NCBI GenBank assembly: GCA_963663995.1
Contig: OY760660.1
Location: forward strand, 30,001-62,000
Origin: Erysipelotrichaceae bacterium
GTDB lineage: Bacteria > Bacillota_I > Bacilli_A > Erysipelotrichales > Erysipelotrichaceae
Reading direction: 5' to 3'
DNA length: 32,000 bases
Below the pieces are notes generated by a model that saw only the letters and a list, made by a program, of their open reading frames with translations, was not told the DNA's origin and made no database searches. The position numbers and the translations under genes are program-made. Of the stretch, positions 1 through 32,000 are shown one piece after another; position 1 is the first letter of the stretch; every line of letters starts with the position of its first letter.

Positions 1-208
1 TTTTATGCCAGAATCATTAGACAAAATTCGCTCTATTCGTGAAGAGATAGACAGTCAAGGTTTATCAACGATTTTAGAAGTTGATGGTGGAATCAATGAG
101 GCAACCGCCAAACTCGTTGTTGAAGCTGGTTCGGATTGTTTAGTAGCGGGGTCCTATATTTTTAATAAAAACATTGAAGAAGCTGTAAATTCTTTATGGA
201 ACATTTAG
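1..208 (+). CDS. rpe: ribulose-phosphate 3-epimerase, C-terminal fragment (5' part lies upstream of the window)
   Basis: The frame is open to the window edge. The tail ...LEVDGGINEATAKLVVEAGSDCLVAGSYIF matches the conserved Rpe C-terminus. The rpe-thiN / rpmB arrangement is typical of Bacillota. Confidence 0.85.
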   Translation, partial: FMPESLDKIRSIREEIDSQGLSTILEVDGGINEATAKLVVEAGSDCLVAGSYIFNKNIEEAVNSLWNI

Positions 209-798
209 CCACACTCGTATTAAAAAATGTTGATTTTAAGGCAGAAGGAGATTGTTTCGGTTGTGAAACTGGGACATTAGCCATTATTGATAAGAACTTA
301 CCTTTACAGTGTGCGCTTGGCGATTTTGATTCGATTAGTGCGGCTGACTTAAAACGAATAAAAGAAAAAGCTTTATCGATAGAAACATATTCTTCCCATA
401 AAGATTTTAGTGATAGTGAATTAGCTGTTGATTATCTTGTCCAAAAAGGCTATCAAAACATAAATGTTTATGGTGGACTAGGTGGACGTACTGATCATCA
501 ACATATCAATTTCTTATTAGCGCTTAAATATCCACAAGTCAAATTCATTGATGCAATTCAAGAACTGTATTCATTGTCTGTTGGAGAACATCTTATTGAA
601 AAAGGAAATTATGATGTTTTCTCAATCTTTTCGTTTAAGAAAGCACAAATATCAATAGAGGATTGTGAGTATCCTCTTTCAAAAAAAGACATTGATATAG
701 ATAATACTTTAACGCTTAGTAATGCATGGATTAGTGATTATGCACGATTAACGATTCATGCAGGGAAATGCTTAATCATAAAATGTAAAAATAGATAA
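196..798 (+). CDS. thiN: thiamine pyrophosphokinase
   Basis: 200 aa with GDFDSIS and GGLGGRTDHQHINF motifs typical of TPK. The start overlaps the rpe stop by 13 nt. Confidence 0.8.
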   Translation: MEHLATLVLKNVDFKAEGDCFGCETGTLAIIDKNLPLQCALGDFDSISAADLKRIKEKALSIETYSSHKDFSDSELAVDYLVQKGYQNINVYGGLGGRTDHQHINFLLALKYPQVKFIDAIQELYSLSVGEHLIEKGNYDVFSIFSFKKAQISIEDCEYPLSKKDIDIDNTLTLSNAWISDYARLTIHAGKCLIIKCKNR

Positions 799-824
799 AA
801 AAAAACGGAATCATTTCCGTTTTT
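797..824. terminator. bidirectional rho-independent terminator between thiN and rpmB
   Basis: An A-run, then stem AACGGAA / TTCCGTT (804-810 / 815-821) with loop TCAT, then a T-run. It lies between convergent genes. Confidence 0.6.
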
Positions 825-1014
825 ATCCGTTTTGTTGAGCTTTGAGTGTTTTTAAAGCACGAGCAGATACGCGGATGCGAACTGGTTTGCCATCAACCAT
901 AACTCTAACTTTTTGTAGGTTCACATTCCACTTACGACGTGATGATTGTAAGGAGTGAGAACGCTTATTGCCTGATAAGGCGCCTTTACCACTAACGGCA
1001 CAAACTCTTGACAT
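823..1014 (-). CDS. rpmB: 50S ribosomal protein L28
   Basis: 63 aa, [38 protein letters not shown]..., the canonical L28 sequence. A GGGGG RBS lies upstream. Confidence 0.95.
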
Positions 1015-1125
1015 GTAGAAGACCCCCTTTCAAAGGTTTTATAAAGTGCTTATGAATAATAGCATGTTTAACCATTGAATGCAAGGGTTATAAGTACACT
1101 TTAAGTCATAAATAAAAACTTGCTA

Positions 1126-1134
1126 TGTTATAAT
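1126..1134 (+). promoter_or_regulatory. candidate extended -10 promoter (TGTTATAAT) for ftsA-ftsZ
   Basis: TGnTATAAT lies 26 nt upstream of the ftsA ATG. The -35 element is weak. Confidence 0.35.
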
Positions 1135-1159
1135 TATCTCAATTGAGAGTGAGGGTGAA

Positions 1160-2395
1160 ATGAACGACCAAAACGTCCATGCAGCATTAGAAATTGCGGA
1201 CCATGAAATCCGTTTGGCGATTGGCCAATTTTACAATACTAGACTCAATATTTTAAAAGTAGAAAGAGTTGCATGTTCGGGTGTTTTAGGTACGTATATT
1301 GCTGATCAACAGTCTGTTGTTGATGCGATTAATGCCGCTAAAAAACATGTTAAGGATACCTTAGGGGTTGATTTAAAAAGAGTTATTTTAGCGCTCCCCA
1401 CTTTAAATGCTTCTCGTTATGTTAAACATATTGAACGCAAAATAAATGAGCAAGTTACTTTGAATGATATTAAAGCGATTATGAAAGAAGCATATCATGC
1501 AGATATTCCAGCTCATCAAGAACTTATTAATGCTTTTATAACAAAATCAGTGGTTAATGGAATCACTTTAAGAAGATTACCTATCAATGAATACTGCGAT
1601 TCAATCAATGTTAGTGTTGATTTACTCTGTGCCGATCGTGACTTAGTTTATCGTTATGCACAAACCGTTGAAAAAGCCGGTTTAGAGATCTCTGAAATTT
1701 CATTAGATTCTTATGCTTTTGGTAAAGAAGCTTCTTTATTTGAGAAATCCTTAGAACATCACATTGTCGCTTTAAAGATTGAAAGACAATCTTCTAGCTT
1801 AGCTTTATTTGCCCAAGGGAAAATGAGTAGTAGTGAAGTTTTGGATTTAGGGATGCATCAAATGATTGCTAAACTATCTGAGCAAGCACATTTACCTATT
1901 GATGTCGCTGATCGCTTAATGCATTACAATGTACGTTTTGGTTTAGATCATTATCCAGATACACCAGTCTATTTGTGGTCTAGTGATAAACAAACCCATA
2001 CTTTAAGTGAAAATGATATTTATGAAATCTTAAAGGATGATTTAAGTCTTTGGATTGAAAGTATTCATAAAGCTATTGCACCCATCATTGAACATGGTGA
2101 AACTAAAATGATTCTTTATGGTGAATCGGCTGAAATTAATGGTTTGGTCACAGTTTTAAGTAAACAACTTGGAATAGAGGTTGAACATTATATTCCCGAA
2201 ACTTTAGGCATTCGTTATAGCGCAATGAGTACTGTGGCTGGTTTATTCTATGTCTTAAAAGATCAAAGTCGTTTAAGGGATTTCGATCCAGCGATTAGTA
2301 TGATTGATTATGAAAATTTAGTTATGAGTAAAAACGATATACATGAAGATACCCTTTCTGGAAAATTTAAAGGGTTATTTGAAAGAAGAGGGTAA
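1160..2395 (+). CDS. ftsA: cell division protein FtsA (actin-like ATPase)
   Basis: 411 aa, immediately upstream of ftsZ. The length and layout fit the FtsA/actin fold, and a GAGGGTGA RBS is present. The sequence is divergent, so the call rests largely on synteny. Confidence 0.8.
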   Translation: MNDQNVHAALEIADHEIRLAIGQFYNTRLNILKVERVACSGVLGTYIADQQSVVDAINAAKKHVKDTLGVDLKRVILALPTLNASRYVKHIERKINEQVTLNDIKAIMKEAYHADIPAHQELINAFITKSVVNGITLRRLPINEYCDSINVSVDLLCADRDLVYRYAQTVEKAGLEISEISLDSYAFGKEASLFEKSLEHHIVALKIERQSSSLALFAQGKMSSSEVLDLGMHQMIAKLSEQAHLPIDVADRLMHYNVRFGLDHYPDTPVYLWSSDKQTHTLSENDIYEILKDDLSLWIESIHKAIAPIIEHGETKMILYGESAEINGLVTVLSKQLGIEVEHYIPETLGIRYSAMSTVAGLFYVLKDQSRLRDFDPAISMIDYENLVMSKNDIHEDTLSGKFKGLFERRG

Positions 2396-2406
2396 AGGAG
2401 AGTTGT

Positions 2407-3480
2407 ATGAGTGAATTAACGTACAATCAAGTTGCTAAAATTAAAGTATTCGGTATCGGTGGTGCCGGATGTAATGCGGTTAACCGTATGGTTGAAGAAG
2501 ATGTTCAAGGTGTAGAGTTCTATGTCGTGAACACAGACCTTCAAGTTTTAAATATTTCAAAAGCTAAAAACAAATTAATTTTGGGCGAAGAAACGACCAA
2601 AGGTTTAGGGGCTGGAGCTGATCCTGAAGTAGGATTAAAAGCAGCTCAAGAAAGTGAAGATTCAATTCGTGAAGCGATGAAGGGTGCTGATATGGTATTC
2701 CTTACTGCCGGTCTTGGTGGGGGTACTGGAACAGGTGCTGCACCACTTTTTGCGAAAATCGCAAGAGAGAATGACATCTTAACGATTGGAATTGTCACAA
2801 AACCATTTAGTTTTGAAGGACGTAAACGGATGGATCAAGCTTTACGTGGTTTAGAAGAACTACGTGAAAACGTTGATTCCTTAATTATTGTTTCCAATAA
2901 TCAACTTTTAGAAGTGATTGGCCGTATTCCTTTTGTCGAAGCGTTTAGAGAAGCTGATAATGTATTACGTCAAGGTGTACAAACCATTACTGACTTAATT
3001 GCTGTGCCAGCGATGATTAACTTAGATTTTGCTGACGTACGTAATGTTATGCGTGGTCAAGGTTCTGCTTTAATTGGTATCGGCTTAGCGCAAGGTGACA
3101 ATAAAGCACAAGAAGCAGCTGCACGTGCGATTACTTCACCTTTACTTGAAGCGCAAATTCATGGGGCTCGTAAAGCAATCGTAAATATTACGGGTGGTGA
3201 AAGCATTACGCTATTTGATGCGGATGATGCTGTTGGCTTTATTCGTGAAGCTGCGGGTGAAGAAATCGATATTATCTTTGGGGTTGCGATTAATGAAACG
3301 TTAGAAGATAAGATCATCGTAACAGTTATTGCGACAGGCTTTGATCTACCGCAAGAACATAGATCTTATAAACCAATTAGTGATGCGAAAAATGTATCAG
3401 AAAGTTTAGAGAAAGATGCACATTCATCGCTAAAGGATGATGAAAGTGATATCCCAGGATTCTTCAAATCAAGAGGCTAG
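2407..3480 (+). CDS. ftsZ: cell division protein FtsZ
   Basis: 357 aa with GIGGAGCNAVNRM, the tubulin signature GGGTGTGAAP, and NTD..L. An AAGGAG RBS is present. Confidence 0.97.
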   Translation: MSELTYNQVAKIKVFGIGGAGCNAVNRMVEEDVQGVEFYVVNTDLQVLNISKAKNKLILGEETTKGLGAGADPEVGLKAAQESEDSIREAMKGADMVFLTAGLGGGTGTGAAPLFAKIARENDILTIGIVTKPFSFEGRKRMDQALRGLEELRENVDSLIIVSNNQLLEVIGRIPFVEAFREADNVLRQGVQTITDLIAVPAMINLDFADVRNVMRGQGSALIGIGLAQGDNKAQEAAARAITSPLLEAQIHGARKAIVNITGGESITLFDADDAVGFIREAAGEEIDIIFGVAINETLEDKIIVTVIATGFDLPQEHRSYKPISDAKNVSESLEKDAHSSLKDDESDIPGFFKSRG

Positions 3481-3500
3481 CCAATGGCTAGTTTCTTTTT
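3476..3500 (+). terminator. terminator after ftsZ
   Basis: Stem CTAGCC / GGCTAG (3477-3482 / 3486-3491) overlaps the stop codon and is followed by TTTCTTTTT. Confidence 0.45.
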
Positions 3501-3526
3501 GAATTAAAGATATTCTCTTTTATAAT
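3499..3526 (+). promoter_or_regulatory. sigma-70-type promoter TTGAAT-N16-TATAAT, placed for a leaderless transcript of the GNAT gene
   Basis: The -10 hexamer ends 6 nt before the ATG at 3533, and there is no Shine-Dalgarno sequence in between. Confidence 0.4.
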
Positions 3527-3532
3527 AGAACT

Positions 3533-4318
3533 ATGATTAAACACGTAAATAATGAGTATAAAGAAAAAGTATTAAGTATTTTAAAAGACGATCCTTCACG
3601 TTCACTTTTTGTGACCGGTGATATTTTAAGCTATGGGATGAGAAATGATTTTCAGGATGTCTATGTTGATGAAGATGAAAATGGGATACATGGCATTTAT
3701 CTACGCTATCGTAATAGTTTAGTTTTTTATGTTAATGATTGTGTTGTAGATGAAGCAGGCGTATTAGCTTTAATTGAAGATCCTAAAACTGAATTAGTTA
3801 GTTCAGTGCGATCACATATTGAAAAATTACCCAAATATATTCAAGATAAAATCAGTCAAAGAGATACCTATCTTTGTGAGTGTAAACAATTAAAAGGTAA
3901 AATCACAAATGCCATAAAAGCCACAGCAGCTGATGCTGAAGGTATTATCGATGGTTTATTAAGTATCGAAGAATTTAGTGGCGATTCACGTCCTCGTGAA
4001 GAGAAAATTGAAGATTTAAAACGAGAATTATCTGAAAATGATAAAGCTAATTTTGTAATTTATGAAGATGGTAAAATTGTCGCTAGTGCAAGCGCAACGG
4101 CGCGCAGTAATGTAGGCATCATGATTGTCGGTGTTTATACCTTGAAAGACTATCGACAAAGAGGTTATGCGCGCGATGTTGTCTCTGCGATTACAGATTG
4201 GGCGTTAAAAGAAGGATTAATACCTTGTCTTTTTTATGATAATCCAAATGCAGGTAAGCTTTATCATGATTTAGGTTATCAAACGATAGATACATGGGTA
4301 ATGGGTAGAAAAATATGA
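3533..4318 (+). CDS. GNAT family N-acetyltransferase
   Basis: 261 aa. The C-terminal half has the acetyl-CoA motif (YRQRGYARDVVSAITDWALKEG) of the GNAT fold. Confidence 0.6.
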   Translation: MIKHVNNEYKEKVLSILKDDPSRSLFVTGDILSYGMRNDFQDVYVDEDENGIHGIYLRYRNSLVFYVNDCVVDEAGVLALIEDPKTELVSSVRSHIEKLPKYIQDKISQRDTYLCECKQLKGKITNAIKATAADAEGIIDGLLSIEEFSGDSRPREEKIEDLKRELSENDKANFVIYEDGKIVASASATARSNVGIMIVGVYTLKDYRQRGYARDVVSAITDWALKEGLIPCLFYDNPNAGKLYHDLGYQTIDTWVMGRKI

Positions 4319-6162
4319 GAATCGCAATGGCGCAAATGCGCACTAAAGCAGGTTATATTGATGACAATATAAAAACAATGAAACGTATGATTGATCAGGC
4401 ACGTGAAAGTAAAGCTGAATTAATTGTTTTTCCAGAAATGTGCATCAGTGGTTATCTTATCTCTGATAAATACCTCCAAAAAGGTTTTGTGGAAGAAATT
4501 ATTAATGCGAATGAAGTGATTAAGGATTATTCACAAGGTATTGGCGTTATTTGGGGTAATCTTGGCGTTGATTTTGATTATAAGAATCGTGATGGAAGAT
4601 ATGAACGGCGTAATCAAGCGTTTTTTGCCTATGAAGGACAATGGGTAAAAGCACAACATAATTGGCATGATGGTATCTATGTTAAACATGGCTTACCTGA
4701 TTATCGTATTTTTGATGATTCACGTTATTTTAAAAGTGGGATAGATGTTTCTTTAGAACATGGAAGTGATGAAACAGCTTTAATTGAACCTTTTATTTTT
4801 AAAGGTAGACGGATTGGTTTAGAAGTTTGTGAAGATTTATGGAGTTTGGACTATCGTTTAGATCCAACTTCGATTTATATTAAAAAGGGTGTTGATTTCA
4901 TAGTGAATATCTCAAGCTCACCCTGGACATTAAATAAAGAGAATTCACGCAATAAACGCATCCTAGAGCACGTTTCTAACCATAAGGATAAAATGGTTCC
5001 ACTTTGTTATGTGAACGTTGTTGGGGCTCAAAACAACGGTAAGAACCTAATGTTATTTGATGGTGGATCTACTTTGTTTGGTAAAGATGGTTCAGTGATG
5101 AGTGCATGTAATGATGCTTTTAAAGAAGAATTGAAAATCATTGAACTTGATCAAAATGAAAATGTCCAAAAAACAAAATATAAACTTCTCAAAGGACTTA
5201 TTTCTGGTATTAAAGCCTTTGATGAAGAAATTCTAGGAAAACGTAATTGGGTCATTGGTTTATCTGGGGGTATTGATTCATCTGTTAATGCAGCACTATT
5301 GGTTATGGCTTTAGGTCAAGAGCGTGTTTTTGGCTACAATATGGCGAGTAAATATAATAGTTTACAAACTAAGAATGCTGCCAAACATTTAGCAAAGAAA
5401 TTAGGTATTTCTTATGCTCAAGGCAGCATTGAAGATTTAGTAAAGAGCACACATGATACTTTAAATGACTATGGTTTTGAGACAGTTGATCATGGATTAA
5501 ATGCTGAAAATATCCAAGCGCGTTTAAGAGGGCATTTACTTTCAAGTTTTGCGTCTTTAAAATCAGGTGTCATTTGTAATAATGGAAATAAAGTGGAGTT
5601 AGCCTTAGGTTATGCGACGTTATATGGCGACACAATTGGTGCATTAAGTCCGATTGGAGATTTAACTAAAGTCCAAATTTTTGAACTAGCTAAAGAAATA
5701 AATGAAGTATATGCTGATGAAATTATTCCACGTGAACTCATTCCCGAACTAATTCATCATAAATATGTGTTTAAACTAGCTCCTTCAGCTGAATTAAAAG
5801 ATGCCCAAATTGATCCAATGAAATGGGGCTATCATGACTTTTTAGTTCAATATCTCATGCAATATCCATCACACAGTATGCATGATGTATTAGATTTCTA
5901 TGAGTCATGTGCATGGGAAAAGAGTGAAGTGGCAGATATTATGCGTGCCTATGGTTTAGATGATGCGAAAACCTTTATAGCTGATTTAAGATGGTTTATG
6001 AGAGCTTTCCATTTAGCTATTTTTAAACGCATACAATTTCCACCTATCATTGCATTATCAAGAGCTGCATTTGGCTATGACTTTAGAGAAAGTCAAATGT
6101 CTTATCTAGAAAATGATATGATTAAAGCACAAATACAAAGAATTTTAGAAAAAGGAGAGTAA
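4315..6162 (+). CDS. nadE: glutamine-dependent NAD+ synthetase (N-terminal CN-hydrolase domain plus PP-loop synthetase domain)
   Basis: 615 aa with nitrilase-type motifs (FPEMCISGY, EVCEDLW) followed by the PP-loop SGGIDSS. The start overlaps the upstream stop as ATGA. Confidence 0.9.
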   Translation: MRIAMAQMRTKAGYIDDNIKTMKRMIDQARESKAELIVFPEMCISGYLISDKYLQKGFVEEIINANEVIKDYSQGIGVIWGNLGVDFDYKNRDGRYERRNQAFFAYEGQWVKAQHNWHDGIYVKHGLPDYRIFDDSRYFKSGIDVSLEHGSDETALIEPFIFKGRRIGLEVCEDLWSLDYRLDPTSIYIKKGVDFIVNISSSPWTLNKENSRNKRILEHVSNHKDKMVPLCYVNVVGAQNNGKNLMLFDGGSTLFGKDGSVMSACNDAFKEELKIIELDQNENVQKTKYKLLKGLISGIKAFDEEILGKRNWVIGLSGGIDSSVNAALLVMALGQERVFGYNMASKYNSLQTKNAAKHLAKKLGISYAQGSIEDLVKSTHDTLNDYGFETVDHGLNAENIQARLRGHLLSSFASLKSGVICNNGNKVELALGYATLYGDTIGALSPIGDLTKVQIFELAKEINEVYADEIIPRELIPELIHHKYVFKLAPSAELKDAQIDPMKWGYHDFLVQYLMQYPSHSMHDVLDFYESCAWEKSEVADIMRAYGLDDAKTFIADLRWFMRAFHLAIFKRIQFPPIIALSRAAFGYDFRESQMSYLENDMIKAQIQRILEKGE

Positions 6163-6164
6163 AC

Positions 6165-7313
6165 ATGAGAAATTGGAAAGAAATGCCAGTTATTAAAAGT
6201 GCATTATCGATTATTTTTGCAGGAATCGTCTTAATTACTGTTTACTTCACTTTTTTGAATTTTGAAACATTTAAAGGAGTCATCGCTACTTTTTTTGGGA
6301 TTATTTCACCTTTTGTTTACGGTAGTTTCATTGCTTTTCTCATAAGTCCTCTTGTTCATTGGTTTGAATTTAGAGCTTTGTCAATTTTAAAGATGAAACA
6401 AAAAACAAAACATATTATTTCTGTGTTAATGACACTAGTTGTCGTCATTGAAATCATTGTTTTATTTATTTCCGTTTTACTTCCACAATTTGTTGGTTCG
6501 ATTGCAAATATTTCGAATAGTTTCCCTGATTATTTAGAAAGTTTTAATCAATACATTGCACCATGGTTAGCGGACTTTATACCTGATCAAACGATTATTC
6601 TTAACTTCTTAAATTCGTCTTCTGATTTAGTTCAACGAATTGTTACATTACTAAGAGATTATGTGCCTAATATTGTTGATTTCTCGATTAGTATTTCTAA
6701 AGGGATCTTTAACGGAATATTAGCTATTGTTATTGCGATTTATATTCTTTTAGATGAAGAAGGTTTTACCCATCAACTTCAACGCTTTGTAAATGCTTAT
6801 TTTGGTGCAAAAGTGGGTGAAGATATTAATGCTTTATTAAATCTAACCAGCTTTATGTTGCATCGTTTTATTTTGGGTAAAGCGTTTAACTCAGTTATTT
6901 TAGGTATTGGTATGTATATCACGATGTTAATTATTGATATTCCATTCCCAGTCTTTTTATCTACGATTTTTGGGGTAACCAATATGATTCCATTCTTTGG
7001 ACCATTTATTGGTGGTGCTTTTGGCGTAATCATTCTCTTGCTTCAAGATCCAATGCAAGCCGTCTGGTTCTTAGCAATTGTTTTAATTCTTCAACAAATT
7101 GAAGGATCCATTTTATCTCCACTTGTTTTAGGTGATTCAATGGGACTTCCGGGTATTTGGGTTTTCTTTGCGATTATTGTGGGTGGCGGATACTTTGGTG
7201 TAGCTGGCATGTTCTTAGGTGTTCCAATCTTTGCCGTTCTTTATTTACTTCTACAACGGAGTATGGATATTCGTTTAGCTGAAAATGAAATGACTGAACA
7301 TAAAGAGCCTTAG
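6165..7313 (+). CDS. AI-2E family transporter (PerM/YhhT-like permease)
   Basis: 382 aa polytopic membrane protein with the conserved C-terminal block LQQIEGSILSPLVLGDSMGLPGIWVFFAIIVGG. Confidence 0.85.
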   Translation: MRNWKEMPVIKSALSIIFAGIVLITVYFTFLNFETFKGVIATFFGIISPFVYGSFIAFLISPLVHWFEFRALSILKMKQKTKHIISVLMTLVVVIEIIVLFISVLLPQFVGSIANISNSFPDYLESFNQYIAPWLADFIPDQTIILNFLNSSSDLVQRIVTLLRDYVPNIVDFSISISKGIFNGILAIVIAIYILLDEEGFTHQLQRFVNAYFGAKVGEDINALLNLTSFMLHRFILGKAFNSVILGIGMYITMLIIDIPFPVFLSTIFGVTNMIPFFGPFIGGAFGVIILLLQDPMQAVWFLAIVLILQQIEGSILSPLVLGDSMGLPGIWVFFAIIVGGGYFGVAGMFLGVPIFAVLYLLLQRSMDIRLAENEMTEHKEP

Positions 7314-7324
7314 GCTCTTTTTTT
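7302..7324 (+). terminator. terminator of the AI-2E transporter gene
   Basis: AAAGAGCC TTA GGCTCTTT hairpin spanning the stop codon, followed by a T-run. Confidence 0.5.
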
Positions 7325-7340
7325 AATCACTAAGCATCAT

Positions 7341-7364
7341 AAAAAAGAACCCGAAGGTTCTTTT
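7341..7364. terminator. bidirectional terminator (serves glnN on the minus strand)
   Basis: AAAAGAACC CGAA GGTTCTTTT, with an A-run on one side and a T-run on the other. It lies 13 nt beyond the glnN stop. Confidence 0.55.
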
Positions 7365-7376
7365 AGTTTGACTTAA

Positions 7377-9446
7377 TTAGTCTTGTCTCCACCACATATC
7401 AGTGTATGTAGGAATTGGATATGCATCTTCAGGAAGAAGTTCTTCAACCATGTCTACATCAATTCTTAAATCATCAAGAGCTGGTAGTAGGACTGTACGG
7501 TGTTTAACAGATTCTGATTTTAAATTATGATCTGCAGTTAAATCAGCAAGCACTTTCTTAACTGCTTCAACTTTAACTTCAATCTTATCTAATGTTGCTT
7601 CTAAAGCAGCAAATTTCTTATCAGCAAGTTTGATGCCTTTCATTGAAGCAAGTACACCTAAGTAATCAAGTGCTGCTGGAACGATAACTTTTTCAGTCAT
7701 ACGTAACATTGTTTTTGCTTCAACTTGCATTGTTTTAGCATAGATTTCATAGAGAACTTCTGCACGAGCATCAAGTTCAGCTTTATTGAAGATACCGTTG
7801 CTTTCGAAGAGTTTAACTGAACGATCAGCATTTAAGTATTCAACAGATTCTACGAAAGATTTAATGTTTGGTAGTCCACGTTTTTCAGCTTCAGCAACCC
7901 ATGCATCAGCATAGCCGTCGCCTGAGAAGAGTACGCGACCGTGTTCAGCAATAATTTCAGTAACGATTTTTAATGCTTCTTCACGAACATCTTGTAGATA
8001 TTTGATTGGTTCTAAACGATCAGCAATTTCTTTTAGTGTTTCAGCTAAGATTGTTGAAATAACTGTTGCACTGAGTGATCCAGATACGCTTGAACCTAAC
8101 ATACGGAATTCAAATTTGTTTCCTGTGAAAGCAAATGGTGAAGTACGGTTACGGTCTGTGTTGTCTTTTGGTAAGTAAGATAGGTTACTTAAGACAGTTG
8201 AAGTTGTTGAACCAATTTCAATTTCAGCACGGTTTTTATCAACTAAGCTTAATAGGATGTGTTCAATGATTTCACCCATGTAAACTGAGATAATTGCTGG
8301 AGGAGCTTCGTTAGCACCTAGACGGTGATCGTTACCTGCAGAAGATGCAGCTAAACGTAAAATTTCTGGGTGTTTATCAATCGCTTTGATACATGCCGCA
8401 ACAAATGTTAAGAAACGTACGTTTTCACTTGGTTTTTCACCTGGTTCTAATAAGTTTTGACCATCGTCAGTACTTAATGACCAGTTATTGTGTTTACCAG
8501 AACCATTGATTGTAGCAAATGGTTTTTCGTGTAATAAGCAAGCTAAGTCATGTTTCTTAGCAGTTTTACGTAAGACGTCCATCATAATTTGGTTTTGATC
8601 GACAGCAACGTTTGCTTCATCATAGATAGATGAAATTTCGAATTGTGCAGGAGCAACTTCGTTATGTTCAACGAAAGCATAGATACCTAAACGCCATAAT
8701 TCTTCATTAACATCATTCATGTATTCTTGGATTTTTGTTTCGATTGATCCGAAATAGTGATCATCAAACTCTTGACCTTTAGGAGCAGGTGTACCCATTA
8801 AAGTACGTCCAGCTAATAATAAGTCTTCACGAGCTGTGAAATAATCGTAATCAATTAAGAAATATTCTTGTTCAAGACCCATCATCATTTTGACAGTCTT
8901 AACTTGTTTATCACCTAAAGCATTAACAACACGTGTTGCTTGTTCACTCATTACATCAAGAGCTCTGAGTAATGGTGCTTTTTGGTCGAGTGGTTCGCCT
9001 GTATATGAAACGAAGATTGATGGAATGCATAATACTTTCTCACGGATAAATGCTGGTGAGCTAATATCCCAGTAGGTATAACCACGTGCTTCGAATGTTG
9101 CACGTAAGCCTCCACTTGGGAAAGATGAACCATCTGTTTCACCTTTAATTAATGTTTTGCCACTAAAGTGGGCAACTGGTTTACCATCTTCACGAGATAC
9201 AAATGCATCATGTTTTTCAGCAGTTGAACCTGTTAATGGTTGGAACCAGTGAGTAAAATGAGTTGCACCGTGGCTAATTGCCCATACTTTCATCGCGTGC
9301 GCAATTGCATCAGCTGTAGTACGGTCTAATGGTTGTTCTTTTGCTACCGCAGTTTTCCAAGCTTTAAATACTGGAGACGGTAGACTTTCTTGCATATTGG
9401 ACTCACCAAACTGGTAAATCCCAAATTCATCAAATGGATGTGACAT
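7377..9446 (-). CDS. glnN: glutamine synthetase, type III (GlnN-type, about 690 aa)
   Basis: 689 aa. The N-terminus ...AHAMKVWAISHGATHFTHWFQPLTGSTAEKHDAF and the central NGSGKHNNWS block are characteristic of GS-III. A GGAGG RBS is present. Confidence 0.9.
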   Translation of the reverse strand: MSHPFDEFGIYQFGESNMQESLPSPVFKAWKTAVAKEQPLDRTTADAIAHAMKVWAISHGATHFTHWFQPLTGSTAEKHDAFVSREDGKPVAHFSGKTLIKGETDGSSFPSGGLRATFEARGYTYWDISSPAFIREKVLCIPSIFVSYTGEPLDQKAPLLRALDVMSEQATRVVNALGDKQVKTVKMMMGLEQEYFLIDYDYFTAREDLLLAGRTLMGTPAPKGQEFDDHYFGSIETKIQEYMNDVNEELWRLGIYAFVEHNEVAPAQFEISSIYDEANVAVDQNQIMMDVLRKTAKKHDLACLLHEKPFATINGSGKHNNWSLSTDDGQNLLEPGEKPSENVRFLTFVAACIKAIDKHPEILRLAASSAGNDHRLGANEAPPAIISVYMGEIIEHILLSLVDKNRAEIEIGSTTSTVLSNLSYLPKDNTDRNRTSPFAFTGNKFEFRMLGSSVSGSLSATVISTILAETLKEIADRLEPIKYLQDVREEALKIVTEIIAEHGRVLFSGDGYADAWVAEAEKRGLPNIKSFVESVEYLNADRSVKLFESNGIFNKAELDARAEVLYEIYAKTMQVEAKTMLRMTEKVIVPAALDYLGVLASMKGIKLADKKFAALEATLDKIEVKVEAVKKVLADLTADHNLKSESVKHRTVLLPALDDLRIDVDMVEELLPEDAYPIPTYTDMWWRQD

Positions 9447-9625
9447 CGTTTTTTTCCTCCAAACTTATGATTATTTTATGATAAATTTAAGAAAAGTAAA
9501 GGAAAACTTGATTTTCTTTCTGAAAATAAATGAAAAAAATTGAAATAATGATTAAAATTGAAAAATTAAATTTCCTTTAATATATTAAGGATACAAAAAA
9601 TGACTTTTTTTCAAAGTTTCAATCG

Positions 9626-9634
9626 TGATATACT
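9626..9634 (+). promoter_or_regulatory. candidate extended -10 promoter (TGATATACT) for the 9661 gene
   Basis: A TGnTATACT motif sits 27 nt upstream of the ATG, with an AAGAGG RBS downstream of it. Confidence 0.4.
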
Positions 9635-9660
9635 CAAATTAGAAAAGAGGTATTGAAAAT

Positions 9661-9990
9661 ATGCTAGTAAAATGTACAGTTTGTGGCTTAATTCATGAAG
9701 CGGACGCAATGGGTGAAAAATGTCCTAAGTGCGGTGCCCCTAAAGAAAAATTTGTTGAATTAAGTGAGGAAGAAGCAGGTAAAGTCACACGCAGCCAAAA
9801 GACAAATGATTTACATGCTAAACTCATTGATTTAATGAGAGAAGTTGAAAGTATTGCTGACTGTGGTATCGAAGATAATTTAGATCCTGGTTGTGTCAAG
9901 ATTTTCAAAGAAGCTAAAGAAGCAGCAGTGATGTTCAAACGTAAATCAATGGCAGAACTTGCTGGTCATGTAGGTAAGGGTAAATATTAA
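9661..9990 (+). CDS. small rubredoxin-like / zinc-ribbon domain protein
   Basis: 109 aa. The N-terminus has a CxxC...CxxC knuckle pair (CTVCG...CPKCG), followed by a helical tail. Function is unknown. Confidence 0.6.
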   Translation: MLVKCTVCGLIHEADAMGEKCPKCGAPKEKFVELSEEEAGKVTRSQKTNDLHAKLIDLMREVESIADCGIEDNLDPGCVKIFKEAKEAAVMFKRKSMAELAGHVGKGKY

Positions 9991-9996
9991 GCAAAT

Positions 9997-10027
9997 AAAA
10001 AGTTGGATAATTTCCAACTTTTTATTT
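9997..10027. terminator. bidirectional terminator between convergent genes
   Basis: An 11-bp stem AAAAAGTTGGA / TCCAACTTTTT with loop TAATT. Confidence 0.6.
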
Positions 10028-10402
10028 ATTTCTGAACTCTAATTTAATACGATCATCATCTTCAATGAATAAAGCGATATGATCAGGACCATCAGCATAG
10101 GGATATCGATCTTCATATAAACATTTTATGCCTTTATCGATTGCTGCTTGATGTAATCTATGAATTGTTTCTATCTCACATAGAAAAGCTAAATGATTTA
10201 AACCTGTATGTTTGCGATGATACTTCGTATCAAGATATTTTTTTTCAGTTTGGACAAAGACGATATAACTTGTATCCTTTTTAAAACTAAAACCTTTTTC
10301 CCAATTTTGATATAAGGAATAATTTAAATAAGAAAAAAGCCATTGATAAAAATCAAATGACTGTTTTAAATTTGAAACATTTATTTCAATATGATGGAGC
10401 AT
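10022..10402 (-). CDS. VOC (glyoxalase/bleomycin-resistance/dioxygenase) family protein
   Basis: The N-terminus MLHHIEINVSNLKQSFDFYQWLF is a typical VOC first beta-alpha unit. I prefer the ATG at 10402 (GGAG RBS 8 nt upstream) over the TTG at 10405 used by the ORF track. Confidence 0.75.
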   Translation of the reverse strand: MLHHIEINVSNLKQSFDFYQWLFSYLNYSLYQNWEKGFSFKKDTSYIVFVQTEKKYLDTKYHRKHTGLNHLAFLCEIETIHRLHQAAIDKGIKCLYEDRYPYADGPDHIALFIEDDDRIKLEFRNK

Positions 10403-10407
10403 CAATT

Positions 10408-10644
10408 CTACTCCATTACAATGACTTCTTTAACGCCAGGAACTTCTTCAATAAGTAAGGCTTCAACGCCTAACTTATATGTAGTGTCAATGGCACCACA
10501 TCCAACACATGCGCCAAGAACTCTGACATAAACTGTTCCATCTTCTTCTGTTTTGACATATTCTAAATCGCCACCATCTCTTTGGATATAAGGACGAATT
10601 TTAGCTAAAACTTCTATAACTTGTTTTTCCATAGTATTATCCAT
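10408..10644 (-). CDS. NifU-like (Nfu C-terminal domain) Fe-S cluster protein
   Basis: 78 aa with ...IRPYIQRDGGDLEYV...GACVGCG..., the Nfu/NifU C-terminal CxxC domain. Confidence 0.85.
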   Translation of the reverse strand: MDNTMEKQVIEVLAKIRPYIQRDGGDLEYVKTEEDGTVYVRVLGACVGCGAIDTTYKLGVEALLIEEVPGVKEVIVME

Positions 10645-10648
10645 ATTG

Positions 10649-11104
10649 CTACCTCAAGAAATACATTAACCCACCAACACTCAATCCGACAACTATTCCG
10701 CCCAAAACTTCTGTCCATTTATGTCCTAAAACTTCTTTTACCTTTAATAAATAGATTGGATCATCAAGTTTTATTTGGGTTAATTCTTGAATATCTCTTA
10801 TTAATTGTTGAGTGATCTGTATATTACGTCCTGCATAGAATCGTACATTGGCTGCATCATAAATGACAATCATTGAAAAGGATAAAACAACCGCAAAGAT
10901 GGTCGAATCAAAATTATCATGTAAACCAACTGAGATCACTAAAGCAGATACTAAAGCAGTGTGTGAGGATGGGAATCCACCGCTTTCAAAAATAAGGGAG
11001 ACGTCCCACTCTCTTGTCATGATATATTTTAAAACTGGTTTTAAGATTTGAGCAACTTGATTGGCTACAAATGCAGCCCAAAATGGGTAGTAATTTCCGA
11101 GCAT
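10649..11104 (-). CDS. divergent PAP2 family membrane protein (YuiD-like)
   Basis: 151 aa membrane protein with the GGFPSSHTA motif of the divergent PAP2/DUF212 family. Confidence 0.8.
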   Translation of the reverse strand: MLGNYYPFWAAFVANQVAQILKPVLKYIMTREWDVSLIFESGGFPSSHTALVSALVISVGLHDNFDSTIFAVVLSFSMIVIYDAANVRFYAGRNIQITQQLIRDIQELTQIKLDDPIYLLKVKEVLGHKWTEVLGGIVVGLSVGGLMYFLR

Positions 11105-11126
11105 AACCTTATCCTTACGTTTAAAA

Positions 11127-11163
11127 ATTATAGCACATAATTCAAAAAAGCCTGTGCTATAAT
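11127..11163. promoter_or_regulatory. back-to-back divergent extended -10 promoters formed by an 11-bp perfect inverted repeat
   Basis: ATTATAGCACA (11127-11137) and TGTGCTATAAT (11153-11163). Each arm reads TGCTATAAT toward its own gene. Confidence 0.45.
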
Positions 11164-11185
11164 ATCGAAGTACTTAGGAGTGTTA

Positions 11186-11545
11186 ATGATGTATCAAAGT
11201 GGTCAAATCGTTGAAGGTGAAATAACTGGTATTCAAGCATACGGTGCTTTTGTACAGGTTGATAAAGATACAAGTGGTTTGATTCATATTTCTGAAATAT
11301 CAGAAGGATATGTGAAGGATATTAACCATTTTGTAAAAGTGGGAGATAAGCTAAAACTTAAAATTCTTGATGTTGATACGAAGTCACATCATTTGCGTTT
11401 ATCACTAAAAGCCCTGAGAAACTCACGAAAGAGTCGGCCACGTCATAAGCGAATTCCTAAATTAAAGAATGCGATTGGGTTTGAATCACTCAGAGAAAAC
11501 TTAGACGCATGGATTGAAACTGCACACAAGGAGATTGAAAAATGA
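11186..11545 (+). CDS. yugI: S1 RNA-binding domain protein (general stress protein 13 / CvfD-like)
   Basis: The S1 fold motif is ...GEITGIQAYGAFVQVDKDTSGLIHISEISEGYVKDI... and the C-terminal ...LDAWIE tail resembles B. subtilis YugI. The ATG at 11186/11189 follows an AGGAG RBS; the ORF track's GTG at 11180 overlaps that RBS. Confidence 0.8.
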   Translation: MMYQSGQIVEGEITGIQAYGAFVQVDKDTSGLIHISEISEGYVKDINHFVKVGDKLKLKILDVDTKSHHLRLSLKALRNSRKSRPRHKRIPKLKNAIGFESLRENLDAWIETAHKEIEK

Positions 11546-12822
11546 TTAAAGTAGATTTTACGAATGCTTTAGATCCTAAGGTTCTAGAAAGCTATCAAAA
11601 AGAAGTTAATAAGTATCATGTTAATCTAACTGAGAAAACAGGTTTAGGTTCAGATTTCTTAGGTTGGACCACTTTACCATTTGATTATGATAAAGATGAA
11701 TTTGAATTAGTTAAAAAAATTGCGAAAGATGTTCGCGCTAAAGCAGATACTTTTATAGTCTGTGGTATTGGTGGATCCTATTTAGGTTCACGTGCTGCGA
11801 TTGAAATGATTAATGGTATTTTTCCAAAAGAAAATAAAGTTGAAGTTTTATTCTTAGGAAATACATTCTCATCAACTTATATTATGCAAGTTCTCGATCG
11901 TATTAAAGATCGTAATGTAATGGTTAATGTTATTTCTAAATCTGGAACAACCACTGAAACAGCGATGGCGTTCAGATTAGTAAAACAATTCTTAGTAGAA
12001 AAATATGGTGAAGCAGAAGCGACAGCTCGTATTATTGCGACAACTGATAAAGCACGTGGAACTTTAAAAGCACAAGCTGATTCAAAAGGCTATGTGACTT
12101 TAACCATTCCTGATGATGTTGGTGGTCGTTATTCAGTTCTAACTTCAGTTGGTTTATTACCAATTGCGGTCGCGGGTATTGATATTGATGCCATGATGGA
12201 AGGTGCTCAAGAAGCAGCTAAAGCTTATACTTCAAGTGTTATTTCTGAAAATGATGCATATGCCTATGCTGTTGCTCGTCGTTATATGGAAGATAAAGTG
12301 GGTAAAACAACTGAACTTCTCGTTTCTTATGAAACTCAACTTACGATGGTAGCGGAGTGGTGGAAACAACTCTATGGAGAATCTGAAGGTAAAGAAGAAA
12401 AAGGTTTATTCCCAGCATCTGTTAATTTCTCAACGGATTTACACTCAATGGGACAAATGGTTCAAGAAGGAACAAAACTCTTATTTGAAACATTACTCTT
12501 AGTTAAAGAACCAACTTTAGATATGAAATTCCCAGCCGATTCTGAAGATCTTGATGGAATGAATTATTTAGCAGGTAAAACATTAGATGAAGTTAATAAG
12601 AATGCTATGCTTGGTACATTGGAAGCACATCATGATGAAGGTGGTATTCCAAATATTATGTTAACAATCGATAAAATGGATGCGAAGAACTTTGGTTATA
12701 TGGCTCAATTCTTCTTCATCTCATGTGGAATGTCTGTATACCTAATAGGTGTTAACCCATTCAATCAACCAGGTGTTGAAGTTTATAAAAAGAATATGTT
12801 TAGACTCTTAGGTAAAAAATAA
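11542..12822 (+). CDS. pgi: glucose-6-phosphate isomerase
   Basis: 426 aa with GIGGSYLGSRA, DDVGGRYSVLTSVGLLP and WWKQLYGESEGK motifs. The start overlaps the upstream stop as ATGA. Confidence 0.95.
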   Translation: MIKVDFTNALDPKVLESYQKEVNKYHVNLTEKTGLGSDFLGWTTLPFDYDKDEFELVKKIAKDVRAKADTFIVCGIGGSYLGSRAAIEMINGIFPKENKVEVLFLGNTFSSTYIMQVLDRIKDRNVMVNVISKSGTTTETAMAFRLVKQFLVEKYGEAEATARIIATTDKARGTLKAQADSKGYVTLTIPDDVGGRYSVLTSVGLLPIAVAGIDIDAMMEGAQEAAKAYTSSVISENDAYAYAVARRYMEDKVGKTTELLVSYETQLTMVAEWWKQLYGESEGKEEKGLFPASVNFSTDLHSMGQMVQEGTKLLFETLLLVKEPTLDMKFPADSEDLDGMNYLAGKTLDEVNKNAMLGTLEAHHDEGGIPNIMLTIDKMDAKNFGYMAQFFFISCGMSVYLIGVNPFNQPGVEVYKKNMFRLLGKK

Positions 12823-12832
12823 ATAAAGCATT

Positions 12833-12847
12833 AAAAAAAGATATCGT
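12833..12847. terminator. left half (A-run plus stem arm GATATCGT) of a terminator hairpin split by IS insertion
   Basis: AAAAAAAGATATCGT is the exact reverse complement of ACGATATCTTTTT at 15808-15820. Confidence 0.5.
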
Positions 12848-12906
12848 TCTTCTGAACTGTCCCCTTTGTCAAGGACACTTAAAAAAAGGACTTTAGAGAA
12901 TTAGAT

Positions 12907-12946
12907 AAAAGGAACAGAATTTCTGAATAGAAAATATGTTCCTTTT
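12907..12946. terminator. hairpin inside IS-A, downstream of its transposase
   Basis: AAAAGGAACA ... TGTTCCTTTT, a 10-bp stem with a 20-nt loop and T-runs on both strands. Confidence 0.35.
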
Positions 12947-12989
12947 TCGTTTGATCATAATAAAAATATGTTTAAGAGAAACGATTGAA

Positions 12990-13874
12990 TTATAGGTATA
13001 TTACTGGCTGATGATAGAGAACAGGTAATAATAATGGAATATCATCTGAACGATCTAAGTAACTTTCATATTTATGAGGTGTCATACGATGTAACCCCCA
13101 TTGTGGGCGATCATAATTATAGTAGTTGATATAGTCCATAATCGCTTCAACACATTCAATATAGGTCTTATAATGCTTAAATTTTACTTCATCTTTCATG
13201 TGCCCAAAGAAACTTTCTTGAGCTGCATTATCTAAACAATTTCCACGTCTCGACATTGAACTTTCAATTCCTAGTTCATCTAAGACTTGTTTAAAGGCTC
13301 TTGATGTATAATGTGAACCTTGATCTGAGTGAATGAGAACCTTTAGATTTAAATCACCCATTTGTGTTTCAATAAGCCCTTGAACGGTCTTTAATACAAA
13401 CGAGACATCTAAGGATTCTGATACCCTATAAGATAATATCTTATTACTAGAGGCATCTTTGATGACAGATAAATAAGCTCGCTTATGAGAACCATAAGTA
13501 ATATACGTAATATCTGTGAGAAGTATTTTACGCGCAACCCCTTGTTTGAATTGTCGATTAACTCGATTGACTGATATATCGTTAGTTGCCATATCTCTCA
13601 TCATTTGTCGATATGGATTTGCTTGTCTAATCTCACACACTAAGCCGTATTTACGCATTAATCTTCGTATTTTCTTAAGATTCATACACCTATTATGTTT
13701 ATCTTGAAGATACATCTTAATGGGTCGTGCACCCTTATCATAGCCACGATAGTTGAAGGCTTCTTTGATGTAGGCAAAATCAATCTCATCTTGAATGTCT
13801 TTAAAATTAAGGCTTCGTTTGCGTTTGATAAAGGCGTAATAACCTGATCTGGATACTTGTGCGATTGTACACAT
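12990..13874 (-). CDS. IS3-family transposase OrfB (DDE integrase domain), expressed as an OrfAB fusion by -1 frameshifting
   Basis: DDE triad context: LTDITY, IHSDQGSHYTS, NCLDNAAQESFF. The frame stays open upstream of the listed Met, back to the slippery site at 13982-13988. Confidence 0.9.
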   Translation of the reverse strand: MCTIAQVSRSGYYAFIKRKRSLNFKDIQDEIDFAYIKEAFNYRGYDKGARPIKMYLQDKHNRCMNLKKIRRLMRKYGLVCEIRQANPYRQMMRDMATNDISVNRVNRQFKQGVARKILLTDITYITYGSHKRAYLSVIKDASSNKILSYRVSESLDVSFVLKTVQGLIETQMGDLNLKVLIHSDQGSHYTSRAFKQVLDELGIESSMSRRGNCLDNAAQESFFGHMKDEVKFKHYKTYIECVEAIMDYINYYNYDRPQWGLHRMTPHKYESYLDRSDDIPLLLPVLYHQPVIYL

Positions 13875-13921
13875 ATAATTTATATCTAAACGATTTTTAC
13901 GTTTTGAATTAAGGTTAAAAA

Positions 13922-14356
13922 TTATTTCGTATTTTTCTTGTGCGCTAAGTTGTATCTCACACTCCTTTCCAGTGCGTCGAGCTTTTTTAAGAATTCATTC
14001 TCCTGTTCTAAGTATTCATTTCGATCTTTCAAATACTTAAGTTCTTCTTCTAGTGTTCTTGGCTTTTGTCTTGAACGACCTGAACTTCCTTTTCGCGTGT
14101 CTTTAAACCCTTCATCGCGTTTACTCATCTTTCGCCAACGCTCTAACGACAAACGGATACGATTCATTCCTAAATCTTTAACACTTAATCCTGCATCTTC
14201 GAAAATCTGTCTAGAACTATATCCTCTCTGATACAAATCAACTGATTTCTCTCTAAAAGCCATCGTGTAAGTTATCGACTTTTCACTAATATTTTCTATA
14301 TACGGATTATCTTTCAATCGTTTAATCTGTTCTTCTGAAAATCGGACTTTACTCAT
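13922..14356 (-). CDS. IS3-family transposase OrfA (HTH plus leucine-zipper region)
   Basis: 144 aa with an N-terminal HTH, a basic region, and a C-terminal LEEELKYLKDRNEYLEQENEFLKKL coiled coil. Confidence 0.9.
   Translation of the reverse strand: MSKVRFSEEQIKRLKDNPYIENISEKSITYTMAFREKSVDLYQRGYSSRQIFEDAGLSVKDLGMNRIRLSLERWRKMSKRDEGFKDTRKGSSGRSRQKPRTLEEELKYLKDRNEYLEQENEFLKKLDALERSVRYNLAHKKNTK
13982..13988 (-). other. programmed -1 ribosomal frameshift heptamer A AAA AAG of IS-A
   Basis: The minus strand reads TTA AAA AAG CTC. In my hand translation the -1 frame from here runs without a stop into MCTIAQVSRSGYY. Confidence 0.7.
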
Positions 14357-14490
14357 AACTTTTCCTCATTTTCTTTATTATATTTAAAAACCCTATAGGG
14401 TGAAGTAGTAAAGTAAAAGTAGACACAAGAAAAAACCATTTTCTTGAATAAAGTCTACTTTTTTCTTATACCTAAAGAAAAGGAGGTTAT

Positions 14491-14868
14491 ATGAGAGGAA
14501 GACCAAAAGGTGGGAAGAACAGAAAATACGAATTAGAATTTATGATTGAAGTAATTAATCGTTATTTAGAAGATAGAGTTTCACTACCTCGCTTAGAATC
14601 GGAATTAAACATTAGTCATTCCGTCATCAGAAACTGGATAAGACATTATCGAGAGAATGGAATTGAAGGTCTTAGAACCATTCACAAGGGCAAAGGCAAC
14701 CCTTATTCAGCCCTGTATACAAGTAAAAATTTAACTGAAGTTGAACGTTTAAAACTTGAGCTTATGAAACGAGACATTGAAATTGAACGCTTAAAAAAAG
14801 GATACACCGTGAAAGGAGTTGGTTCACAGAAGGAATACGTTACACTATCCGGCAAGACTATCAAATAG
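14491..14868 (+). CDS. IS3-family transposase OrfA
   Basis: 125 aa with an HTH (LESELNISHSVIRNWIRHYRENG) and a coiled coil. A GGAGG RBS is present. Confidence 0.9.
   Translation: MRGRPKGGKNRKYELEFMIEVINRYLEDRVSLPRLESELNISHSVIRNWIRHYRENGIEGLRTIHKGKGNPYSALYTSKNLTEVERLKLELMKRDIEIERLKKGYTVKGVGSQKEYVTLSGKTIK
14793..14799 (+). other. programmed -1 frameshift heptamer A AAA AAA (followed by G) of IS-B
   Basis: TTA AAA AAA GGA. By hand translation the -1 frame is open from here into MGLNRSGYYKW. Confidence 0.7.
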
Positions 14869-14915
14869 CTGATGGATTAAAAGATAAATATTCAATTACT
14901 CAATTACTTAAAGAA

Positions 14916-15716
14916 ATGGGATTGAATCGATCAGGGTACTACAAATGGTTAGAGCGCAAAGATAGACCTAATCAATACATCCAATATCGAATGAAGTTAA
15001 TACCATATATTACGCAAATACATCAAAAACATAAGACTTATGGTTATCATCGAGTAGCCTATGAATTACGTAATCAAACAGAGTTTGTGTTCTCTGATCA
15101 CTTGGTTCATAAATGTATGAAACAGTTGGGTTTAAAATCAAGTGCGAGAAAGTATAGATATCGAAAAGTTGGTGATGAGCATGTCATTTACAAAAATGAA
15201 GTGGCTGGGCATTGGAATGCCTCAAAACCTTATGAGATTGTCGTATCAGACATGACTCAGATTCGTAATCGAGGGAAAGCATATGAACTCACATTGTTTA
15301 TCGATACGTTCAATAATGAAATTATCGCTCAATCCATGTCATCTCAAAAAGGTGATATTAAACCTTATTATGATTGTTTATCCCAATATTTAAAGCAAAT
15401 AAAAGGAATAGAATACCCCATCATCCTTCACACAGATCAAGGGTCAGTCTACTCCAGTAAAGCTTTCAATCAAGCTCTTTCAAATTATAACATTATTCGT
15501 TCGATGAATCGCTCAGGTACACCTACGGATAATCCAGTCAATGAAGCACTTAATGGATGGATGAAAGATGAATTGTATATAGATTTTAATATCTCTCGTT
15601 CAAATGATGTTTATCAAACAATTAAAGAATATATTCATCATTTTAATCATGAACGTCCTGCATATACCTTACAATATAAAACCCCAATTCAATATAAACA
15701 TGACTTAGGGTTCTAA
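14916..15716 (+). CDS. IS3-family transposase OrfB (DDE domain)
   Basis: VVSDMTQI, LHTDQGSVYSS, PTDNPVNEALNGW. The frame is open upstream to the slippery site. Confidence 0.9.
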   Translation: MGLNRSGYYKWLERKDRPNQYIQYRMKLIPYITQIHQKHKTYGYHRVAYELRNQTEFVFSDHLVHKCMKQLGLKSSARKYRYRKVGDEHVIYKNEVAGHWNASKPYEIVVSDMTQIRNRGKAYELTLFIDTFNNEIIAQSMSSQKGDIKPYYDCLSQYLKQIKGIEYPIILHTDQGSVYSSKAFNQALSNYNIIRSMNRSGTPTDNPVNEALNGWMKDELYIDFNISRSNDVYQTIKEYIHHFNHERPAYTLQYKTPIQYKHDLGF

Positions 15717-15807
15717 TTGTTTTTTAAACTTGTCTAATTTTCCTTTACAAGTTCAAGGGTAACACTTTTTTATCGTGTCTACTCTATAGGGTACAGTTTA
15801 TTCAATG

Positions 15808-15820
15808 ACGATATCTTTTT
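15808..15820. terminator. right half (stem arm ACGATATC plus T-run) of the split pgi/apbE terminator
   Basis: Reverse complement of 12835-12847. It lies 13 nt beyond the apbE stop. Confidence 0.5.
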
Positions 15821-15827
15821 ATATGTC

Positions 15828-16973
15828 TTATCGATATAAACGTGAATGTTCGATTAGGTTATCTGTATGGACTAAACTAAAGCCTTCTGAATCAATGACA
15901 TTACTTGCATTTGCCGGAGCTAAACCTTCTTCATAAACCCATAAAACACCAAAGTAATTATTCGGATACTTTGCTTGAATTTCGGCATAGTATTCCATTG
16001 CTCTATCATAATCTAGAATAAAGAACGCTTTTGATAATGCTTCCGCATCTCCCGCTTTTAAATCTGTTACAACTGTGACTGCATGTAGATTTGTTACAAC
16101 GGGATAAAGTGTACTTGGATCAATAATGTGGTGATAATAGTTCCCATCTTCAGCCATGTAATAATTTTGATTATCACCAGACGTTGATATTGAAATATCA
16201 GCTGGGAAATAAAGAGTATCAATCGTATTTGCACCAATCAATGTAGGACGAGTAGGAGCAGTAATACCAACTCCCCATTCAGAACCATCAGGTTTAGTGC
16301 CAATGGTTAAGATAGATGAATCACCAATATTGATGATGGCAATGTCCATCCCTGCATCCTTTAACTGTGCTGCAATGATATCAGCCGCAAAGCCTTTACC
16401 GATTCCACCGACGTCAACTTGTGTACAAGCTTCAATGATTTCAATAGTGTTATCAGCATCATTAACGATGATCTTATCCCAACCACTGCATAAGTCGGCG
16501 GCTGATAATTCATCAATACTAGGAATAAATCCATATTCGCTTGGTTCATTTTGATTAAGGAGTTTTCCTTCTTCACGATAAGCGTGCCATATATTAAGGA
16601 CTGCTCCAATACTAGGGTTAAATGTATTCCATGTATCGTCAGTCCACATTTGTGCAGCTAAGAATAAATCAATCAAGTCTTGATCAACAACAACAGGACC
16701 GTGACCGGCAGTATTGTTGATTGCATATAAGTTTGTGATTCCTTTAATTGCCGTATATTTATCATATAGATGACCCAATCGAGTAAATTCACTACTTAAC
16801 TGATCGAAATAATCATTATAGGTATTTTCATCTTTTGTATACGCAATTAAGGTAACCGCAATATCTTTAAAACCGACATCTAATGCGATTTTCGCATAGC
16901 GACTTGGAGTGCTTTCACAACTGCTTAATAAGAGTAAAATTGCGAGAAATAAGGTTAATTTTGTTCTAATCAT
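15828..16973 (-). CDS. apbE: FAD:protein FMN transferase (ApbE family) lipoprotein
   Basis: 381 aa with a signal peptide and lipobox LLLLSSC, and the ApbE block DVGGIGKGFAAD. It lies next to rnf, whose D and G subunits need flavinylation. Confidence 0.9.
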   Translation of the reverse strand: MIRTKLTLFLAILLLLSSCESTPSRYAKIALDVGFKDIAVTLIAYTKDENTYNDYFDQLSSEFTRLGHLYDKYTAIKGITNLYAINNTAGHGPVVVDQDLIDLFLAAQMWTDDTWNTFNPSIGAVLNIWHAYREEGKLLNQNEPSEYGFIPSIDELSAADLCSGWDKIIVNDADNTIEIIEACTQVDVGGIGKGFAADIIAAQLKDAGMDIAIINIGDSSILTIGTKPDGSEWGVGITAPTRPTLIGANTIDTLYFPADISISTSGDNQNYYMAEDGNYYHHIIDPSTLYPVVTNLHAVTVVTDLKAGDAEALSKAFFILDYDRAMEYYAEIQAKYPNNYFGVLWVYEEGLAPANASNVIDSEGFSLVHTDNLIEHSRLYR

Positions 16974-16979
16974 GAGTGC

Positions 16980-16988
16980 ATTATAGCA
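16980..16988 (-). promoter_or_regulatory. extended -10 promoter (TGCTATAAT on the minus strand), placed for a leaderless apbE mRNA
   Basis: The minus strand reads TGCTATAAT-GCACTC-ATG, so the -10 ends 6 nt before the start codon. No SD is present. Confidence 0.4.
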
Positions 16989-17022
16989 TATGATAATAGT
17001 TCTAAACTTGTGAAATTATTTG

Positions 17023-17031
17023 TGATATAAT
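17023..17031 (+). promoter_or_regulatory. candidate extended -10 promoter (TGATATAAT) for the rnf operon
   Basis: TGnTATAAT lies 64 nt upstream of the rnfC ATG. Confidence 0.4.
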
Positions 17032-17094
17032 GGACAAGTAACTTGAAGAGTCATGTTTTTTTGACTGTTATTAGGAAAGGGTTAGAGTGATTGT

Positions 17095-18387
17095 ATGTCG
17101 TTTATGACAGGGCCTGGAAGACAACATTTAGAAGGCCATAAGAAGTTAACTGCGTACACTGATATCGTGCAAGTTAAACCCAAATCAGAAGTCTATGTAC
17201 CATTAGATAATGGTGCTGGTTATACTTTTGAAGCTGCTGTTAAAGAGGGCGATAAAGTAGAATTAGGACAATATTTGGGCAAATGGGGAGGACGTTTTGA
17301 AGTCCCTATCTTTGCACCTGTTTCAGGTACAGTTGGTACCACTAAAAAAATGATGCATGCGGCGTTAAAACCAATTGAGCATTTAGTGATTACTGACGAT
17401 AAAAAATATACTGCTGTTCAATCTTTTAAACCACTAGATTACTCACGTGCTACACGTGAAGAATTAGTTGAGTTTATGAAGAATGCAGGAATAGTAGGGA
17501 TGGGAGGCGCTGGTTTTCCAACTTACGTTAAATATTCAAAAGTAGATGGAATTCATACTTTATTAATTAATGGAGTAGAGTGTGAACCATATATTACAGC
17601 TGATGATCGTTTAATGCATGATTATAAAGATCTCGTATATACCGGTGTTTTAGCTCTCTTAAAAATGAGTGGTGCAAATAAAGCGGTAATTGCGGTAAAG
17701 AAATATAAAAAAGAATTAATGGCTGAATTAAGAGAAATGTTTAAGAGCCATTCAGAAGTAGAAATCTTTGGTGCGCCAGATGTTTATCCAATGGGTTGGG
17801 AACGTACTCTTGTTTATGAGTATGCAAAAAAACGTTACAATCGTTTACCAGGTGAAATTGGTATTATTGTCAATAACATCACGACTGCCATTGTATTTGC
17901 GAATGCACTTTTAAATGGTATGGGCGTCACTGAAAAGTTAGTTACTTTTTCAGGTGATGGTTTAAAGAAAAACGCAAACGTTAAAGTACCTTATGGTACA
18001 CCAGTTAGTGATATCGTTAATGCACTAGGTGGTTATTCTTCTGAATCAGTTTTATTAATTGCTGGTGGTCCAATGATGGGGCGCACAATGACAACTGATG
18101 CGATTGTTGTTCATACTTATTCAAATGCCATGACAATTGTTAAACATGAACCTATTGAAGCGATGGAATGTTTACGCTGCGGTCGTTGTAATGATGCTTG
18201 TCCAGCAGGTTTATTACCAGTTCGTATTAATAACGCAGAAAGCGCAAAAGATTTAGATCTTATTGTGAAATTAGCTGCTGATCAATGTATTGAATGTGGA
18301 CTATGTTCATATGTATGTCCTTCAAAAATTGATGTTACTGAAGGTGTGAGACGTGCGAAACGTGCGTTATTACTAAGAAAGCGATAG
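17095..18387 (+). CDS. rnfC: Rnf electron transport complex subunit C
   Basis: 430 aa with GMGGAGFPT (NADH/FMN site) and two 4Fe-4S motifs, CLRCGRCNDACP and CIECGLCSYVCP. Confidence 0.93.
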   Translation: MSFMTGPGRQHLEGHKKLTAYTDIVQVKPKSEVYVPLDNGAGYTFEAAVKEGDKVELGQYLGKWGGRFEVPIFAPVSGTVGTTKKMMHAALKPIEHLVITDDKKYTAVQSFKPLDYSRATREELVEFMKNAGIVGMGGAGFPTYVKYSKVDGIHTLLINGVECEPYITADDRLMHDYKDLVYTGVLALLKMSGANKAVIAVKKYKKELMAELREMFKSHSEVEIFGAPDVYPMGWERTLVYEYAKKRYNRLPGEIGIIVNNITTAIVFANALLNGMGVTEKLVTFSGDGLKKNANVKVPYGTPVSDIVNALGGYSSESVLLIAGGPMMGRTMTTDAIVVHTYSNAMTIVKHEPIEAMECLRCGRCNDACPAGLLPVRINNAESAKDLDLIVKLAADQCIECGLCSYVCPSKIDVTEGVRRAKRALLLRKR

Positions 18388-18399
18388 GAGGAGAAAACT

Positions 18400-19905
18400 A
18401 TGAAATTTAATTTTAGGGTATCACCTAACTATCGTGCTCCACTCAGTACGCAACGTATTATGTTTGAATTAACTTTAGGTATCTTAGTGGTCCTAGGTTA
18501 TAACGTTTATTTCTATTTTGCTCATTTAGGGGCAGATTATGGTATTCATGCTTTAGCAATGATTGTAACAGCTGTTGTTGTTGCAGTTGGAACTGAAATG
18601 GTTTGGGCTATTGCTTTTAAGAAAAAACCAATTAAATATGTTCTTAATTCTTTCCCATGGGTAACAGCTTTACTTTTCGTCGGAATGATGGGGATCAATA
18701 AACCAGTTTATGTGGTTATTGTTGGTACATTTGTTGCGATTTTAGTCGGTAAATTACTCTTTGGTGGATTTGGTTTTAATATTTTTAACCCAGCTGGGGT
18801 AGGACGTGCATTTGTTGTTCTATCATTTGGTGGTTTAGTCTTCTCAGGTTTCCCTGATGTTGTAACAGGCGCTACACCTAATACAGTTATGGAAGCACTA
18901 GGTTGGGTTATTAATGATCCAGCCGCAGTTGCAAGCTACTTAGAACAATTTGGTGGTCTATGGGGACTAGTAACTGGTGGATATGTGGGCGCAATTGGAG
19001 AAACTAATTCACTCCTTATCTTAGCGGTTGGTATTTATTTATCTGTTCGTGGCATTATTGACTGGAGAGCACCAGCTGCTTTCTTAGTGTCATTATTTGT
19101 CTTTGCTTCTGCCATCGCTTTATGGCATGGAATGGGACTTTGGTATCCTGTTTATCACTTGGTAACCGGTGGTGTTATGTTTGGGGCTATCTTTATGTTA
19201 ACTGACCCAGTCACTTCACCAACATCTATCTCAGGTCGTTTGATTTTCTCTATTGGTGTAGCTTTCTTAGTTGTCCTAATGCGTGTTAAAGCAAACTTAC
19301 CTGAAGGCATGATTCGTTCTATATTATTTATGAATATGCTTTCACCAATGTTAGATCAACTAACAGATGGTCAAAGTTATGTTAATCTCAAGAAAAATAT
19401 CGCAAAAGTTGCGGGCGTATTTGCAGCATCGCTTGCGGTTGTATTAGTCTTTGCTTCAATGATTGATTATATCGAGCCAAAAGCAGAAGAAGCACAAGAA
19501 CATGAGATTATTGTTGTTTTAGGTCATTCAGTATCGGTCTTAGATTACTCAACTACAAGTTCTGAGATTGTATCTCAAACTGAAAATGGTCATCTAATTA
19601 CATTTGTTGTAAATTCTCCAGGCTATGAAGTTCTTGAAAGCGAATATGCTGAAGATCCAAAACCAAATCAATTTGAAATCGTTGTAGATACAGATACCAA
19701 TACTGTTGTAAGTGCGGGTTATATTCAATACAACGATACATATAAAGTTGGAGATAAAACAGATGCAGCTATCTTCTTTGATCAATTCACTGATTACGAT
19801 CTAACACGTACAGACGGTACGATTGATGTTGTTACTGGTGCAACATTCTCTTCTGAGTCTGCTGTAAGAGCACTTGCCACAGTCATTGCGGCATTGGAAC
19901 AGTAA
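18400..19905 (+). CDS. rnfD: Rnf subunit D fused to an extra C-terminal TM helix plus FMN_bind (RnfG-like) domain
   Basis: The RnfD core spans about residues 1-325, with the flavinylation motif VVTGATP (residues 154-160) and TDPVTSP. Residues 335-354 form an additional TM helix. Residues 365-501 are a soluble domain ending in DVVTGATFSSESAV. Confidence 0.9.
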   Translation: MKFNFRVSPNYRAPLSTQRIMFELTLGILVVLGYNVYFYFAHLGADYGIHALAMIVTAVVVAVGTEMVWAIAFKKKPIKYVLNSFPWVTALLFVGMMGINKPVYVVIVGTFVAILVGKLLFGGFGFNIFNPAGVGRAFVVLSFGGLVFSGFPDVVTGATPNTVMEALGWVINDPAAVASYLEQFGGLWGLVTGGYVGAIGETNSLLILAVGIYLSVRGIIDWRAPAAFLVSLFVFASAIALWHGMGLWYPVYHLVTGGVMFGAIFMLTDPVTSPTSISGRLIFSIGVAFLVVLMRVKANLPEGMIRSILFMNMLSPMLDQLTDGQSYVNLKKNIAKVAGVFAASLAVVLVFASMIDYIEPKAEEAQEHEIIVVLGHSVSVLDYSTTSSEIVSQTENGHLITFVVNSPGYEVLESEYAEDPKPNQFEIVVDTDTNTVVSAGYIQYNDTYKVGDKTDAAIFFDQFTDYDLTRTDGTIDVVTGATFSSESAVRALATVIAALEQ

Positions 19906-19920
19906 GGGGGGCTATAGAAA

Positions 19921-20424
19921 ATGAAAAAAATTCTACATTTAACCTTATTCTTAGCGATTGTGTCAGCGATAGCTGGTGCAGCTCTTTCTTTTGTAAATGG
20001 AATGACAAGTCCAATTATTGAAGAAAGAAAAATAGCTACTGTTAAAGCTTCTCTTCAAGAAATTTACCCATCAACTGATGAATTCAAAGAAATTGATTTC
20101 ACAGATGAAAGTGGTGCAGTACAAAATGTTTATGAAGCAGTTGGTGCTGGTTATGCCTTCAACGTAAAAGTTCAAGGTTATGCTAACCCAATTGAGTATT
20201 TAGTTGGTGTTAATCTAGAGGGTGAAGTTGTTGGATTTGTTGTTACATCTGTTAATGACACACCAGGATTAGGATCAAAAGTTGGTGATCCAGAATTCGC
20301 AAATTCAATCATTGGTAATACAATCAGTGGTAGTTTTGATACGATCGCTGGTGCAACGATTTCATCATCAGCTATAACCACAGGACTTGCTCATGCGAGT
20401 GATGTTCTAGAAAGTTTGAAATAA
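19921..20424 (+). CDS. rnfG: Rnf subunit G (FMN-binding)
   Basis: 167 aa with an N-terminal anchor helix and the FMN_bind motif DTIAGATISSSAIT. Confidence 0.9.
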   Translation: MKKILHLTLFLAIVSAIAGAALSFVNGMTSPIIEERKIATVKASLQEIYPSTDEFKEIDFTDESGAVQNVYEAVGAGYAFNVKVQGYANPIEYLVGVNLEGEVVGFVVTSVNDTPGLGSKVGDPEFANSIIGNTISGSFDTIAGATISSSAITTGLAHASDVLESLK

Positions 20425-20433
20425 GGAGGGTTT

Positions 20434-21078
20434 ATGAAACAATTAGCTAATTATGGTTTAAATTTACTCAAAGAAAACCCTGTCTTCGGTTTATACCTTG
20501 GTTTATGTTCCGCACTTGCGATTTCAAACAACTTAAATAATGCGGTTGGGATGGGTGTAGCGGTTATTATCGTTCTAACAATATCCAATGTCTTGGTATC
20601 TGCATTACGTAAGATTACCCCAGATGAAATCCGTATTCCTGTTTATATCGTAATTGTTGCGACTTTAGTTAAGTCAGTTGAACTTCTCATGAAAGCATAT
20701 GCACCTGCACTTGATGCAGCCTTAGGTGTCTTTGTTCCATTGATTGTTGTTAACTGTATTATTCTTGGTCGTGCTGAAGCATTTGCTTCTAAAAATGGTA
20801 TTTTCGCATCTATGTTAGATGGTTTAAATATGGGTCTTGCCTATACATTAAGTTTAATTGCAATCGCAACTGTTCGTCAGTTCTTATCTTCTGGAGGCTT
20901 AAGTTTAAGTAATCCATTCTCTGGCGCAACAATCTTCGAATTTACAGTTATTCCTAGTGCTTATACCATTCCAATCTTTAATCAATCAATCGGTGCGTTC
21001 TTAACCTTTGCATTTCTAGCAGCAGGTGTAGCAGCTATTCGTAGCGCTTCTGATGCTAAGAAAGGAGATCCAGCATAA
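20434..21078 (+). CDS. rnfE: Rnf subunit E
   Basis: 214 aa polytopic protein with GLCSALA...VPLIVVNCIILGRAEAFA. Confidence 0.92.
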   Translation: MKQLANYGLNLLKENPVFGLYLGLCSALAISNNLNNAVGMGVAVIIVLTISNVLVSALRKITPDEIRIPVYIVIVATLVKSVELLMKAYAPALDAALGVFVPLIVVNCIILGRAEAFASKNGIFASMLDGLNMGLAYTLSLIAIATVRQFLSSGGLSLSNPFSGATIFEFTVIPSAYTIPIFNQSIGAFLTFAFLAAGVAAIRSASDAKKGDPA

Positions 21079-21653
21079 TGAATGAACTTATTGCCTTATT
21101 TGTAGGATCAATCCTCATTAATAACGTTGTATTGTCAAAATTCTTAGGTATGTGCCCAGTTATGGGTGTAAGTAGAAAAACAAGCTCAGCGATTGGTATG
21201 GGTGCAGCAGTTACCTTTGTTATCTTTGGTAGTTCAATTATTACTTATGCTATTTATTATCAAATTCTAGTTCGCTTTGGACTTGAATATATGGATTTAA
21301 TTGTCTTTATTGCAGTCATTGCAGCTTTTGTTCAATTTGTTGAAATGATTATTAAGAAGTTCTCACCTATTTTATATAAAGCATTAGGGATTTATCTTCC
21401 ATTAATCACAACAAACTGTGCTGTTCTCTATGTTGCACTTGTTAACATTACTGACAAATTAAGTTTTTCAGAAATGTTAGTCTTCTCATTAGGATCACCT
21501 ATCGGTTTTATGATGATTCTCTATATCTTCTCAACAATTCGTGAACGTTTAGACGGTGCACCTACTCCTAAAGCTTTTATGGGTAATCCAATTGCTTTAG
21601 TTGTAATGGCAATTATGGCAGCTATTTTCACAAGTTTTGCAGGTTTAGTCTAA
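21078..21653 (+). CDS. rnfA: Rnf subunit A
   Basis: 191 aa with FLGMCPVMGVS...LPLITTNCAVL. The start overlaps the upstream stop as TAATG. Confidence 0.92.
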   Translation: MNELIALFVGSILINNVVLSKFLGMCPVMGVSRKTSSAIGMGAAVTFVIFGSSIITYAIYYQILVRFGLEYMDLIVFIAVIAAFVQFVEMIIKKFSPILYKALGIYLPLITTNCAVLYVALVNITDKLSFSEMLVFSLGSPIGFMMILYIFSTIRERLDGAPTPKAFMGNPIALVVMAIMAAIFTSFAGLV

Positions 21654-21654
21654 T

Positions 21655-21828
21655 ATGGAAGCCGTACTACTATTCGCAGGACTTGGAGCTGTATATGCTT
21701 TGGTTTATTATTTAAATCAAAAGACAGCTGTGCCTGAAGGTTGCGAAGTAGCTGATGCCAATTGTGCATCTTGTTCAGTCGGCTCATGCTCAATCAAACC
21801 GTTAATCAATAAGGAGAATCAACTATGA
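21655..21828 (+). CDS. unlisted 57-aa membrane-anchored Cys-rich protein (TM helix plus CX6CX2CX4C)
   Basis: Hand translation gives MEAVLLFAGLGAVYALVYYLNQKTAVPEGCEVADANCASCSVGSCSIKPLINKENQL. The ATG is 1 nt after the rnfA stop, and the stop overlaps the rnfB start as ATGA. There is no clear SD, so expression would depend on translational coupling. Confidence 0.5.
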   Translation: MEAVLLFAGLGAVYALVYYLNQKTAVPEGCEVADANCASCSVGSCSIKPLINKENQL

Positions 21829-22118
21829 TCAATGCAGTGTTAATGATGACAGTTTTAGGTGCTTCCTTAGGTTTATTACTTGCTGTTGCAGGAAAAGTTC
21901 TATATGTAGAAGTCGATACTCGTGTTGAAACGATTATTGCTATGCTACCTGGCTTAAACTGTGGCGCTTGTGGTTTCCCTGGCTGCCAAGGTATGGCAGA
22001 AGGTTTAGTCAATGGTGAAGCAAGCGGTCCTGCTCAATGCAAACCATCAACTGAAGCTCAACGCACACGTATTTCCACTTTCATGGAAACAGGCGAAGAT
22101 CCTGAAACAAACGCATAA
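21825..22118 (+). CDS. rnfB: minimal Rnf subunit B (membrane anchor plus N-terminal Cys-motif domain only, no ferredoxin-type 4Fe-4S domains)
   Basis: 97 aa with a TM helix followed by LPGLNCGACGFPGCQGMAEGLVNGEASGPAQC, the RnfB N-terminal cluster motif. It has an AAGGAG RBS, and a terminator follows directly. Confidence 0.8.
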   Translation: MINAVLMMTVLGASLGLLLAVAGKVLYVEVDTRVETIIAMLPGLNCGACGFPGCQGMAEGLVNGEASGPAQCKPSTEAQRTRISTFMETGEDPETNA

Positions 22119-22129
22119 TATATTAACTT

Positions 22130-22154
22130 AGTCCTAGAAATAGGACTTTTTTTT
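22130..22154 (+). terminator. rnf operon terminator
   Basis: AGTCCTA GAAA TAGGACT followed by T8. Confidence 0.7.
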
Positions 22155-22195
22155 GGACTTTTTGTATTTTGTGCAAATAACAATAGTAGGCAATT

Positions 22196-22561
22196 ATGAA
22201 GGGCGTTATGCAAGCTAGTGCATTCTATGTTGTTTTAATGGGAATATCAGCAGGTTTAATGTTACTGATTTCTTTAGAACACATGCGAATCAATTCAATG
22301 ACTATTCTTAAACAATCACTACAAGAAAGTGCTCATCTTTTAGCTGAAGCAGAAATCAATGATCGTGAAGCTTTAGTTGAATCATATTTATATGAAGCAT
22401 TGAGTCTTAGAAAACCGATTAATGAAAGCTATGAAGTAGAAATCATTAGTTTTATTGCAGATCCTATTGCTCTACGTGTCGCTATTACTGTGACGCCACA
22501 TTATTTAAGTGATGATATGCATTATCGCTTTGAAGAAAGTTTAATCGAGGTAGATTCATGA
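22196..22561 (+). CDS. hypothetical membrane-anchored protein with a pilin/TadE-like N-terminus (first gene of the Tad-like locus)
   Basis: 121 aa beginning MKGVMQASAFYVVLMGISAGLMLLISL and followed by a soluble domain. The N-terminus parallels that of the 25852 gene. Confidence 0.45.
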   Translation: MKGVMQASAFYVVLMGISAGLMLLISLEHMRINSMTILKQSLQESAHLLAEAEINDREALVESYLYEALSLRKPINESYEVEIISFIADPIALRVAITVTPHYLSDDMHYRFEESLIEVDS

Positions 22562-23262
22562 CAAAGAAAAAAAGTTTGATTATTTTAAGTAGTTCATTAG
22601 TCTTTGCGTTCTTATGTTTTGCATTAAGTTACATTTATATACAAACACAATTAGAACTTGTTGATGTGGTTGTTAGTACACATCATTTAAAGGCTCGACA
22701 AATAATCGAGGATGAAGACGTAAAAATTATACAAATGCCATCACATTATGTCTCTTCATTTAATGTCATTGACATTGATGATGTGGTTGGGAAGTATGTT
22801 GTGATTGATGGATTTATACCGTCAAATTCAATGATACATACTTCTACAATTGAAGACTTGGATGAGAGTATTGATCAACCAAGTTTACTTTTAAAAGAAG
22901 ATCAAGCGCTTTTTGCTTTAGATGCTAGTTTATTAACGACGGCTGGAAATAGCTATGTGATTCAACAGAAAGTTGATATTTATGGGGCGATTAAACTACG
23001 TGATAATACGGTTGTTGATCGATTTATCTCATCTGTTCGAATTGTCGGACTTAAAGATAAAAACGGGGATGATGTCGATACACAAAATGATAATTTACCA
23101 AAGGTTATTTTGTTGGCTGTTGATCGTAACATATTACCACTGCTCACTAAACTTGAAGCTATGGGTGATATAAGCCTGAGTGCAAGTAGTTACTTAGTTA
23201 GTGAAGAAGAAAGTTTTGTTCATGAAAGTACAGAACTTTGGATGGTTTTAAATGCTTCATGA
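22558..23262 (+). CDS. CpaB/RcpC-like Flp pilus assembly protein (TM anchor plus SAF-like domain)
   Basis: 234 aa with an N-terminal TM helix, then VDVVVSTHHLKARQIIEDEDVKIIQMPSHYV and DDVVGKYVVIDGFIPSNSMI, resembling the CpaB SAF domain pattern. Confidence 0.6.
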   Translation: MTKKKSLIILSSSLVFAFLCFALSYIYIQTQLELVDVVVSTHHLKARQIIEDEDVKIIQMPSHYVSSFNVIDIDDVVGKYVVIDGFIPSNSMIHTSTIEDLDESIDQPSLLLKEDQALFALDASLLTTAGNSYVIQQKVDIYGAIKLRDNTVVDRFISSVRIVGLKDKNGDDVDTQNDNLPKVILLAVDRNILPLLTKLEAMGDISLSASSYLVSEEESFVHESTELWMVLNAS

Positions 23263-24265
23263 GTTAAATTTTGGTTTACTTCAAAAGTATATTGAAGATC
23301 CAATGATCACTGATATTAACTACAATGGAAAACAATTGTGGATTGACCATCTCTCTAAAGGTCGCTATGCAATTGATGATTTTAAAGCCCACGAGTTTAT
23401 GCAACAACTGGTCTATAAAATTGCGAATCTTGTTAATTTACCTTTCAATAATCAATCACCTGTTATTGAAGCCGAAACGAAAGAATTACGGATTAGTTTA
23501 CTTCATCCCTCTATTGCTAGGGGAGGCATTTCCTTATCAATTAGAAAAACACCTTCGATTTGTCGCTTGCATGACCCCGTTACAGGAATTAAAACATATG
23601 CCCCTAAGTGGGTTATAGAATATTTGCAATCAGCCATTAAAACAGCTAAAAACATTATGGTTTCAGGTTTACCAGGTTCTGGTAAGACAGAACTTGTTAA
23701 ATATTTAATGGAGTTTATTCCGCCAAGTGAAAGAGTTATTACGATTGAAGATACTTTAGAACTAAGGTATGGTGATATTCATCCCCATAAGGATAATGTG
23801 ATGATCAAAATTAAAGAAAACTTTGATTATGAACAAGCAATTAAAAGTTCATTACGGCAAAGACCTAATTGGATATGTATTTCAGAAGTCAGAGGAAAAG
23901 AGATTATTCATTTACTACAAAGTGTTTCAACAGGCACTAAACTCATCTCTACTATTCATGCTGAAAGTGCTTATGCCATACCTTTTCGCATGATGGTGAT
24001 GATGCCAGGATCGGAACTTACTAATCAAAGTTTAAATACATTGATTCACGATACTTTAGATATTGGAATACATATTGATATATGTGTCTCAAAAAATGGA
24101 ATCGTTCGTCGTATTCGTGAAGTCATTAATTATCGAATTGATGAAAACTACAAATGCATTAAGGAGTGTATCTATGATGCCAACAAAGATAATATTGTTT
24201 CTTCAAAAACAAAGACAAAATCTAGGAAATCTGTCAAAAGCACAAATACTACGCATCCTGCTTGA
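23252..24265 (+). CDS. CpaF/TadA-type pilus assembly ATPase (T2SS/T4SS E family)
   Basis: 337 aa with Walker A GLPGSGKTE, ITIEDTLEL, and the Walker B/Asp box RQRPNWICISEVRG, followed by TIHA. Confidence 0.9.
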   Translation: MLHELNFGLLQKYIEDPMITDINYNGKQLWIDHLSKGRYAIDDFKAHEFMQQLVYKIANLVNLPFNNQSPVIEAETKELRISLLHPSIARGGISLSIRKTPSICRLHDPVTGIKTYAPKWVIEYLQSAIKTAKNIMVSGLPGSGKTELVKYLMEFIPPSERVITIEDTLELRYGDIHPHKDNVMIKIKENFDYEQAIKSSLRQRPNWICISEVRGKEIIHLLQSVSTGTKLISTIHAESAYAIPFRMMVMMPGSELTNQSLNTLIHDTLDIGIHIDICVSKNGIVRRIREVINYRIDENYKCIKECIYDANKDNIVSSKTKTKSRKSVKSTNTTHPA

Positions 24266-24962
24266 ATTATTTATCGCTTTACTGTTCTCTGTTTTGTTTG
24301 GATTAGAGATCGAATATTTAATCGCTTTATTTTGTTTAACACTATTTCTAAGTCCAAGTTTTATGCGTTACCAATACTTATATCAAAAAGAAGAAAAAGC
24401 ATTCTTTGAATTAACTGATTTTCTTCAACAATTCGTCGCAGCTTTTAAACAACATCCGAAAATATATTCAAGTTTAATTGAATGTAAAGATGTCAGTCAG
24501 AATCAACTCTTAAAAACAATCAACTCATGGATATCAGCGCTTGAAAAAGGTGGCTATCCAAAAGAGCATGCGCAAAAATTTATTGACTCCTATCCACATT
24601 TTATTGTCGGTAATTTAGTTCATTTAATGTTGGCAGTTGAGGAATTTGGGGCTTCATCCTATGCCGAAGGATTAGAAATCATTCAGGATGATTTAGAAGA
24701 TTGGATAGAAGATACCTATACCTTTAAACAAACACAACTAGCAACAAAAAGGCGAATTGAGTTTTTAGCGTTAATGGCTTTAGGAATTGCTTACTTTAGT
24801 CATTCTATGTTATTTCAAACACGCGCAATAGAAGCATTAGATTTCTATCACATGACAGTTTTTGGGTTTTTAGTATTAATCATATTAACACTATTGATGG
24901 CACATAAAGCTTTATCAACACCATGGATGGACAAACAGGAGCTGATATGGAAAGAATCATAG
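24174..24962 (+). CDS. TadB-like platform protein (T2SS F-domain, half-size)
   Basis: 262 aa with N-terminal TM helices, a cytoplasmic helical domain and two C-terminal TM helices. An AAGGAG RBS lies 7 nt upstream of the ATG at 24174. The 24063 start in the ORF track lies deep inside cpaF. Confidence 0.65.
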   Translation: MMPTKIILFLQKQRQNLGNLSKAQILRILLELFIALLFSVLFGLEIEYLIALFCLTLFLSPSFMRYQYLYQKEEKAFFELTDFLQQFVAAFKQHPKIYSSLIECKDVSQNQLLKTINSWISALEKGGYPKEHAQKFIDSYPHFIVGNLVHLMLAVEEFGASSYAEGLEIIQDDLEDWIEDTYTFKQTQLATKRRIEFLALMALGIAYFSHSMLFQTRAIEALDFYHMTVFGFLVLIILTLLMAHKALSTPWMDKQELIWKES

Positions 24963-25702
24963 CTTGTACACTTGTGATTGCAGTGTGGGTTTATAAAGAT
25001 AAAGAAATCTCAGCACTACTTTTTGGTTTAAGAGAGAAAAAATTAGATTTATATTGTGAAATATTAACTGAGTATAATATTGATAAAATTCATCGAAAAC
25101 GATATAAACAATTATCTCAAGCAAGATTTTTATTGATTCCAATGCTTATCGTGAGTGATGATGTTCTTTTGTTTATATTGAATGTTTTAAGTTTAATCGT
25201 CTTATATAAAATTGAATACTACAAAATTAAATTTAAAGTTAATAAACGAATTAGGCATATCCGTTATCAGTTTCCCATCTATCTAAGACAACTACAGGTA
25301 TTACTACAAAACAATACTGTGACTAAAGCAATTGAAGCATCATTAGATCAAGTTCCAAATTTATTTAAGGAAGATATCGTTTTATTGCATAAAAGATTAT
25401 TAGAGAATCCTATGAATTTGAATGCATACATTGAATGTATGAGTCAGTATGATTTGCCTGAAATACAAAGAGCAATGAAATGGCTATATCGCTATCAAAC
25501 AATTGGAATCTCAGATGTCAATCGACAGTTTAATCGAATGATTACTTCAACCTCTAAATGGTTGAGACAATCACGCATTCAATCGAAAGAACAATCATTA
25601 ACTCTATATCAGTGGTGGGGCATTTTACCTCTCTTTGGAGTCACAATTGTCTTTCTTAGCGCAATGGTTAGTGTTGCGACATCATTTTTTGAAAGGAGGT
25701 AA
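24947..25702 (+). CDS. TadC-like platform protein (T2SS F-domain, half-size)
   Basis: 251 aa. YQFPIYLRQLQVLLQNNTVTKAIEAS resembles the T2SSF core. An AGGAG RBS lies 5 nt upstream of the ATG at 24947, and there are C-terminal TM helices. Confidence 0.65.
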   Translation: MERIIACTLVIAVWVYKDKEISALLFGLREKKLDLYCEILTEYNIDKIHRKRYKQLSQARFLLIPMLIVSDDVLLFILNVLSLIVLYKIEYYKIKFKVNKRIRHIRYQFPIYLRQLQVLLQNNTVTKAIEASLDQVPNLFKEDIVLLHKRLLENPMNLNAYIECMSQYDLPEIQRAMKWLYRYQTIGISDVNRQFNRMITSTSKWLRQSRIQSKEQSLTLYQWWGILPLFGVTIVFLSAMVSVATSFFERR

Positions 25703-25708
25703 CTCAAA

Positions 25709-25852
25709 ATGAAAGCATTTTTTGAAGAGTATGGTTTGGTTATCGTGGTGACTGTTATCGCGACTGGCATGATTTTGTTTTCTGAAGGATTTAAAACAAC
25801 CATGCAATCGACACTTGAAGGACAGTGGGCTAACATGACCACCTTGAGTTAA
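25709..25852 (+). CDS. unlisted 47-aa Flp-family-like pilin
   Basis: Hand translation gives MKAFFEEYGLVIVVTVIATGMILFSEGFKTTMQSTLEGQWANMTTLS. It has an EYGL motif plus a hydrophobic helix as in Flp pilins, and a strong GAAAGGAGGT RBS 8 nt upstream. An in-frame TAA 9 nt upstream fixes the N-terminus. Confidence 0.7.
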   Translation: MKAFFEEYGLVIVVTVIATGMILFSEGFKTTMQSTLEGQWANMTTLS

Positions 25853-26190
25853 TGAAAGGTGCATTTGAGGCAACTTTAGTTTTGTTTTTTGGAATGATGT
25901 TTATTTTGATGGGTATGGATTATGTTGAAGTTCAGCTCATAAACACTCAAGCTCGATCTTTAGCAGAAAATACTTTATCAATCATTGAACATCAAAATAG
26001 ATATGATGCAAGTGTACAAGCGATTATCGACTCAAACTCAATAACGTGTAATAATTGCACCCTACATCTATCACCCCACAATCTTTATCCATCACGATAT
26101 TGGGTGGTTGTTGAATATCCTGTACATTTAGCACATATTAACTTAGAGATGAAATCTGAAATACGCCTTCTTTCACGTCCTTTAGGATAG
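25852..26190 (+). CDS. TadE-like minor pilin / pseudopilin
   Basis: 112 aa beginning MKGAFEATLVLFFGMMFILMGMDYVEV, which resembles the TadE N-terminal domain. The start overlaps the flp stop as TAATG. Confidence 0.55.
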   Translation: MKGAFEATLVLFFGMMFILMGMDYVEVQLINTQARSLAENTLSIIEHQNRYDASVQAIIDSNSITCNNCTLHLSPHNLYPSRYWVVVEYPVHLAHINLEMKSEIRLLSRPLG

Positions 26191-26211
26191 GTAAAAACCT
26201 ATCCTATTTTT
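26184..26211 (+). terminator. terminator of the Tad-like operon
   Basis: AGGATAGG TAAAAA CCTATCCT followed by ATTTTT. Confidence 0.6.
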
Positions 26212-26248
26212 ATGTGATGTTGTAAAATATAACAAGCAGGTGATTGAA

Positions 26249-27028
26249 ATGATATTAACAGTAGATATTGGTAATTCAAATATAGTTTGTGTTCTTTATG
26301 ATAAAGATCAAAATAGACTCTATGACATCCGTTTAGATACTATTAAAAAGGAACATAAGGGTGATTATCCTAAAATCGTTAATCAAATCTTAAAACCAAT
26401 TAAAATAGCTTATGAAATAGATGATTTTATTATGAGTTGTGTTGTTCCTTCAATTACAGAGGATGCCATGAAAGCTTTTCAAGCTGAATTAAATTTAGAT
26501 GGTCATTTGTTAAGTATGGGAATGGTCCCAGAACTCGTAGTTCATTTAGATCAAGCAAATGAGCTTGGAGCTGATTTAATTGCGACAACTTATGGTGCTC
26601 TAAACCACTTTGATCAACCTTGTATTGTGATTGATATGGGTAGTGCTACAAAGATTACTGCTATAAATTCAAAAGGTGAATTTAATAGTGGATTATTGCT
26701 GCCTGGTTTGAAGGTTGCACAAAATGCGATGAATGCATTTATTCCTCATCTTCCTGAAATTCCTTTAGAATTTCCAAAACAATTACTTGGACGAGATACT
26801 ATTGCTTGTATGCAAGCTGGGCTTATGTATTCAACTATTGACTCCATTACTGGTATCTGTCAACGCATTGAAAAAGAGTTTAATCAGGACTGTGTAAAGG
26901 TTTTAACAGGTGGTTTATCTAATGTAATAAAAGATGCATTTCCCGAGTATGAATTTGAACCATTCTTACTCAATGATGGTTTGATAGAACTCTATAATAA
27001 AAAGCTCGCAAACCCCTTTACAAGATAG
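26249..27028 (+). CDS. coaX: type III pantothenate kinase
   Basis: MILTVDIGNSNIV is the typical CoaX N-terminus, and a DMGSATK motif is present. I prefer the ATG at 26249 over the GTG at 26240. Confidence 0.9.
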   Translation: MILTVDIGNSNIVCVLYDKDQNRLYDIRLDTIKKEHKGDYPKIVNQILKPIKIAYEIDDFIMSCVVPSITEDAMKAFQAELNLDGHLLSMGMVPELVVHLDQANELGADLIATTYGALNHFDQPCIVIDMGSATKITAINSKGEFNSGLLLPGLKVAQNAMNAFIPHLPEIPLEFPKQLLGRDTIACMQAGLMYSTIDSITGICQRIEKEFNQDCVKVLTGGLSNVIKDAFPEYEFEPFLLNDGLIELYNKKLANPFTR

Positions 27029-27045
27029 CTCCAATACGCTAATAT
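27017..27045 (+). promoter_or_regulatory. candidate promoter TTTACA-N17-TAATAT for tRNA-His, embedded in the coaX 3' end
   Basis: The hexamers sit at 27017-27022 and 27040-27045. The tRNA starts 30 nt downstream of the -10. Confidence 0.4.
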
Positions 27046-27074
27046 ACTAAGTGCGCCGATGGTGCAAAATAAAT

Positions 27075-27152
27075 GGCGGTTGTGGCGAAGCTGGTTAACG
27101 CATCGGGTTGTGGTTCCGACATTCGCGGGTTCGAGCCCCGTCAATCGCCCCA
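27075..27152 (+). tRNA. tRNA-His (anticodon GTG) with genome-encoded G-1 and 3' CCA
   Basis: I folded the cloverleaf by hand. Acceptor GCGGTTG/CAATCGC with an extra G-1:C73 pair. D-loop with GG. Anticodon stem TCGGG/TCCGA with loop TTGTGGT. Variable loop of 5 nt. T-arm GCGGG-TTCGAGC-CCCGT. Terminal CCA. Confidence 0.93.
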
Positions 27153-27166
27153 TTATTTTCAAACTT

Positions 27167-27192
27167 AGACTATTCAATGAATAGTCTTTTTT
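27167..27192 (+). terminator. terminator after tRNA-His
   Basis: AGACTATTC AAT GAATAGTCT followed by TTTTT. Confidence 0.7.
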
Positions 27193-27280
27193 ATGAATTA
27201 TCCATAAAACAGAGCATTTTAGTTTAAAATAGCTATATTAAAATACTATTAATAATATATTTGATATTAATTTAGACTTC

Positions 27281-27308
27281 TTGACATAAATATACCCTCT
27301 TGTATAAT
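27281..27308 (+). promoter_or_regulatory. near-consensus sigma-70 promoter TTGACA-N16-TATAAT for the bactofilin gene
   Basis: The hexamers sit at 27281-27286 and 27303-27308. Confidence 0.6.
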
Positions 27309-27373
27309 GAAAATTAAGCATAAATTAGTTTATTGGTCTAGAATCAAAATTATAAGAAAAGGGGAATTGAACT

Positions 27374-28228
27374 ATGAAAAAGGTCAAACACCAGTCAAAA
27401 CGTAAAATTGAAGATATTTTGCGTTCAGCTGACGATCATCCAATCACTTTTGATGAAGTTGAAAACGATGAAATTGGAGGTGATTTACAGATAAATGATG
27501 AGATTGAAGATGTCATTAGCGAAGAAGACGTTAAAGAAGAAAAACAAGAAATCATTGAAGATGTAGGCGTTGAAGAAGTCGTTGAAGAACTTGAAGCTGA
27601 ACCAGAAATGGTTGATGTAGTAGAAGTCAAAGATGAAGATGTACTTCTTGAAGAAGAACAAGAAGATACTGAAAAAACTTCTGGATTCTGGGGAATGTTT
27701 AAAAAACAAGTTATAGACGAAGATGTGAATATTGTGAATGAACCTGTCAAAAAGGTCAAAGAGGAGAAAGTAAGTATGAGTTATAATACAAAACAATCAA
27801 GCTATACATCAGATACAACTGCTGTCATTAGCGCGTCAATGGTTATCACGGGTGATATCGAAATAGAAACGAGTTTAGTTATTTCAGGTAAAATCATTGG
27901 TAATGTAAATTGTAAAGATTCATTTGAATCGAAAAATGGTGGTACTGTTGAAGGAAACTTAAGTGCCTTATCTGCTGAGTTTGTTGGTGGAACTGTTAAA
28001 GGAAATGTAACAGTTGATGAAAGAATCGTAATTGATGAAGAAACAGTGATTGAAGGTGATGTTAAAGCTAAAGACTTAGTCATTTCTGGAAAAGTAAATG
28101 GTGAAATCAAAGCTGAAAATACAGTACGCTTAACATCAAGTGCTGTTATTAAAGGTGATTTATACGCAAGCAGTATTAGCATTGAATCAGGTGCTAAGCT
28201 TGACGGACGTTTTGTGGTTCAAGAATAA
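27374..28228 (+). CDS. bactofilin (polymer-forming cytoskeletal protein, DUF583) with a long acidic N-terminal extension
   Basis: Residues about 150-284 form a beta-helix repeat pattern (ITGDIEIETSLVISGKIIGNVNC...VEGNLSA...VKGNVTV...IEGDVKAKDLVISGKVNGEIKAENTVRLTSSAVIKGDLYASSISIESGAKLDG). Residues 1-134 are E/D/V-rich low complexity. Confidence 0.8.
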   Translation: MKKVKHQSKRKIEDILRSADDHPITFDEVENDEIGGDLQINDEIEDVISEEDVKEEKQEIIEDVGVEEVVEELEAEPEMVDVVEVKDEDVLLEEEQEDTEKTSGFWGMFKKQVIDEDVNIVNEPVKKVKEEKVSMSYNTKQSSYTSDTTAVISASMVITGDIEIETSLVISGKIIGNVNCKDSFESKNGGTVEGNLSALSAEFVGGTVKGNVTVDERIVIDEETVIEGDVKAKDLVISGKVNGEIKAENTVRLTSSAVIKGDLYASSISIESGAKLDGRFVVQE

Positions 28229-28265
28229 TATACTTAAATAATATATATTCATACATAAAGAATAT

Positions 28266-28291
28266 AAGTGAGTCAATGACTCACTTTTCTT
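28266..28291 (+). terminator. terminator after the bactofilin gene
   Basis: AAGTGAGTC AAT GACTCACTT followed by TTCTT. Confidence 0.65.
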
Positions 28292-28354
28292 ATGCAATAT
28301 TAAAAAAATATGAAAGAAATGTGAAAAAATTGTGAAAATAGATACTTTTTTTCA

Positions 28355-28382
28355 TTGACTTGTATTTTCAGAAGCATATAAT
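28355..28382 (+). promoter_or_regulatory. promoter TTGACT-N16-TATAAT for the peptide ABC operon
   Basis: The hexamers sit at 28355-28360 and 28377-28382. A GGAGGG RBS precedes the ATG at 28406. Confidence 0.55.
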
Positions 28383-28405
28383 TTTAGTACGGAGGGATTT
28401 TTTTT

Positions 28406-30043
28406 ATGAAGAAACTCAAAGCTTTATTAGTTGTATTAGCAGTAGCTTTGGCACTTGTTGGATGTTCATCATCTGATACACCTGCTGAAGAAACTGCGAT
28501 GGTTTTACGAGTTGCCGCTCCTGGTGATGTTTTAAGTCTAGACTCAAGCATCGCTACTGACGGTTTCTCATTTGAAGTTATTAATGCATTCCAAGAAGGT
28601 TTAGTTCGTTATGATGCCAACGATAACGTCGCTGCGGCAAACGCACTTGACTGGACAGTCTCTGACGATGGAACAGAATATATCTTCAATCTTGATCCAA
28701 ATGCTGTATGGTCAAACGGTGACACTGTTACTGCTAGTGACTATGTATTCGCTTGGAGACGTTTAGCAGATCCTGCAACAGCTGCTGAATATTCAATTAT
28801 GTTGCAAACAGCTCACATTCTTAATGCGACTGAAATTATTTCTGGTGATTTAGGTACAGACCAATTAGGTATTGAAGCAGTTGATGATACTACTTTAAAA
28901 ATTACATTGGATACTTCTGTTCCTTATTTCTTGAAATTAATGACTTTCCCATCATTCTTACCATTAAACGAAGCCTTTGTTACCGAACAAGGCAGCGCTT
29001 ATGCTACTGGACCTGATTCATTATTATCAAATGGTCCATTCGTTTTAACAGAATGGGTACAAGGTAGTTTATTAGTGACTGAAAAGAATGAAACATTTGT
29101 TGGTGCAGCTAATGTTGCGATTGACGGTGTTGAATGGCATGTTATTGCTGAAGCTCAAACTTTATCACTTGAATATGAACAAGGTAACTTAGATGTTGCT
29201 GCTATGACAGGTGACTTAGTTGAAACTTATTTAGGCTCAGAAGATTATTATCAAATCTTAAAAGGTTATGTTTGGTATCTACCATTCAACCAAAACAGTG
29301 ACAATGCAGCAATGACAAACGAAAATTTCCGTTTAGCGATTGCTTGGTCATTTGATCGTGACTTCTTAGTTGATGACAAACTAAATGATGGTTCTGTAAC
29401 TGCTACTGGTTTTGTTCCAATTAAATTAGTTGCTGGTCCTACTGGTAATGATTTCCGTACAGATGCACCTGCTTACTTCGGTTATGATGTTGAAAAAGCG
29501 GCTGCCTATTGGGAAGCTGCTAAAGCTGAACTTGGTACAGACACTGTTGAATTTGATTTATTAGTTGGTGATTCTGGTGATACAGGTCTTGCTCCTGGGG
29601 CTCCTGAATACTTCAAATCTGAAGTTGAAAAGAACTTATCTGGTGTTACTGTAAACATTACAACAACCACTAAAAAAGATCGTTTAGATCGTATGAAAAC
29701 AGGTGACTTCGAAGTTGGTATGACTCGTTGGGGTCCAGACTATGCTGATCCACTTACATACTTATTCGATTTACTCTATGTAGGAAATACATGGAACTTC
29801 TCATCATATGATGATGCTACATACAATGCGTTAATTGAAAGCGCAATGCCTGGTGGCTCATTAGCTACTGATTTAGAAGCTCGTTGGGATGCTCTTATCG
29901 AAGCTGAAGCTGTTGCTTTAGATGCTGCTGTGGTCGTACCTATGTGGCAAACAGGTGGCGCGATGATTATTAAACCAAACGTTTCTGGTATTGAATACCA
30001 TCAAGTTGGTATGACTGATTACCGCAACACTGTTATCGAATAA
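28406..30043 (+). CDS. oppA: peptide ABC transporter substrate-binding lipoprotein (SBP family 5, OppA/DppA-like)
   Basis: 545 aa with a signal peptide and lipobox LALVGCSS. The size and the ...WSNGDTVTASDYVFAWRRL..., ...RWGPDYADP... blocks fit family 5 SBPs. Confidence 0.85.
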   Translation: MKKLKALLVVLAVALALVGCSSSDTPAEETAMVLRVAAPGDVLSLDSSIATDGFSFEVINAFQEGLVRYDANDNVAAANALDWTVSDDGTEYIFNLDPNAVWSNGDTVTASDYVFAWRRLADPATAAEYSIMLQTAHILNATEIISGDLGTDQLGIEAVDDTTLKITLDTSVPYFLKLMTFPSFLPLNEAFVTEQGSAYATGPDSLLSNGPFVLTEWVQGSLLVTEKNETFVGAANVAIDGVEWHVIAEAQTLSLEYEQGNLDVAAMTGDLVETYLGSEDYYQILKGYVWYLPFNQNSDNAAMTNENFRLAIAWSFDRDFLVDDKLNDGSVTATGFVPIKLVAGPTGNDFRTDAPAYFGYDVEKAAAYWEAAKAELGTDTVEFDLLVGDSGDTGLAPGAPEYFKSEVEKNLSGVTVNITTTTKKDRLDRMKTGDFEVGMTRWGPDYADPLTYLFDLLYVGNTWNFSSYDDATYNALIESAMPGGSLATDLEARWDALIEAEAVALDAAVVVPMWQTGGAMIIKPNVSGIEYHQVGMTDYRNTVIE

Positions 30044-30058
30044 TCGATAGTTGATGCG

Positions 30059-30092
30059 ATAGGGACCTGCGAACAGGTCCCTATTTTATTTT
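30059..30092 (+). terminator. intercistronic hairpin / partial terminator between the SBP and permease genes
   Basis: An 11-bp stem ATAGGGACCTG / CAGGTCCCTAT with loop CGAA, followed by TTTTATTTT. Confidence 0.6.
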
Positions 30093-30105
30093 CGAAAGGA
30101 GTCAT

Positions 30106-31041
30106 ATGTTTAAGTACATTAGTAAACGAATTTTCTGGGCTGTTGTGACCTTGGCTATCATCTTGTTTGTATTGTTCCTGCTTTTACAATTTATGCCGGG
30201 AACACCATTTAATGATGAAAAGCTTACTCCTCAACAACTTATCATAATGAATGCTAAATATGGTTTAGATAAACCATTTTGGACACGACTTTGGGTATAT
30301 TATTCAAATGTTGTGACAAAGTTTGATTTTGGGATATCAATGGCCATTCAAAAGAATTGGAATGTAGGTGATATTGTTTTACCTCGCTTAGGGATCTCTG
30401 TACGCATTGGTTTACAAGCAATGGTACTGGGTGTTACCAACGGGATTCTTCTTGGAGTATTATCTGCGTCTAATCGTAATAGTTGGATTGATACTGGCGC
30501 AACTATTTTGGCTATTTTAGGGGTTAGTATTCCATCTTATGTTTTTGCTTTAACTTTGAGTTACTTTTTAGGATTTAAAATTCAAATCTTTGATATTATC
30601 TTTAATCATAAAGATCCAATTGGATCATCGATATTACCTACGATTGCACTTAGTATGTTTATTATGGCGCAAACAACTCGTTTTTTAAGAACTGAATTAA
30701 TTGAAGTATTAGGTTCTGATTATATTAAATTGGTAGAAGCAAAAGGGGTATCGAAGTTTAAAGTTATTTATAAACATGGCTTAAGAAATGCTTTAATTTC
30801 TGTTGTGACTATTTTAGGACCATTGACTGTTAATCTTTTAACGGGTTCATTAGTGGTTGAAAAAGTATATGCTGTTCCTGGTATTGGTAGTATGTTAGTC
30901 AATGGTATTTTAACCAATGATTACAATGTCATTATGATGATTGCTTTTATCTATAGTGCCCTTTATATTGGGATGAATTTGTTTGTTGATATTGCCTATG
31001 GCATCATTGATCCACGAATTCGTGTAGCGAAGGGAGGATAA
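30106..31041 (+). CDS. oppB: peptide ABC transporter permease (OppB/DppB-like)
   Basis: 311 aa with an N-terminus of the ...YISKRIFWAVVTLAIILFVLFLL.. type and a C-terminal DIAYGIIDPRIR motif. Confidence 0.9.
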   Translation: MFKYISKRIFWAVVTLAIILFVLFLLLQFMPGTPFNDEKLTPQQLIIMNAKYGLDKPFWTRLWVYYSNVVTKFDFGISMAIQKNWNVGDIVLPRLGISVRIGLQAMVLGVTNGILLGVLSASNRNSWIDTGATILAILGVSIPSYVFALTLSYFLGFKIQIFDIIFNHKDPIGSSILPTIALSMFIMAQTTRFLRTELIEVLGSDYIKLVEAKGVSKFKVIYKHGLRNALISVVTILGPLTVNLLTGSLVVEKVYAVPGIGSMLVNGILTNDYNVIMMIAFIYSALYIGMNLFVDIAYGIIDPRIRVAKGG

Positions 31042-31042
31042 G

Positions 31043-32000
31043 ATGAGTCTATCAAAAGCACGATTTGAAAAAGTCGAAAATCTTCTTGTTGAAGAACAAG
31101 AAATGTTAAGTACAGATGTGGGTTTCTTTAAAGATGCTTATCACCGTTTTGTAGCAAATAAAGGCGCAGTTATTGGTTTCTATGCGATTAGTATCATTTT
31201 AATCTTAGCTATTTTTGGTCCTTTTATTACCCCACATACTTATAACGAAATTATCACCGATCATATTAACTTACCACCTAGAATTCCTGGTTTAGAAAAC
31301 TTAGGTGTTTTTGATGGAATGTGGCGTGGAGTAGATATGTATGTCAAAAAAGGCTTTGATGATGTTTATTATTGGTTTGGTGCTGATGGTTTAGGTCGTG
31401 ATCTGTGGTCACGTGTTTGGTATGGTACCCGTATTTCTTTTATGGTTGCTTTTGTGGCTGTTATTATTGACGTTTTTATTGGCATAACAGTTGGTTTAGT
31501 ATCTGGCTATTTTGGTGGAAAAGTCGATTTAATCATTCAACGTGTCATTGAAATTATTGCAGGTATACCAAACTTAGTCGTCGTTATTTTATTGATGATT
31601 GTTTTAAAACCAGGTTTGATATCAATTATTTTTGCATTGATGATTACTGGTTGGATATCACAATCTCGTGTTGTTCGATCTCAAGTCTTAAAGATCAAAG
31701 AAATGGAATACATTCTTGCTGCTAAGACTTTAGGGGCAAATCATATGATGATTATTTTACGGGAAATACTTCCAAATATTATTGGTCAAATTATCATCAT
31801 GACAATGTTTTCAATTCCTAATGCGATTTTCTATGAAAGTTTCTTAGCGTTTATTGGTTTAGGATTACAACCACCATTAGCTTCACTAGGTGTGTTAATC
31901 TCGACAGGTTATCAAAGTATGCTCATTTATCCGCACATGGTAATCTTCCCGGTTATCGTACTATCAATTCTAATGTTGAGTTTTAATTTAGTTGCGGATG
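31043..32000 (+). CDS. oppC: peptide ABC transporter permease (OppC/DppC-like), 3' end beyond the window
   Basis: Not in the ORF track because no stop is reached. Hand translation gives MSLSKARFEKVENL...GADGLGRDLWSRVWYGTRISF...EYILAAKTLGANHMMIILREILPN... The ATG is 1 nt after the oppB stop. Confidence 0.88.
   Translation, partial: MSLSKARFEKVENLLVEEQEMLSTDVGFFKDAYHRFVANKGAVIGFYAISIILILAIFGPFITPHTYNEIITDHINLPPRIPGLENLGVFDGMWRGVDMYVKKGFDDVYYWFGADGLGRDLWSRVWYGTRISFMVAFVAVIIDVFIGITVGLVSGYFGGKVDLIIQRVIEIIAGIPNLVVVILLMIVLKPGLISIIFALMITGWISQSRVVRSQVLKIKEMEYILAAKTLGANHMMIILREILPNIIGQIIIMTMFSIPNAIFYESFLAFIGLGLQPPLASLGVLISTGYQSMLIYPHMVIFPVIVLSILMLSFNLVAD

Follow-up and report, generated by a model that had tools for sequence, protein, structure and literature searches.

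A seven-gene cassette of Erysipelotrichaceae encoding a candidate minimal type IV filament machine with apparently leaderless pilins

Our analysis of a 32,000-nucleotide stretch of DNA (the window) from an Erysipelotrichaceae MAG points, with somewhat more confidence than doubt, to a minimal filament machine with a Tad-like architecture that forms a separate, Firmicutes-specific lineage within the type IV filament superfamily and makes its pilins already "mature", with a likely role in adhesion or host interaction. Its closest relatives, judged by sequence, are unannotated genes of Gram-positive conjugative plasmids (pLS20 and pXO2 among them), where they sit beside the "VirB11" ATPase gene. 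The earlier note on this DNA had described a seven-gene cassette, which our results confirm, and had read it as a highly divergent Tad pilus locus, with a hint of horizontal origin and possibly in a wall-less or minimal-envelope host. The type IV filament-type machine and the Tad-like content and order stand; the horizontal origin, the unusual host and membership of the Tad family proper find no support, and both the leaderless pilin and the kinship with the plasmid modules had been missed. The cassette occupies positions 22196-26190 and comprises the following features.

22130 to 22154, + strand: intrinsic terminator of the rnf operon (7-pair hairpin, then a T-run), the 5′ boundary of the cassette
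22196 to 22561, + strand: P1, ORF of 121 aa
22558 to 23262, + strand: P2, ORF of 234 aa
23252 to 24265, + strand: P3, ORF of 337 aa
24174 to 24962, + strand: P4, 262 aa, ATG at 24174 with an AAGGAG ribosome-binding site (RBS)
24947 to 25702, + strand: P5, 251 aa, start at 24947 with a GGAG RBS, in agreement with orthologues
25694 to 25699, + strand: AGGAGG RBS for the P6 gene, with the ATG 9 nt further on, read from the sequence
25709 to 25852, + strand: P6, ORF of 47 aa
25852 to 26190, + strand: P7, ORF of 112 aa
26183 to 26211, + strand: intrinsic terminator closing the cassette (10-pair hairpin, then a T-run)

The layout agrees with the first description: seven co-directional ORFs are present on the + strand, neighbouring genes overlap or lie no more than 7 nt apart, and terminator-like hairpins with T-runs, at 22130-22147 and 26183-26206, flank them on both sides. 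The dN/dS values of P1–P7 against a 90%-identical relative (locus L001) are 0.05–0.13, and all seven ORFs are real genes under purifying selection. The same set was found again in eight further loci. Moreover, the position of the cassette, between ApbE/rnf and coaX, is unchanged from this MAG through to Erysipelothrix and Dielma. Averaged over genes, GC is 0.338 in the cassette and 0.352 in the flanks (p=0.14), a difference located in codon positions 1 and 2; GC3 is not lower (0.263 versus 0.231) and codon usage is not distinctive. The remark on a higher AT content than in the flanks is thus weakly true of overall gene GC and fails for GC3, and together with the synteny conserved across the family these data show vertical inheritance of the cassette in Erysipelotrichaceae and lend no support to horizontal acquisition. 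Because the nearest genomes place the host among the Erysipelotrichaceae, with the cassette also in Erysipelothrix and Dielma, the idea of a wall-less host finds no support here; one distant cassette carrier encodes the sporulation protein YunB.

P3 matches the Pfam T2SSE family (PF00437) at E=5.6e-28 and is a secretion ATPase of the TadA/VirB11/FlaI supergroup, with neither an N-terminal extension nor a tetracysteine motif. Its motifs are intact (GLPGSGKT at residue 139, IEDTLE at 165, ICISEVR at 208 and TIHA at 234), as first noted. The assignment to CpaF/TadA, however, does not hold, as in the tree P3 falls outside that clade and groups with Firmicutes plasmid ATPases at 100% bootstrap. Specifically, P3 scores 127-164 bits against the plasmid enzymes and 72-102 bits against TrbB, VirB11 and CpaF. 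The NCBIfam models for VirB11, TrbB, the TadA family and FlaI each match below their own cut-offs, those for ComGA, PilT, GspE and PilB score far lower still, and FlaI, GspE2, CpaF and VirB11 entries in the PDB are all matched at ~1e-18 to 1e-20. P3 thus shares its clade with ATPases called "VirB11-like", which come from plasmids of the pLS20/pXO2 type and from other mobile elements.

The first 92 nt of the P4 gene lie within the end of the ATPase gene, and the P4 ORF opens further 5′ at a TTG at 24063. In the AlphaFold2 model of P4 (pLDDT 87.5) TM helices flank a bundle of cytoplasmic helices that has the GspF/PilC fold, and Foldseek searches of the PDB recovered EpsF (2vmb, probability 0.97, TM(target) 0.64), PilC (2whn, probability 0.92) and OutF (5nbg). 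P4 is thus a TadB-like, half-size platform protein with the predicted fold of the GspF/PilC cytoplasmic domain; it has no Pfam match at the curated threshold, and PF00482 is matched weakly by 7 of 32 members of its family. For P5, which has an alternative upstream ATG at 24923, a direct hhalign comparison with P4 was not significant, but an iterated P5 HMM reached P4 orthologues at E=2e-7 over ~200 columns and P5 also matched the C-terminal halves of fused proteins of ~500 aa that resemble P4 in their N-terminal halves; homology of P5 extends to both halves of such fused platform proteins. P5 is therefore a paralogue of P4 and a predicted TadC-like second platform protein, and the proposal of two half-size T2SSF-like platform proteins is sustained by the fold matches of the one and the paralogy of the other.

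These same proteins tie the cassette to conjugative plasmids. In the pLS20 conjugation operon, genes 36–41 are given as a "putative VirB11" and five unknowns (Val-Calvo et al. 2021, PMC8557374); of the latter, genes 38 and 39 are, by sequence, P4 and P5 homologues (E=6e-21 and 5e-16, the second being 4.8e-16 with the iterated P5 HMM). The modules of pLS20, pXO2 and a Paraclostridium plasmid, which hold the closest named relatives of P3, all display one run of gene sizes (an N-terminal TM protein, the ATPase, then ~270, ~245, 120 and 47 aa). They have the same set of small single-TM proteins as the cassette, of ~120 and 47 aa, which likewise begin straight away with a conserved N-terminus (MLDQNxDR... 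in the plasmids). Relatives with fused platforms adjoin genes for YqaJ, SSB, a RecD2-like helicase, integrase and toxins. One could accordingly regard the cassette as a domesticated "VirB11" block from conjugation operons of the pLS20/pXO2 type and related elements, with a function not in adhesion but in cell–cell contact or in the transfer or uptake of DNA through the thick wall. We consider this improbable: no VirB4, VirD4, VirB6 or relaxase gene lies nearby in the window, and the cassette holds a fixed housekeeping position across the whole family, so that any domestication would be ancient. The plasmid modules, moreover, lack the CpaB-like gene, place the 120-aa gene before a duplicated 47-aa gene and have a gene for a thioester adhesin on one side and the VirD4/VirB4/VirB6 genes on the other. 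The EYG motif is missing from the plasmid proteins of 47 aa, and the homology of the plasmid small proteins (pLS20 genes 36, 40 and 41) to P1, P6 and P7 is not statistically significant.

P2 has an N-terminal TM anchor followed by SAF-like and RcpC-like domains. It matches the pilus_cpaB model TIGR03177 at full length (residues 8–211, E=5.4e-9, below the curated cut-off) and SAF at E=0.017, and its orthologues have precomputed Pfam matches to RcpC (PF16976), which bear out its reading as a CpaB-like protein with a TM segment and SAF domain. P1, the least conserved member of the cassette (dN/dS 0.08 against L001), has an N-terminal TM helix at about residues 9–27 by hydropathy, a small C-terminal domain and an N-terminus that reads MK[GS] in orthologues from eight loci. 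It has no match in Pfam or NCBIfam, and hhalign comparisons with P7 (E=0.008) and with pLS20 gene 36 (E=0.04), to which its position in the cassette corresponds, were not significant; it may be a minor pilin or assembly factor.

Of the seven proteins, P6 shows the highest conservation (79-96% identity). It begins MKAFFEEYGLV..., with one TM helix at about residues 10–28, and bears the Flp "EYGL" motif. No longer leader is possible, because the P5 stop codon (TAA, 25700-25702) lies in the P6 frame two codons 5′ of the P6 ATG and an AGGAGG RBS precedes that ATG. The N-terminus is invariant across eight loci, and the start MKAFFEEYG/F was seen in ~100 of 120 P6 clusters inspected, of 187 found; most "longer" calls translate the RBS as KGGE, with L or V at the true start. 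In distant relatives from mobile-element loci, Y8-G9 stays fixed relative to Met1 while residues 2–3 read KT, EK, ED, KQ or PT, and therefore no [KR][GAS] cleavage site is conserved. At 47 aa P6 has about the length of mature Flp (46 aa in locus L017), and from A3 it is collinear with the annotated mature Flp sequence ATAIEYGL..., although the hhalign alignment of its profile with genuine Flp is limited to EYGL. Some IMG records label it "Flp pilus assembly pilin Flp". P6 thus appears to be an Flp-like major pilin candidate that lacks a leader peptide and is possibly peptidase-independent. To our knowledge, all known type IV pilins carry a cleavable leader.

In an alignment of 32 homologues of P7, the N-terminus MKGAFE and an EHQNR motif are both invariant, and a CxxC pair is present; P7 relatives start MEE.. 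or MKT.., and homologues also occur in mobile-element loci. Its AlphaFold2 model (pLDDT 85.9) has a helix at residues 2–48 and a three-stranded sheet within residues 70–107, and P7 accordingly models as a pilin-like protein, a long helix with a small sheet, for which Foldseek returned no significant match and no pilin. For P1, P5, P6 and P7, matches to the Pfam models T2SSF, Flp_Fap and TadE all stayed short of significance, the best Flp_Fap match in the wider family being E=0.012. The description of the small proteins as Flp-like and TadE-like therefore survives in architecture, in EYGL and in the P7 model, but not in Pfam matches at threshold, and this, together with the position of the ATPase, leaves membership of the Tad family proper unsupported.

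The three small proteins could also belong to a conventional, highly diverged monoderm Tad pilus, with a three-residue class III leader (MK[GS] in P1, MKA in P6, MKG in P7) and an unlinked TadV- or ComC-like peptidase. We think this unlikely, though it deserves a serious hearing. Within Erysipelotrichaceae, all three proteins retain a Lys at position −2 and a small residue at −1, in agreement with the [KR][GAS] class III signal peptide consensus, and the cassette follows the order of actinobacterial Tad loci, SAF-(TadZ)-TadA-TadB-TadC-Flp-TadE. In Bifidobacterium, tadV is unlinked to the tad locus. Peptidase-less loci that borrow a peptidase are known, for example the MSH systems (PMC6668835), and comG systems, and hence ComC too, are reported to be widespread in Erysipelotrichales (PMC12786226). 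However, in more distant family members residue 3 varies (T, K, D, Q or V) and an acidic residue often stands at position 2, and the EYGL alignment with genuine Flp sets +1 at A3, so that −1 would be a Lys and not cleavable; the placement of the ATPase outside the CpaF/TadA clade also speaks against this reading. A search of the literature for leaderless pilins yielded no report, and we know of no three-residue prepilin leader.

The peptidase was sought at the locus itself. Pfam scans of 20 other ORFs of the window recovered neither a Peptidase_A24 nor a ParA/TadZ-like protein; the rnf and opp genes are identified through precomputed Pfam matches of their orthologues. Likewise, the 8-10 kb around the cassette contain no A24 peptidase gene in any of 13 distinct loci, given as nine chromosomal and three metagenomic mobile-element-like loci plus pLS20-, Paraclostridium- and pXO2-type plasmid regions. 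At the level of the locus, then, the reported lack of a linked prepilin peptidase, TadZ or secretin is upheld.

Among characterized systems, the monoderm Tad/Flp (type IVc) loci of Bifidobacterium breve, Cutibacterium acnes and an Arthrobacter plasmid resemble the cassette in their succession of an SAF/CpaB-like gene, an ATPase gene, two half-size platform genes, a ~50-65-aa pilin and further pilin-like proteins, in having a single ATPase and no secretin, and in a pilin with E-Y-G-L at the start of the hydrophobic helix. They differ in that the cassette has no TadZ/CpaE and no nearby TadV, its ATPase measures 337 aa rather than 450-520 aa, its pilin-like proteins lack a leader peptide and a G(−1) cleavage site, and its platform and pilin proteins do not reach the cut-off of any curated model for Tad, T2SSF, Flp or TadE. 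FlaI and Archaeoglobus GspE2 are, by a hair, the top PDB sequence matches of P3, and the fused two-domain platform of mobile-element relatives recalls archaeal FlaJ; nevertheless, both ATPases lie across a 100% split from P3 in the tree, the host is bacterial, and there are no FlaF/G/H/X or other archaellum genes. Archaeal systems have short or atypical pilin N-termini, but their pilins still require cleavage by PibD/FlaK/EppA. Within the same order, Erysipelotrichales, Bulleidia extructa has a monoderm type IV filament adhesion locus, a classical 13-gene tad operon with tadV first, which was reported as horizontally acquired and most of whose products could be assigned by HMM or AF3 comparison (PMC12786226); the seven-gene cassette, by contrast, is peptidase-less, vertically inherited and barely recognizable by HMMs.

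In the minimal filament machine that we favor, a P3 hexamer would dock on a P4/P5 heterodimer forming the membrane platform, and this motor would pull the 47-aa P6 out of the bilayer to polymerize a thin pilus, with P7 and possibly also P1 as minor or priming pilins and the membrane-anchored, CpaB/RcpC-like P2 as a collar spanning the envelope. P6 and P7 would be translated already "mature", with only Met-Lys ahead of the equivalent of the processed Flp +1 position. Such a system can probably do without a prepilin peptidase, and this would account for the lack of a linked one at every locus of the cassette. Alternatively, the complex might build no external pilus and instead drive protein export with a short pseudopilus or piston, in keeping with the very small size of P6, the lack of an obvious adhesin in the window and the short pseudopili of the related T2SS and Com machines (PMC6668835). 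We give this little credence, as genuine Flp pilins are equally small yet build long pili (PMC10710030), and the similarity of P3 to ComGA/GspE is much weaker than that to TadA/VirB11/FlaI. In addition, one P7 homologue, from a distant mobile-element locus, is fused to an LRR_5 domain, and at another locus the cassette is followed by a gene for a 1016-aa β-helix protein, both of which suggest surface exposure.

A role of the proposed filament in adhesion or host interaction is in line with proteomic data from Erysipelothrix rhusiopathiae. The same cassette is present in that genus, and the entries for ERH_0825 and "CpaB" are four gi numbers apart; it is this spacing and the genus-level synteny, rather than sequence, that tie the two proteins to the cassette. 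In an iTRAQ study both the "Flp/Fap pilin component" (ERH_0825) and "CpaB" were detected, and both were reduced in an avirulent derivative (PMC4968806).

The cassette consists of seven co-directional genes on the + strand, all of which were found where the earlier note had placed them, between two terminators:

22196-22561 (+), P1, open reading frame
22558-23262 (+), P2, open reading frame
23252-24265 (+), P3, open reading frame
24174-24962 (+), P4, open reading frame, ribosome-binding site AAGGAG
24947-25702 (+), P5, open reading frame, ribosome-binding site GGAG
25709-25852 (+), P6, open reading frame of 47 codons, ribosome-binding site AGGAGG, 9 nt upstream
25852-26190 (+), P7, open reading frame
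22130-22147 and 26183-26206, terminator-like hairpins with T-runs that bracket the cassette

Adjoining genes either overlap or are separated by gaps of ≤7 nt, and ribosome-binding sites are recognizable for P4, P5, and, most clearly, P6. Because dN/dS lies between 0.05 and 0.13 for each of the seven ORFs when compared with the 90%-identical relative on OY781039.1, these ORFs, including the 47-codon P6, are real protein-coding genes, and a reading of any of them as pseudogenes or chance ORFs was dropped on this evidence. The Lys/Ser/Thr-rich C-terminal tail of P3 is overlapped by P4 over 92 nt (24174-24265). In relatives the ATPase ends sooner and P4 is called after it or overlaps it by a few nucleotides; thus, the tail is probably dispensable and the exact start of P4 is uncertain.

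Searches of species-representative genomes by tblastn place the window in the Erysipelotrichaceae, the ATPase being 90% identical in the complete MAG chromosome OY781039.1. The seven-gene set recurs, its order and sizes unchanged, in eight further loci: two Erysipelotrichaceae MAGs, Dielma fastidiosa, three more metagenomic Erysipelotrichaceae contigs, Erysipelothrix inopinata, and L004, a distant spore-former relative in which P4 is only 32% identical. In nearly all eight, the cassette lies between ApbE/rnf and coaX (Pan_kinase), and its flanks in the window are rnf and coaX/tRNA-His. In L004 it follows a GSIII…DUF212-S1-PGI block, which is also present upstream in the window. The GC content of the cassette is somewhat lower, with the deficit residing in codon positions 1 and 2; GC3 is 0.263 vs. 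0.231 for other genes, and the codon-usage distance is just marginally above that of other blocks. Since GC3 is not lower, codon usage is close to that of other blocks and synteny is conserved, the horizontal origin hinted at in the earlier note is rejected, and the cassette is old and vertically inherited within the Erysipelotrichaceae. The proposal of a wall-less host also finds no support, as carriers include Erysipelothrix, a Gram-positive rod (PMC9637936), and the L004 genome, which encodes the sporulation protein YunB.

All seven proteins were covered by Pfam and NCBIfam scans, and P3 is the sole one past threshold, matching PF00437 T2SSE above its cut-off (E=5.6e-28). P3 contains the Walker A, Asp box, Walker B, and His box motifs, lacks the tetracysteine motif, and belongs to the T4F-superfamily-type class of hexameric secretion ATPases (PilB/TadA/FlaI; Pfam T2SSE). 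Within NCBIfam, the VirB11, TrbB, TadA-family, and FlaI models score 96-125 bits, the TadA-family, TrbB, and VirB11 models accounting for 116-125 bits and every one of the four falling under its cut-off; among solved structures FlaI, archaeal GspE2, CpaF, and VirB11 tie at E ~1e-18 to 1e-20. Scores against ComGA (67 bits), PilT (50), GspE (44), and PilB (39) are low, and a Com, T4aP, or T2SS reading was dropped on these scores and on the division of the platform into two proteins. In a neighbor-joining tree of 23 ATPases, which is a small sample treated by a simple method, a split with 100% bootstrap sets the ATPases of the Erysipelotrichaceae cassette, of loci with a fused platform, and of the pLS20/pXO2 group apart from CpaF, actinobacterial TadA, VirB11/TrbB, and archaeal FlaI/GspE2. 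The earlier assignment of P3 to the CpaF/TadA clade is therefore not upheld, as P3 falls outside it, and by this neighbor-joining placement among only 23 sequences P3 appears to belong to a separate ATPase lineage.

P4 has no match at the level of curated HMMs and only 44 homologues in 5.8 billion sequences, none of which carries a Pfam domain. Its AlphaFold (AF2) model (pLDDT 87.5) resembles the cytoplasmic domains of EpsF (2vmb; probability 0.97, TM 0.64 over the target), PilC (2whn), and OutF (5nbg); by predicted structure, though not by curated HMM, P4 is a T4F platform protein (GspF/PilC/TadB, T2SSF domain). Matches to PF00482 are weak and occur in 7/32 and 10/101 relatives, and alignment profiles of P4, P5, and P6 found nothing relevant among PDB sequences. 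A direct profile–profile comparison of P5 with P4 (hhalign) was not significant. An HMM of P5 iterated over 154 relatives matches P4 orthologues at E=2e-7 across ~200 columns, and many proteins of ~500 aa have C-terminal halves that match P5 and N-terminal halves that are P4-like; thus, P4 and P5 form a TadB/TadC-like paralogous pair. The platform is split, as is characteristic of Tad systems, into two adjoining paralogous half-size proteins of 262 aa (P4) and 251 aa (P5). Within the 3′ end of P5, directly upstream of the P6 ribosome-binding site, lies a further terminator-like hairpin with a T-run (25660-25690, +), which could be due to chance or could affect the stability or stoichiometry of the pilin mRNA.

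The class III signal peptide of T4F pilins consists of a charged leader, G or A at −1, a hydrophobic helix, and E at +5. P6, which begins MKAFFEEYGLVIVVTVIATG…, has a hydrophobic helix with an acidic residue near its start and an E-Y-G-L motif, but has neither G(−1) nor a leader. A longer precursor is impossible because P5 ends with a stop codon that is in frame with P6 and two codons ahead of the P6 ATG, and because the P6 ribosome-binding site is within the end of P5; P6 carries no class III signal peptide. Its first 11 residues are invariant in 8/8 loci, even where identity between the platform proteins drops to ~30-35%, and a start of MKAFFEEYG/F was seen in ~100 of the 120 clusters inspected, out of 187 homologous clusters found. 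Most of the "longer" calls read …KGGE[ED][LV]KAFFEEYG, which is the Shine–Dalgarno sequence translated, with the initiation codon (TTG or GTG) rendered as Leu or Val. An annotated reference Flp (PF04964, E=1.5e-15) reads MTAFKFIKKFARDEDG / ATAIEYGLFAALIA…, the mature form measuring 46 aa, and P6 from Ala3 reads AFFEEYGLVIVV…, with a length of 45 aa; by this alignment and length, P6 resembles a mature Flp that has just Met-Lys for a leader. Some P6 orthologues are named "Flp pilus assembly pilin Flp" in IMG. P6 itself has no match to PF04964 Flp_Fap at E≤1 (best relative E=0.012), and the alignment of its profile with the reference Flp (hhalign) is limited to EYGL. The equivalent small proteins of more distant systems start MKTFLEEYG, MEKIFEQYG, MEDIIDEYG, MKQLFDTYG, MNVLMKEYG, and MPTIVKEY, such that Tyr8 stands at a constant distance from Met1, as does Gly9 in all except MPTIVKEY; the P7-like proteins of these systems begin MEE… or MKT….

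Among the remaining proteins, P2 matches the CpaB equivalog TIGR03177 over its full length (E=5.4e-9, 35.7 bits, below the 71-bit cut-off), has a SAF match at E=0.017, and has orthologues that carry Pfam RcpC PF16976 matches, some of them weak. For P1, which has a TM helix at its N-terminus, no relatives were detected outside the cassette family. Neither P1 nor P7 has a Pfam or NCBIfam match, including to the TadE/TadF-type PF07811, and hhalign comparisons of both with pLS20 genes 36 and 40, and of P1 with P7, were not significant (E=0.008-0.13). P7 has 32 homologues, all of ~112 aa, and its model consists of a 47-residue helix at the N-terminus and, after it, a three-stranded sheet, a predicted shape that is pilin-like. 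When the P7 model was compared with PDB structures by Foldseek, no match was significant and none was to a pilin. The MKG.FE, EHQNR, and CxxC motifs are invariant among P7 homologues, EHQNR and the CxxC pair (residues 66 and 69) in 32/32, a sequence pattern that suggests a metal site or a disulfide bond in a domain outside the cytoplasm. L012, a mobile-element-type locus with a fused platform, encodes a P7-like protein with a C-terminal LRR_5 domain (10376-11239), and the gene after the L004 cassette encodes a beta-helix protein of 1016 aa (12198-15248); both are candidate tip adhesins or cargo.

An A24 prepilin peptidase was found neither among the window ORFs scanned nor, at any of the loci examined, closer than 8-10 kb to the cassette, and a TadZ/CpaE ParA-like ATPase was found neither in the window nor in related chromosomal loci; the earlier observation that the window lacks both is borne out. 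From the lack of a conserved cleavage site across the wider family and of a linked peptidase, we infer that the pilins of the cassette and its relatives are probably not processed. On balance, we lean toward a Tad-like filament machine that is minimal and probably independent of a peptidase. Its chief competitor is a conventional Tad pilus whose three-residue leader is removed by an unlinked peptidase: the Erysipelotrichaceae N-termini MKA, MKG, and MK[GS] are compatible with such cleavage, and loci without a peptidase of their own are already known (PMC6668835). However, the [KR][GAS] cleavage site is not conserved across the wider family, where residues 2-3 are variable and often acidic, and P3 lies outside the CpaF/TadA clade, and we consider a conventional system rather unlikely. 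The description of the cassette as a Tad/Flp-type pilus locus stands as an account of how this Tad-like machine probably works. It does not stand as an assignment to the Tad family, several of whose defining features were looked for and not found.

The best tblastn matches to P3 in the annotated plasmid collection are on Firmicutes conjugative plasmids, namely a Paraclostridium plasmid (164 bits), the pLS20 family (140 bits), and Bacillus thuringiensis plasmids and pXO2 (130 bits); overall, Firmicutes plasmid ATPases score 127-164 bits vs. 72-102 bits for TrbB, VirB11, and CpaF. The pLS20-type module encodes, in this order, a 126-aa N-TM protein, the "putative VirB11" of gene 37, three proteins (268, 243, and 120 aa), and two copies of a 47-aa protein, and sits between a thioester adhesin and VirD4, an arrangement that recurs in the Paraclostridium plasmid and in pXO2. 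In the published description of pLS20, genes 36 and 38-41 are listed as "Unknown" and the operons are said to encode no pilus components (Val-Calvo et al., PMC8557374). Iterated HMMs match gene 38 at 5.8e-21 and gene 39 at 4.8e-16 and 4.8e-18, all at full length; the cassette has in common with the pLS20-type module an ATPase nearest gene 37 and counterparts of genes 38 and 39 that are homologous to them. For the small proteins, similarity to genes 36, 40, and 41 falls short of significance, and they correspond by size, topology, and position only. Unlike the "VirB11" module of pLS20 and pXO2, the cassette is not embedded in a conjugation operon; no T4SS genes (VirD4, VirB4, VirB6, relaxase) are present in the 32-kb window. 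A third group comprises metagenomic contigs with a fused P4–P5 platform and their own leaderless pilin-like genes; in one case an LRR domain is fused to a P7-like protein. These contigs look like mobile elements because their neighbors encode YqaJ, SSB, a RecD2-like helicase, an integrase, and toxins. In pXO2, an annotated TrbC/VirB2-family protein is encoded just downstream of the VirB11-like module (9541-9819), so T4SS-pilin-like and T4F-like small proteins may coexist in that operon. Relatives of P3 with 30-40% identity also occur in human-gut virome contigs of a phage collection (MT837507.1, MT835474.1) and in two 21-kb records deposited as Listeria phages, LM 4-14-1 and LM 4-11-1; none of the four phage-collection records with P3 relatives is annotated.

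Tad loci are well known in monoderms. Within the Erysipelotrichales, Bulleidia has a classical 13-gene tad operon starting with tadV, which is described as a horizontal acquisition (PMC12786226). In the Erysipelothrix rhusiopathiae proteome, a "Flp/Fap pilin component" (ERH_0825) and a "Flp pilus assembly protein CpaB," whose gi numbers differ by four (gi|322464377 and gi|322464381), were both detected and were reduced in an avirulent derivative (PMC4968806). Because the genus Erysipelothrix carries the cassette, these two proteins are, judged by synteny in the genus and gi spacing, most probably orthologues of P6 and P2. Given these annotations and the IMG names, a Flp/CpaB-like locus in the Erysipelotrichaceae as such is not new. 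In contrast, leaderless pilins, a separate ATPase lineage, and homology to the unannotated genes beside the plasmid "VirB11" appear to be new, as literature searches on leaderless Flp pilins and for a Tad or type IV pilus reading of the pLS20 genes found nothing.

A broader proposal, which we make tentatively and with less than even confidence, is that the Erysipelotrichaceae, pLS20/pXO2-type plasmids, and other Firmicutes mobile elements share an unrecognized T4F lineage with leaderless pilins and peptidase-free assembly. If this is true, then Gram-positive conjugation systems, usually said to be pilus-less, encode a hidden Tad-like pilus beside "VirB11," which touches on how, lacking a pilus, Gram-positive donors establish contact and get across the wall. 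Since pLS20 is a genetically tractable Bacillus subtilis plasmid, the homology to genes 37-39 makes this question testable. To our knowledge, processing by a prepilin peptidase is regarded as universal in type IV filament assembly; pilins that start at the mature N-terminus would show that motor and platform polymerize unprocessed subunits, and a lineage with leaderless pilins would shrink the set of genes minimally needed for a pilus. Such systems are overlooked by pilin finders that use the class III signal peptide and by curated HMMs and are thus invisible in surveys, the P6 family alone having 187 clusters. Moreover, E. rhusiopathiae is a cultivable pathogen, and a role in virulence is testable because the proteins annotated as Flp pilin and CpaB are lower in the avirulent derivative.

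Elsewhere in the window, the 411-aa ORF directly upstream of ftsZ (1160-2395, +), which had been taken as ftsA, has no Pfam match at E≤0.001. Two divergent IS3-family transposase gene pairs (HTH and rve integrase core; 12990-14356, −, and 14491-15716, +) lie between PGI and ApbE, and the GSIII…S1-PGI block of L004 is without them. Between the last Rnf membrane-subunit gene and rnfB there is a 57-aa ORF (21655-21828, +) whose product has a TM helix at its N-terminus and a Cys-rich tail (CEVADANCASCSVGSCS); the ORF is conserved in the Erysipelotrichaceae MAG relatives L001 and L002, and in L007, a further carrier locus, it is a called gene with no Pfam match.
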